Made by a program: the position numbers and the translations under genes. DNA of 64,000 nt from an uncultured Gammaproteobacteria bacterium (GTDB taxonomy: Bacteria; Pseudomonadota; Gammaproteobacteria; UBA9214). The notes below the pieces were generated by a model that worked only from the letters and a program-made list of their open reading frames with translations, was not told where the DNA came from and made no database searches. Below, piece after piece: positions 1 through 64,000 of the stretch (position 1 is the stretch's first letter; each line of letters begins with the position of its first letter). Location: positions 32,001 through 96,000 of the forward strand of contig CAVYZN010000027.1 of NCBI GenBank assembly GCA_963773065.1. Direction: 5' to 3'.

Positions 1-42
1 GCTAAGGACAAGCTAGACCTCGTGATTGTAAGGAGACGCAAT

Positions 43-474
43 ATGTTCAACGACTTCGACGAGGACTTTTCCAGTGGTATAGCCGCCTTCGAGGCCAAGA
101 GTTTTTCCCAGGCCATGAAATTCCTTTACCCACTGGCCACTTCGGGTAACCCGGATGCGCAGCACCGAGTCGCGATCATGTGCCAGAACGGCCTCGGTAT
201 GGTACGTAATGAAAAAATGGCCCTGCAGATGATGCGAGCGTCGGCCGAACAGGGGTATGCACTGGCCCAGCATGGACTCGGGTTCATGTATATGGCAGGT
301 GACTGTGTCGAGCAGAACAGTGCCGAGGCCGTTAACTGGTTTCGCAAGGCGGCAGAGCAGGGACTGGCCGGTTCGCTGACAACCCTGGCAAGGATGTACG
401 AGGAGGGTAATGGTGTGGAAAAGGATCCTGAGATGGCGAAGAAATTATACGCCGAGGCAGGATTCGATTTCTGA
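43..474 (+). CDS. Sel1-like repeat (SLR/TPR) protein
   Basis: SD AGGAG then ATG at 43; repeated Sel1 motifs (AQHGLGFMYMAGDCVEQNSAEAVNWFRKAAEQG; LARMYEEGNGVEKD). Confidence 0.9.
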   Translation: MFNDFDEDFSSGIAAFEAKSFSQAMKFLYPLATSGNPDAQHRVAIMCQNGLGMVRNEKMALQMMRASAEQGYALAQHGLGFMYMAGDCVEQNSAEAVNWFRKAAEQGLAGSLTTLARMYEEGNGVEKDPEMAKKLYAEAGFDF

Positions 475-510
475 TGCCTGTTTTCGCAGTCCTTTGCCGG
501 ATCACTTGCA

Positions 511-1646
511 ATGGAATTGTCAGCGGAAGATGTGCTGCGGATCAATGTCATGTTGGCAGGTCCCGTCAAGGCTATCCGGATCGATGAATCCACGCATGAC
601 CCTGTACGCGCTCTCCGATAAAGGGGAGGCGCGGGTCAGGCTCAACCCCAATTGCCGTGATGAGACCTACCTGCGCCGTGTGCGTGAAACACTTTCCAGC
701 CATGTGCTCGGTTCCCCGGGCGGCTATCCGGTTTATCTGAAACGCTGGACACGCATGGGACAGACGCGTGAGCGAATTCTCGAGTCTCTACTCCTGCTGG
801 GCGAACCCGAGGCGGTGGTTGCCGTGGTCAATGCCCCCGGAATTACCAACGAGATTGCCAGAAGGGCATGGTGGGCAGCGCAAACACCGGAAAACGCCAG
901 GTGCATGCTCGGTCAGCAATCGGTCGTCGATGGTGACATGGGTCCCGTGCTGGCGGATTTCCTGGTGGAATTTCTCCCCTTCGAGACAGAGGCGCGGGAT
1001 ATGATCGCCTCGGTCCGCCTGATCCTGCAATCAGACCTGATCAGTAATGAAACCAGGCGCGACCTATGGGGCAGGGGTAAGCACAAGAATTCCTATTATG
1101 TTGGTTTTCTGCAGGCCGTACCTGATGAACTCCCCGACAGGTTAGCGCCGCACCCGCTATGGGTACGAAGTTTGCGAAAAGCTTATAGGGCTGCGGCAGG
1201 CACGAAATCTGTTTGCTGTACAATTGTGCCGTTTACTCAGTACGGAAGGTCAGAGCTTCCTCGATGCGGTAGAAAACGTACTCAATAAACCAGCCAATCA
1301 GGATGTCGTCGTTTCTTTACTGCATGCGATTGCGGCCTATTTTAAGACCATACGCACTGACGACACCGAACGTCGAACCATGGGCGATATCCTCGCGGCC
1401 GCGGATGAGATGCTTGCCGAGGGTTCTGCCCATGGGAACGCGCTTGGTGAACTCCATTCCACAATACCCGGAATGGGAAAAGAGGTGCACGCCATGCTGG
1501 TACTGTCCATGGTGGATGAGCCGCTGGTGAATCCGATTTTTTCACGCACCGATGCCATCGGTACCGTGATGCGCAGGAATCTGAAGCCGGTTTTTGAACC
1601 GCTGCAGCGCCAACTCGATATTCTGAGAAACCGGAGTGGAAGGTAG
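511..1646 (+). CDS. dsrS: Sulfur oxidation/reduction protein DsrS (split by frameshifts near 595 and ~1170-1225, probably sequencing errors)
   Basis: ATG at 511 reads MELSAEDVLRINVMLAGPVKAIRIDES; continues in the 410..1288 frame with SHVLGSPGGYPVYLKRWTRMGQ and LLLLGEPEAVVAVV..ARRAWW, and ends in ORF 1224..1646 (FSRTDAIGTVMRRNLKP); recognised DsrS signature. Confidence 0.85.
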
Positions 1647-1675
1647 AATGTATCTTTCGCAACGGGGAATGTTTC

Positions 1676-1930
1676 ATGGTTGAAGTTCGGATGTATTGTA
1701 CTGCCATCTGCCCCTATTGTTTCCAGGCAGAGCGATTATTGAAATCAAAGGGCGTCAAAATACAAAAGATATTTATTGACTCGATGACTGATGGCTTCGG
1801 CGAGCTGGCCAGGTTGACTGGGCGGCGTACCGTACCCCAGATCTTTATCGGTGATTTGCACGTTGGTGGTTACGATGATTTGGCGGATCTGGAATTCGCA
1901 GGCGAATTGGATCCTCTCTTGATGACCTAG
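1676..1930 (+). CDS. grxC: Glutaredoxin 3
   Basis: CPYC active site, RTVPQIFIG, HVGGYDDL, LDPLL. Confidence 0.92.
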   Translation: MVEVRMYCTAICPYCFQAERLLKSKGVKIQKIFIDSMTDGFGELARLTGRRTVPQIFIGDLHVGGYDDLADLEFAGELDPLLMT

Positions 1931-1952
1931 TAAGCTGCTGAACTGCATTTAC

Positions 1953-3583
1953 CTAAGCCGGCATAGCCGGAACCAAACAGGAAGAGGTATTGTACGCACG
2001 GGCTAAGCGGTGGTGGCGACGATGACACAGGCGTTGGTGGAACGGTACGCAGATCGGTTGCATGGGGTGCTCTCCTGTTACGACCGCATCGTGATGACGG
2101 GCACGTTGCCGGGGGCCTGCTATGCGCAGGGCATGACGGCGTTTTTGTACGCGAGGGGCATTCGGATTTTCGACTATCCCCGGTTTGCCGAGCCCTTGCG
2201 CGAGGCGCTCCGCGAGCGCGCGCAGGAGCTGGCGCAGTCGGCGGGGATCGAGATCGAGCATATCGCCAAAGCCCACATCCGCAAGGAAGATGTGGTCGCC
2301 AAGGTGCTTGAGCGGCGCGGCGATCATCCGGGTCTGGTGCACATCATTTCGGCGATGGAAGCCTGTCAAAGCTACAAGCCCTGGCATGACAAGGCGAGCG
2401 GCAAGACCTACCTCAAGCCCGATACGGGCAAATGCCTGCACTACTATTTTTACTTCATCGACCCGCTCGTCGGCCTGTGTTACCTGCGGGTGCCGACTTG
2501 GTGCCCGTTCAAATTGCAGTTCTATTGCAACGGCCATGGTTGGCTGGCGCAGAAGCTTAAAACCCGGCGCATCGGCTTTACCCAGGTGGACAATGCCTTT
2601 GTGCGCCTGGATGACTTCGCGCGCGCGCAACAGTTGGCCGATGGCTTCAAGCCCGAGCAACTGCACCGCATCCTGGATCGTTACGCGCGCCAGTGCTGCC
2701 CGGTGCACAAGAGCTTCGGGCAAGGCTATCACTGGAGCCTGCTGCAGGTGGAGTACGCTACCGATCTGGTGTTCCGCTCCCAAGAGATGCTGGCGCCCCT
2801 GTATGAACAGCTCTCCCGCCAGGCGGTGCTGGGGGTGAAGGCCGAACAGATTGCCACCTTTCTCGGCAAGAAGATCACCCCGCCGCTGGCGCAGGAGATC
2901 GGCAACCGCTTTGCCACCCGCATCGAAGGGACCTGCATCAAACATCGCCTGGGCAAGGTTCAGGTGAAGATGTACGACAAATACGCCCGTGTGCTGCGCA
3001 TCGAAACCACCGTCAACGACGTCTCCTTCTTCAAGCACCACCGCAAGGTGGAACATCGAGATAGACCCAGCACGCGGCAACTGGCGCCGCTGAAGAAATC
3101 CATCTACAGCCTGATCGATCTGCGCCAGATCCTCCTGGGATGCAATCGCCGCTACCTGGAGTATCTGTCCGCGCTGGACGATCACAGCGCCGGACAGCGC
3201 GCGCTCTCGCGCCTGACCGACGAGCGGTGCGAGAGCGACCGGCCGATCAAGGGCCTGAACTTCTTCAAGCGCACCGAGCAGCAACTGCTGCGGGCACTGC
3301 AACGTCCGCAGTTCAATATCCACGGTCTGCGGCGCGCCGATCTGATGGCTTTGCTGCCCCACGCCTCGGCGGCTGCGCTCTCGCGAGAGCTGAAACGGCT
3401 GCTTGCCCTCGGCGTGATCAAACGGGTCACCGGAACTTATCGTTACTACCTCACGCGCTTGGGGCGCGCCGCCATCGCCGCCGCCTGCTCGCTCACGGAA
3501 TTCAGTATCGTTCCCGCTTTGGCCACTGCAAAGTAACAAACTCTTCGCCATTTCTGTCAACAGTAAAGTCATAAGAGACTAAG
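1953..3583 (+). mobile_element. Putative non-TIR mobile element bounded by CTAAG direct repeats
   Basis: CTAAG at 1953-1957 and 3579-3583; visibly more GC-rich than the flanks; short end hairpins (CCGGC-ATA-GCCGG left, AGTC-ATAAGA-GACT right); removal restores a compact grxC-cysG spacer. Confidence 0.65.
2022..3536 (+). CDS. Putative transposase/Rep-like protein with C-terminal winged helix (family usually mis-annotated as 'MarR regulator')
   Basis: LSCYDRIV, HYYFYFIDP, PTWCPFKLQFYCNGH, QVEYATD, KMYDK..VLRIETTVND and C-terminal LSRELKRLLALGVIKRVTGTYRYYLT; sole ORF of the element. Confidence 0.75.
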   Translation: MTQALVERYADRLHGVLSCYDRIVMTGTLPGACYAQGMTAFLYARGIRIFDYPRFAEPLREALRERAQELAQSAGIEIEHIAKAHIRKEDVVAKVLERRGDHPGLVHIISAMEACQSYKPWHDKASGKTYLKPDTGKCLHYYFYFIDPLVGLCYLRVPTWCPFKLQFYCNGHGWLAQKLKTRRIGFTQVDNAFVRLDDFARAQQLADGFKPEQLHRILDRYARQCCPVHKSFGQGYHWSLLQVEYATDLVFRSQEMLAPLYEQLSRQAVLGVKAEQIATFLGKKITPPLAQEIGNRFATRIEGTCIKHRLGKVQVKMYDKYARVLRIETTVNDVSFFKHHRKVEHRDRPSTRQLAPLKKSIYSLIDLRQILLGCNRRYLEYLSALDDHSAGQRALSRLTDERCESDRPIKGLNFFKRTEQQLLRALQRPQFNIHGLRRADLMALLPHASAAALSRELKRLLALGVIKRVTGTYRYYLTRLGRAAIAAACSLTEFSIVPALATAK

Positions 3584-3593
3584 ATTGTTACTT

Positions 3594-4985
3594 ATGCAAT
3601 ATCTCCCTGTTTTCCTGAAGCTGGAAGGACGTCCCTGCGTTGTTGTCGGCGGCGGCAAGGTGGCGGCTCGCAAAGTTGCCATGTTGCTTAAAGTTAGTGC
3701 GGAAATCATAGTCGTTGCGCCCGACCTGTGTGATGAACTCGAGAAGCTTTACAAGGCAGGCGCAATCCTGCATGCGCGCCGGGAGTTTCAGGAACATGAC
3801 ATAGACGGTATGGTGCTTGCGATTGCGGCAACCAATAATGAGATGGTGAACAGGCAAGTTTCTGCAATTGCGGACGAGCACCGGATTCCCGTCAACGTTG
3901 TGGATACGCCGGAATTATGCAGTTTTATTGTCCCATCAATCATCGACAGGTCACCGGTGCAAGTAGCCGTGTCAACTGGGGGAGCATCGCCGGTACTTGC
4001 CCGCTTGTTGCGCGCCCGTCTGGAAAGTTTCATACCCTCAGCATATGGGCGTCTTGCTGTACTGGTAGATGAATTTAGGCACAAGGTAAAGCAGAAGTTC
4101 ACCGAGCCCAAGCAACGCCGCTATTTCTGGGAGAGTGTGTTGCAGGGCAGGGTTGCGGAATTACTGTTTGCTGGCCGTGAAAAAGAGGCGTGGGCAGCAC
4201 TGGAAGATGCGATCGCAGATACCGACCAGTCCTATAACACATCGGGAGAAGTGTATCTTGTAGGGGCGGGTCCGGGCGATCCAGACCTGATTACTTTCCG
4301 AGCGTTGCGATTGATGCAACAGGCGGACGTGGTGGTTTATGATCGACTTGTATCACAGCCAATTCTGGATATGGTCAGGCGTGATGCGGAAATGATCTAT
4401 GCCGGCAAGGAAAGGGATAACCATGCGCTTTCACAGGAGAGCATAAATGAATTACTCGTCCGCTTGGCCAGGAAGGGTAATCGGGTATTGCGGCTGAAAG
4501 GCGGTGATCCGTTCATATTCGGTCGTGGTGGCGAGGAAATTGAAACGCTCGCAGAAGAGGGCATTCCCTTCCAGGTAGTGCCCGGTATTACGGCCGCCTC
4601 GGGATGCGCGTCATATGCTGGAATTCCCCTCACGCATCGCGACTATGCCCAATCGTGCATATTCGTAACCGGTCACCTTAAGGATGGAAGCGTTGACCTT
4701 GACTGGCAAAAACTAGCCAAGCCTGCCCAGACCATCGTCTTCTATATGGGTCTGCATAGTATCGAAATTCTTTCCAGGGAACTGATTGCACATGGGTTGC
4801 CGGAAGAGACACCCGCAGCGTTGGTTCAACAGGGGACTACACAGAATCAGCGGGTATTCGTCGAAACACTTGCCTCTCTTCCAACCTTGGTCGAGAGGGA
4901 GGAGATCAAGCCACCAACGCTGATAATTGTTGGTGAGGTCGTGAGGTTGCGAGAAAAATTAAAATGGTTCCATAATGACAATTAA
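3594..4985 (+). CDS. cysG: Siroheme synthase (multifunctional CysG)
   Basis: N-terminal [11 protein letters not shown] dehydrogenase/ferrochelatase plus [15 protein letters not shown] and [16 protein letters not shown] methyltransferase. Confidence 0.96.
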
Positions 4986-5005
4986 TGCTTATCAAGCAAC
5001 CGAAG

Positions 5006-5089
5006 CGATCGTATCAGGCAGCGTTGGCTCAATCGTGAAAATTGGGTTGCGTGCTTGGTTGAAATTCGTCCGTTTTTGGATGGGAACTA
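5006..5089 (+). repeat. Degenerate copy of the right end of the ISNCY element at 8852-10536
   Basis: cgatcgtatcaggcagcgttggctcaatcgtgaaa...gaaattcgtccgtttttggatgggaacta aligns with 10456-10538. Confidence 0.85.
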
Positions 5090-5165
5090 TCTATAAGCAG
5101 CGCTGGCAGATCGATTTATTCTTCAAATGGATCAAGCAGAACCTCAAAATCAAGACCTTTGTCTG
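5089..5165 (+). pseudogene. IS4-family transposase fragment
   Basis: IYKQRWQIDLFFKWIKQNLKIKTF matches the IS4 Y-R-E-K signature region. Confidence 0.75.
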
Positions 5166-5588
5166 CGCCAGTAAGGTGACCACACACGGCGCTATGAGGC
5201 GAAAGCCCGGATACCCTATAACCCCTGGCAGCCTGAATCAGATAACAACCATGAGTCAGAGCATATTTCACATCTCAGGCTGTACAAAGATGGGGTCCAC
5301 TTCATAACTCAGTATGAGGTAAGCCCCCGGCTCTGCCGGGGGACTCACCGGGGTTTGACCTATACGGTGGTCGTCCGTGAATCTCCGATCTCTGCCAAGA
5401 GAAGGAGGTTCACCGATGAAAGAGTACCAGAGTCTTAGCCCAACTTCGCGGATTCGCCCTTGATTTGGGGTGTGTCGAAAAAAATCTGCATGGAAATCAG
5501 CTAGCGGTCTGTGGATAAGCCCCGAAAGCCGTTGTAGTGAAGACCTTGCTTGTTTTCTTTGGTGCGCGCGTGCGGATAATGGGTGGCC

Positions 5589-7424
5589 ATGTTTCTACGC
5601 GCGACCACCCGGCGGAAAGATGGCAAGGTGCACCGGTATTGGAGCATCGTCGAGAATCGGCGCCTGCCTGGTGGTCGCGTGTTGCAGCGGCACCTGCTGT
5701 ATCTGGGCGAGATCAATTCCTCCCAGGAGCGGGCGTGGCGCAAGTCGGTCGAGGTGTTCGACGAACGCACCGAGCAATCGCGTTCGCTGTCGTTGTTTCC
5801 CAAAGACCAGATCGACGCAGGCGTGGTGGACGAGTCGGTCGTGCGACTGTGTCTGTCGCAGCTGCGTCTGTGCCGCCCACGGGTGTGGGGCTCGTGCTGG
5901 CTCGCGCTGAAGCTGTGGGAACAGCTTTCGTTGGATCGGTTTTGGTCAGAGCGATTGCCCAAGAGCCGCAAGGGCACACGTTGGGATCAGGTGCTGTTCG
6001 TGCTGGTGGCGTATCGGCTGCTCTCGCCCGGCAGCGAATGGCGCTTGCACCGGCAGTGGTTTGAGCGCAGCGCGCTGTCCGATCTGCTCGGCGCCGATGC
6101 CGGCTTGGCCGACATCCACACGCTGTACGCCTGTCACGATCGTCTGCTGGCACACAAGACCGCGGTCTTCGATCACCTGGTGCGCCGCTGGCGCGATCTG
6201 TTCAACGTCGAATTCGACGTGCTGCTCTATGACCTGACCAGCACCTACTTCGAAGCCAATCCGCCGTTCGATGACGACGACAAGCGCCGATTCGGCTACT
6301 CGCGCGACAAGCGCCCGGACTGCGTGCAGGTGGTCATCGCGCTGGTGGTCACGCCCGAAGGCTTGCCGCTGGCCTACGAAGTGTTGCCGGGCAACACCGC
6401 CGACAAAACCACCTTGCGCGACTTTCTCGCTCGCATCGAACGCCAGTACGGCAAGGCCCGACGCGTGTGGGTGATGGATCGCGGCATCCCGACGGAAGAC
6501 ACCCTCGAGCAGATGCGCCACTCCGATCCGCCGGTGCACTACCTGGTCGGCACACCCAAAGGCCGCTTGTCGAAGCTGGAGAAGGACTTGCTGCTCAAGC
6601 CCTGGCAGGACGCCCGGCCCGGCGTGCAGGTCAAGCTCTTGCCGCAGGACGGTGAGCTATATGTCTTCGCCCAGAGCGCGGATCGCATCGCCAAGGAACG
6701 CGCGATGCGCAAGCGCCAGCTCAAGCGTTTGTGGGCGCGGCTCAAACAGCTTTCCGGCATGACGCTCACGCACCAGGAACTGCTGATGAAGCTCGGCGCG
6801 GCACGCAGCCAGTATCCGTCCGGCTGGCGGCTCGTCGACGTGCAGGTCCACGATCAAAACCCGACGTTCACCTACCGCCTCAAGCGTGACAAACTCAAAC
6901 AGGTCCGCCGCCGCGAAGGCCGTTATCTACTGCGCACCAATCTCACCGGCAACGACCCCGCCGAGCTGTGGCGCTATTACATCCAGCTCACGCAGGTCGA
7001 GGAAGCGTTCAAGAATCTCAAGGGCGATCTTTCGCTGCGGCCGATCTACCACCAGAAAGAAGCACGCATCGAGGCGCATATCTTCATCGCCCCGGTAACT
7101 GCTCCCTGCGTTACCCTACCTCCTGCATCCCTGCAGTCGTTCCTGGCCTACTGCCTGCACGTCACGCTCGCCCAGCAACTGCGAGCGCATGCGCCTGGGC
7201 TGACCCCGCGCAGCGTCCTCGAGAAGTTCGCCGCCGTACAGATAATCGACGTCGAAATCCCGACCACCGACGGTCGAACCGTTACGTTAACACGCTACAC
7301 CGAGCCGGAGCGCGAACTGAAGCTGCTGCTGGAGCGGCTACGACTCGAGCTGCCGGCTCAGCCACCGCCGAAAATCACCGCCGTCCAAGCCGAAACCGCC
7401 ACCCCGTGTAGTGCAGACCTTTGA
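5589..7424 (+). CDS. IS1634-family DDE transposase (with 16-aa in-frame insert)
   Basis: LLYDLTSTYFE, FGYSRDKRPDCVQVV, WVMDRGI, YIQLTQVEEAFKNLKGDLSLRPIYHQ. Confidence 0.93.
   Translation: MFLRATTRRKDGKVHRYWSIVENRRLPGGRVLQRHLLYLGEINSSQERAWRKSVEVFDERTEQSRSLSLFPKDQIDAGVVDESVVRLCLSQLRLCRPRVWGSCWLALKLWEQLSLDRFWSERLPKSRKGTRWDQVLFVLVAYRLLSPGSEWRLHRQWFERSALSDLLGADAGLADIHTLYACHDRLLAHKTAVFDHLVRRWRDLFNVEFDVLLYDLTSTYFEANPPFDDDDKRRFGYSRDKRPDCVQVVIALVVTPEGLPLAYEVLPGNTADKTTLRDFLARIERQYGKARRVWVMDRGIPTEDTLEQMRHSDPPVHYLVGTPKGRLSKLEKDLLLKPWQDARPGVQVKLLPQDGELYVFAQSADRIAKERAMRKRQLKRLWARLKQLSGMTLTHQELLMKLGAARSQYPSGWRLVDVQVHDQNPTFTYRLKRDKLKQVRRREGRYLLRTNLTGNDPAELWRYYIQLTQVEEAFKNLKGDLSLRPIYHQKEARIEAHIFIAPVTAPCVTLPPASLQSFLAYCLHVTLAQQLRAHAPGLTPRSVLEKFAAVQIIDVEIPTTDGRTVTLTRYTEPERELKLLLERLRLELPAQPPPKITAVQAETATPCSADL
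7092..7139. repeat. 48-nt in-frame mini-insert with two hairpins
   Basis: Interrupts conserved HIFIA|FLAYCL with PVTAPCVTLPPASLQS; stems GGTAAC/GTTACC and CTGCA/TGCAG. Confidence 0.75.
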
Positions 7425-7581
7425 GGGTGGTGCCTATATCAATCAAACGCTTGGCGTCTTCGCAAGGCCGAATCCGCGAAGTTGGGCTAGCCATACGAGG
7501 TGGGATTGTAAGTACCATGTGGTATTCATCCCGAAGCGGAGGAAGAAACGGATCTTTGGCGCTGTTCGCAAGCACCTGGGT

Positions 7582-7672
7582 GCTGCGTCGACCTCAACCG
7601 GCTTCGAATCCAGGCATCGAGGTCTCGGAACAGGCATTTGAATTCCTGAATCCCGAAATAGCCCACCCAGCC
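7582..7672 (-). pseudogene. Group II intron RT/maturase (domain X) fragment
   Basis: GWVGYFGIQEFKCLFRDLDAWIRSRLRS matches the GWxxYF...LDxWIRxRLR maturase motif. Confidence 0.7.
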
Positions 7673-8844
7673 ACCGCGTTGGTAACCCGCAGTTTGCAGT
7701 AGGTCAGAATGTTGTGCAGATGGCGCTTGAGCAGATGCGCCACCTCCCGCACCGGTTCCAACCGTGAATGCGTTGCCCACCAGAACCACTTCACGAAGAA
7801 GCGTTTCGCCCAACCCAGGGAGGTGTAGTCCCACAGTGCGCGCAGGCTCTCCTTGATAGCTCAGGCGCGGCCCACCTTGAGGTTCAGGCGGCGTTAGCCA
7901 GGCGAACCTGGCCCGGTGCCTCTCGGGCAAATTCTCGCGTGCATAGCGCCACACATGCAGGGTGCCCTTGAGGGTGTCGTCTTTGCGGGCCAGCAACTCT
8001 TTGTGCTCCTGCTTGCGCACCGTATCCACCGCCGCGTTCATGTGCTGCATGATGTGAAAGCGGTCGAACACGATCTTGTCCTGCGCGCCCGGCACCTGCG
8101 AAAGCGTCGCCCCGATATAGGCCGGCCACATGTCCATGCTCACCGATTCAATACCCTCCAATTGCGCTTCGGTCAGCCCCTTCCAGTAGCCCTCCAGGCT
8201 TTCCGTGGTGCGGTCCTCCGCCCCATACTCCACGCTCGCCCCATCCAGATCGCAGACCACTGTCATGTAGTCGTGGCCCTTGCGAAATGCCTTCTCGTCC
8301 ACCCCCAAGCGCGGGATCACCTTCGCCTGCTTGCGGCGCTGGCCCCGTGCCACCGCACGCTCCATCACGCCCCAGGCTTCATCCCAGGACAAACCCAGCA
8401 GCCGGCACGCCCCGCTCACCGTGGAGCATTGGGTCAATACATCGATCACCAGCCGCTCCATCAGCAGCGTGAACCGCGAACGGACCTCCGCCCACGGCAC
8501 CCGCACCTGCACAACACCGTGTTCCGGGCAATCCACCCGCGGTATTCGTGCATGCAGATGCGTCTGGAACTGGCAGGTGTCCAGATGCCTCCAGACCCGC
8601 TCCTCGGCATGGTCCCGGCAAGACAGCTCGCGCTCACACTGCGGGCAGCTCCACACCGTTCCAGACTCATGCTCCACCCAGATATCCACCCGATGACCCG
8701 CGACATCCAGATCAACTCGCTCCACAGTCCACGGCTTCTCCAACCCCAATACCTGCCGGTACAGATCGATGTCTCGCATGAAGGCTTCCTCCTTGAGAAC
8801 CCTTCATACATAATCTATCTACCCACGGCAATTCCGGAAGGACC
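7673..8844 (-). mobile_element. ISL3-family element, 3'-truncated; transposase 8779 to ~7673 with a frameshift
   Basis: MRDIDLYRQVLGLEKPW..CPQC..RVWRHLD..RVDCPEHG, LGVDEKAFRKGH, MDMW, FDRFH; ends at TNAVA; left end GGTCCTTCCGGAATT at 8844. Confidence 0.88.
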
Positions 8845-8851
8845 ATATTTA

Positions 8852-10536
8852 GTGTCCGTCCATAAACGTTAACGCGATGAAAAGGAATAAGAAAAGCGGC
8901 GTGTTTAGTGATAAAGTTCTGGTGATTTTTGCCATCCATTTTTTCAAGCGACTGAAAACAAAGGAAACACAAAAACCACCGGAGGTGACAATGCGTAAAA
9001 CGCGCACTGACCAAGTGAGTCTATTCGATCGGTTTTCAAATCACGACATTGGCAAGGGACTGAAAGCCATGTCGGAGCGACTCGACCGGCATCGCGAGCT
9101 GCTGGAGTGGGTGGCGCTGGATTTACATCGCAACGATGTCTATGACACGGGCCGCCAGGGTTTGCCGGCGGAGTCGGTACTGCGGTGTGCGCTGCTCAAG
9201 CAATACCGGCAACTGAGTTATCAGGAACTGGCGTTTCATGTGTCGGACTCGGCCTCCTTTCAGGCGTTTGCGCGCCTGCCGGGGAGCCTGTTTCCCAAGA
9301 AATCGGTGTTGCAACAGACGATCAGCCGCATTCAGCCCGCGACCTGGGAGCGGATCAATCACGGGTTGCTGCGGGAGGCCCAGCACGAGAAGGTCGAGTC
9401 GGGTAACAAAGTGCGCATTGACAGTACCGTCACCGAAACGGACATCCATGCACCCAGCGACAGCACGCTGTTATGGGACAGTGTGCGGATCATGGTGCGC
9501 CTGCTGGAGGCGGCCCAGTCGCTGCCGGGTACGCCAGGGATTGAATTTCGCAACCCTCGCCGGCGCGCGAAGCAGCGGGCACGCGCCATCCTCTATACAC
9601 GGGGTAAGGACAAGAAGGACGCGCTGTATCGGGACTTGATCAAGGTCACGACGCACACCTTGGGGTATCTTGAGCAGGCCAGGATGATCTTAACCGTCAC
9701 CGGGAGCGCGACGCTGCAAGGGGAAGCCTGGCAGGCCGAGGTGGCGCATTATCTGCCCTTGATCAAGCGGGTGATTGATCAGGCGGAGCGCCGGGTATTC
9801 CAGGGTGAGCGCGTGCCGGCCGGTGAGAAGCTCTTCAGTCTGTTTGAGCCCCACACCGATATCATTATCAAGGGCAGTCGGGACATCCAGTACGGACACA
9901 AGCTCAATCTCAGTTCGGGAAAAATCGGGCTGATTCTTGATGTGGTCGTTGAAGAGGGCAACCCCGCCGACAGCGAGCGGTTACTGCCCCTGCTGGAGCG
10001 CCATAGCAACCAGTATGGCCGCGCGCCGAAACAACTGGCCGTGGATGGCGGTTATGCCAGCAAGGATAATCTTGAGAAGGCCAAGGGATGCGGCGTCGAG
10101 GATGTGGCGTTCCATAAGAAGCGCGGCTTGCCAATTGAAGCGATGGTGAGGAGTACCTGGGTGTATCGGCAGTTACGTAACTTTCGCGCCGGCATCGAGG
10201 CGGGCATCTCGTGTCTGAAGCGCGCGTATGGGCTCTCGCGCTGCACCTGGAAGGGACTGGTGCATTTCAAGTCATTCGTGTCTGGTCTTCGGTGGTAGCG
10301 CATAATCTGGCGCTGCTGGCGCGTTTAAAACCGGCCTGAAGCCGCGCCAAGGTTGGGTTAGTGTGATGAGTCAGCTGCTCAGGGTTGCTGCTGTGTGCCG
10401 TAGGCAGATCAGCGGCCGTCTTGGTAAAAAAAGCGCATTTTTAACCCGACCGGCACGATCGGATCAGGCCGCGTTGGCTCAATCGTGAAATTGCGTTGCG
10501 CGCTGGGTTGAAATTCGTCCGTTTATGGACGGACAC
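8852..10536 (+). mobile_element. ISNCY-type insertion sequence, complete
   Basis: 17-bp perfect TIRs GTGTCCGTCCATAAACG / CGTTTATGGACGGACAC; 6-bp TSD TATTTA on both sides. Confidence 0.92.
8991..10339 (+). CDS. ISNCY (IS5-like DDE) transposase; small frameshift near 10280
   Basis: RIDSTVTETDIHAPSDS, EKLFSLFEPHTDII, DGGYAS, FRAGIEAGISCLKR; C-terminal WSSVVAHNL in the adjacent frame. Confidence 0.88.
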
Positions 10537-10544
10537 TATTTATT

Positions 10545-12575
10545 ATGAATAAAAATACTGAATTAGAACAGACAATATTAAGGATTATTGTCCTTTGCTT
10601 AATTTTATTATATTTCTTGTCATTAGCATATTACGAGGTTCTACCTGTTAAAATAATCGATTTAATTATAGTTGGAACATTTGTGTATTTATTCATATCA
10701 TTTTTTATGTTCTTTATAGTAATTCTCGAAATTGGTTATGTACCAATACGTAGACTTACTTGTATTGTTTTAGATATAACAATGACAACAATAGATATGT
10801 GTTATTTATCTAAGTATGGTGCACCAATGTTCGTGGCATATTTATGGGTTACGGTAGGAAATGGTTTTCGTTTTGGGATGATATATCTAGCGATATGTAC
10901 GCTTCTTTCAATTGCAGGATTCTCGTTGGTATCGAAATTAAATCCATATTGGGCAGAATTGCCTGCAATGAAATGGATGGGTCTACTTCTTCTTGCTTTG
11001 GTGCCAACTTATTTTGCTATTCTACTGAGAAGGCTGCAAATTGAAAAAACTAAAGCAGAATCTGCAAGTAATGAGAAATCAAGGTTTCTTGCAAATATAA
11101 GCCATGAATTACGCACCCCCCTTAATGCAATAGTGGGTTTTAGTGGATTGGTGGACAAGGTAGATGACGAATATGAAAAAAACAGATTAATAAAAAGAAT
11201 ACAGGATGCATCTTCAAGTCTGCATGCCTTGGTTGAGGATGTACTGGATTTTTCGCGTATAGAATCAGGGCATGTGGAATTGATTGACGAGGATGTGAAT
11301 CTATACAGCCTAGTTTTGGCGATTCAGGGAATGTTCGAATCACAGATACAGCAAAAGAACATCAGGTTTATTTCTGATGTCTCACCGGTTGTATCACCCT
11401 TGATAAGGGGTGATACACAACGCTTGAGGCAGATATTCGTCAATCTGGTTGGGAATGCCGTCAAATTTACACAGGCGGGCGAGGTTATGCTGCGGCTTAG
11501 TAACATTGACATAAATTCCCATGCAACTTTACAGGTCGAGGTGATTGATACCGGGGAAGGGATACCTGCTGATGTTCAGCCATACATATTTGAGCGGTTT
11601 AAGCAGGCGGATAACTCTGTCAGGCGCCGGCATGGTGGGGCAGGACTAGGCACTTCAATTGCCAAGCATCTTGTAGAATTGATGGGTGGTGAGATCGGTT
11701 TTGAAAGTGAATTCGGCCGAGGAACCAGATTCTGGTTCCGTGTACCCATTACATCCCCATCTCAGAGACGAAATTTGTTGCTTAATTTTCCGGCAAACAC
11801 GAATATCGTATTCGTTACAAATGATACAATGATCTGCGAACAATTAACCGGATCACTTGGCGAGTTATCCATACCCAACGCTGCGATTACCTCACTCACT
11901 GCGGATGAGGTGGAAAACCAGAACATAGAGACAACTGTACCTTATTGCATCATTGCAGATTGTGCATCTTTAACCGACGGCATAGTCATGCAGATACCCT
12001 CGGTACTCTGGCAGAAGAATTCCTGTTACATTGCGTTGGGTAACGGGTCATATGAAAGAGACTGGTTGCTGAGGGTTGGTTATGAACAGGTTGCGTATTC
12101 GCCATCTGAGTTGAATAATTCCCTATTCTTTGCTGCCAGCAAACTGGGTACCTGCAAGGTTACGGAATCACACAATGCTTTGTATTCATCGACAGATAGC
12201 GATCATGTCAAGCGTGTTCTCATTGCAGAGGACAGTGAGATGAATAGGCAAGTATTCAGGGGCATCCTTGAATACATGGGGCTAGACGTCGATTTTGCCA
12301 ATACCGGTATCGAGGCACTAAAACGTCTAAAAGAGGAGATTTATGACCTCCTTATAGTCGATATACAGATGCCAGAGATGTCTGGGTTCGAGGTTATTAG
12401 TCGTTACAAGTCTCTCTACGGTGGTAAATCAAGAATACCAATCGTTGTCGTTACCGGTGATGTAACAAAGGAGGTACAGGATGAATGTGAAGAACTCGGA
12501 ATTGACCGCTTCATTTCCAAACCTGTTGAATCAGAAAGGCTGCGAGGCATCATAGCCGAGATGCTGACCACATAA
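10545..12575 (+). CDS. RpfC-like membrane hybrid sensor histidine kinase (multi-TM, HisKA, HATPase, REC)
   Basis: [15 protein letters not shown] motif, [39 protein letters not shown]-terminal REC ([20 protein letters not shown]). Confidence 0.9.
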
Positions 12576-12678
12576 CAGTCACTACGCTTATAATTCGGAC
12601 CACAGTTGATGTAAATAGCATAATCGTCGACTCCAGTGGTAATATCCACCGACTTTCCCAAAGGTTAAACCAGCAGTG

Positions 12679-14088
12679 ATGTCTGTCAGAACTCGCTTCG
12701 CTCCGAGTCCGACCGGGTACTTGCATGTGGGTGGTGCCCGCACCGCCCTGTTCTCATGGCTACATGCGCGCAAACACGGTGGCAAGTTCATACTGCGTAT
12801 CGAAGACACAGATCTGGAACGTTCCACAGCGGAATCCATCAACGCTATTCTCGAAGGCATGACATGGCTCGGGCTGGAATACGACGAAGGACCGTTCTAT
12901 CAGACGCACCGCTTCGACCGCTACAACGAGGTTATCCAGGAATTGTTGGACAAGAATCTTGCCTACCGTTGCAATTGTTCGAAGGAGCGTCTTGATTCCT
13001 TGCGCGAGGCGCAGATGCAGCATAAGGAAAAACCGCGCTATGACGGTCATTGCAGGGACAAAAATGTCAGCCCTGATAGGCAGCACGTGGTGCGGTTTCG
13101 TAATCCGCTTCATGGCGCCGTGGTTGTGGATGACATGATACGTGGCAAGGTCTTATTTCAGAATGAAGAACTCGACGACCTGGTACTCCGTCGTACTGAT
13201 GGGACGCCTACCTACAATCTCTCGGTGGTGGTAGATGATTCGGATATGGGGATTACTGACGTTATCCGCGGGGATGACCATTTAAACAATACGCCAAGAC
13301 AAATGAATATACTTCGCGCCCTGGGCAAGGAGCCGCCTCAATATGCCCATGTACCCATGATTCTCGGTGATGATGGATCGCGACTTTCCAAGCGACATGG
13401 CGCGGTCAGTGTTATGGAATATCGCAAGCAGGGAGTACTACCCGAAGCATTGCTGAACTACCTGGTGCGCCTGGGATGGTCGCATGGCGACCAGGAGGTA
13501 TTCACCTTGGACGAGATGATCGAGTTGTTCGACATATACAAGGTGAACAGGGCCGCCTCGGCGTTCGATCCCGAAAAGCTGCTGTGGCTTAATCAGCATT
13601 ACATCAAGAACGACGATCCAGCACGGATTGCACGTCTGCTGAGTCCTCACATGGGCGATATCGGGATAGACCCCGCATCGTATCCACCGCTGATTGACGT
13701 GGTGTGTGCCCAGCAGGAGCGGGCTAGGACGCTTGTTGAAATGGCGGAGATCAGCGCTTTCTTTTACCGGGATTTCGATGCGTACGATGAGAACGCCGCC
13801 AGGAAGCATCTCAGGTCAGCCGCGCGTGCTCCGCTGGAAAAGATGCATGATGCGCTTGCTGCGCTGGACGAATGGAAGGTGGAGCGTCTGCACAAGGTCG
13901 TAGTGGAGGTTGCCGGTAATCTGGACCTTAATCTCAGCAAGGTGGCTCAGCCTCTGCGCGTGGCTGTGGTCGGCAGGGCGGCATCCCCCGGTATTGATTT
14001 AACGTTGTATCTCGTGGGTCGTGAGGCATGCCTGCGTCGCATCAACAGGGCGCTGAATTACATCGTGCAACGCACGGCTGAGAATTGA
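12679..14088 (+). CDS. gltX: Glutamate--tRNA ligase
   Basis: RTRFAPSPTGYLHVGG, LRIEDTD, RLSKRHGA. Confidence 0.97.
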   Translation: MSVRTRFAPSPTGYLHVGGARTALFSWLHARKHGGKFILRIEDTDLERSTAESINAILEGMTWLGLEYDEGPFYQTHRFDRYNEVIQELLDKNLAYRCNCSKERLDSLREAQMQHKEKPRYDGHCRDKNVSPDRQHVVRFRNPLHGAVVVDDMIRGKVLFQNEELDDLVLRRTDGTPTYNLSVVVDDSDMGITDVIRGDDHLNNTPRQMNILRALGKEPPQYAHVPMILGDDGSRLSKRHGAVSVMEYRKQGVLPEALLNYLVRLGWSHGDQEVFTLDEMIELFDIYKVNRAASAFDPEKLLWLNQHYIKNDDPARIARLLSPHMGDIGIDPASYPPLIDVVCAQQERARTLVEMAEISAFFYRDFDAYDENAARKHLRSAARAPLEKMHDALAALDEWKVERLHKVVVEVAGNLDLNLSKVAQPLRVAVVGRAASPGIDLTLYLVGREACLRRINRALNYIVQRTAEN

Positions 14089-14108
14089 GCGAGCAGTTGA
14101 TACAGGAT

Positions 14109-15194
14109 CTAGTGTAGTGCTTCATTCTGTTTGGAACTTAAACGGCGATTGGCGCGAACGACTTTCTGCAGGATGTCGTTGGCCTTTGCCGTCCAGATGA
14201 AGGGTTTTGGGTTTTCATTGTGCGCGGCGACGTATTCATGAATGGCGGCGGTGAGTTCCGGGACGCTGGTAAAGACGCCGCGGCGCAGGCGCTCGGTGGT
14301 GATGTCACGGAAGAAGCGTTCAACCATGTTCAACCAGGAGGCCGAAGTCGGTGTGAAGTGGATGTGGAAGCGCGAATGTTTATCGAGCCATTCCACGACC
14401 TTGGGGTGCTTATGGGTGGCGTAGTTGTCACACACCAAGTGCAGTTCCTTTCCCTTGTGCGTTTCCCGGTCGATTTTCTTCAGGAAGTCGAGCCATTCGA
14501 GATGACGGTGGTGTTGCTGGCAACTGGCGATCACCTGGCCATCCAGGATGTTGAGGGCGGCGAACAGCGTGGTCGTGCCATGGCGTTTGTAGTCATGCGT
14601 CATGGTGGCCGCCCGGCCCTTCTTCAGGGGCAGCCCCGGCTGGGTTCGGTCCAGCGCCTGGACCTGGCTTTTCTCATCGCAACACAGCACCAGGGCGTGT
14701 TCCGGTGGCGAGAGATAAAGCCCGACGATGTCTTCCAGTTTCTCGATGAACCTCGGATCGCGAGAAACCTTGAAGGTCTCGACGCGATGCGGTTTCAGGC
14801 CATGCGCCTGCCACACCCGCAATACCGTGGTGTCACTCACCCCGACTTCCCTGGCCAGCGTGCGCGTGCTCCAGTGGGTCGCCGCCTTGGGCGTGGTCTG
14901 GGTGGTCAAGCGGACAATCTCGGCCGCATCCACCGTGGGTTTGCGCCCACCACGGGGCAGATCCTGTTCGATGGCCGCCAACCCGCCTTCGACATAGCGT
15001 TCCCGCCAACGCCCCACCTGCACCCGGCCAATGCCCAGCTCAGTGGCAATCGTCGTGTTGTCCTTGCCGGCCGCCGCCAGCAAGATCATTCGCGCACGCC
15101 GCGCCATGCGTACACTCGCCGTATTCGAGCGCGCGAGTCGCCTCAGTGTCTTTTCTTCTTCACTGCTCAGCATGATTTTCGGGGCTATGCGCAT
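14109..15194 (-). CDS. IS630-family transposase
   Basis: HTH region, CCDEKSQVQAL, HDYKRHGTTTLFAAL, DNYATHK, PTSASWLNMVERFF. Confidence 0.94.
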   Translation of the reverse strand: MRIAPKIMLSSEEEKTLRRLARSNTASVRMARRARMILLAAAGKDNTTIATELGIGRVQVGRWRERYVEGGLAAIEQDLPRGGRKPTVDAAEIVRLTTQTTPKAATHWSTRTLAREVGVSDTTVLRVWQAHGLKPHRVETFKVSRDPRFIEKLEDIVGLYLSPPEHALVLCCDEKSQVQALDRTQPGLPLKKGRAATMTHDYKRHGTTTLFAALNILDGQVIASCQQHHRHLEWLDFLKKIDRETHKGKELHLVCDNYATHKHPKVVEWLDKHSRFHIHFTPTSASWLNMVERFFRDITTERLRRGVFTSVPELTAAIHEYVAAHNENPKPFIWTAKANDILQKVVRANRRLSSKQNEALH

Positions 15195-15274
15195 CAGGAG
15201 GCTCCTGCCTGTCATTTGGTGGTGAGACAACAGAGCCCACTTTTTAGTTCCATTAATTACGAAGCAGTACACTA
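14110..15274 (-). mobile_element. IS630-family insertion sequence
   Basis: Ends TAGTGTAGTGCTTC / GAAGCAGTACACTA (1 mismatch); inserted in CTAG with TA duplication. Confidence 0.92.
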
Positions 15275-15278
15275 GTAT

Positions 15279-16973
15279 ATGAGCGATGATGAACTCATAG
15301 TCCCGAACAACTTTATTCGCAAAATTGTCGAGGATGACCTAAAAGCCTGCAGGATTAAGGGCCGTGTCGCTACTCGCTTTCCCCCGGAGCCTAACGGATA
15401 TCTGCACATTGGCCATGCAAAATCAATCTGCCTGAATTTTGGTATCGCAGCTGACTACGGGGGAACCTGCAATCTCCGATTCGATGATACCAATCCACAT
15501 AAGGAGAACATCGAGTACGTGCAGGCGATCCAGGAGGACGTTCGCTGGCTGGGCTATGACTGGGATGACCGCCTGTTTTATGCCTCTGACTATTTCGAGC
15601 AACTTTACGGCTATGCGGTTGAATTGATAAGCAAAGGCAAGGCTTATGTTTGTGACCTGACAGCCGAGCAGATTCGTGAATACCGTGGCACCCTGACCGA
15701 GCCCGGCAAAGACAGCCCCTATCGTGACCGCTCTGTTGAAGAGAACCTGGACCTGTTCGAGCGCATGCGCAACGGTGAATTCGCAGATGGATCACGGGTT
15801 TTGCGAGCTCTGATCGACATGGCCTCACCGAACATCAATATGCGTGACCCGACGCTGTATCGTATTCGCCATGGCGTCATCCATCACCAGACTGGAGAGG
15901 AGTGGTGCATCTATCCGATGTACGACTATACACATCCCATTTCCGACGCCATCGAGGGCATTACACATTCCATCTGCACGCTCGAATTTGAGGATCATCG
16001 CCCCCTTTATGATTGGGTGCTGGACAATATTTCAGTATCCTGTCACCCGCAACAAATCGAGTTCTCACGACTCAACCTGCAGTATACGGTGATGAGCAAA
16101 CGCAAATTAACCGAACTTGTCAGCGAGGGTTACGTCGAGGGGTGGGATGACCCCCGTATGCCCACCATTGCCGGCATGCGCCGGCGTGGGTACAGTCCGG
16201 CATCAATCCGGGATTTTTGTGAACGTATCGGTGTCACCAAAGCGGAAAACATCGTTGAAATGGGGATGCTGGAATACAGCGTTAGGGAAGATCTGAATGC
16301 ACATGCGCCACGGCGTATGGCTGTGCTGCATCCCTTGAAGGTTATAATCACGAATTACCCGGAAGATCGGGTGGAGGAACTGCAGGCGGCGAATCATCCC
16401 CAGGACGAGTCAATCGGTATTAGAAGTCTCCCATTTACCCGCGAGGTTTATATCGATCGCGATGATTTCCGAGAAGAGGCATCCGGTAAATTCAAACGCC
16501 TGGTTTCCGGGGGTGAAGTTCGTCTGCGAAATGCCTATGTCATCCGTTGTGAGGAGGTTATTAAGGATGACCATGACGAGATCATCGAGCTGCATTGCAC
16601 CTATGATCCCACGACTCTGGGAGTAAATCCTGAAGGGCGCAAGGTCAAGGGGGTCATTCACTGGGTTTCCGCCTCCTATGGCCTGCCGGCGGAGATACGT
16701 CTGTATGACCGGTTGTTCGTTCATCCCACCCCGGATGCAGCCAAGGACGGCAAGAACTACAAGGAGTATATTAATCCTGACTCCCTGCACACCCTGACTC
16801 AATGCATCGTCGAACCCAACCTGGCAGAAGCCAGGCCGGGAGAGATCTTTCAGTTTGAGCGTGAAGGCTATTTTTGCCTCGACCCAAAGCTAAGCAAAGA
16901 ATCGTATTTAGTATTCAATCGTAGCGTGACATTGCGTGATTCCTGGTCAAGGCTTGAGGGACAACAGGACTGA
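15279..16973 (+). CDS. glnS: Glutamine--tRNA ligase
   Basis: [34 protein letters not shown]. Confidence 0.97.
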
Positions 16974-17172
16974 GTGGCCAATGGCTTGCTGAGAATCAGA
17001 TGTGCCGCAGGGGTGTTATTGGGGGCGCTGTTGAGTGCCATAGCCATTGACGTGGCCACCCCATGTGCCGTGTTAGTATGAAGCACATGGCTACATTTCG
17101 AAGGTAATCGTAGGACGCTGATAAATCGCTGGATTATGCTACACAGTAAGGATTTCGACGATTAAGGTTGTC

Positions 17173-17201
17173 TTGACAGTAAGATACTCTGACGGTAGAG
17201 T
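17173..17201 (+). promoter_or_regulatory. Sigma70 promoter of the tRNA operon
   Basis: TTGACA-17 bp-TAGAGT followed by a GC-rich discriminator (TCGCGC). Confidence 0.8.
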
Positions 17202-17217
17202 TCGCGCTTCGTTTTCT

Positions 17218-17293
17218 GGGGCCATAGCTCAGCTGGGAGAGCACTTGCATGGCATGCAAGGGGTCGGCGGTTCGATCCCGCCTGGCTCCACCA
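17218..17293 (+). tRNA. tRNA-Ala(GGC)
   Basis: GGGGCCATAGCTCAGCTGGGAGAGC..CTTGC-ATGGCAT-GCAAG..GGTTCGATCCC..CTCCACCA. Confidence 0.97.
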
Positions 17294-17336
17294 GATAAGC
17301 GAGGGCTTATAGATCAGCCCTCGCTGATTATTTTAT

Positions 17337-17413
17337 GTCCCCATCGTCTAGTCGGCCTAGGACACCGCCCTTTCACGGCGATAACAGGGGTTCGAATCCC
17401 CTTGGGGACGCCA
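17337..17413 (+). tRNA. tRNA-Glu(TTC)
   Basis: GTCCCCATCGTCTAG..CCGCC-CTTTCAC-GGCGA..GGTTCGAATCCC..GGGGACGCCA. Confidence 0.96.
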
Positions 17414-17822
17414 ATGATTCATCGGATTAGCCGTGGATTAGCTCAACGGACTTGCAATTCAACTTAGAGCCTGTGGAACTTTCGTTCGTGTGACCAAATA
17501 GTCAGGCAAGCGCAGTTGGCATCACCGCGCTGGGCATAATAGGTTGATCACATCATCTATCTCGCTAATGCCGGTTCATTTGACGAATTCCCGTCCAGTT
17601 CGACATGGGTTCGCATAGCTCTTCATACCCCAGTTAAGGACTGGCGTATAATGCCATGTATTTAGTGACGCAGTAGGGTTAACAGCAGCTCGACATCTCG
17701 TCGCCATATACTGAAAAGCTTAGCCTCTGGTTTATAGCGTGCCGTTATGTCTGGAAATGAGTTAGTCACTGCGTGCAGGAACGCGGCATGATAGTGACGA
17801 TCGGTAGCTAGTCCTCCTTAAG

Positions 17823-18992
17823 TCAATCCTTTCTGAGCTTAGCGCTGACAGCGATCGGTGTTGGGTAACGCAGCATGATGAGATACGATGAGGCGATGAA
17901 TGTTATCAGGGTTGTGGACTGGATAAGGTAGGACGCCCTTGATCCGATTGCCCCGGCATCCCATGCCAGGATGGCGATCATCAATGAAAACTCGCTGAAC
18001 TGACCGAGACGAACACCGACTTCCTTGGCAAGACCTCTCGACTCACCGGATGAAGTCAGCAGTCTGGCAAAGATGACTGGTTTTAATACCAGTATCGCTA
18101 CCGCCAGGAATGCTGCTGGTAATAATATATCAGGCAATATCCGTACATCAAAGCTTGCGCCCAGTGAGAAGAAAAACATGATCAGGAAAAAATCCCGCAA
18201 CGGTTTGAAGCTTTCCGCAATGAATAGAGCGATCGGACTGGTTGCTAGTGATACACCGGCGATGAAGGCACCAATAGCATAGGACAGCCCCAGTGCCTGC
18301 GCCAGTTGTGCCATACCGAGGCACCACCCGATCGAAGTCAGGAATACATACTCCTGTATGGTGTCAAATCGCCGCATGAGGCGCATGAGTACGTAGCGTT
18401 CAAAGAGAAATGCGACCATCACTAACGTCGGTACGGCAACGGTGAAAGTGGTGATCTGTTTCCATCCCATGTCTGCACGCGAGAAGCCCTCCAGTGCCAG
18501 CAGAATAGCGATTGCCAATATATCCTGTAACAGCAAGATACTGATCATGACTTGACCGACATGCCGGTGATGCAGGGCTGTTGTCGGTAGCAGTTTCAGA
18601 CCAATAATGGTGCTGGAGAACATCGTGACGGAACCGATAATGAGGCTCTCGAACAGACTGAATCCGGAGCCCAACCCGATCAATGTGCCGATTGCACCGA
18701 ATACAATAGAACTCGTAACCGTTACCACAACCGCCTGGCGCAGCATGCGTAATAGCTGTGACGGTTGTAAATTGAGTCCAAGCAGGAAAAGCAGGAATAT
18801 AATTCCTATATGTCCGGTTTGCTGGATGAGTGAAGGGTCTTTAATGAGTTTAATACCCGCAGGGCCAATAACTCCGCCCAGCAGAATATAGGCAACGAGC
18901 AGTGACTGGCGGGCGAATAATGCGATGGCGGCGAATATCGCTGCGCCGGTAAAGATCAGGAATAACGAGAATATCAGCGAATCTTCATGCAT
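17823..18992 (-). CDS. CPA2-family cation:proton antiporter (KefB-like membrane domain)
   Basis: Highly hydrophobic; SSTIIGLKLL, ILLLQD, GAFIAGVSLA, PLRDFFLIMFF, GQFSEFSL. Confidence 0.9.
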   Translation of the reverse strand: MHEDSLIFSLFLIFTGAAIFAAIALFARQSLLVAYILLGGVIGPAGIKLIKDPSLIQQTGHIGIIFLLFLLGLNLQPSQLLRMLRQAVVVTVTSSIVFGAIGTLIGLGSGFSLFESLIIGSVTMFSSTIIGLKLLPTTALHHRHVGQVMISILLLQDILAIAILLALEGFSRADMGWKQITTFTVAVPTLVMVAFLFERYVLMRLMRRFDTIQEYVFLTSIGWCLGMAQLAQALGLSYAIGAFIAGVSLATSPIALFIAESFKPLRDFFLIMFFFSLGASFDVRILPDILLPAAFLAVAILVLKPVIFARLLTSSGESRGLAKEVGVRLGQFSEFSLMIAILAWDAGAIGSRASYLIQSTTLITFIASSYLIMLRYPTPIAVSAKLRKD

Positions 18993-19056
18993 TATGAAGT
19001 GGTCGCATAGTCGATGTCCTGTCAAGGATACTTCCGGAGTTTGCTCGCATACTCCC

Positions 19057-19750
19057 TCACCTGTTATCTGATATCAGGCGGTTCGGTTTGCGACTGACGA
19101 CGTCGTTCTCGAAAGCAACAATCGAATCATGCAGGTTGTTTTCCTCGATGATCAGATTGGTTTTAGCCTGGGCGCGCCTTCCCAGGCTCTGCTCAACGTC
19201 GGATTTGCGTCCAACGCCGCTTTCGCTGAGTTTCATTATCTTGTTGTATGTATCTTCATGAGTACGCAGGTTAACCCTAGCGAGGTTGACAAGTTGCTTT
19301 TCCATCAGGACATCAAGATAAGCCTGAATTGCTCGCAGCGCAGTGATCTCTGAGGTACCAAACGTGGAATAGGCGCTTGCAGTGACTCTGGCTTTTTGTT
19401 AGTCGAATTCATTTTCAGTGAGGAATCCATAGAAAAGCAATTGCCTTACTAGAATACCGGACTTCCTGCGGTGGAGTGTATCGCGTCCGCGGCTTGTGGT
19501 GCGTCTGGTAGGGTTATCACTGGATTCCAAGCCACCGCCGGCTGTTATTTCGGCTGATGGAAAAAACCCAGCGCGCGTTTGTTCCATTATTAAATTTTAT
19601 CGCATTTCGCATATCTTTGGCGATATGTATATCTGGATTGGTGGATATTGTTTCCCTGACAATATCCACCAGGGTATCCGCGAATAAACCGGTGGAGTTG
19701 GTAATTCCAAGGCAATTGGTCAGGCAAAAAGTCATTAATTTTTTGTACAT
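19057..19750 (-). pseudogene. TolC-family outer membrane protein (LapE/AggA-like), fragmented and 3'-truncated
   Basis: Signal peptide plus TISTNPDI; QTRAGFFPS, VRQLLFYGF, then in-frame TAA, then GVGRKSDVEQSLGRRAQA; only about half length. Confidence 0.8.
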
Positions 19751-19831
19751 CACAGTTACTCCGTGTATTCCCTGGTTCCTGACTGTGTTGTTGGTGGGAT
19801 TGCACTGGATTGCGGATTGGCTGGTATATTA

Positions 19832-20503
19832 TCAAACAACATCATGAAAGAAGATGGCCAGGTGCAGTCGATTCTCGATATTCAGTTTCCTGAAAATGGC
19901 GCTCAGGTGTGCCTTGACGGTCCGTTCGGATATATCAAGTGTTTTCGCAATGGTCTTGTTGTTGCCGCCCTTGTGCACCATTCTCGCAACCTCGAGTTCC
20001 CGCGGCGTAAGGCATTCTATCGCACTGCTTCCTGGGGATGTATCGCTATTTCTCGCGGATGATCCGCTGTGCGTCAGCTCATCGATTATCCTGGTGATCA
20101 GGTTCCGCTGCATCCAGAGCTCGCCATTCACCACAGCAGCAACCGCCTTACCAAGCAGTTGTGATGAAATAGTGCGCTGACAAAAGCCGTGTACCCCGAG
20201 CTTGAATAGAGCAACCTGCTCAATCTCCGGGACTGGCGGTGTGTCGACAACAATGATATGCATGTCAATAGAAGTAGCAGTAAGTTCTGCGACAGCCTCA
20301 ACCACACTATGCCGGGCAAGCACCGGGTCCAGTATCATTACTTGGTGTGCAGTGGAGGTGATGGATTGAATGACATCTGACCATGTGCTGGCGCAAGTCA
20401 CGGTATTAGACTGGCCCAGTATTTTTGTGAACCGCAGGATAAGTTCACTATCGTTACTGGCAATCAGTACCTTGGCAATACTATATGTCATACGGGGATG
20501 CAT
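19832..20503 (-). CDS. LuxR/NarL-family regulator (CsgD/VpsT-like)
   Basis: Atypical REC domain, GELWMQR, LTPRELEVA..NKTIAKTLDISERTVKAHLSAIFRKL. Confidence 0.88.
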   Translation of the reverse strand: MHPRMTYSIAKVLIASNDSELILRFTKILGQSNTVTCASTWSDVIQSITSTAHQVMILDPVLARHSVVEAVAELTATSIDMHIIVVDTPPVPEIEQVALFKLGVHGFCQRTISSQLLGKAVAAVVNGELWMQRNLITRIIDELTHSGSSARNSDTSPGSSAIECLTPRELEVARMVHKGGNNKTIAKTLDISERTVKAHLSAIFRKLNIENRLHLAIFFHDVV

Positions 20504-21056
20504 GTTGACTTCGCATAAAGTCTGTACAGATTACCTTTCTCGCAGGGCATTATCCCCTGCACTAATGACCGGTTTCAGCAGGTAGTCTAATACGGTCTTC
20601 TCACCCGTGAGGATATCAACCACTGCAGTCATGCCTGGAATGTTTTTCAGTGGATGTTCATCCGAACCCAGATGATTCTCATCGGTCCTCACTCTGATAA
20701 AGAGGAAACTTTCACCTTGTTCATCGGTGATTGTATCGGCGCAGATATGTTCAAGTTTAGTTGGCAATCTGCCGTAAATTGCACAGTCATATGCAGTCAG
20801 CTTGACCAAAGCATCTTGGTTGGGTCGCAGAAAAGCGATATCAGCCGGCCGGACATGCGCCTCAACGAGCATAGTGCCTTCCAAGGGGGCTATCTCGAGA
20901 AGGTCCATTCCGAGTTGAATGACACCACCCAATGTTGTGACCATAATTTGTTTGACTTCTCCCTTCACTGGAGAGCGACTAATGTCCGGCTTACACGGTC
21001 TTCCTGTGAACCGCCCCGGGTTTACCGGAGACTCCATTTCTTGAGAGGATGGGGTG

Positions 21057-22276
<1,220 letters not shown>

Positions 22277-22673
22277 CTCAAACAACCGAGTCTCCGGAAT
22301 TCCCGGGGCGGTTCAGTCCGCGCAATGATTCTTCAACGCCGGAAAGCTCTGCCTTCACATCGTTCAATTCACTTCGCGCCTTGGTACGGAAACTTATCTC
22401 GAGGCCATTAATCTTATCTTTAACTTACTCAAGTGCGGACATAAGGCGGGGTATTGCAAGCCGGCTGGCATCAAGATCACCCTTGAGTTCATTAAAAGTG
22501 CGCTTGAGTCGCAGGATCTCGACCTTAGAAATAGCACCATCATTCTCCAGTGGTTCAGACAATTCCTGTTTGTTCTGTTCCTGCTGTTCCCTGAGAATAT
22601 TCACGTTCGATTCAAGTTCACAACCTGATGGTGGATGCGGACGATATTCTGTGATGTTCCCCGGCGTATTGCG

Positions 22674-24631
22674 TTAAAGGGATTCCGGCTTGCCGACAAG
22701 GTATCCCTGTATACCATCGACTTTTAATGAGCGAACTGCATCGCTTTCTTCTCTGGTTTCAACCGCCGCTGCGAAAACACTGATATCGATGCTGTGTGCC
22801 GTATCTGCCAGTGCCCGGATAAAGAACTGGTTATCAGCATCACGATTGATGTCGCGGGTGTAACCGGCATCAATCTTCAGGTATTGCACCTTGATACTGC
22901 TTAGATATCCAAATGAATTGAATCCACGTCCGAAATGATCGATTCCGCAACCACACCCAAGCGCCGACAATCTGTCAACAAAGGTGCGCGTGTTCTCGAT
23001 ATTTCTTAGCACGCCAAACTCGGGAAGTTCAAAAACAATCCGTCGGCCAGTGTCGGGTGCTGCCTGGATCTGGTTGCAGAGCCATTCCACAAACATCGGG
23101 TCATGCAGCGATGTCGATGTCAGGTTAAGTGCATATAGATAATGTTCCTCGGGGTTTGCAGAGAGATAATCCAGTAATTTGCTAATGGTGAGTTTATCCA
23201 GCGCGGTGGCAAGTCCCATCCGCTCAGCCATGGGCATGAATACCCCTGCCATAATCAATTCGCCATCTTCGTCCGGTAATCGCAGGAAAATTTCCTTGTG
23301 TACCACTTCAAGTCCCCGTGCTGGTGAATTTCAGAACAGGTTGAGCAAAGAGCGCAGCGCTTGTTGACCCGATGACCTGTTTGAGGAAAGCATTCCATTG
23401 TGCTGCGCCCCGTATTGTTGGTTTTCCGGTAGCGGGCGACTCGTAACGGTACCAGGCATTTCCGCCGATGGTCTGGGCAGAGCGCAGTGCGATATCGGCT
23501 TGGCAAGCACGTCGGATAAATGGATCACCGGATTTCCACATGGTTACACCGATATTGGCAATATCTTGTATTCGACAAGCTTCTCGGAATGTAGCTGCAG
23601 GAGATCGTTGCTGAGTGAATTAGCCAGTGCGTCGGCTTCACTATTGTTGAAGTCGTTGCCACAATGGCGAATCCTGCGCCGGAGATTCGTCGAGGAGAAA
23701 CAATTTCCTGAAATCAGCAAGACGGGTTTGTATCAGTTCCGCGGCTCTGTGCAGCACACGATCGCCGAACTTGGTATCCTGAAGCCGTATTGATTTGTTC
23801 GAGGTGATAGAGTTCAACCAAGATAACGGCGCCCCCTGCGGATTCCTCACGTGATTCGAAGAGTGTTTGCAACTGGCGGTCGAAGTAACGACGATTGCCC
23901 AGGCCGTAACCGGGTCCTTGTAGGCCTGCTCGCGAAGCCGTTCCGTTAATGTGGTTTGTTCCGTGAAATATTTCATTGACCTTCCTCGTCAGGCGATTCA
24001 TAGCTTTAACGACACGACGCAGTTCCCGGGTGCGCGGGAGCTTTTCCTGGATCACATAGGTCGTTCACATATTGCCTCGGCTTGTTCCTCGACCCTCTGT
24101 AACGGTTTTAACAGCAGGCGTATCGCCAGGATACCCAGGAGGAGTGCAGTAATTGTTGTCAGGGAGAACAACCAGAACGTGTCCACTGTATTTTTCCATA
24201 ATTCCCGATAGGCATATCCAGGGTGGCTGACAACTACGACTGTTGCCGCCTGTTTCCAGCCGGACATGACCATGGCCTCGGCCGTGGGTAACCGCAGGTC
24301 GACGTTGTTAATAAACCATGACGGAACATCCTTGCTTGTCACCGGATTGTTGCGCTCGATTAATGTATCTCCATCAACCGTGATGACGCTGATTGTTTTG
24401 TAATAACCACGGTCAAAGATTGCATCAACCATGGAATTCATGACCGGAGGTCATTGCGCTGCATTGGCGGGAAAGTGAGAGGCCCAGCGAGGTCGCCGTA
24501 TCCTGGGCATGTGATGCGAGTTGTTCGCCAAGAAAGTTGCGCAGATTGCTTATGCTGATGGTCACTGAAGCCAGGAAACATGCAGCGAACAACACGATGA
24601 TGATCAGGATGAGTTGTCGGTATAGAGTCAT
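22674..24631 (-). CDS. lapD: LapD-like c-di-GMP receptor (periplasmic LapD/MoxY, HAMP, degenerate GGDEF-EAL); several frameshifts
   Basis: MTLYRQL..SHAQDTATSLGLSLS; MVDAIFDRGYY, VPSWF, GWKQAA..SHPGYAY; ELRRVVKAMN; degenerate EAL (HKEIFLRL, DHFGRGF). Confidence 0.85.
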
Positions 24632-24704
24632 CGGGTTATTACATCCCTTGCAGTTTGCGCAGTATAGGTATCTAACAGTATTTGATGCATATTTCTGCAT
24701 ATGT

Positions 24705-25364
24705 CTATGGTGCAAGTTCATCATTGATCCGTGCAATTACATCACGCCACGGGGCAAGGCGATCCGCCCGCCCGACTTGCGTGCTGTCAGCCAGTCGTGT
24801 TTTTGCCAACCACAGGCCGTTACCGTTAAAACTGTAGACAGGTAGCAGGTCAGCACGCATTGCTGCGGGCCTGATCTCCTTTTCCAGATTGTCCAGCACT
24901 AGCGGGTCGTCATCCGGAGAGGCGAAATAGGTCAGGACCATGTGTGCCTGATTCAGACGCAGTGCCTTAACGTAGGTAAGTCTCATCCGCTCTTCAGGAA
25001 TACCCATCTCCAGAAGCGTAAAATACTTCGCAATGGAGAAATCTTCACAATCCCCGCCATTTGAAACCAGGGTTTCCAGTGGTGTGGCCCAGTAGTCTTT
25101 CTTTCCCCAGTGGTCAATGTCGTTGACAAACTCAAGCTCATTGAAAAAATCATTGACCCTGCGCAATTTCTCCATGTCGGAAAGATCCCCACTCGAACTG
25201 ATAATCGCCTGCCAGTGCACAACACGCCGGCGGGTAGATTCGCCGTGCTCCTGTTTGATCTTGGCGATGGCTTGTCTCGTCAAGGTGAATTCACCTGCCA
25301 TGGATACAGCGCTAGTTACAATGCAGATGAAGATTGCAGTAACGACAAACCACCGTCCTGGCAT
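24705..25364 (-). CDS. lapG: LapG-like periplasmic transglutaminase-like cysteine protease (BTLCP)
   Basis: VNDFFN..DIDHWGKKDYWATPLE..GGDCEDFSIAKY..QAHMVL..LVLDNL..PVYSFN; adjacent to lapD. Confidence 0.9.
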   Translation of the reverse strand: MPGRWFVVTAIFICIVTSAVSMAGEFTLTRQAIAKIKQEHGESTRRRVVHWQAIISSSGDLSDMEKLRRVNDFFNELEFVNDIDHWGKKDYWATPLETLVSNGGDCEDFSIAKYFTLLEMGIPEERMRLTYVKALRLNQAHMVLTYFASPDDDPLVLDNLEKEIRPAAMRADLLPVYSFNGNGLWLAKTRLADSTQVGRADRLAPWRDVIARINDELAP

Positions 25365-25710
25365 CACGGCAGTATCCGGATCGGGTGAAGGTAACAGGCA
25401 AAACTGTGGGCCAGGACGGGTTAGCACCTGTCTGAGTGACAGCCTCGCTGGGGACCGACGAATTGTGGTTGTCGGCCGTGCTGTCACAGGGCAATACTCA
25501 ATACGGTTGATATTCTTCAGCTAATTCCATGGTGTATCGGCATTGAAGCTCAGGTGCTTTGAGAATTTGTTAGTCTGTTTCTCCAACGGTTGGAGTAACG
25601 GTATGGTTGCTGAAAAATGCGTCGGCTGGACATCCGCTGGTACCTAAGTCCAATTGTATCGCAGTGAGGCATCTGCATAGACTTTATATGGTCAGAGGAA
25701 ACAATCACTT

Positions 25711-26124
25711 ATGAAAACAATAAAAGTGACTTTTCTATCATCCCGTGACACCGTCCAGATGGAATGTGCTCAATTGATGGAACAGAACCCGGATATAGAA
25801 CTGGTGTCGATACCTCCAGTTCTGACCCAACTGGGATACTTGGATGGCTCTTTCCCGATCGGATATCGCGGTAATAGATGACGACATCATGCGGCGCGAG
25901 GGGGTAGAAACCTGTCCATGCTTCTCGCATGCCACCCGGCGCTGAAATTCCTGGTAATTATGGAAAACTACAATGAAGGCAGGATGCTATGGGCTATCAT
26001 GCAGGGTGTGCGCGGGGTGATGCTCCAGCGCGAGGTGTTACAACTGCTCGGGAAAGCCATCAGGCAAATTAATGAAGGGGAGGTCTGGATGCCGCGTAGT
26101 CTACTGAAATTCGTTCAAGAATGA
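25711..26124 (+). pseudogene. Degraded NarL-type response regulator (receiver part)
   Basis: MKTIKV..NPDIELV; HPALKFLV..AIMQGVRGVM..KAIRQINEGEVWMPR; fragmented, no HTH. Confidence 0.6.
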
Positions 26125-26254
26125 ACTGGTAAGCCGGCGGAAGGGGTGTCATCCAAGCATGGATCCCGCCACTAGTAGCAACTGGCGGATGAGATTGCAT
26201 TAAATGAATACAATGACCACATGGTGGTGGGGTTCAAGCCGGGGGCGGGCGGGA

Positions 26255-26772
26255 GTGAGGTGACGGTGACGGAGGGCGACCCGGGGGGCCGGATGCGACG
26301 ATTGCGTTCACGCTGCAGTTAACCAATCCGTCGACGAGCGCGGTGAGTGTGGACTACACGATGGTGCCGGGCAATGACTGGCGCCTGGGTCGATTTCTTA
26401 CAACGGATCGCTGATGGACTGGCCGGGACGGTGGAGGCGTTCACGGTGGTGTTGTCCAACCCGAGCGGTGCGGCGCTCGATGCGGGCATGCGAGTGCGAC
26501 CGGGACGATTTTGGACAATGACCATGCGGCAGTATTCGATGCCGAGAGTTATGTCTGGTTACCTGTCGACGTGGCCGAGATGCCACCGGAATATCGAGTG
26601 CGGTTATCCCATCGGACTGAATGTCACGGATGTTGACAGTATACTAACGGTGGAAATCACAGGGGTTCCGGATCAGGGCCAGACCGGTTATCACAATGGC
26701 GCGACATTTATAGAACTTACGGAGGCAATGTCGATGATGCGATATTTGGCCGGGAAAATGATGACAGCCTGA
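26255..26772 (+). pseudogene. Remnant of a LapA-like RTX adhesin (Calx-beta/Ig-like repeats)
   Basis: Across frames: VTVTEGD, FTLQLTNPSTSAVSVDY, EAFTVVLSNPSGA, ATGTILDND, TDVDSILTVEITGVP. Confidence 0.6.
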
Positions 26773-26873
26773 ATGGCTGAGTGGTAAGGACATCCTGGTC
26801 GGTCATGCCGCCCTCAAATTATTTTTCACGTGCCGGCGTATTTCACATGGAGTTGTGATTTAATCCCCCCACT

Positions 26874-28121
26874 ATGTTTCGACCCCTTGAACTGTTATTG
26901 GCATGCGCTACACGCATGCCAAAAGGCGCACACACTTCATCTCGTTCATCTCGCTGACATCCATGCTGGGTATCGCGCTCGGCGTGACGGCGCTGATTAC
27001 CGTACTGTCTGTGATGAACGGGTTTGAAGGGGAATTGCGTGATCGCATACTTGGCATGGCCTCGCACGCGTCGGTAACCACATTTGATGGCTACCTGGCT
27101 GACTGGCAAGACGTTGAGCAGGCCGTCATGACGCATGGCAACGTCGTCGCCGCTGCGCCTTATGTGAGTGGTGAAACCATGCTGAGTGCCGGTAACCGCG
27201 TCAGCGGAGCGATCATACGCGGCATCCTGCCGGAACAGGAAGGAGCGGTTTCCGATGTGGTGTCGCATATCAAGGCCGGCTCTGTCGGGAGCTTAAAGGA
27301 TGGCGACTACGGCATCATTCTCGGCAGTGAGCTGGCCTATACATTGGGGGTGGGGCTGGGGGATGCCGTTACGGTGGTCTCACCCCAGGTCATGGTGGGT
27401 CCGACCGGGGTCATGCCCACGGTTGCGGCGCTTCACCGTGGTCGGACTGTTTGAAGTGGGTATGTATGAATATGACCGGGGTGTGGCGCTGGTGCACATG
27501 AAGGACGCCGCGCGGCTGTTCCGTCTCGGTGACAATGTTACCGGAGTCCGCCTGAAGCTCGATGACCTGTTCGCGGCGCCACGCGTTGCCGACGAACTCG
27601 GCATGCAACTGGGGGCGAATTACCGTGTGGAAGACTGGACCCGGCAGCACGCCAATTTTTTCCGCGCCGTAAAGACCGAAAAACGCGTCATGTTCATCAT
27701 CCTGACGCTTATCGTCGCCGTCGCGGCATTCAATATCGTTTCGACGCTGATCATGGTCGTGACGGACAAACGCGCCGACATCGCCATCCTGCGCACGCTG
27801 GGCGCATCCCCGCGCAGCATCATGGCGATCTTCGTGATCCAGGGCGCCGTCATCGGTTTGTTCGGGACCTTGCTGGGCGTGCTCGGTGGCGTCTCGCTGG
27901 CTCTGAATATAGAGACCATCGTGCCGGCGATTGAATCGTTCTTCAATGTGCGGTTTCTCGCCGCGGACGTCTATTACATCAGCGAGGTTCCCTCCGATCT
28001 GCACTGGCATGATGTGCTCATCATGACGTCAGTCGCGCTGGTACTCAGCCTGCTGGCGACACTCTATCCCGCCTGGCGAGCCGCACGGACTCATCCAGCC
28101 GAGGCCTTGCGCTATGAGTGA
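26874..28121 (+). CDS. lolC: Lipoprotein-releasing ABC transporter permease LolC/E (frameshifts likely artefactual)
   Basis: [53 protein letters not shown]. Confidence 0.9.
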
Positions 28122-28800
28122 GGTGCTGAACTGCTCCCATCTGGCGAAAAGCTATTCCGATGCCAACTCGACATTGCATGTGTTGCGGCAAATCGACTTG
28201 ACGGTCGGACAGGGAGAACAAATCGCCATCATGGGGGCCTCCGGCAGTGGTAAAAGCACCTTGTTGCACCTGCTCGGAGGGTTGGATACGCCGACCGCCG
28301 GTCAGATCCGCATCGACGGTACGCCGATCGAGCGTCTCAACGCCGTGCAACTGGGAAGGCTGCGTAATCGGGCGCTGGGTTTCATCTACCAGTTCCACCA
28401 TCTGCTGCCGGAATTCACCGCCCTGGAGAATGTGGCCATGCCCCTGCTGGTGCGTGGTGTATCCCCCGCGAAAGCCGCCGGCGAAGCGAGCCGCATGCTG
28501 GACCGCGTGGGCCTGTCCGGTCGGTCGACGCACAAGCCGGGCGAGCTGTCCGGCGGGGAGCGACAACGCGCGGCCGTTGCCCGTGCGCTGGTCACGCGTC
28601 CCGTCTGTGTTCTGGCGGATGAGCCGACCGGCAATCTGGATCGAAAAAATGCCGATCAGGTTTATGACCTGATGCTGGAGCTTAACAGGGAATTCTCAAT
28701 CAGCTATCTTGTGGCCACGCACGATCCGCAGATTGCGGCACGCATGGACCGCATATTGATACTCAATGACGGCTATATCGAGCAACAGTCAACCGGCTGA
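28114..28800 (+). CDS. lolD: Lipoprotein-releasing ABC transporter ATPase
   Basis: [40 protein letters not shown]. Confidence 0.95.
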
Positions 28801-28860
28801 TAAGCGAGGAACACACTCACGGCGGTCCGTAACCCGATAGCGTTATTCAGGAGACTCACA

Positions 28861-28878
28861 ATGTTCAGGGACGAACAT
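28861..28878 (+). promoter_or_regulatory. Putative CsrA/RsmA-binding hairpin over the comEC ribosome-binding site
   Basis: ATGTTC-AGGGAC-GAACAT: UCANGGANGA consensus in a hexaloop; the stem includes the start codon. Confidence 0.6.
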
Positions 28879-31207
28879 GATCATCAGAACCTGCGTATTT
28901 CTCGCGGGTGTTCTTGCACTTCAATATCTGGCTGAACTCCCTCCCTGGTATTGTTATACCGGTGTATTCACCGTGCTTCTTGCGCTGCGCTGGCGCGTTG
29001 CACGGCTGCCCGCCATTTTTTTATTGGGTTTTTTCTGGGCGGCATATCATGCCCAGATAATGCTCGATTGCGTCCTGGACGGTCGCCTCGAAGGCCGGAC
29101 GGTCCTGATTCAGGGGATCGTTGCGGATCTCCCCAGCAGTCTGTCACACCAGAGTGTCCGCTTCCTGTTGCACGCAGACCGGCTCGATGAAGGGGATGGC
29201 TGGAGTGATTTCGACAGGAAGATCCAGCTCAGCTGGTACCAGACTCAACAACTGCCGATGCTGGGTGAACGCTGGCAACTGGCGGTTCGGCTGAAACGGC
29301 CGCATGGCTATGCCAACCCGGGTAGTTACGATTATGAACGCTGGCTGTTCCAGCAAGGGATTTCCGCGACCGGCTATGTAAAGACCGATAAGCGCAACCA
29401 CCCGCTCGAAAGCCAGTCCTGGTCATTCATCGACGGGATGCGAAAATCCATTGCGGCCTACTTCAATTCCAGGGAGCACCCGCCGCCGGGGCTGGCCCTG
29501 ATACGCGCGCTGACCATTGGTGATGATGGCGCTATCGACCCCGTGCAGTGGGATGTCCTGCGAGCGACGGGCACCACCCATTTGATGGTAATTTCGGGGT
29601 CGCATATCAGTCTTGTGGCCGGATTGGTTTTCTGGTTGACGAGATTCGTCTGGTCGCGGCTTGGCACCTGGCCGGAAACCGTCCCGGCCACTCGGGCCGC
29701 GGTGGTAATAGCCCTGTTGTCGGCGACGTTTTACGCCTTTCTCGCCGGTCTGGGTATTCCGACCAGCCGGGCGCTGATCATGCTGGCCGTGGCCATGACG
29801 GCGGTGTTGGCGGATCGGCAATCACGTCCCGGCCATGTGCTCTGCCTGGCGGTGATCGCCACCCTGGCGATCGATCCGCTGGCGGTGCTATCCGCCAGTT
29901 GGTGGCTGTCGTTCTGGGCGGTGACCATGATTCTTTACACCACATCCAGCCGCCATGGAAGCGAAGGCGTTTGGCATAAGATCGCCAGTATCCATATCGT
30001 CCTTGCCGTGGGCATGCTGCCCGTACTGCTGGTCTTTTTTCAGCAAGCATCCCTGGTTTCTCCGCTGGCAAACATCGTTGCCGTACCCTGGGTGAACCTG
30101 CTGGTGGTGCCTATGGCCCTTATCGGAACGTTGCTGCTGTTCATCAATGCGACGGCGGGCGGGCTGCTGCTGAATCTGGCGACTTGGTTCATGGATACCT
30201 TGTGGCCCTTCCTGGCACTGGCTGGGGAAGCTGGATTTTACCCTCCTGCAGCAGCATCAGCCGTTGCCATGGACACTGTTGCCGGCAACGGTTGGCATAC
30301 TCCTGCTGTTCGCCCCGCGCGGATTCCCCGGCAGGTGGCTCGGCCTGGTGTTGCTGCTGCCCCTGTTTGCGGCCAGGCCGCCTGCGCCCGCATTCGGTGA
30401 GGTCTGGGTGACCTTGCTTGATGTCGGACAAGGTCTGTCGACGGTGATACGAACCCGGGACCACACCCTGGTCTATGACGCCGGTCCAGCCTATAGCCCG
30501 GGTTTTGATACCGGCAGTGCCGTTGTGGTTCCCTACCTGCGCAGCCAGGGGGTGGGGCGGATTGATAAACTGATTGTCAGTCACGGGGATAACGATCATA
30601 TCGGTGGCGTTCCCTCGGTGTTGAAAGCATTGCCTGTTGCCGAGCTCATGCCGGCATCCCGGAACTCCTGACGATGCGCGAGGCCCGCCAGTGCCGCCGG
30701 GGTGACCGATGGCGGTGGGAGGGGGTCGAATTTTCCGTGCTGCATCCGGATGCGCGCAGTTACCGGCAAGGGAATAATGCCTCCTGTGTCGTTCGGGTCG
30801 AGACAGCGGGAGGCCGGCGTATCCTGTTGACCGGTGACATCGAAGCGGATTCGGAACGGATCCTGCTGCGGGAATTACGCGATCGATTGCCTGCGGATGT
30901 GCTGATCGTGCCGCATCACGGCAGTCTGACCTCATCTTCGCCTGCGTTTGTTGAAGCCGTCAGTCCCGGCTATGCGCTGTTTCCGACGGGATACCGGAAT
31001 CGTTACCGCTTGCCACGCAGCGAGGTGGTCGAGCGCTACCGGCGGGCCGGTTCGGTGCTGCTCGACACCGCCCCGCACGGTGCGATAACCGTGAAGCTGC
31101 GATCGGGTGGCCTGCCACCGGAAGCGGTATCGTTTCGTTGCAGCGTATCCGCGTTACTGGCGCGCCGTTACCTGCGCCACCAAGAACCGGTTTGGCTGCT
31201 GCGATAA
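28877..31207 (+). CDS. comEC: DNA internalization competence protein ComEC/Rec2 (two frameshifts)
   Basis: RLKRPHGYANPG, TGTTHLMVISGSH, LDVGQG, SHGDNDHIGG, LTGDIE, VPHHGS. Confidence 0.92.
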
Positions 31208-31255
31208 ATAACGTATTATCCGCACTACAGAGCTCACGGTGGATCGGATCGACAT

Positions 31256-32258
31256 ATGAACCGCCTGGAATATTACCTGGTATCGACGCAGTCCGTGGCT
31301 GGTTTTGCTGCTACCGGTAGCAACGGTCTATTGCATGGTCATCCGGCTGCGCCGCGTTCTTTACCGGTCAGGGTGGCTGGCGAGGCACAAGATGCCTGTG
31401 CCGGTTGTGATGGTTGGCAACCTCACCGTTGGCGGCACCGGCAAGACGCCGCTGGTTACGTGGCTGGTCACCTTCTTGAAGGAATCCGGCTACCGGCCGG
31501 GGGTGATTGCGCGCGGCTACAAGGGCAGGGCGAGGCACTGGCCGCAGCAGGTGCGTGCCGACAGCGATCCCTCGGCCGTGGGAGATGAGGCGGTCCTCCT
31601 CGCCGGACGCTGTGGATGCCCGATGGCGGTCGCGCCGGACCGTGTTGCCGCGGCACGGGCATTGCTGGAGCATAGCGATTGCGACCTGATCGTGTGTGAT
31701 GATGGCCTGCAGCATTATGCCCTCAAGCGGGATATCGAGATCGCGGTTATTGATGGCGTCAGGCGTATCGGTAACGGTTTCTGCCTGCCGGCCGGGCCCT
31801 TGCGTGAACCGTCCGGGCGTTTGACGGAAGTCGACCTGGTGGTCGTGAATGGATTGGGCAGGCGTGGCGAGTACCCGATGAAGATGCGCGCGGGCCGGGT
31901 GATCAACCTCGATCAGAAGCTCGAATCCAGAGACCTAAGCAGTTTCGCGCGGCAGTCGGTGCATGCCGTCGCCGGGATCGGCAACCCGGAGCGTTTTTTC
32001 GCCCGCCTCAGACAGGCGGGCATGCTGCTGGAAGAACATGTATTTCCCGATCATCATGCCTATACGGCGGCAAATCTGGATTTCGGTGACGACAGGCCGG
32101 TCATGATGACGGAGAAAGATGCGGTGAAATGCCGGAATCTCTGCCTTACTAACGCCTGGTATGTTCCGGTTACAATTGAGATGACGGCGGAGTTCGGGGC
32201 CAGGGTGCTGGACCTGCTCGCCCGAGGCGGGAAGAACGCCCTTGCGGTGGCTTCGTGA
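31256..32258 (+). CDS. lpxK: Tetraacyldisaccharide 4'-kinase (frameshift near 5' end)
   Basis: VGNLTVGGTGKTP, DDGLQHYAL, PAGPLRE, FPDHH, MTEKDAVK. Confidence 0.95.
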
Positions 32259-32283
32259 TATCGATGAAGGATGGAAATGAGCG

Positions 32284-32463
32284 ATGGATAAAAAATTACT
32301 CGAGATTCTTGCCTGCCCTGTATGCAAGGGGCCGCTGGTCTACCGTGAGAAGGCAGGGGAACTGATCTGCAAGGTGGACCGCCTGGCCTATCCGGTAAGG
32401 GATGATATTCCCGTCATGTTGGAGGATGAGGCGCGCAAGTTGCGCGCGGAAGAAGAGGTTTGA
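32284..32463 (+). CDS. ycaR: Trm112-family protein YcaR (missing from ORF track)
   Basis: [36 protein letters not shown]. Confidence 0.93.
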
Positions 32464-32622
32464 GTTCCTCACGCCTGCTTCCGAACGCAGGAGCGACGGG
32501 CAGGCAGGTATCACGCTTCCGACTGATCTGCCTCAAACCCTCATGAGGGAATATTGCAGGCGATATTCTGTGGATTTGATCGCTCTCCCGCTTAACCGCC
32601 CATGGCGAGTGCAGACACGGAT

Positions 32623-33388
32623 ATGACCACAGCGTTTAAGATCGTAATCCCCGCGCGTTATGCCTCGACGCGGCTGCCCGGCAAACCATTGCGTCTGCTC
32701 GCAGGCAAGCCCATGTTGCAGCATGTCCACGAACGCGCCCGGGCGAGCGGTGCGCAACACATCGTCATCGCGACCGATGACCAGCGCATCGCGGCGGCGG
32801 CGGCCGGTTTTGGCGCCGATGTCTGCATGACATCAACGGCACATGCCTCGGGCACCGAGCGGCTGGCCGAAGTCGTTGCGACGCGTGGATGGGATGATGA
32901 CGCCATCGTCGTCAACCTGCAGGGCGACGAGCCCTTGATGCCTCCCTTGCTGATTGACCAGGTGGCCGCCGATCTTGCCACCCATCAATCCGCCTCCATC
33001 ACTACCCTGGCCTATCCCTTGAAGGCATCGGAGAACGAAACCGACCCGCATATCGTCAAGGTGGTTGCTCGATCGCGATGGCTATGCGCTGTATTTCAGC
33101 CGTGCTCCGATCCCCTGGCATCGTGATCCGCCAGAAACGGGTTCCGGCATACCGGGCGGGTATCCCCTGCTGCACCACATCGGCCTCTACGCCTACCGGG
33201 CGCGTTTCCTGCGTCATTACAGCCGGCTGGAACCCTCACCACTGGAGAATTTCGAGAAACTCGAACAGCTGCGCGCGCTCTGGCATGGCCTGAAGATACA
33301 CGTCGGCATCGCCGAGGCAATACCTGCTCCTGGGGTCGATACCGAGGCGGACTTGGCAAGGGTTGAGCGGGTCTTGTCAGCGAGATGA
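32623..33388 (+). CDS. kdsB: 3-deoxy-manno-octulosonate cytidylyltransferase (frameshift ~33065)
   Basis: [49 protein letters not shown]. Confidence 0.95.
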
Positions 33389-33425
33389 TAGAGTCGGTGG
33401 GTAATCGGGTGTGGAGTCTGTTCTG

Positions 33426-33902
33426 ATGGTCAGGGTCTTGTTCGTGTGCATGGGAAATATCTGCCGTTCACCCACGGCTCAGGGCGTGTTTGAGTATCTG
33501 GTCGAGCGCCAGGGCTTATCATCGCTGATCCGGATCGATTCGGCGGGAACGCATGCCTACCATATCGGCGAACGACCGGATGAACGGGCTGCGCAAGCCG
33601 CCATGCGGCGCGGGATCGATCTCGGCAAACAGCGCGCCCGCAGGGTCACCGAAAATGATTTTCTGCTATTCGACTATGTGCTGGCGATGGACCGGAGAAA
33701 TTATGAAGACCTGATGGCATTCTGCCCGCCCGCCCATCGGCCCAAGCTGCGGCTGTTCCTGGAATTTGCTCCCGAACTTGCCGAGGATGAGGTACCAGAC
33801 CCTTATTATGGCGGGGCAACCGGTTTTGAGCGGGTGCTGGATCTGATTGAACGGGCTGCCGAGGGCTTGCTGGCGGAGATCCGCCAGCAACATCGTCTGT
33901 GA
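33426..33902 (+). CDS. Low molecular weight protein-tyrosine phosphatase
   Basis: FVCMGNICRSP, DSAGT, VPDPYYG. Confidence 0.95.
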   Translation: MVRVLFVCMGNICRSPTAQGVFEYLVERQGLSSLIRIDSAGTHAYHIGERPDERAAQAAMRRGIDLGKQRARRVTENDFLLFDYVLAMDRRNYEDLMAFCPPAHRPKLRLFLEFAPELAEDEVPDPYYGGATGFERVLDLIERAAEGLLAEIRQQHRL

Positions 33903-33928
33903 AGCCGGGTCAGCAGAATGGGCCTCTG

Positions 33929-36398
33929 TTATGGGGATGCCTTATCGATTTTGACCTCCGCCTTTTCAGCCGCGTAGGCCTGGGCGGGAGGTCCGTCCGA
34001 AGATTTTCTCTCCGTTTCCGCCATGGTAGTAGCCGGCTGCCGGTGTAGGGGCATCCGCCTTCTTCTGGGCCGATACACTGCCGTCCTTTGCCGGTGGCGG
34101 GTTTGGACTGCCTGTCGCAGAAGCCTGTTTCTCCGTGGCATGCGGGGCGCTCCGGCCATGTTCGTCTGAAGGCGGTGACGAAGTGGCAGGCGGTGGAGTA
34201 TGTGCGTCCGTGTTTGTAGTACCACCGCCGGTGCCCTCACCAGCATCGGTACGCTGTGCAGCGGCGGCGCGTTCCGGTGGGTTGTCGTTATTGCGTTTCT
34301 GGCCGGATGGTCTGTGCCGTCCACCGCGGCGCCCGCGCCGGGATGGGCCGCGTCCCTGGCTACGTTGCATGCGGCCACTCTCCGGCAATGAACCGGAGTG
34401 GTCATCCGCTGAATCCGGTGTTACCGGCATGTCATTTTGTTCTTGTTCCGCTACGGCGGGTTGTATCCTCTCTTCCTTGGGTGCGGTCTCATGGCGTGGT
34501 GGCTGGTCCGTCGATGCCTGGCGATTCTGGTTGCCGCCGCGTCTTCTTCCCCGGGGCTGACCACCACGACCCGTGCCGCCCCGCGGGTGACTGCCCTTGC
34601 CATGCTCGCGTGGTTGCGGGCTGCGGCGACTGGTTGACTGTTCCACGGGTTGGCTGGCCGGCCGCTCGGGCGTTTCGCCGGGCCCGAACAGGCTGGAAAT
34701 TAGCCGATTGAACAGTCCCGGTTTTTTCTCCTTCTCGGGTATCTTGTCATCGGCAGTCTCGACGAATATGTGTTCCGGTGCGGGCGTGGACGGCGCGACC
34801 GCCTTCACGGCAGGGGCCTCCAACCCCATTGGCATGGCCGAGGTCATGGCCGCCTGTATGGCTTCCGCTTCAGGCTCCTCGTGTACCATTTGGTAGCTCC
34901 GCTCGGCCGGTATGCCGCGCAATTCCTCGCCGCGTACCCGCTGGATGTCATAATTCGGCGTTTCCAGCGCGGGTGAGGGAATCAGCATTACCGAGACGCC
35001 ATGACGTGATTCGAGACTCAACAACAATTCGCGCTTTTCATTGAGCAAATAAGTGCCCACATCAACAGGCACGCGCGCCACGACACGGACCGTGCTCTCC
35101 TTCATGGCTTCTTCTTCGATGATACGCAACACGGAAAGTGACAGGGACTCGACACCCCGTATCGACCCCCGACCGGCACACCGGGGGCAGGCGATCTGGC
35201 TGGACTCGCCCAGAGAGGGGCGTAACCGTTGTCGTGACATTTCCAGCAGGCCAAAACGTGAGATGCGGCCGATCTGGACACGGGCACGGTCCATATTGAG
35301 CGCATCGCGTAACCGGTTCTCAACCTCCCGATGGTGGCGCGGCGGCTGCATGTCGATAAAGTCAATCACGATCAGACCGCCGAGATCGCGGATACGCAGC
35401 TGACGGGCGATTTCATCGGCCGCTTCAAGGTTGGTGTTCAGGGCGGTTTCCTCGATATCGCTACCTTTGGTCGCGCGTGCCGAGTTGATATCGATGGAGA
35501 GCAGGGCTTCGGTATGATCGATGACGATGGCGCCACCGGAGGGCAGCGAGACTTCACGCTGGAAGGCTGATTCAATCTGGGATTCGATCTGGAAGCGGCT
35601 GAAGAGCGGTATCTTGTCCTGGTACAACTTGAGCTTGCTCAGGTTATGCGGCATGACCTGCTGCATGAATTCCTTTGCTTTTTCGTAAACATCCTGGCTG
35701 TCGACGAGGATTTCCGCAATGTCCTTGCGCAGGTAGTCACGCAGTGCGCGAATAATGACATTACTTTCCTGATAGATGAGAAACGGCGCGGGCTTCTCTC
35801 CGGAAGCCTTGGTGATGGCATCCCACAGCGTGATCAGGTAATCGAGATCCCACTGGAGTTCCTCGGCGCTGCGGTCGACGCCGGCGGTACGCACGATCAT
35901 ACCCATGTCCTCGGGGATATTGAGTGAGCTCATGGCATCGCGTAGAACGTTGCGCTCATCTCCCTGGATGCGCCTGGACACGCCGCCGGCGCGAGGATTG
36001 TTCGGCATCAGGACGAGGTAGCGTCCGGCGAGACTGATGAATGTGGTGAGTGCCGCGCCCTTGGTGCCGCGTTCTTCCTTTTCGACTTGGACGATCAGCT
36101 CCTGTCCTTCCTTGAGGGCATCCTTGATGCTCTGTCGGCCACCGCCTTCTCTGGCAGTATCGGAAAAATAGTTGCGTGAAATATCCTTTAACGGGAGAAA
36201 TCCATGGCGCTCGGCACCGTAATCGATGAAGGCCGCTTCCAGGCTGGGCTCGATGCGGGTGATTTTACCTTTATATACGTTGGATTTTTTTTGTCCCCGT
36301 GAAGGTATTTCGATATCGAGATCGTATAGTTTCTGGCCATCTACGAGGGCCACGCGCAACTCTTCGGGTTGGGTGGTGTTGATGAGCATTCTTTTCAT
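33929..36398 (-). CDS. rne: Ribonuclease E (C-terminal end uncertain, 33929 or 33966)
   Basis: [42 protein letters not shown]-rich disordered C-terminus. Confidence 0.96.
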
Positions 36399-36828
36399 GT
36401 CTTATGTCTCTCGCGCGCTCGACCGTTTCCTGCACAGCGCAAGGTAGCCGGCAAGCCATGTCGCCTGTCCGCCAGGCAAACACGGACGAGCCGATGTTTG
36501 CCAGCCAGACACTGAAATGGGAGATGACAGCCAGCAGGCTATATTGCGATGCGATAACCACGGGAGCGCTAGTTATGTGTCAAAAAAAGTCCAAAATCAG
36601 CCGATTGCTGAAACTGCTGAATAATCGATTGAGACGAATCACGCATTCTTCAGCAGGAAATTAGTGTTCCTGACGTGAATTAGCCGCCTTCGGTTGCTGG
36701 CGGCGAGGACCACGCCGTGGCGCGACTATATCAATGATGTCGTGTCCTAGCAAACGAAGATACTGAATGTTATGTGAATTTGAAGGTACAATGCCGGGCC
36801 TTCAACTCACGTCTTGCGAATAACGGGA

Positions 36829-37803
36829 ATGGGCAGCACCGCTCACATGCCTCCGGCACAGGTCCGAATCATCGATGTCACCCGGGATGAAGCCGGGCAG
36901 CGAATCGACAATTTTCTGGCGCGGTACCTGAAGGGTGTGCCGCGCAGCCACATCTACCGCATCCTGCGCCGTGGAGAGGTACGGGTCAACAGCAGCCGGA
37001 TACGCGCCCAGTACAAGGTGAAGTCGGGTGATAAGGTGCGCATTCCTCCCGTGCGCGTGGCGCCGGACAAGGAAAAAACCACGCCAGGGAAAAGATTGCT
37101 GACGATCGAGGATTCTATCCTGCTTGAGAATACTCACCTTCTGGTAATCGACAAACCCGCCGGGGTTGCCGTTCATGGCGGCAGCGGTATCAGTCACGGT
37201 ATCATTGAAGCGCTGCGGCTCATACGCCCGGATGCCCCCTATCTGGAACTGGTTCACCGGCTTGACCGGGAAACCTCGGGTTGCCTGATCATCGCCAAAC
37301 GACGCAGCGCATTGCGCGCACTGCACGAGCAATTGCGCGCGGGCAGGATGAATAAACGCTACCTGGCGCTGGTGCGGGGCGATTGGCCGGGTGGTTCGAG
37401 ATCCGTGGCGGTGGCGCTGCGAAAAAACCAGCTGCAGGGCGGCGAACGGGTCGTAAGGGTGGACGATCAAGGCAAGGAGGCGGTAACGCTGTTCCACCCC
37501 GTGTCTACACACGGGCCGGCGAGCCTCGTGGATGTCGAGCTGAAAACGGGCAGGACCCATCAGATCCGTGTGCATGCCGCGTATATCGGCCATCCTTTGG
37601 CCGGTGACGAGAAATACGGTGATGATGAGTTTAACCGCATCATGAAAGGTTACGGGCTGCGGCGTTTGTTCCTGCACGCCCACAGGATTGAATTTACCGA
37701 TCCGGGGAGCGGTGAGATCGTCGATGTCAGTACGCCTCCGGGTCAGGACCTGAAACAGGTGCTCGATGCGCTGGATAATGCCGTCTTGCCATCCCATGAC
37801 TGA
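36829..37803 (+). CDS. rluC: 23S rRNA pseudouridine synthase C
   Basis: GQRIDNFL, VHRLDRETSG, TGRTHQIRVH; divergent from rne. Confidence 0.94.
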   Translation: MGSTAHMPPAQVRIIDVTRDEAGQRIDNFLARYLKGVPRSHIYRILRRGEVRVNSSRIRAQYKVKSGDKVRIPPVRVAPDKEKTTPGKRLLTIEDSILLENTHLLVIDKPAGVAVHGGSGISHGIIEALRLIRPDAPYLELVHRLDRETSGCLIIAKRRSALRALHEQLRAGRMNKRYLALVRGDWPGGSRSVAVALRKNQLQGGERVVRVDDQGKEAVTLFHPVSTHGPASLVDVELKTGRTHQIRVHAAYIGHPLAGDEKYGDDEFNRIMKGYGLRRLFLHAHRIEFTDPGSGEIVDVSTPPGQDLKQVLDALDNAVLPSHD

Positions 37804-38504
37804 TACGGTCGAATTCTTTCCGGGGGAGATCCTAGCGCGCGAAATCAATCTTATCGTGTTCGACTGGGACGGGACGCTGATGGATTCCGAGGCGCAGATC
37901 GTCTCCTGCCTGCGCGCGGCCGTGAGCGACCTGTCGCTGGAGCCGATGGATGACGAGACGCTGAGGAACGTGATCGGATTGGGCCTGCGTGAAGCCATCG
38001 ACACGCTGGTTCCCGGGCGGGATGAGGTCTTTCTACCAGTCTTTCATCGCCAACTACCGGCGCCACTGGTTCAACTCCGGCGGGTCCAGTCTGTTTGCGG
38101 GTGTGCGTGAGATGCTGGACATAGTCAGGCGGCAGCACTTCCTGCTCGGCGTCGCGACAGGCAAGGCGCGGCGAGGACTGGATCGGGTGTTGGGGGAAAC
38201 CGGACTGGAGAGCTGTTTTCATGCGACCCGCTGTGCCGACGAGGCGCCTTCCAAGCCGCACCCGCAGATGCTCATCGACCTCATGGATGAGCTGGGCGCG
38301 ACTCCTGAGCAGACTATCATGGTCGGTGATACCGAGTATGATATGGAAATGGCAACCAATGCCGGTGCCGCGAAAATCGCTGTCGCAACCGGCGTACACA
38401 GCGCAGAGCGTTTGAACCGCCATGCCCCGCTGGTGTGTCTGCGGCGCATTTCGGATATGCCGGCGTGGCTGTCGAATGCAGGCATCGTCGCTGTCAACAA
38501 ATAA
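37796..38504 (+). CDS. HAD-IA family hydrolase (frameshift ~38025)
   Basis: FDWDGTLMDS, VATGK, SKPHP, MVGDTEYD. Confidence 0.9.
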
Positions 38505-38533
38505 TCATCCGTCGATTTATCCAGGTGGAGCAT

Positions 38534-39547
38534 ATGTCAGAGAAGGAGACATCCGGTACGCCGTCAAAGCGGGACCCGGTTCATTTCGAACCGCTGGATG
38601 GGGCAATGAGCACTAATGATGACTGGCATCGGGACCTGGTCAATCGCCTTGCCTTTGCCTCACTTAATGAACAGCGCCGCACCCGGCGCTGGAATATATT
38701 TTTCAAGTTTCTACTGGCGCTCTACCTCGGCGCGGTTCTGCTGCTTTACTGGCCCGCCGATTGGTCAACCATCGAGCAGGTGGGTGGAAAACATACCGCC
38801 CTGGTCGAACTGAAAGGCATCATCTCGGACGAAACCGAGGCCAGCGCCGATAACGTGATCGGCGGCCTCAAGGATGCCTTCGAGGACAAGAATACCGCCG
38901 GCATCATTCTGCGCATCAACTCCCCCGGGGGCAGCCCCGTGCAGTCCGGTTACATCTACAACGAGATCAAACGCCTCAGGGAGAAATATCCTAAAACGCC
39001 CCTTTACGCCGTGGTGACCGATATCTGCGCTTCGGGTGGTTATTACGTGGCCTCCGCCGCCGACAAAATCTATGCGGACAAGGCCAGTATCGTGGGGTCC
39101 ATCGGGGTGCGCATGGACAGTTTTGGCTTTGTCGGCAGCCTGGAGAAGCTCGGCGTGGAGCGCCGCCTCTACACGGCCGGCGAAAACAAGGGTTTCCTGG
39201 ACCCGTTTTTACCGACCAAGCCGTCCGACGTAGACCACGTAGAGAAACTCCTGAAAGATATCCACGAACAGTTCATCACCTCGGTCAAGGAGGGCCGGGG
39301 GGATCGCCTGTCCAATGATCCAGAGCTGTTCAGCGGCTTGTTCTGGACCGGCGAGGAAAGTCTCGATAGGGGTTTGGTCGATGCGCTCGGCAGTGCGGGC
39401 TTTGTCGCCAGGGAAGTGATCGGCGAAGAAAAGATCGTGGATTTCACCCAGAAGCCCGACCTGCTCGAACGTCTCAGCAAACGCATCGGCGTGGCCATGG
39501 CCGGTGCAATGGCCGAGATGGCGAGCGGCCCCGTTTCCCTGCGCTGA
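38534..39547 (+). CDS. S49 family peptidase (SppA-like)
   Basis: RINSPGGSP, ASGGYYVA, VGSIGV. Confidence 0.92.
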   Translation: MSEKETSGTPSKRDPVHFEPLDGAMSTNDDWHRDLVNRLAFASLNEQRRTRRWNIFFKFLLALYLGAVLLLYWPADWSTIEQVGGKHTALVELKGIISDETEASADNVIGGLKDAFEDKNTAGIILRINSPGGSPVQSGYIYNEIKRLREKYPKTPLYAVVTDICASGGYYVASAADKIYADKASIVGSIGVRMDSFGFVGSLEKLGVERRLYTAGENKGFLDPFLPTKPSDVDHVEKLLKDIHEQFITSVKEGRGDRLSNDPELFSGLFWTGEESLDRGLVDALGSAGFVAREVIGEEKIVDFTQKPDLLERLSKRIGVAMAGAMAEMASGPVSLR

Positions 39548-39669
39548 CGTTTACGTGAGGGTGTACCAGGTATTACCCGCATTGCTCGTGTCGATTCGCA
39601 GGCCGGGCAGAGCAGCGGCGCGACGGGTTGGCAAACATCGGCATGGCGTGTTGCGCCGGAAAATACCGG

Positions 39670-40263
39670 TCAGGGCAGCGTGATGCCGGCCTTGGCCAGC
39701 ATACCCGTCAGACAAATCAGCGGCAGCCCGCCCAGTGCCGTCGGATCATCTCCCTCCATGCGTTCGAACAGGGCAATCCCCAGACTCTCCGCTTTGAAAC
39801 TGCCGGCGCAGCCATAGGGCCGGTCGTGGCGCAAATAGCGCTCGATCTGGCTCTCGTCCAGTTCTCGGAATTGCACCCGGAATGGAACCACATCCACCTG
39901 TGCCTCACCCGTGGCGGTGTTCAACAGGCACAGCCCGCTGAGGAAGGTGACGGACCGGCCGGACAAGCGGCGCAACTGTTCCGCAGCCCGCTCGTGGGTT
40001 CCCGGTTTTCCCAGCACATCCCTGCCGACGGTTGCAACCTGGTCTGAGCCGATGACCAGTGCCTCGCGTGAGGGACCGATGGCGCGCGCTTTGGCCTCGG
40101 ATAACCGGCGCACCAGGTCCAGCGGTGGTTCATTGACTTGGCGGCTTTCATCAATATTAGGCGCGGCGGTTTCGAACTGGAGCCCCAGGCGTGACAACAG
40201 TTCCCGGCGGAACGGCGAGGTTGACGCGAGGATGATCGGCAGGGCGGATGTCGGGGAGTTCAT
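39670..40263 (-). CDS. maf: Maf family nucleotide pyrophosphatase (YceF-like)
   Basis: [32 protein letters not shown]. Confidence 0.93.
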
Positions 40264-40293
40264 GTCCTAAGACCGCATATCATTACGCGCTTG

Positions 40294-40434
40294 TTCACCG
40301 CAAAGCCGCAAAGAACGCAGATTCGAGAGACGAACATAAGAAGTCACCTAGACGACACATTCTTAGCCTTGTACACGCCGGTATGTCCGTGTATTTTCAT
40401 CGTAAGCGATTTCTTTCTGCGTCTTTCCGGTGAA
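40294..40434. repeat. MITE-like element with imperfect terminal inverted repeats
   Basis: TTCACCGCAAAGCCGCA ... TGCGTCTTTCCGGTGAA (15/17 match); related half-site at 46760-46780. Confidence 0.55.
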
Positions 40435-40465
40435 TGTCTTCTCGTGATACAGCAATTCCGGCTGG

Positions 40466-42286
40466 CTATTCGATTTCCACCAGGGTTTCATCGGGGTTGA
40501 CCGATTCACCCTTCTTGACGTGGATGGCCTTGATGCCGCCGGCGACGGGGGCCTGTATCTCGGTCTCCATCTTCATGGCCTCGGTGATCAGGACGGGCGT
40601 TCCCGCCGCGACCGTGTCACCGACATTGACCAGGATGTCGACGATGGTGCCCGGCATCGAGGTCGTTACATGTCCGGGCAGCGTGGCCCGCGGCCGCTGG
40701 CTGCCCTTGATGGCGGATTTGCCCGAGGCGGGCGTGCTTTCAAGCTGGATCTCGTCCAGGATCTCGACCAGCACCTCTTCGGGAACGCCATCGACCGTCA
40801 TGTAGAAGGGGCGGTTGTCCTGAGTGCGATGCCCGGTGCCCGTAACCCTGATATGGTAAGTTTCACCGTGCAGGGTAACGTTGAATTCCGTCGGCCGGGC
40901 ATGCTCATTGGCGCGCCGGTTGAAGATCTGTTCCAGGGGTTCCGATACCAGGGCATTTTTGCCGCGTTGTTCGAGAAATTCCCTGCCGATCTCGGGAAAC
41001 ATGGCGTAGGTCAGCACATCCTCTTCGGACTTGGCCAGCTCGCCGATGGACGCGCGCAGGTTGTCCATCTCGTTATCCAGCAGATCGGCGGGACGCACAT
41101 CGATGATGTTTTCATTGCCGATGGCAAGCTGCTGTACGAAGGAGTTGATGCTGGCCGGCGCCTTTCCGTAGCGGCCCTGGAGGTAGAGTTTTACCTCATT
41201 GGTTATGGTCTTGTAGCGTGCGCCGGTGAGTACATTGAGCACGGCCTGGGTTCCGACGATCTGTGATGTGGGGGTCACCAGCGGAGGGAAACCCAGATCT
41301 TCCCGTACGCGCGGAATCTCCTGGAAGACCTCGTTCATCCGGTCCAGGGCGCCCTGTTCGCGCAACTGCGTATACAGATTGGATATCATGCCGCCGGGTA
41401 CCTGATAGACCTGCACCCGGGTATCCAGTCCGGTGAATTCGCTCTCGAACTGGTGGTATTTCTTGCGCACGTCGCGGAAATAAAAACCGATTTTCTGCAA
41501 CGCCTCGAGGTCGAGGCCGGTGTCGTATTCGCTGCCGCGGAATGCCGCGACCATGCTTTCGGTCGCCGGATGGCTGGCGCCGCCCGCAAACGCGGAGATG
41601 GCGGTGTCGATATGACAGCAGCCGTTCTCGATGGCTTTCAGCATGCACATCTCGGAAGTGCCCGCGGTGGCGTGGCTGTGCAAATGTACCGGGAGACCCG
41701 TGGCCGTGACGATTTCACGGACCAGTTCACCCGTCACCATCGGTGTCAGCAACCCTGCCATGTCCTTGATCGCCAGGCTGTCGCATCCCAGGGATTGCAG
41801 GTCCTTCGCCAGGGTCACGAAGGTCTGGATGTTATGCACCGGGCTGGTGGTGTAACAGATCGTGCCCTGGGCATGCTTGCCGGCCTGCCGGGTGGCGTCG
41901 ACGGCGACCTCCAGGTTGCGGATGTCGTTCAGGGCATCGAAGATGCGGAATACGTCTATGCCGTTCTCGGCGCTGCGCAGGACAAATTCACGCACCACGT
42001 CATCCGAATAATGCCGGTAACCGAGCAGGTTCTGTCCCCGCAGCAGCATCTGCAGCCGGGTATTGGGCAGCGCCGCGCGCAGGCTGCGCAGCCGTTCCCA
42101 GGGATCTTCCTTGAGATAGCGCAGGCAGGCGTCAAACGTGGCGCCACCCCAGACCTCCAGTGACCAGTAGCCGATGCCGTCTAGCTGCTTGCAGATCGGC
42201 AGCATGTCCTCGGTGCGCATGCGGGTCGCGATCAGCGACTGGTGGGCATCGCGCAGAATGAGATCCGTTATGTGTACCTTGGGCAT
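40466..42286 (-). CDS. pycB: Pyruvate carboxylase subunit B / OadA-like carboxyltransferase with biotinyl domain
   Basis: LRDAHQSL, WGGATFD, IKDMAG, VTPTSQIVG, biotin site EAMKME. Confidence 0.88.
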   Translation of the reverse strand: MPKVHITDLILRDAHQSLIATRMRTEDMLPICKQLDGIGYWSLEVWGGATFDACLRYLKEDPWERLRSLRAALPNTRLQMLLRGQNLLGYRHYSDDVVREFVLRSAENGIDVFRIFDALNDIRNLEVAVDATRQAGKHAQGTICYTTSPVHNIQTFVTLAKDLQSLGCDSLAIKDMAGLLTPMVTGELVREIVTATGLPVHLHSHATAGTSEMCMLKAIENGCCHIDTAISAFAGGASHPATESMVAAFRGSEYDTGLDLEALQKIGFYFRDVRKKYHQFESEFTGLDTRVQVYQVPGGMISNLYTQLREQGALDRMNEVFQEIPRVREDLGFPPLVTPTSQIVGTQAVLNVLTGARYKTITNEVKLYLQGRYGKAPASINSFVQQLAIGNENIIDVRPADLLDNEMDNLRASIGELAKSEEDVLTYAMFPEIGREFLEQRGKNALVSEPLEQIFNRRANEHARPTEFNVTLHGETYHIRVTGTGHRTQDNRPFYMTVDGVPEEVLVEILDEIQLESTPASGKSAIKGSQRPRATLPGHVTTSMPGTIVDILVNVGDTVAAGTPVLITEAMKMETEIQAPVAGGIKAIHVKKGESVNPDETLVEIE

Positions 42287-42309
42287 GGCGATCCGGTGTT
42301 ATTAGCTGT

Positions 42310-43728
42310 TCAAAGACCAAAATGCGCCGACAGGGCGGCGGCGATGACTGCCGAGAGTTCGCGTGTCGGACGGCTTGTCTTGTACTGGGTGAGTTCCGGG
42401 TGATCATCCACGAATCCGGTATCAAAGGAACCTTGACGGAACTCCGGCACCTTCAGTATTTCCATGTAAAAGGGGATCGTTGTCTTCACGCCATAGACGC
42501 CGATATCCTGCAAGGCGCGCCCCGCGCGATTGAGCACTTCCGGCCAGCTCAGCGCCCAGACCGTGAGCTTGGCGCACATGGAGTCATAGTGGGGTGGAAT
42601 CAGATAGCCGGTGTAAATGGCGCCGTCGGTGCGCACGCCCGGTCCGCCCGGTGCGAAATAGCGGGTGATGCGCCCGAAACTCGGCAGGAAATCGTTTTTC
42701 GGGTCTTCCGCATTGATACGCAGTTCCATGGCATAACCGCGCTTCTGAATCTCCGACTGCGCATATCGGAGGGGCTGGCCATCGGCGATCCGTATCTGTT
42801 CCCTCACGATGTCGATACCGGTAATCGCCTCGCTGACGGTATGTTCGACCTGCAGTCGCGTGTTCATTTCCATGAAATAAAACCGCTTGTCGGTGTCCAT
42901 CAGGAATTCCACCGTGCCGGCGTTTTCATAGCCGACGGCGCGCGCGACCCGCACCGCGGTTTCACCCAGCCAGGCGCGCTGCTGCTCATCAATCTGTGGC
43001 GATGGCGCAATCTCGATGAGTTTCTGGTGGCGCCGCTGGATGGAACAGTCGCGTTCAAACAGGTGTACGACATTGCCATGGGAGTCGGCCAGCACCTGAA
43101 CCTCGATATGCCGTGGGCGATCAATGCACTTCTCCATGAAGACATCGGCCCGGCCAAACGCCTTGCTTGCTTCGGAGAGCACCCGGTCATAGCTCTTTCT
43201 CAGGTCCTGCGCTGAATTGCAGCGCCGGATACCCCGGCCGCCGCCACCGGTAGTCGCCTTGAGCATGACCGGGTAACCGATTCCGTTGGCTACGGTCAGG
43301 GCTTCATCCAGACTGGCCAGGTTACCGTCGCTACCGGGCACCACGGGTATGCCGGCTTCCTGCATGGCCTTGCGTGCGGCGATCTTGTCCCCCATTTTTT
43401 GTATCACAGCAGCCGACGGGCCGATGTAACGCAAATTGCGCTCCTTGCAGATCTGCGCCAGCATCGGGTTCTCGGAGAGAAACCCGTAGCCCGGGTGCAG
43501 GGCATCGCAACCGGTGGCAACCGCGAGGTTGACGATGCGGTGTGCGTTTAGATAGCCGGCGATGGACTCCGGACCGATGTTGTAGGCCTCGTTGGCTTTT
43601 TTGACATGCAATGCATGCCGGTCGGCATCGGCGTAGATGGCAACGGAGGTGATATTGGCCTCGGCGCAGGCACGGATGATGCGGACGGCGATTTCGCCAC
43701 GGTTGGCAATCAGGATCTTCTGGATCAA
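42310..43728 (-). CDS. pycA: Pyruvate carboxylase subunit A (biotin carboxylase)
   Basis: ILIANRGEIA, HPGYGFLSEN, GGGGRG, ERDCSIQRRHQK, EMNTRLQVEH; paired with pycB. Confidence 0.88.
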   Translation of the reverse strand: MIQKILIANRGEIAVRIIRACAEANITSVAIYADADRHALHVKKANEAYNIGPESIAGYLNAHRIVNLAVATGCDALHPGYGFLSENPMLAQICKERNLRYIGPSAAVIQKMGDKIAARKAMQEAGIPVVPGSDGNLASLDEALTVANGIGYPVMLKATTGGGGRGIRRCNSAQDLRKSYDRVLSEASKAFGRADVFMEKCIDRPRHIEVQVLADSHGNVVHLFERDCSIQRRHQKLIEIAPSPQIDEQQRAWLGETAVRVARAVGYENAGTVEFLMDTDKRFYFMEMNTRLQVEHTVSEAITGIDIVREQIRIADGQPLRYAQSEIQKRGYAMELRINAEDPKNDFLPSFGRITRYFAPGGPGVRTDGAIYTGYLIPPHYDSMCAKLTVWALSWPEVLNRAGRALQDIGVYGVKTTIPFYMEILKVPEFRQGSFDTGFVDDHPELTQYKTSRPTRELSAVIAAALSAHFGL

Positions 43729-43885
43729 AATAGTATTCCGCTCGGTTAGCTCGTCTGCCGGGGCCGTCTGCCTGAAAATACCGGTAATTATCCCTGCACC
43801 CCCCCACGATGCAAGCCGGTCATTTCCGGCGCTGCGGCGCGGGTGGAATAGGGTGTGGAAAGTAACTGAATGCCGGTGTTTTTCT

Positions 43886-43914
43886 TTGACAGAATCCGGA
43901 GCGGATTATAGTAT
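43886..43914 (+). promoter_or_regulatory. Sigma70 promoter of the yceD-rpmF-plsX-fab operon
   Basis: TTGACA-17 bp-TAGTAT; ATG only 9 nt after the -10 box. Confidence 0.65.
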
Positions 43915-43923
43915 AAGCGGGTT

Positions 43924-44436
43924 ATGATAAACCACCTGCCGGATCGCCTCGATCTCTACGCAACGGCCGAGGTGGGGCGTGCATTGCGGGGCCGGATAAA
44001 ACTGGCCAGTCTGGATCGGGTCTTGCCGCTGCTCGAATCCCATGAAGGCGAGCTTGAGATCGTGCTCGAACTGGACAGAGACGAGGACGGGACGCGCTTC
44101 CTCGCCGGCTCCATTCAAGGCAGGTTGGTGCTGCAATGCCAGCGTTGTCTCGAACCCTTGGACTATCCCCTGGAGGTGACATTCCGGCTGGGACTCGTGC
44201 ATACCCAGGAAGAAATGCAACGCCTGTCTGATCTCTACGAACCGTTGCTCGTTAGCGGGGAACCGGCGAAACTTGCCGAGGTGATTACGGATGAGGTGAT
44301 GCTGGCTTTGCCGATCGCGCCACTGCACAGCGGCGTGAGCAAGTGCCGGCCGCCGATGACGGCTCAGCAAACAGCGGCCAGCAGCCAGCGGGAGAGCCCG
44401 TTTGCCGTGCTGGTGCAATTGAAACAGAAACAGTAA
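43924..44436 (+). CDS. yceD: YceD/DUF177 protein
   Basis: LQCQRCLEP, DEVMLALPI, SPFAVL. Confidence 0.92.
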   Translation: MINHLPDRLDLYATAEVGRALRGRIKLASLDRVLPLLESHEGELEIVLELDRDEDGTRFLAGSIQGRLVLQCQRCLEPLDYPLEVTFRLGLVHTQEEMQRLSDLYEPLLVSGEPAKLAEVITDEVMLALPIAPLHSGVSKCRPPMTAQQTAASSQRESPFAVLVQLKQKQ

Positions 44437-44457
44437 TTCTCGAAAGGAGTAAGCAGT

Positions 44458-44637
44458 ATGGCCGTCCAGAAGAGCCGGAAAACGCCATCCACGCGTGGCA
44501 TGCGTCGTTCCCATGACAGCCTCAGTGGCCCCACGCTGTCGATTGAACCAACCACCGGCGAGACCCACCGTCGCCACCACATCAGTCCCGACGGCTATTA
44601 CCGAGGCCGCAAGGTTATCAACAAGGATCTGGACTGA
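44458..44637 (+). CDS. rpmF: 50S ribosomal protein L32 (missing from ORF track)
   Basis: [40 protein letters not shown]. Confidence 0.97.
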
Positions 44638-44722
44638 TTTGAAGTGTAGCCCGGCCTTGGCAGTCCCGAGCATCACCCCGACTTGACCGGTTAACCAGCA
44701 GGCGCATTCGTCACTTCTTGCC

Positions 44723-45751
44723 ATGAGTACGGGGGTAACGATTGCGCTTGATGCAATGGGGGGCGATTTTGGCCCGGATGTGGTCGTCCCCGCCGCGCTC
44801 AGAGCGCTTGAAGAGCATGGCGACTTGAACGTGATCCTGGTGGGCGATGAGGCCGTGCTGAGAAACGCGCTCCAGCGCCACAAGGCAGCCACCCATGGCC
44901 GCGTGAGGATCCATCACGCCAGTCAAAAGGTCGAGATGGATGAAACACCCTCGCACGCGCTGCGCAACAAGAAGGATTCTTCCATGCGCGTGGCGATCGA
45001 TCTCGTAAAGAACGGCGTTGCCGGTGCCTGCGTGAGTGCCGGCAATACCGGCGCACTGATGGCCACCGCCCGGTTTGTGCTGAAGATGCTGCCGGGTATC
45101 GATCGCCCCGCCATTTGCACCGCACTTCCCACCATGACCTCGCATACCTGGATGCTGGATCTTGGGGCAAATGTCGACTGTAACGCCGAGCATCTGCTGC
45201 AGTTCGCCCTCATGGGGTCGGTGCTGGCCGGGGCGGTGGACAACAACCCCCAGCCGCGGATCGGCTTGCTGAATATCGGCGAGGAGGAAATCAAGGGCAA
45301 TGAGCAGGTCAAGGAAGCGGCGCGGTTGCTGGCCCAGAGCCCGCTCAACTACAGCGGTTATGCCGAGGGCGATGATATCTACAAGGGAAACTTCGATGTC
45401 GTAGTCTGCGACGGATTTGTCGGTAATATTTCACTGAAATCCAGCGAGGGCGTTGCCAGGATGATTGCCCATTTCATACGCCAGGAATTCACGCGCAACC
45501 TGCTGACGAAACTCGCGGCATTGTTCGCCATGCCGGTACTCAGGTCGTTTCGGGAGAAGATCGATCCGCGACGTTACAATGGCGCCAGCCTGCTGGGGCT
45601 GAAGGGCATCGTGATAAAAAGCCACGGCAGCGCCGATGTGCTTTCCTATGCCAATGCCATCAAGGTTGCCGTCGTCGAGGCGCGCGAATCCGTGCCAGAG
45701 CGGATCAGCGCCCGGCTGCAAACGTTTCTGGAGAACAGGCAGGCGTCATGA
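44723..45751 (+). CDS. plsX: Phosphate acyltransferase
   Basis: [34 protein letters not shown]. Confidence 0.96.
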
Positions 45752-46716
45752 TCTATTCCCGTATCACTGGAACCGGCGGTTATTTACCCGAGAAGGTGCT
45801 GACCAACCATGATCTCGAGAAGATCATGGATACCAGCGACGCGTGGATCCGGGATCGCACCGGGATCTACAAACGTCATATCGCCGCCGGTGACGAGACC
45901 ACCTGTGATCTCGCCGAGATCGCGGCAAACCGCGCCATGGAGGCGGCCGGTCGCACCCCCCGGCAGATCGACCTGATCGTTTTCGCCACCACGACGCCCG
46001 ACCGCGTGTTCCCGAGTACCGCGTGCCTACTGCAACAGCGGCTGGATATTCATGGGACGGCGGCCTTTGATGTACAGGCGGTGTGTACCGGTTTTATCTA
46101 CGCGCTGGGTATCGCCGACAAATTCATACGCACCGGCTCCTCGCGCTGCGCCCTGGTGGTCGGGGCGGAGACGCTGTCCCGTATCGTCGACTGGAATGAC
46201 CGCAGTACCAGCATACTGTTTGGCGATGGCGCCGGGGCGGTCGTGTTGGAGGCCAGTGATGAACCCGGCATACTCTCCACGCACCTGCATGCCGATGGCA
46301 GCTACGAGCATCTGCTGACGGTGCCGGCCGGCATCTCCTCCGGCTATGATAAGGTGCAGAGCGGGCAGGCCTATGTCCAGATGCAGGGCAACGAGGTCTT
46401 CAAGATGGCGGTGAATACGCTGGGGCGCATCGTCGATGAGACACTCGCCGCCAACAAGCTCGACAAGTCCGATGTCGACTGGCTGATTCCCCACCAGGCG
46501 AATATCCGCATCATCCAGGCCACGGCCAAGAAACTGAAAATGTCCATGGACCGGGTGGTGGTGACCGTGGATGATCACGGCAATACTTCGGCGGCCTCTG
46601 TCCCCCTGGCGCTGGATGTGGCCGTGCGCGACGGGCGTATCCAGCGTGGCGAAACCCTGCTCATGGAGGCGTTCGGTGGCGGTTTCACCTGGGGTTCGGC
46701 CTTGCTCAAGTACTAG
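45748..46716 (+). CDS. fabH: Beta-ketoacyl-ACP synthase III
   Basis: AVCTGF, FGDGAGA, PHQAN, GNTSAAS, GGGFTWG. Confidence 0.96.
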
Positions 46717-46809
46717 CCCGCAATTCTCACCGGGCGGCGGCAGATCAGTAACTATGCGAGCTTTGCGCCTTTGCGGTGGACAAGCCGGTTTATCTTTTCT
46801 CTGCTGACG

Positions 46810-47764
46810 ATGAAGACATCTTTCAATAACGCCGATCAGACGCTTGCCATGGTGTTCCCGGGGCAGGGGTCCCAGTCCGTGGGCATGCTGTCCGGGCTGG
46901 CGCAGGACTTTCCGTTGGTGAGCGAGACGTATCGGGAAGCCAGCGATACCCTGGGTTATGACCTGTGGAAACTGGTCATGGAAGGCCCTGCCGAGGAACT
47001 CAATCTAGACCGACCGGACGCAGCCTGCGATGCTCGCGGCGGGTGTGGCCGTGTGGCGCATCTGGCGGGCGCAAGGCGGTAGGCATCCCGCCGTCATGGC
47101 GGGACACAGCCTGGGTGAATATACGGCGCTGGTCTGCGCCAAGGCGCTGGCGTTTACCGATGCCATAAGACTTGTGGCCGCGCGCGGCCGTTGTATGCAG
47201 GAGGCGGTCGCGGCAGGCAGCGGGGCGATGGCGGCCATACTTGGCCTGAGTGACGCGGATGTTACCGATGTCTGCGCGCGGGCGGCCGAGGGGCGCGTGG
47301 TCGCCGCCGTCAACTTCAATTCACCCGGCCAGGTGGTGATAGCCGGCGATGCCGGGGCCGTGCGGCGTGCGATCGAACTGGCAAAGGCGCGCGGCGCGAA
47401 ACGCGCCGTCCCCTTGCCGGTCAGCGTGCCGTCCCACTGCGAGCTGATGCGCCCGGCAGCAGACCGGTTTGCGGAACATCTGCAGCAGACGGTGATCAGA
47501 GCGCCGGCCATCCCGGTCATCCAGAATGCCGATGTGACGGCCCACGATGACCCGGCCGCCATCCGAGACGCGCTCAAGCGGCAGTTATACAGTCCGGTAC
47601 AGTGGATGAGAACGGTGGAATCGATGCGCGGCGCCGGCATCCAGCGTATTCTCGAGGCCGGTCCGGGCAAGGTCCTCACGGGTCTTTGCAAACGCATCGA
47701 CAAGGAACTGATTACGGCGGCGGTTTATGATCCGGACAGTCTGAACGCGGCATTGAACGCTTGA
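46810..47764 (+). CDS. fabD: Malonyl-CoA:ACP transacylase (frameshift ~47005)
   Basis: FPGQGSQ, GHSLGEY, NFNSPGQ, VSVPSHC. Confidence 0.94.
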
Positions 47765-47791
47765 TGAACAGGCGCTGCTAGGGAGGCAGGC

Positions 47792-48535
47792 ATGGGATTG
47801 AATGATGAGATCGTACTGGTAACCGGCGCGAGCCGCGGTATCGGCAGGGCCATTGCGCGCGAACTGGGCGCCCGGGGAGCAACCGTCGTGGGCACGGCAA
47901 CCACCGAACAGGGCGCCCGGGGCATTCAAGAAGAGCTGTCGAAGAACGCCATTCGTGGCGCCGGCATGGTCCTGAATGTCACCAGCAGCGATTCCATAGC
48001 GGCGTTTTTCAAGACCCTGCAGGACGATTTCGGGAATCCCACGGTACTGGTTAACAATGCGGGCATTACCAGGGACAATCTTCTCATGCGCATGAAGGAG
48101 GAGGAGTGGGACCTTGTAATTCAAACCAATCTCACCTCGGTTTTCCATCTGAGCAAGGCCTGTCTGCGCGGCATGATGAAGGCGAGGCAGGGCAGGATCA
48201 TAACCATCGCCTCCGTCGTCGGGGCCACCGGCAACCCCGGGCAGGCAAATTATGCCGCAACCAAGGCGGGTGTCATCGGTTTTACCAAATCACTGGCGCG
48301 CGAAGTCGGTTCACGCGGCATCACCGTCAATGCCGTTGCCCCGGGATTCATCGATACGGATATGACGCGCGCCTTGTCCGCAGAACAACGGGAGAAATTG
48401 ATCGAGCAAATCCCGCTGGCGAGACTGGGCGATGCGAGGGATGTTGCCTGTGCGGTTGCTTTTCTCGCATCGCGCGAGGCCGGTTATATTACGGGCGAGA
48501 CGATCCATGTGAATGGCGGTATGTACATGACCTGA
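47792..48535 (+). CDS. fabG: 3-oxoacyl-ACP reductase
   Basis: TGASRGIG, NNAGITRD, YAATK, VNGGMYM. Confidence 0.96.
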   Translation: MGLNDEIVLVTGASRGIGRAIARELGARGATVVGTATTEQGARGIQEELSKNAIRGAGMVLNVTSSDSIAAFFKTLQDDFGNPTVLVNNAGITRDNLLMRMKEEEWDLVIQTNLTSVFHLSKACLRGMMKARQGRIITIASVVGATGNPGQANYAATKAGVIGFTKSLAREVGSRGITVNAVAPGFIDTDMTRALSAEQREKLIEQIPLARLGDARDVACAVAFLASREAGYITGETIHVNGGMYMT

Positions 48536-48771
48536 ATTATCAGCCGCGGCTCCGCCTTGTGCAGAATCTGATTCACACCGTCAGGATGACGATGCAAGAT
48601 GCTGTTTGATATGTACTAAATGCGTAATAGGTAGCCGTAACCGCGCCATGCGTGATTGTAACCATGCCTGTCCTCGCCACGGTGGGAGTGACTTGTATCT
48701 TGTATAAGGCATTCACTACAATACCCGCGCAGCGCATGCCGCCTTTTTTAAACACAGAGGAATAATCCGAA

Positions 48772-49008
48772 ATGAGCAACGTTGATGAACGTGTCAAGAA
48801 GATTGTTATTGAGCAACTGGGAGTCAAGGAAGAAGAGGTGACCAATGCCGCTTCTTTTGTCGATGATCTTGGCGCGGATTCTCTGGACACAGTAGAACTC
48901 GTCATGGCTCTGGAAGAGGAGTTCGAATGTGAAATTCCTGACGAGGAGGCCGAGAAAATCACCACCGTCCAGCAGGCAATTGATTACGTCAACGCCCACC
49001 TTGGTTGA
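48772..49008 (+). CDS. acpP: Acyl carrier protein
   Basis: [20 protein letters not shown]. Confidence 0.98.
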
Positions 49009-49028
49009 TCATTCCCCTATCAGATACC

Positions 49029-49067
49029 GGCCGCACCGGCCTGAACAGCGGTGCGGCCTTTTGTTTT
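49029..49067 (+). terminator. Rho-independent terminator after acpP
   Basis: GGCCGCACC..GGTGCGGCC stem followed by TTTTGTTTT. Confidence 0.75.
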
Positions 49068-49110
49068 CAGCACGTATGAATTCATACAGGACACTGGCGG
49101 AAATCGGGTG

Positions 49111-50352
49111 TTGTCCAGAAGACGCGTAGTTGTCACCGGGCTGGGTATCGTTTCGCCGGTCGGTAATTCTGTCGATGACGCTTGGGCCAGCATCCTGGCG
49201 GGGAAAAGCGGTATTGGACCCCTTACCCGTTTCGACGTCTCCGCGTTCCCGGTGCGTTTCGGCGGCGAGGTCAGGGATTTCGACGTCACGAAATATATCC
49301 CCGCAAAGGATGCGCGCAAGATGGCGCCGTTCATCCACTATGGTATCGCGGCGGCGGGCCAGGCCTTTGCCGATTCCGGTCTGGTAATCGACGAAAGCAA
49401 TGCCGATCGCGCCGGCATGGCCATCGGTTCGGGTATCGGCGGACTGCCGGGAATCGAGGATGCCTATCAGGCCTATATCGATGGTGGTCCACGCAAAATT
49501 TCCCCGTTTTTCGTACCCAGCAATATCATCAACATGATCGGCGGCAACCTTTCCATCCTCCACGGCATGAAAGGACCGAATATCGCGATCGTTACCGCCT
49601 GCGCCACGTCGACCCACAATATCGGCGTCGCGGCCCGCATGATAGCCTACGGCGATGCCGACATCATGATGGCGGGGGGCGCTGAAATGACGACCTGCCC
49701 CACGGGTATCGGCGGATTCGCGGCGGCACGCGCGCTGTCGACCCGCAACGACGACCCGCAGGCCGCGAGTCGTCCATGGGATCGGGAGCGGGACGGTTTT
49801 GTGCTCAGCGACGGCGCCGGCATACTGATGCTCGAGGAGTATGAACAGGCGCGGCGGCGCGGCGCGAACATCTACGCCGAAGTGGCCGGTTTTGGCATGA
49901 GCGGTGATGCCTATCACATGACCCAGCCTGCCGTCGGGGGTGAGGGCGCGGCGCGGTGCATGCACAATGCCATCGCCGATGCGGCCATGGACAAGGCTGA
50001 CATCCACTACATCAACGCCCACGGCACCTCAACTCCCGCCGGTGATCTTGCCGAGACGCTGGCGATAAAACGGGTGTTCGGCGACTATGCCGGCAATGTG
50101 GCCGTCAGTTCCACGAAGTCGATGACCGGGCATCTGCTCGGGGCGGCGGGCGGGATCGAGGCGGTCTTCTCGGTGCTGGCGCTGCGCGACCAGGTGGCGC
50201 CGCCGACGATCAACCTGGAGCATCCCGACCCCGAGTGTAATCTGGACTATGTGCCGAATGTGGCCCGGGAGATGAAGATCGGCACCGTGATGTCGAATTC
50301 ATTCGGTTTCGGCGGAACCAACGCAACGCTGATCCTGCGCAAACCGGACTGA
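49111..50352 (+). CDS. fabF: Beta-ketoacyl-ACP synthase II
   Basis: [37 protein letters not shown]. Confidence 0.96.
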
Positions 50353-50375
50353 AACCAGTGAAAGCCCTGTGCGAC

Positions 50376-51776
50376 ATGGGCGGCAACCTGGGCTCATCAA
50401 CCTATGCTTCCCAGCCGCGCTGCCAGGTGCGCGAGGTCAACCGGTCGTTCGATCTGGTCGAACTGCATGCGGGCAACCCGGCGCGTTATCCGCACCTTCT
50501 GCAAAGCCTGGCGCACGGGCGCTACGACCTGCTGTTCGCCTTCCCGGATGAATCGCTCAGACTCGACCCATCCGGCGCGCTGAGCGGACCCGCGGAAGCA
50601 GAACCGGCAAGCGGTGACTTTCTCGCGGCGCTTGATCGCTGGTGGTCTTCGTCATCAACTGACAATAGTGCGCCGGAAGACCTGCCTTTTACCGGCGGCT
50701 GGTTCGTCTACCTGGGCTATGAACTGGCCGCGCAGATCGAACCCCGTCTGCGTCTGCCGTGTGCCGGTGGGGTATTGCCGGTCGCTATCGCCACGCGATT
50801 CGCGACGGCGATTGTGCGTGACCATGTGAAACACACGACCGCCATCGTCGCGGAAGCCGGGCACGAGGGACGGGTCGCCGCCATCGAAAGGGACATCACC
50901 GGCCTGTCATCCGCAGATCGGCGGTATCGGGAAGGGCTGCGGCTTGAACGGCTGATCGAGGCACCCGGGGAGCACTATCTGGATGCCGTTACGCGCATCC
51001 ACCGGTACATACGCGAGGGCGACGTATTCCAGGTCAACCTCTCGCGGCCGTGGCGGATAACTGCACGGGACACGGTGGATGCGGCGGCGCTCTACAAGAA
51101 TCTGAGGCGTCACAATCCGGCGCCCTACAGCGGGATCGCCCGCTTCGGGGATGCCGCCATCATCAGCTCTTCGCCGGAGCGGCTGGTGCGGGTGCGGGGT
51201 CGAACGGTGGAGACGCGCCCGATCGCCGGGACGCGGCCCAGAGGCCGCAACAAGATAACCGATAGCGATTATTCCAGGGAATTGCTGGCGCACCCGAAGG
51301 AACGGGCCGAGCACGTCATGCTGATCGACCTGGAGCGCAATGACCTGGGACGTATTTGCATACCGGGCTCCGTGGTGGTCGATGAATTCATGGTGCTCGA
51401 ATCCTACGCGCATGTACATCATATCGTGTCGAATGTTAAAGGCGAGTTGCGCGGCGAGGTCTCCCCTGGACAGGTGTTACAAGCCGTGTTCCCGGGCGGA
51501 ACGATTACCGGCTGTCCCAAGGTGCGCTGCATGGAAATCATTGCCGAACTTGAACAGCAGCCGCGGGACGCCTATACCGGTTCCATGGGTTATATCAACC
51601 GCGACGGCAGTATGGACATGAACATCCTGATCCGCAGCATGATCGCCTCGGCCAACGGCGTGCACTTCCGTGCCGGTGCCGGCATCGTCGCGGATTCGGT
51701 TCCCGAGGCGGAACTGGCCGAAACGCGCGCCAAAGCGCTCGGTTTGCTGCATGCGCTTGGCGTTGATGATGCCTGA
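50376..51776 (+). CDS. pabB: Aminodeoxychorismate synthase component I
   Basis: GDVFQVNLSR, SSSPERL, KERAEHVMLIDLERND, FPGGTITGCPK; upstream of pabC. Confidence 0.85.
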   Translation: MGGNLGSSTYASQPRCQVREVNRSFDLVELHAGNPARYPHLLQSLAHGRYDLLFAFPDESLRLDPSGALSGPAEAEPASGDFLAALDRWWSSSSTDNSAPEDLPFTGGWFVYLGYELAAQIEPRLRLPCAGGVLPVAIATRFATAIVRDHVKHTTAIVAEAGHEGRVAAIERDITGLSSADRRYREGLRLERLIEAPGEHYLDAVTRIHRYIREGDVFQVNLSRPWRITARDTVDAAALYKNLRRHNPAPYSGIARFGDAAIISSSPERLVRVRGRTVETRPIAGTRPRGRNKITDSDYSRELLAHPKERAEHVMLIDLERNDLGRICIPGSVVVDEFMVLESYAHVHHIVSNVKGELRGEVSPGQVLQAVFPGGTITGCPKVRCMEIIAELEQQPRDAYTGSMGYINRDGSMDMNILIRSMIASANGVHFRAGAGIVADSVPEAELAETRAKALGLLHALGVDDA

Positions 51777-51795
51777 TGTTCGCGGACTTGCGCCC

Positions 51796-52651
51796 ATGAC
51801 CTCACGAGACATGCCGCGTGTCCTGATCGACGGTGAGGCGACGGATCGCATCTCGAGCCTGGACAGGGGGCTCTTGTACGGTGACGGTGTCTTTGAAACC
51901 ATCGCCGTGAAGGATGCGCGGCCGCACTTCTGGTTGCGGCACTTGGCGCGACTTCATGCCGGCTGCGAGCGTCTGGGCATTCCGTGTCCGGACGGAAACT
52001 CGGCTCCTTGAGGAATCACTGCTAATCATTGCAGGCATGAACCGGGGCGTACTCAAAATCATCGTGACCCGAGGGGCGAGAGGGCGCGGCTACCGGCCGG
52101 CGGCGAAGGTAAGCCCGACCCGGATCATCCAGTTACATCCATGGCCTGACTATCCGGATTTCTGCAGCGAGGCAGGGGTGGCGGTTCGCCTATGCCGGCA
52201 GCGCCTGGGTTGCAATCCGGCGACGGCCGGCATCAAGCACCTCAACCGTCTCGAGCAAGTCCTCGCGCGGCGGGAATGGGATGATCCCGGCATCCTGGAA
52301 GGACTGCTACTGGACGGGGATGAACGCCTGGTGGAAGGCACCATGAGCAACCTATTTCTCATCAGGGATAGTGTCTTGATGACACCCGGGCTGACCCGCT
52401 GCGGCGTGGCAGGCATCCTGCGCACGGTCGTGATGGAGCTGGCCGCAGGCTTGCCGCTGCAGGTGCAGATCAAGGCGCCTGGATTGCCTGACCTGTGGCG
52501 CGCGGATGAGGTCTTCCTGACCAACAGCGTCATCGGCATCTGGCCGGTCGTCGCGGTCGACGGCCACCCGTTTCAAAAGGGGGCGGTCACCCGGCGCCTG
52601 CAGGAACTGCTGGCGAGTCTGCCATCGGAAGGCGAGGCGTGGCTTAACTGA
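51796..52651 (+). CDS. pabC: Aminodeoxychorismate lyase (frameshift ~51990)
   Basis: DRGLLYGDGVFET, IKHLNRLEQV, EGTMSN, GVAGILR. Confidence 0.92.
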
Positions 52652-52676
52652 AGCGTGAGCGTTATCCTCTATTCCC

Positions 52677-54370
<1,694 letters not shown>

Positions 54371-54517
54371 CGTGGGTGAACAGGACTCCCCGGTAACACC
54401 TGATGCAGGCGCACGGAGTCAATCCGCTTTCTTCTGGATGGTGGACTATGGAAACGGATGCTCACGGGAGCTGCTGTTGCAAAGCCTGAGAGATAAAGCG
54501 TAACTATTTGTTAGTAT

Positions 54518-55495
54518 ATGGATAATATGTATCCATGGCTTGAACCTTTCTGGGATCGCCTGATGGCGTCGCACAGGCAAAACCGCTTGCCGCATGCCTT
54601 GCTGCTGACCGGTCAACCAGGCATGGGCAAGGCCGTATTCGCCAATGAACTGGCGCGCTTACTCCTGTGTGAGCGCCCGGTGGCAGGCGCCGCGCCCTGC
54701 CGGGAGTGCAGCAGTTGCACGCTGTTCGCAGCCGGCAACAACCCGGATTTTTTCCGCCTCAACCCGATCGAGGACAGCAAGGTGATCAGGATCGACCAGG
54801 TCCGGGAACTCTCCGAGAGCCTGTCCCTGACCAGTCACGGCAACGGTTACAAGGTGGCCATTCTGGAACCGGCGGATGTCCTGAATATCAATGCCGCCAA
54901 CAGCTTGCTAAAGACACTTGAAGAGCCGTCCGATAACACGGTACTGGTTCTGGTCAGTGCCCATCCGGCCCGTTTGCCGGCCACGATACGCAGCCGCTGC
55001 CAGGAAGTCTGCCTCCAGGCGCCTGACCGCGACATGACCGCCCGGTGGCTGGCCACACAGTATGCCGGTCCGTCGCCGGAGGTGTATCTCGCACTGGCGA
55101 ACGGTGCGCCGCTGCAGGCGCTGCAACTGGCGCAGGCGAATGCACTGGAAGAACGCCACCAGCGTTTCCAAGCGTTGCTCGGCATCCATGCGGGTCATGA
55201 CGATCCCCTCACCGTGGCGCAGGACTGGGCCAAGGACGAGGATTTAAAGGGACTTTGCTGGATGCAGGAATGGCTCATGGACATGCTGAGAATCCGCCTC
55301 ACCGGACAGACGCGAGGGATACACAGCATCGACCTGCTGGACGGCCTGTCCGTGCTTGCGCAGCAACTGGATAGCAGGGTACTGTTCGGCCTGCTTGACA
55401 GCGTCAACCGGATGCGGAAACTTGCCGACGGCACCTTGAACCGGCAATTGATGATGGAAGATATCCTGCTCGCATGGGCGGACCGGACTTCCTAG
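54518..55495 (+). CDS. holB: DNA polymerase III subunit delta'
   Basis: HALLL.G..GMGK, C..C..C zinc site, AANSLLKTLEEP, TIRSRC. Confidence 0.95.
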   Translation: MDNMYPWLEPFWDRLMASHRQNRLPHALLLTGQPGMGKAVFANELARLLLCERPVAGAAPCRECSSCTLFAAGNNPDFFRLNPIEDSKVIRIDQVRELSESLSLTSHGNGYKVAILEPADVLNINAANSLLKTLEEPSDNTVLVLVSAHPARLPATIRSRCQEVCLQAPDRDMTARWLATQYAGPSPEVYLALANGAPLQALQLAQANALEERHQRFQALLGIHAGHDDPLTVAQDWAKDEDLKGLCWMQEWLMDMLRIRLTGQTRGIHSIDLLDGLSVLAQQLDSRVLFGLLDSVNRMRKLADGTLNRQLMMEDILLAWADRTS

Positions 55496-55535
55496 ACTAG
55501 GACGACACCGATCACCAGGAAAGGGTAGTAGAGAC

Positions 55536-55889
55536 ATGAACCAGGCAAGCGCACCGCGACAGGGAATTCTCTCACTCACCATCAAGGACAAGAGCGCCTT
55601 GTATGCCGCCTACATGCCGTTCGTCAAGGGCGGCGGCCTGTTTATACCGACAAAAAAGCATTACAAACTGGGTGATGAGGTTTTCATGCTGCTCACCCTG
55701 ATGGACGAGCCGGAGAAGATCCCCGTGGCCGGCAAGATCGTCTGGATTACACCCGTCGGTGCTCAGGGCAACCGTGCGGCCGGAATCGGTGTGCAGTTCA
55801 GCGACCAGGATGACGGGGCGGCCCGCAACAAGATCGAGGGTTATCTCGCCGGGACGCTGGAGTCCGACCGCCCGACCCATACCCTGTAG
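55536..55889 (+). CDS. pilZ: Type IV pilus assembly protein PilZ
   Basis: LSLTIKDKSALYAAYMPFVKGGGLFIPT..PTHTL; holB-pilZ-tatD synteny. Confidence 0.95.
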   Translation: MNQASAPRQGILSLTIKDKSALYAAYMPFVKGGGLFIPTKKHYKLGDEVFMLLTLMDEPEKIPVAGKIVWITPVGAQGNRAAGIGVQFSDQDDGAARNKIEGYLAGTLESDRPTHTL

Positions 55890-55954
55890 CCGCCGCGGTT
55901 GCGGTAATCCCGAAACCGACTATCATTCAGCCTCTCGTCGAGTAGAGGCTCTTC

Positions 55955-56739
55955 ATGCTGGTTGATTCCCATTGCCACCTGGATCTGCTGGACCTGCATT
56001 CCTTTTCGGGCGGGCTTGAGGGTGTGATCGATGCGGCGCGCGAACAGGGCGTCACCCACCTGCTGTGCGTATCCATCAATCTGGAGAATTACCCGCGCAT
56101 GTTGTCGCTGGTTGAACGCCTTGCAGAGGTCAGCGTTTCCGTCGGGGTGCATCCCAACGAACGGGGCGGGCACGAGCCATTAGCCGGTGAGCTAGTCGAA
56201 CTTGCCGCTCACCCCAGGGTCGTGGCCATCGGCGAGACCGGCCTGGATTACTTTCGCAGCGAGGGTGAGCTGGAGTGGCAGCGCGAGCGGTTCAGGAATC
56301 ACATCAGGGCGGCGAAACAGGCCGGAAAGCCGCTGATCGTGCATTCGCGTGATGCCAAGGAAGACACCCTGGCGATCCTGCGGGAAGAGGACGCCGGCGA
56401 GGCGGGTGGCGTCATGCATTGTTTTACCGGCGACTGGGAGATGGCCAAGCGGGCCATGGATCTGAACTTTTATATCTCCTTTTCCGGCATCGTGACCTTC
56501 AATAGCGCCCGGGAACTCATGGATGTCGCACGCCGTATGCCGGCTGGAGCGCATGCTGGTGGAAACGGACTGCCCCTACCTGGCGCCGGTGCCCCACCGC
56601 GGCAAGCCCAACCAGCCGGCCTACGTGCGTCATGTCGCGGAGCATATTGCGAACCTGCGCGGCGAATCTTTCGAGCAGCATCGCCGCGACAACGACGCGT
56701 AATTTCCTGACGCTGTTCAATCCACCCGCGCCGGTTTGA
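55955..56739 (+). CDS. TatD family hydrolase (YcfH-like; frameshifts near 3' end)
   Basis: [25 protein letters not shown]; ETDCPYLAP in a shifted frame. Confidence 0.92.
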
Positions 56740-56840
56740 TCGTGGCGCGCGTCGTTACATCGGTGTGATGACTGAGGGCGGCGATTAGCGGGTAAGGTGC
56801 GTGCGGAAAATTCGTGCCAATACGAATATCGGTGGTGGCA

Positions 56841-57238
56841 TCAGTCCGACCGCGGCAACGGCGCGGACGGCGGTTTTCGTCCACGGCGACATAGGTCACA
56901 TCGGCCTCCGTGACCTGGATGTACTCGTCGCGGTCACCATGGCGCTCGGCATACGCCTTGACATGCACGGTCAATGACGTGTGGCCGACCCGTGTGATCT
57001 CCGCATAGCAACTGATCAGGTCGCCGACGAATACCGGGTGATGGAACTGGAAGGCATTGACCGCGACGGTGACGATACGGCCGCGGGCGCGCCGTCTGGC
57101 GATGACGCTGCCGGCGATGTCGACCTGGGACATGATCCAGCCGCCGAAGATATCGCCCGCGGCGTTGGTGTCCGCCGGGCCGGCCATGACGCGGATGGCC
57201 AGGTGCCGATCATCCGGTAAGCCCTCTGCGCTAGTCAT
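56841..57238 (-). CDS. Acyl-CoA thioesterase (YciA-like hotdog fold); 3' end uncertain
   Basis: PADTNAAGDIFGGWIMSQVDIAG, VGHTSL, TYVAVD. Confidence 0.88.
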
Positions 57239-57259
57239 GAATCATCCGCATCGCAGCGA

Positions 57260-59065
57260 TCAGTGTCCCGCGTACATAGCCGCGACCGCATCCTCGAAGT
57301 GCGCCATGATGCGGCTACGCTTGAGCTTCATGGTGGGTGTAATCAGGCCATTGTCCACGCTCCAGTGCTCGAGTGTGCTGGTGGCGCGATGGATCTGGGC
57401 GTAACCGGGAAATTCAGTCAGGCGGCTGGCCAGTCTTTCGAGTACGGCCTTTTCCATGGCCTCGCTCTGCAGCGCGGTGGGATCGGCGGGATCCAGCTTC
57501 AGGTCACGCGCCAGCGCCTTCCATTGTTCCGCATTCAATACCGTGAGGGCCGTGAGGTAGGGTCGTGAATCACCGAGGATCATCACCTGTTCAAACAGCG
57601 GGTCGAGTAGAATCGCCATTTCCATGTCGGCGGGCGGGAGCTTCTCGCCATTGGCCAGCACAATGATTTCCTTCAGGCGGCCGGTAATGTAGACATGGTT
57701 GTTCTCGATCCGCGCCTGGTCACCGGTATGCAGCCATCCGTCGGCATCGATGATATCCCGGGTAGCCTCGGGATTGTCCCAGTAGCCCAGCATGACACAG
57801 GGACCGCGGGTCAGCAGTTCATCGTTCTCGCCAATACGCACCTCGACATTCCGCAGGGGAATGCCGACACTGGCCGGGTCATTGTCGTCGGACGTGTTGC
57901 AGGCAATGATCGGACTCGTCTCGGTGAGCCCGTAACCCTGGACCAGATTGAGGCCAAGCCCGATGAACACCTTCGCGATCGCGGGTGGCAGGGGCGCGCC
58001 GCCCGCCGCGGCGAGTCGCATGCGGCCGCCCAGTTTCGCCATGATCTTGCCGGCCACCAGTTTGTCGAGCAACGGCCATAGCAGAAACGCGGGATGCCAG
58101 CCGCCCCGCCCCTGGCGCCGGAGGAAACGCCTCCAGCCGGTATCGACGGCCAAGTTGAACAGCCGGGTGGCGAACGGCGGTTTCTCCGCCAGTCCGGCCA
58201 TGATCTTGTTGTAGACGCGCTCGTAGATGCGCGGCACCGATATCAGCACCGTCGGCCTGATGGTGAGCAGGTCCTCGGCGAGCTGCGGAATGGAACGCGC
58301 GTAGGCCACGGTTGCGCCTATCATCATGGGGGCGTAGTAGCCGACCGTGCGTTCGAAGGTGTGTGACAGCGGCAGAAAGGACAGCAAGATGTCTTCCCGG
58401 TACATGGGTACGAATTCCAGACCGCTGTCGGCATTGGCCAGAATATTGCGGTGGCTCAGCATGACGCCCTTCGGCCGCCCCGTGGTGCCCGAGGTGTAGA
58501 CGATGGTCGCCAGCTCACCCGGTGCGACGTCATTGGCCAGCAATTCACCACGCGCGGCGGGCAACCAGTCCGCGACCGCTTTGACGCGTGTTTCCCCTTT
58601 CGGGACATCGACGGGTTCCTGCGTGACGATGCGCGCCAGGGTGCCGAGCTGATCGTACACCGTCAGCAGCCGCTCCCAGTGTTCCGCGCCCCGGATGAAC
58701 AGCAGCTTGACGCCGGCATTGTTGAGGATGTAGGCGGTATTCTCGGGCCGGTCATCCAGGTAGAGGGGAACGACGACCAGGCCTGAGCCGAGGGCCGCCT
58801 GGTCGAAGATGACCCATTCCCTGCAGTTGCGCATCAGGATGGCGACCCGGTCGCCGGGCCGGAGATCTTCCCTGGCGAGGGCGGCCTGCCAGTGCGCGAC
58901 GGCGGCGGCCATGTCGGCCCAACTCGAATCCTGCCATCGTCCCTTGGTCTCGTCATAGTGACGGTAGGCGATGGCGTCGGGGCTGCGGCGCACCCGTTCG
59001 CGAAACAGGCCGGCGAGCGTGCCCGCGGTTTCGGCGGATATCTTGTCGATGGTACCTGGGGTCAT
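57260..59065 (-). CDS. Long-chain fatty acid--CoA ligase (AMP-dependent)
   Basis: YTSGTTGRPKG, FLPLSH, GYGLTET, GWLHTGD, LITPTMKLKR. Confidence 0.93.
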   Translation of the reverse strand: MTPGTIDKISAETAGTLAGLFRERVRRSPDAIAYRHYDETKGRWQDSSWADMAAAVAHWQAALAREDLRPGDRVAILMRNCREWVIFDQAALGSGLVVVPLYLDDRPENTAYILNNAGVKLLFIRGAEHWERLLTVYDQLGTLARIVTQEPVDVPKGETRVKAVADWLPAARGELLANDVAPGELATIVYTSGTTGRPKGVMLSHRNILANADSGLEFVPMYREDILLSFLPLSHTFERTVGYYAPMMIGATVAYARSIPQLAEDLLTIRPTVLISVPRIYERVYNKIMAGLAEKPPFATRLFNLAVDTGWRRFLRRQGRGGWHPAFLLWPLLDKLVAGKIMAKLGGRMRLAAAGGAPLPPAIAKVFIGLGLNLVQGYGLTETSPIIACNTSDDNDPASVGIPLRNVEVRIGENDELLTRGPCVMLGYWDNPEATRDIIDADGWLHTGDQARIENNHVYITGRLKEIIVLANGEKLPPADMEMAILLDPLFEQVMILGDSRPYLTALTVLNAEQWKALARDLKLDPADPTALQSEAMEKAVLERLASRLTEFPGYAQIHRATSTLEHWSVDNGLITPTMKLKRSRIMAHFEDAVAAMYAGH

Positions 59066-59076
59066 GCCGGATGCCC

Positions 59077-61124
59077 TTATTCTGAAGAGCTGGATAACAT
59101 ATCCCAACCCGGGTCGGGGGTGAAACGTTTGCCGCGCAGCTGTTGCAGGTGCTGCAATTGCCCGCGCATGACTTGCGGGCCGATGGCCTCGATGTGATGC
59201 ATGGGCCCGCCGCGAAACGGCGCGAAGCCGGTGCCGAATATCATGCCCGCATCCAGCAAATCGCTATTTTCCACTACCCGTTCGCGCAGGCAAGCACCGC
59301 TTCGTTCAACAGGCGCAGCACCAGCCGGTCGGTGATCTCCGGCAGGTTCCAGTTGCCGCCGGTCGTACCCGGTTTGACCGCCTTGCCCTTGTTGTAGCGG
59401 TAGAAACCGCGGCCGGACTTTTTGCCGAGGTGGCCCGCGGCCACCAGTTGCTGCAGGCGCGCGGGAATTTCGGCATGAAAATGTTCGGCCAGTATCTCCG
59501 CGACATGCAGGCAGATATCCAGCCCGGTCGTATCGGCCAGCTCCATCGGACCCATGGGCATGCCGAAGGCGGTAGCGGCCCGGTCGATGACGGCGGCCGG
59601 AACGCCTTCGGACTCCAGTAGGACGGCTTCCAGGAGATAGGGCATGAGTATGCGGTTGACCAGGAAGCCGGGCGTGCTGGTCACCGGCAGCGGCAGCCGG
59701 TCGATCAGGCGCGTAAACGCCATGGCCTTGCCCGAGACCTCAGCCGCCGTGGCTTTGCCGTTGACGATCTCCACCAGCTGCATCACGGCAACCGGGTTGA
59801 AGAAATGCAGTCCGACCAGCCGCTCGGGTCGCGCCAGCGCCCCGCTCAGTTCCTCCAGCGGAATGCTCGAGGTGTTGGTCGCCAGGATGGCATCGGCCTG
59901 CATGCGCGGTTCGATGTCCCGGTACAGCGCCCGCTTCACCTCGGCGTCCTCGAAGATCGCTTCGATGACGATGTCGGCGCGCGCAATACCCATGCCCCTG
60001 TGATCCGGCAGCAACCGGTCCAGCGCCGCCTGGATCGCGCGCGGTTCCTGCAGCCTGCGTTTGAACAGCTCATGGGCGCGTTTCATGGCCGGGGCGATGC
60101 GTTCCGGCGACTGGTCCTGGAGCGAAACCCGGAAACCGCGCAGGGCGCACCAGGCGGCGATGTCGCCTCCCATCGTTCCGGCGCCGATGACATGGACGGC
60201 GCGCGGCTTCCAGGTGCTGTCCTTGCCCAGCGCCTTGAGCCGCTCCTGCAACAGATAGACGCGGATCAGGTTGCGAGCCGTCACGCCCTTCACCAGGCGG
60301 GCGATGGAGTCCGCCTCGGCTTGCAGCATTTGCGCGGGATTGTCCGCGTATTTCTGCCAGATATCGATCAGCGCAAACGGGGCCGGGTAATGCAGTCTGG
60401 AAGCCTTGGCCGAGACCCGCCGGCGCAGCACGCGGGCGAGCAGCGGCCGGACCAGGGGGTGGTTCGAGAGCCTGTCCAGCCAGCCGGGCCGCCGCGCCGG
60501 CGGGGCGTCGAGAACCAGTCGGCGGGCGGCGACCCGCAGGTGGCGTTCCGGCGCCACGCGGTCCACCAGCCCGATGCGCCTGGCCTGGCGGACATCGAGG
60601 GTGCGGCCGCTCAGCATCAGGTCCATGGCCTTTAAGCCGCCCACCAGGGGCGTCAGCCGGACGCTGCCGCCGAAGCCGGGATGGATGCCGAGACGCACTT
60701 CCGGCAGACCCAGCCGGGTGCCCGGGTCTTCGCTCGCCACGCGGTAGCGGCAGGCCAGCGCCAGTTCCAGGCCGCCGCCGAGACAGAAGCCATGGATTAG
60801 CGCGACGGTCGGGAAACCGAGCGCCGCCAGGCGGTTGAATACCGACTGGCCAAGCCGGATCAGTTCCAGCGCCTGGGTTTCATTCTGAGGCGGGTGAATT
60901 CATGAATGTCGGCGCCGGCGATGAAACCGTTGGGCTTGTCCGAGAGGATGACCAGCCCGCGCGGGGAACGGTCTCGCGATGGTCTCCAGATGCCGGTCCA
61001 GTTCCCGCAGGACCTCGCTGCTGAGGACATTGGTGCCCGCATCCGCCTTGTCGACGTGCAGCCAGACGATCGTGTCGGCGTCGGTTTCGATCCGGAAATG
61101 GTGCTGTTCGGTGCTGATGTCCAT
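59077..61124 (-). CDS. fadJ: Fatty acid oxidation multifunctional enzyme (enoyl-CoA hydratase/3-hydroxyacyl-CoA dehydrogenase, FadJ-like); frameshifts
   Basis: FIAGADI, LGLPEVRLGIHPGFGG, IGAGTMG, TNTSS, HFFNP, PGFLVNR, GTGFAPFRGGP. Confidence 0.88.
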
Positions 61125-61129
61125 GCGTG

Positions 61130-62440
61130 CTACCCCGCTGTCCGCTCGATTAGCATGGCGCCGCCCTGGCCGCCGCCGATGCACAGGCTGGCGATGCCGC
61201 GCCTGGCGTCGTTGCGCTTCAGCACCTGCAGCAGGTGCAGCACGATGCGCGCGCCGCTCGCGCCCACGGGATGGCCGATGCCGACCGCGCCGCCATCGAC
61301 ATTCAGCCGTTCCTCGTCGATCGGGTCAAACGGCGCGTCCCAGCCCAGTTCGTCGCGGCAGAAGCCGGCATCCTGCCAGGCCGCCAGACACGCGAGGACC
61401 TGGGCGGCGAAGGCTTCGTTGATCTCCCAGTAATCGATGTCGGCGCTGCCGAGTCCATGCCGGCGCAGCAGCGGCGCCATGGCATACACGGGACCGAGTC
61501 CCATCTGGGCGGGATCGAGCCCGGCCCACTGACTGTCGACGAGCCTCCCCAGCACCGGCAGTTGATGGCGCGACACCGCCTCCTCCGAGGCGAGGATGAG
61601 CCAGGCGGCGCCGTCGGTGACCTGGGCGCTGTTGCCGGCGGTCACCGCGCCATAGGGTTTGTCGAAGACGGGTCCGAGGCCAGCCAGTTTTTCCAGGGTG
61701 GAATCCGCGCGCACGCCGTCATCGTGGTCGTAGTAGCCGCCGTGCCGGTCGTAGATGACCTCGATCTCCCCGAGGAGGCCGTCGCGGCGCGCGTTGTCCA
61801 GCCGCTGATGGCTACGCAGCGCGAAGCGGTCCATGGCGTCGCGGCTGATGGCGAAGCGATGGGCGATGATTTCCGCGGTCTGCCCCATCGACAGGCCCAC
61901 GACCGGGTCGGTGAGGCCGCGCAGCAGGCCGATGACCGGCCGCAGATGGGCCGGGCGCAATTGCGTCAAGACCTTGAGGCGCGCCCGCGGCGTGCGCGCG
62001 CCGTTCCATGCCGCGAGCCAGTTGACCATGGCCGCACTGAACAGGATCGGGGCATGGCTCATGGATTCGACGCCGCCGGCCAGCACCAGGCTGGAGCGGC
62101 CGCTGGCAATGTTGCCGGCGGCGGCATCGAGCGCCTGCATGCCCGAGGCGCAATTGCGCTGCACCGTCCAGGCCGGCACGCGTTCCCCGCAGCCTAGGCG
62201 CAGCGAGACCACCCGGGCGATGTTGGCCTCGTTGGCCGACGGCATGACGCAGCCGAGGATGACTTCGTCGAAATCGGCGGGAGGAAACGGCTGGCGGGCG
62301 AGCAAGGGGTTCCCGGCGGCGACCGCGAGGTCGGCAGCCGCAAACGGGCCCGGTTTGCCGCGCGCCTTGAGAAAGGGCGTGCGACACCCGTCGACTATAT
62401 AGACTGGCCGGCCTTGCCGGCCGCCTGCCTGTTCTTCCAT
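61130..62440 (-). CDS. fadI: Acetyl-CoA C-acyltransferase (thiolase, FadI-like)
   Basis: RNCASG, EINEAFA, GHPVGASG, CIGGGQG. Confidence 0.88.
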   Translation of the reverse strand: MEEQAGGRQGRPVYIVDGCRTPFLKARGKPGPFAAADLAVAAGNPLLARQPFPPADFDEVILGCVMPSANEANIARVVSLRLGCGERVPAWTVQRNCASGMQALDAAAGNIASGRSSLVLAGGVESMSHAPILFSAAMVNWLAAWNGARTPRARLKVLTQLRPAHLRPVIGLLRGLTDPVVGLSMGQTAEIIAHRFAISRDAMDRFALRSHQRLDNARRDGLLGEIEVIYDRHGGYYDHDDGVRADSTLEKLAGLGPVFDKPYGAVTAGNSAQVTDGAAWLILASEEAVSRHQLPVLGRLVDSQWAGLDPAQMGLGPVYAMAPLLRRHGLGSADIDYWEINEAFAAQVLACLAAWQDAGFCRDELGWDAPFDPIDEERLNVDGGAVGIGHPVGASGARIVLHLLQVLKRNDARRGIASLCIGGGQGGAMLIERTAG

Positions 62441-64000
62441 GCTGCATGCTCCTTGGTTAGGTGTTCAGGGAGAAATTCGTCGACCTGGATGACCATCCTG
62501 CGCGCCGCGACAGCCGCGCGGATAGCCGCCGCTTCCGGTTCGCCGATCACGCCCGCCGCAACGCCGCCGTCGACGCCATCTTCCGGATCGCCACGGGGCA
62601 GGGCGCCGTCCTGCATGGCCTTACGCAGCTTGCGCAGCGCCGCTTCGGCCGCCGTGCTTTTCTCAAGGGCGTCTTCAAGCTGGGCAAGCGGGGCGTTCGC
62701 GTCACCGGAATATACACGCCTTCCGTCAGGCGGTCGCGCGCCGCGCCCGGCGCGAGGATGAGCTCGGCTACCCGCTGACCGAGTCGATCCCGCGGGCGCT
62801 TGCCGGGTTTGCCGAGCGGGAATGTCAGACAGCGCGTCAACGCGGCGACGAAACGGTTGGGCAGGTTGTCGAGCACCTCGTGCAGGCGTTCCTGGATGTT
62901 GAACAGCAGGTCGGTCGCAGGCCCATTCCAGCAGCGGCAGCTCGTCCTCCGGCGCGCCGTGATCGTAATGGTGCTTGAGTACGGCGCTGCCGAGATACAG
63001 CAGGCTCAGCACGTCGCCCAGCCGGCCGGAGAGGGATTCCTTGCGCTTGAGTGTACCGCCCAGCGACAGCAGCGCCATCTCGGTGGTGACGGCAAAGGCG
63101 AGGCACATGCGCCCGAAACGGCGGTAGTAATGAGCCGCGCACGCCGGTCTCCGGCGCGGCCAGCAGGCGGCCGCCGGTGAGTCCATGAAAGAGGCTGCGC
63201 ACGGTGATGCTCAGGATATGGCTGGCATGACCGAGCAGGGCCGCATCAAACGCCGCCACGTCGTTCTGCGATCGGCGGCTTCCATCTCCCGGAAGAGGTA
63301 AGGGATGGCAGCGGATCGCCCCCTGGCCGAAGATGATCAGGTTGCGGGTAAGGATGTTGGCGCCTTCCACGGTGATGCCGATCGGCAGGGCCTCGTAGCC
63401 GCGCGCCACGAAGTTTCTCGGTCCCATGCTGATGCCGCAGCCGCCCAGGATGTCCATGGCGTCGTTCACCACCAGGCGCATGCGTTCGGTCAGGTGATAC
63501 TTGACGATCGCCGAGGCGACCGAGGGATCCTCGCCGCGTCGAGGGCGGCGGCGGTGAAGCCGCGCGCGGCGTTCATGACGTAGGTAGTGCCCGCGATGCG
63601 CGCCAGCACCTCGCTGATGCCCTCGAACCTGCCGATGGGCTGCTTGAACTGTTTCCTGACGGCGGCATAGGCGCCGATCGCGCGGCTCATCTTCTTGCCC
63701 GACGCGGTGCTCAAGCGCCGGCAGGGAAATGGCGCGCCCGTCGGAGAGGCAGTTCATCAGCATGCGCCACCCCTTGCCGACGCAGGCTTCGCCGCCGATG
63801 ACCCAGTCCATCGGGATGAAGACATCCGTGCCGCGGTTCGGACCGTTCATGAAGGACCTGGTTCATCGGGAAGTGGCGCGTGCCGATTTCGATGCCCGGT
63901 GTGTGCGTCGGGATCAGCGCCAGCGTGATGCCGATGTCCTGCGTGTCGCCGAGCAGGTGATCCGGATCGTAGAGGTGGAAGGCGAGGCCCAGCAGCGTCG
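62395..64000 (-). CDS. fadE: Acyl-CoA dehydrogenase FadE (partial, runs off window; frameshifts)
   Basis: [55 protein letters not shown]. Confidence 0.9.

Follow-up and report, generated by a model that had tools for sequence, protein, structure and literature searches.

A 48-nt insert in an IS1634-family transposase gene is probably a copy of a bipartite, REP-like mobile mini-element

One transposase gene in the 64,000-nt stretch of DNA analysed here (the window) encodes 16 residues, PVTAPCVTLPPASLQS, between the motifs EAHIFIA and FLAYCL, which raises the question of what this segment is and how it came to lie within the gene of another mobile element. The residues are amino acids 504-519 of a 613-aa protein and are encoded by a 48-nt sequence, CCGGTAACTGCTCCCTGCGTTACCCTACCTCCTGCATCCCTGCAGTCG, at positions 7092-7139. 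As claimed in a preliminary description of the locus, the reading frame stays open throughout this insert. Membership of the host gene in the IS1634 family is indicated both by its DDE_Tnp_1 domain and by close homologues that their sources name IS1634 family transposase; homologues without the insert are 591 aa long. Among the 120 best homologues listed, EAHIFIAFL(A/S)Y is contiguous in 118, another is a 591-aa protein that does not fit the regular expression, and the insert occurs in one, the window's own protein. A protein search with aa 488-535 also recovered only the window's own protein among 3212 candidates, in a collection that lacks the two filled proteins from C11 and L169 considered below. 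Relatives' contigs from four unrelated metagenome runs join position 7091 to 7140, or 7089 to 7138, omitting 48 nt, and the boundaries first given for the insert are thus exact. An AlphaFold2 model of the filled transposase, built from a 33-sequence alignment, is unusable for placing the insert (mean pLDDT 46.6, pTM 0.28, with pLDDT below 50 for residues 441-572), and a PDB sequence search with the transposase alignment returned nothing at E<=1.

We propose that the 48 nt are a copy of a REP-like, non-coding mobile mini-element that consists of two modules, L and S, and has a marked site preference, a reading that we consider probable. The features on which this proposal is based are collected in Table 1.

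Table 1. Positions in the window of the L-S element, its modules and its host.
Feature	Coordinates	Strand	Basis
L-S mini-element, one complete unit	7092..7139	+	exact 48-nt skip in relatives; filled and empty paralogues; 30 genome matches
L module, 32 nt	7092..7123	+	fold, covariation, 40 genome matches versus 0 in reversed control
L bulged hairpin, GGTAAC-T-GC[TCCCT]GC-GTTACC	7094-7115	+	fold
S module, 16 nt	7124..7139	+	fold, covariation, 49 genome matches versus 2 in control
Host ORF, IS1634-family DDE transposase, 613 aa	5583..7424	+	ORF list, Pfam DDE_Tnp_1 E 1.1e-11
IS1634-like element, approximate extent	5521..7489	+	blastn homology with the 78%-identical paralogue C5a on contig C5

The insert had been described as forming two hairpins, and both strands are indeed predicted to fold in this way. 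The forward strand reaches -14.8 kcal/mol (z -5.9), and the reverse strand reaches -17.6 kcal/mol (z -4.9, with 0 of 200 shuffles as good) and displays GGGA and AGGGA in its loops and a third GGA in the linker. The L stem is followed by CTAC (7116-7119), which reads GTAG on the other strand, and then by CTCC on the forward strand. This GTAG is unpaired at the foot of the L hairpin, as in REPs; the BLAST matches in the genome itself are independent evidence for it, whereas CTAC/GTAG is fixed by the search pattern in the cross-taxon set and is not independent there. The S hairpin, (C7123)TGCA[TCCC]TGCAG, has 5 bp and is followed by TCG, and the reverse complement of the S module is CUGCAGGGAUGCAG, which contains CAGGGAUG.

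The stems covary among copies. Overall, 98.6% of stem cells are paired versus 94.4% in shuffles (0 of 500 as high), and 27 double changes are seen in stems versus 5.2 expected (0 of 500 shuffles), while only 17-45% of stem cells pair in slid controls. For the 22-nt L hairpin, 98.0% of cells are paired in 47 units from other genomes, and three of the eight stem pairs covary, with changes on both sides; the hairpin is thus a short stem-loop in the 20-40 nt range with compensatory changes, as REPs are. The middle pair of the S stem covaries between G-C and A-T (33 GC, 9 AU, 1 other).

Copies of the element are dispersed through the genome. The 48-mer yields 30 blastn-short matches at E<1e-3 in the whole genome, and the same program finds ~40 L and 49 S modules, compared with 0 L and 2 S in the reversed genome that served as the control. 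The L and S matches group into 53 clusters, and ~7 of the 34 clusters that bear L lie within ORFs that have known domains or are long. Within the window the 48-mer has a single match at <=3 mismatches, with 0 expected by chance. These copies, together with the existence of filled and empty sites, support the earlier suggestion of a tiny, non-autonomous dispersed repeat: the 48-mer is multi-copy rather than unique, and close homologues lack the 16 residues. Beyond this genome, 12 of 36 further genomes from the family contain the L pattern. The pattern of the L-S junction yields at least 111 stretches, nearly identical in sequence across many gammaproteobacterial orders; the carriers include Pseudomonas, Methylomonas, Marinimicrobium, Paraglaciecola, Lysobacterales and others, with copies in strains of Methylomonas methanica and Ectopseudomonas chengduensis. 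When 400 genomes were sampled evenly across the class, 4 of them had this junction pattern. Two plasmid records, both ~850-kb Pseudoalteromonas replicons, contain the element at 85% identity and viral contigs gave 0 matches; neither of these two collections points to a plasmid or phage as the vehicle. The element's sequence strings were not found in the literature searched.

An alternative explanation for the conserved hairpins is that L-S has been selected as an RNA module whose reverse-strand hairpins bind CsrA/RsmA, either as sites within transcripts or as sponge arrays like CsrB/RsmZ. We regard this as unlikely, although the resemblance is real at the level of sequence. Transcripts of the reverse strand would contain CUGCA[GGGA]UGCAG, GC[AGGGA]GC and CAGGAGG, and thus, like the units of CsrB, RsmY and RsmZ, would present several GGA motifs per unit, those in the loops of short hairpins fitting CA(N)GGA(N)G and a further GGA lying in the single-stranded linker. 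PMC7652899 provides this consensus and places CAGGA(U/A/C)G in the hairpin loops of CsrB repeats. An S variant, CUACAGGGAUGUAG, agrees with RUACARGGAUGU, the SELEX consensus, at 11 of its 12 positions, and the L-loop GGA, which was left free by the search pattern, is invariant in 47 of 47 units, with a variable base before it. In addition, the genome encodes one CsrA, a canonical Csr sRNA was not found in it, and its three densest intervals of CA(N)GGA(N)G are arrays of L and S modules.

However, a DNA-binding enzyme accounts equally well for the conservation of the loops, and the element is dispersed in both orientations and inside genes, unlike the Csr sRNAs. By crude gene calls, 17 intergenic loci lie between co-directional genes, and the GGA strand is sense at 8 of them and antisense at 9. 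In CDSs it is sense at 3 copies and antisense at 3, and the arrays mix modules of both orientations. For the window copy the GGA strand is antisense, and that strand has no promoter-like site between 6600 and 7700. No curated Csr/Rsm covariance model matched: eight element-bearing loci gave no Rfam match at E<=1, the CsrB model gave nothing, RsmZ gave E 0.44, and RsmY gave E 0.58 on one L-S array, its best match being inside a CDS. No sRNA linked to a GacA box was seen, no such box adjoins the arrays and no GacA-box promoter was found for L-S. Wobble pairs show no strand asymmetry (7 versus 4, which is uninformative), and the public runs, all of them contigs without strand information and each with <=26% of the sampled words, provide expression evidence for neither strand. 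The idea that the element spreads CsrA-binding sites or CsrA-sponging RNA, put forward when the locus was first described, is unsupported by the tests made here, given random orientation of the GGA strand, the lack of an Rfam Csr match and the lack of an antisense promoter-like site, and the resemblance is without sign of use. The RsmY match at C9:41087 is false and lies inside a proB-like CDS.

A stronger version of this idea, that L-S might be a mobile cassette of CsrA/RsmA sites kept across gammaproteobacterial orders by the conserved RNA specificity of CsrA, is decidedly unlikely. If it were true, insertion of L-S into transcripts, together with its arrays, would rewire or buffer the Csr regulon, and L-S would be a transposable post-transcriptional control element whose homing to an IS1634 codon is a separate, DNA-level property. 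If CsrA binds the hairpins in vivo, L-S would be the first mobile element known to carry binding sites of a global RNA regulator. Papers that mention both repetitive extragenic palindromic repeats and CsrA are not relevant by title or abstract, and a search joining MITEs with CsrA/RsmA listed only work on Csr.

Evidence for movement of the element as DNA comes from IS1634 copies, where copies without the insert exist and the difference is exactly 48 nt. Among 18 IS1634-type loci examined, four are filled at the same phosphodiester bond (the window, C11 and the metagenome contigs L168 and L169), 11 are empty and three fall outside the regular expression. The filled copies span lineages that are 67-82% identical to each other. 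The metagenome scan also gave L170, which lacks the L module and matches by chance. The IS type B paralogues C11 (611 aa, filled) and C5b (595 aa, empty) are 99% identical; over ~2030 nt they are separated by 16 substitutions and by the 48 nt. Filled and empty pairs, for this IS and for a MITE described below, reveal neither target duplication nor terminal inverted repeats, and the ends of the element, TCGG... and ...GTCG, are not inverted repeats of each other. The IS type B copies agree equally well with two insertions and with a single insertion that C5b later lost precisely.

It is also conceivable, but very unlikely, that gene conversion or recombination, rather than insertion of its own, carries the insert from one IS1634 copy to another, such that the common site records one old event. 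The flanks of the IS types are conserved (19 of 20 nt a few bases upstream and 27 of 30 nt downstream), and the filled copies C11 and L169 are 95.2% identical, with two differences between their inserts that fit their overall divergence. Nevertheless, the junction is exact although IS types A and B disagree at 5 of the 9 nt adjoining it on the left, and the L stems of the two types differ as well (GGTAAC versus GGCAAC); spread by homologous recombination is argued against because of these differences. Moreover, the 16 positions at which C11 and C5b differ show no clustering near the insert. Protein homologues of the window copy with 81-91% identity lack the insert, whereas L168, with a DNA identity of only 82%, is filled, and L-S is also inserted at many unrelated sites. 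Finally, an intact ORF and a single copy in the assembly might suggest that the transposase has the 16 residues as a normal, lineage-specific part, or that they are an assembly artefact, but this is extremely unlikely given their absence from almost all of the best homologues listed, the same DNA at ~30 other places in the genome, the occurrence of the element with covarying stems in many other taxa, and filled and empty alleles in independent data sets.

The sites that the mini-element occupies reveal a marked target preference. It was found within two IS1634 types, an IS21-like IstA, a small MITE and a palindromic repeat, and the phrase 'parasite of a parasite' applied to it earlier holds in that it sits within other mobile DNA. 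A hot spot in the MITE, between GCGTTCTT and TGCG, is empty in 16 cases and filled in 2 (48 and 69 nt). In a flank logo of 81 units, position -1 is C in 70 of 81 and position +1 is T in 70 of 81, with no conserved target tetranucleotide but only YYC^T. At the IS1634 site, the 15 nt downstream resemble the L/S junction of the element itself at 12 of 15 positions when the sequences are compared by eye. Preferential insertion into hairpin loops was rejected, as the junction falls in a predicted loop in 24 of 81 excised targets versus 40 of 162 controls (p 0.44). The excised targets do fold slightly more strongly overall (-9.9 versus -8.5 kcal/mol, p 0.008).

From these observations we envisage a unit that is probably mobile or was so until recently, in which L provides a bulged hairpin with a REP-type GTAG tag on the opposite strand and S contributes a hairpin of 5 bp whose loop is TCCC and after which GTCG follows. 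It enters DNA as an exact 47-48-nt block, mostly between C and T, with neither target duplication on entry nor terminal inverted repeats. Its strong site preferences include the conserved codon boundary HIFIA/FLAY in IS1634-family transposase genes, a site within the small MITE, and one within the palindromic repeat common to many taxa. The transposase ORF in the window stays open, with 16 added residues, because this copy landed in a stop-free frame.

As for the mobilising activity, we tentatively infer, at somewhat less than even odds, that a structure-specific HUH/Y1 (RAYT-like) enzyme mobilises L-S in trans, with the element moving in the form of a folded single strand. There are 10 Y1_Tnp matches in the genome, whose Y1/HUH proteins include an IS200-type TnpA, and such matches occur in 48 of 54 family genomes, which makes their presence non-discriminating; in two relatives that bear L, G012 and G033, Y1_Tnp matches are absent altogether. 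Short inverted repeats of their own flank the genome's four RAYT-like Y1 genes, which have no L-S within 350 nt, and tblastn for Y1 proteins at the L and L-S loci of family genomes and other taxa (mostly 300-nt flanks) gave no match. A search for an associated RAYT/Y1 enzyme had been suggested, but no RAYT gene with L-S flanks, the arrangement of a REPtron, was found in the genome or in the loci searched. A strand-biased single-strand transposon might be expected to show a link between orientation and GC skew, and element orientation shows none relative to local skew (16 versus 13, p 0.71, with low power). TnpAREP cleaves at CT, according to PMC8266576, and the C^T junction of L-S differs from that cleavage in lying on the strand opposite GTAG.

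L-S shares features with several known systems. Like the GTAG-tagged REPs and BIMEs of PMC3733652 and PMC8266576, it has an unpaired GTAG at one foot of a short hairpin and a bulged stem whose loop is closed by GC. It also forms subfamilies with compensatory changes in their stems, groups into mosaics and has occasional intragenic copies. Intragenic REPs, as well as RAYTs flanked by unrelated TIRs, are described in Di Nocera et al. 2013 (PMC3733652), and the RAYT-like genes of the present genome have unrelated TIRs as flanks in the same way. Unlike REPs, the moving unit of L-S is a fixed pair of different hairpins, 47-48 nt long with exact ends; it is present in ~40 copies, a low number, rather than hundreds, flanks no RAYT, and has marked hot spots that include a codon boundary in a transposase gene. 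It is also nearly identical across orders, unlike species-specific REPs.

Elements of the IS200/IS605 group and their gene-less derivatives (PATEs) have a hairpin at each end, lack TIRs and target duplication, leave seamless empty sites, insert 3' of a fixed tetra- or pentanucleotide, and have an orientation tied to the replication strand. L-S likewise combines a hairpin at each end with seamless empty sites and the absence of TIRs and duplication. In contrast, its hairpins lie 2-3 nt from the ends, its target is only YYC^T, its orientation has no GC-skew bias (at low power), and no linked tnpA was found in the loci searched. MITEs such as Correia/NEMIS and ERIC are small non-autonomous repeats that can lie in transcripts and genes, and they possess terminal inverted repeats and target duplications. 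Although L-S is also small, non-autonomous and able to lie in genes, it falls outside this class, having neither terminal inverted repeats nor target duplication. Rickettsia palindromic elements (RPEs), which are ~100-150 bp long and confined to Rickettsia, resemble L-S in being palindromic and in lying in frame within ORFs that are left open. The tag of RPEs is CGTC according to PMC3733652. L-S is instead 48 nt long, GTAG-tagged and gammaproteobacterial, and it also has a frame-breaking 47-nt copy.

Small palindromic repeats usually lie outside genes and are specific to one species, and they have rarely been caught moving. The exact ends of L-S and its matched filled and empty sites offer a tractable case for REP-like movement and target choice. 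Within a conserved part of IS1634 transposase genes the element has hit one and the same bond repeatedly, and its sequence is almost unchanged across distant gammaproteobacteria. It also allows one to test whether a mobile element parasitises, and perhaps disables, the transposase of another.

Tolerance of the insert within coding sequence had been ascribed to its frame-neutral length, and this explanation stands only in part. The open ORF of the window copy and a dN/dS of 0.11 between two filled IS copies suggest that the insert may be tolerated there. A length of 3n is not a rule, however, because a 47-nt copy splits an IS21-like IstA. Among five independent intragenic L-S events, four are 3n (48, 48, 48 and 69 nt) and one is 47 nt, whereas four of nine intergenic units are 48 nt, both being small samples. 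The HsdR gene that hosts one intragenic copy looks degraded.

The preliminary description had placed a 48-nt in-frame insert, with two hairpins and GGA-bearing loops, at positions 7092–7139 of the window, and each of these features is confirmed. The insert lies within an ORF of 613 amino acids (5583–7424, + strand) that has a DDE_Tnp_1 domain and whose close homologues are named IS1634 family transposases by their sources. It encodes the peptide PVTAPCVTLPPASLQS between EAHIFIA and FLAYCL. Among the best 120 database homologues listed, 118 run on here without interruption, and metagenome contigs of relatives from four unrelated runs skip exactly 48 nt there. Both strands form two hairpins, with energies of −17.6 kcal/mol (z −4.9) for the reverse strand and −14.8 kcal/mol (z −5.9) for the forward strand, and none of 200 shuffles folds as well. 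The two reverse-strand loops are GGGA and AGGGA, with CAGGAGG in the linker.

As had also been proposed, the insert belongs to a dispersed repeat family in its own genome (3.84 Mb in 33 contigs, designated C plus a number; the window is C27:32001–96000), where the 48-mer gives 30 blastn-short matches at E<1e-3. The unit, termed L-S, joins a 32-nt module, L (40 genome matches of ≥20 nt, compared with 0 in the reversed genome), to a 16-nt module, S (49 matches of ≥13 nt, compared with 2). Matches to L or S group into 53 clusters. About 14 of these hold the canonical unit, which measures 47 or 48 nt according to a difference of one base in the loop of L, and the others include arrays in which L and S are combined with a third type of hairpin, TGCACA[TCCC]TGTGCA. 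The L module reads GGYAAY-(T/C)-GY[TCC(N)K]RC-RTTRCC followed by CTAC CTCC, and S reads CTRCA[TCCC]TGYAG followed by TCG. On the opposite strand L presents GTAG and a bulged hairpin, the signature of GTAG-tagged REPs (PMC3733652).

Covariation was assessed in 47 units from other genomes that share the common L stem, picked by eye among 80 loci listed, with other L types excluded. Because the aligned sequences are related, the figures overstate independence: 98.6% of stem cells are paired compared with 94.4% in column shuffles, and changes on both sides of a stem number 27 cells compared with 5.2 expected, with 0 of 500 shuffles reaching either value. Compensatory change occurs in 4 of 13 stem pairs, and sliding the partners reduces pairing to 17–45%. 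The L-loop TCC (GGA on the opposite strand), left free by the search pattern, is present in 47 of 47 units; the S loop and CTAC were prescribed by that pattern.

It had been suggested that L-S spreads binding sites for the regulator CsrA/RsmA or yields RNA that sponges it. Such a role looks plausible on paper, but the analysis gave it no support. A CA(N)GGA(N)G motif is retained in a loop of all the modules, always on the same strand, a likeness exceeding that originally stated, and the S variant CUACAGGGAUGUAG matches 11 of 12 positions of the consensus RUACARGGAUGU (PMC7652899). The three genome segments densest in CA(N)GGA(N)G all consist of module arrays of this kind. A single csrA gene is present in the genome, and no CsrB, RsmY or RsmZ is recognisable there. 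However, no test run favours an RNA role. Crude gene calls based on GC3 give 17 intergenic loci whose neighbouring genes are co-directional; at these the GGA strand is the sense strand 8 times and the antisense strand 9 times, and within genes the counts are 3 and 3. Wobble pairs show no strand bias, arrays contain modules in both orientations, and in the window copy the GGA strand is antisense, with no promoter-like site found on it. The conserved loop is equally explicable by a DNA-binding enzyme. One array of GGA/TCC-loop hairpins, ∼380 nt long, lies between co-oriented tRNA genes at C5:∼41160–41560 (locus L047:∼1500–1900); it is the genome's top CA(N)GGA(N)G segment, with 9 motifs in 300 nt, and its GGA strand is the tRNA strand.

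The genome holds several IS1634-type paralogues, and comparison with copies lacking the insert, as advised in the preliminary description, yields an exact 48-nt difference in both transposase lineages. Type A paralogues located on C5 and C14 have the sequence ATCGCC^TTCCTG (^ marks the insertion point), and the window copy reads ATCGCC[CCGG...GTCG]TTCCTG. Type B is 67% identical to the window copy in DNA. Its copies C11 (filled, 611-aa ORF) and C5b (empty, 595-aa ORF) differ by 16 substitutions over ∼2030 nt plus the 48 nt, their junctions being ...GTGTGC[TCGG...GTCG]TTTCTC... and ...GTGAGC^TTTCTC..., with neither target duplication nor inverted ends in this pair. When metagenome contigs were searched for the S end joined to the FLAY codons, three stretches were returned; two are IS1634-type genes with L-S at the same bond as in the window, and the third was rejected as a chance match. 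Locus L168, filled and type A-like, shares 82% DNA identity with the window copy; locus L169, filled and type B-like, shares 95.2% with C11 and has a 611-aa ORF that is open. The 18 IS1634-type loci examined comprise 4 with the unit at the identical position, 11 empty ones, and 3 that fall outside the regex but have no 48-nt insert, judging from alignment lengths for two and a 7-nt gap for the third.

In the type B tree filled C11 groups with empty C5b, filled L169 branches outside this pair, and the outgroups, at 85% identity, are empty. Two gains would account for this pattern, and so would a single gain with seamless loss from C5b, a copy in which a derived T-to-A substitution lies 3 nt away from the junction. 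Under either history L-S moves and this IS1634 bond is preferred; filled and empty sites, recurrence at one bond and dispersed copies all agree with its earlier reading as a mobile repeat. Homologous recombination as the carrier of the insert among IS1634 copies is unlikely, because types A and B disagree at 5 of the 9 positions to the left of the junction, L stems differ (GGCAAC in C11; GGTAAC in the window, L168 and L169), and the C11/C5b differences do not cluster at the insert. The IS sequence GGCCTACTGCCTGCA (within window 7140–7165), 6 nt downstream of the insertion point, resembles the element's L/S junction GCCCTACCTCCTGCA (7113–7127) at 12 of 15 positions, with a chance of ∼0.04 by a rough post-hoc estimate; such a pseudo-recognition site could explain the hot spot.

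Two further repeats are preferred hosts. A small MITE site, GCTTTGCGTTCTT^TGCGYCTTTGCGGTG, is empty in 16 copies and filled in 2 (48 and 69 nt) by strict regex, with further filled copies among those with variant arms. In this MITE-like family the inverted arms CACCGCAAAGACGC...GCGTCTTTGCGGTG enclose a centre rich in AT, and the strict regex picks up at least 18 right arms. The family is the most frequent host of L-S insertions; one copy (C2:40772–40902) has L-S in both arms, in inverted orientation. The palindromic repeat CCCTCACCCCAACCC^TCTCCC...GGGAGAGGG carries L-S in, by reading, ∼15 of 80 cross-taxon loci listed. In the form CCCTCWCCCYRRCCC^TCTCCCnnnnGGGAGAGGG it has L-S at the same position in distant taxa (Pseudomonas, Stutzerimonas, a Natronospirales MAG and other MAGs), and the composite may be mobile as one unit. 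The flanks of 81 units yield a weak logo, YYC^T(G/C)(C/T), with C at −1 and T at +1 in 70 of 81 each.

Three of the six frames of L-S are stop-free, and the idea that the element is tolerated in genes through frame neutrality holds in part. A Ser/Thr kinase ORF of 534 aa stays open with a 69-nt insert in a linker (∼aa 305–328; Pkinase domain aa 8–248), and an HsdR-like type I restriction gene (C14:157200–159300) has a 48-nt in-frame copy. But a 47-nt L-S, with two occurrences in the genome, breaks an IS21-like IstA into ORFs of 156 and 371 aa, so frame neutrality is no rule. The HsdR-like gene looks degraded: its frame shifts after the GSGKSLT motif, and part of its interior is deleted, with a second L module and the palindromic repeat at the deletion junction. 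The filled type B genes C11 and L169 (dN 0.018, dS 0.158, ratio 0.11) differ at 22 amino acids, two of which represent a compensatory stem pair within the insert. These sequence comparisons would fit a transposase that is still constrained, with constraint inside the insert acting on the hairpin and not the peptide.

L-S lies inside two IS1634 types, the IS21-like IstA and the MITE, in keeping with the description of it as a parasite of a parasite. At C14:29260–34496 an IS1634-type copy is split by a ∼3.4-kb insertion with the IS21-like IstA, itself split by L-S, giving three nesting levels; the broken IS21-like segment is seen again at C11:∼234100. An IS graveyard surrounds the window insert (4975–10298; see table).

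Features in the window and in its genome, with numbered loci (L) carrying the palindromic repeat
Feature	Location	Strand	Remark
YREK-like IS4 remnant	window 4975–5307
IS200-like N-terminal fragment	window 7411–7641	+	overlaps ISL3 ORF
ISL3 transposase ORF	window 7526–8779	−	C-terminus matches group II intron maturase domain
IS5-like DDE/DUF772 ORF	window 8877–10298	+
RAYT-like Y1 genes (four)	C11:147976–148644, C28:∼46300–47025, C8:39664–40521, C17:85844–86575		own genome
MITE-like copies (examples)	C11:126750–127000, C11:155560–155760, C5:22445, C9:159707		own genome, outside window
Palindromic repeat with L-S	L055, L056, L057, L059, L064, L071, L082, L088, L089, L112, L119, L121, L124; C14:158516		C14 in own genome
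GAAGTGA runs	C9:∼132560–132640, C9:∼178420–178480, C17:∼85700		own genome

Of 61 genomes searched, 13 contain the L pattern; 12 of these are among the 36 other members of the family, and none is among the sample's 24 genomes from other families. The 25-nt L-S junction pattern retrieves at least 111 stretches, the matches listed including Pseudomonas, Ectopseudomonas, Stutzerimonas, Methylomonas, Methylobacter, Methylovulum, Methylomicrobium, Marinimicrobium, Paraglaciecola, Lysobacterales, Chromatiales, Sedimenticola and many gammaproteobacterial MAGs. An even sample of the class has L-S in 4 of 400 other genomes (four families), with 1–2 copies each compared with 14 in its own genome. From this scattered occurrence, L-S is rare yet very widely spread with little sequence change, unlike most REP families. 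Viral contigs give 0 matches, and plasmid records only two large Pseudoalteromonas replicons at 85% identity.

The 10 Y1_Tnp matches in the genome comprise IS200-type genes and four genes resembling RAYT, the Y1 transposase tied to REPs. The latter encode 222–285 aa where ORF ends are clear (C28 excepted), and each lies between its own short inverted repeats, e.g. GGGGACATT...AATGTCCCC, an arrangement matching the 'TIR-associated' tyrosine transposase class of PMC3733652. L-S was not found flanking any of the four. No Y1 protein match occurs at L-pattern or L-S junction loci (most with 300-nt flanks), two L-bearing relatives have no Y1_Tnp match in their genomes, and L-S orientation is not associated with GC skew. 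The case for single-strand HUH movement comes from anatomy (hairpins, GTAG tag, seamless ends and no duplication), and we consider such movement possible, though somewhat short of probable. The C^T at the L-S junction is reminiscent of the CT at which TnpAREP cleaves (PMC8266576), but GTAG is found on the other strand.

L-S is like GTAG-tagged REPs in anatomy, and its behaviour within genes is that of the in-frame palindromic inserts of Rickettsia and other species. It differs from REPtrons because no RAYT is flanked by it, and from MITEs because it has neither inverted terminal repeats nor target duplication; nor can it be filed as an IS200/IS605 derivative. Its sequence has no match in the literature searched. 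New are the fixed pairing of two hairpins in one unit, which has exact ends and a near-identical sequence in different orders; the repeated insertion at one bond in a conserved part of the IS1634 transposase and at one MITE site; and the predicted near-consensus CsrA-type hairpins that it carries. Runs of the heptamer GAAGTGA (gaagtgagaagtgagaag...) adjoin two L-S arrays and also occur upstream of one RAYT-like gene.
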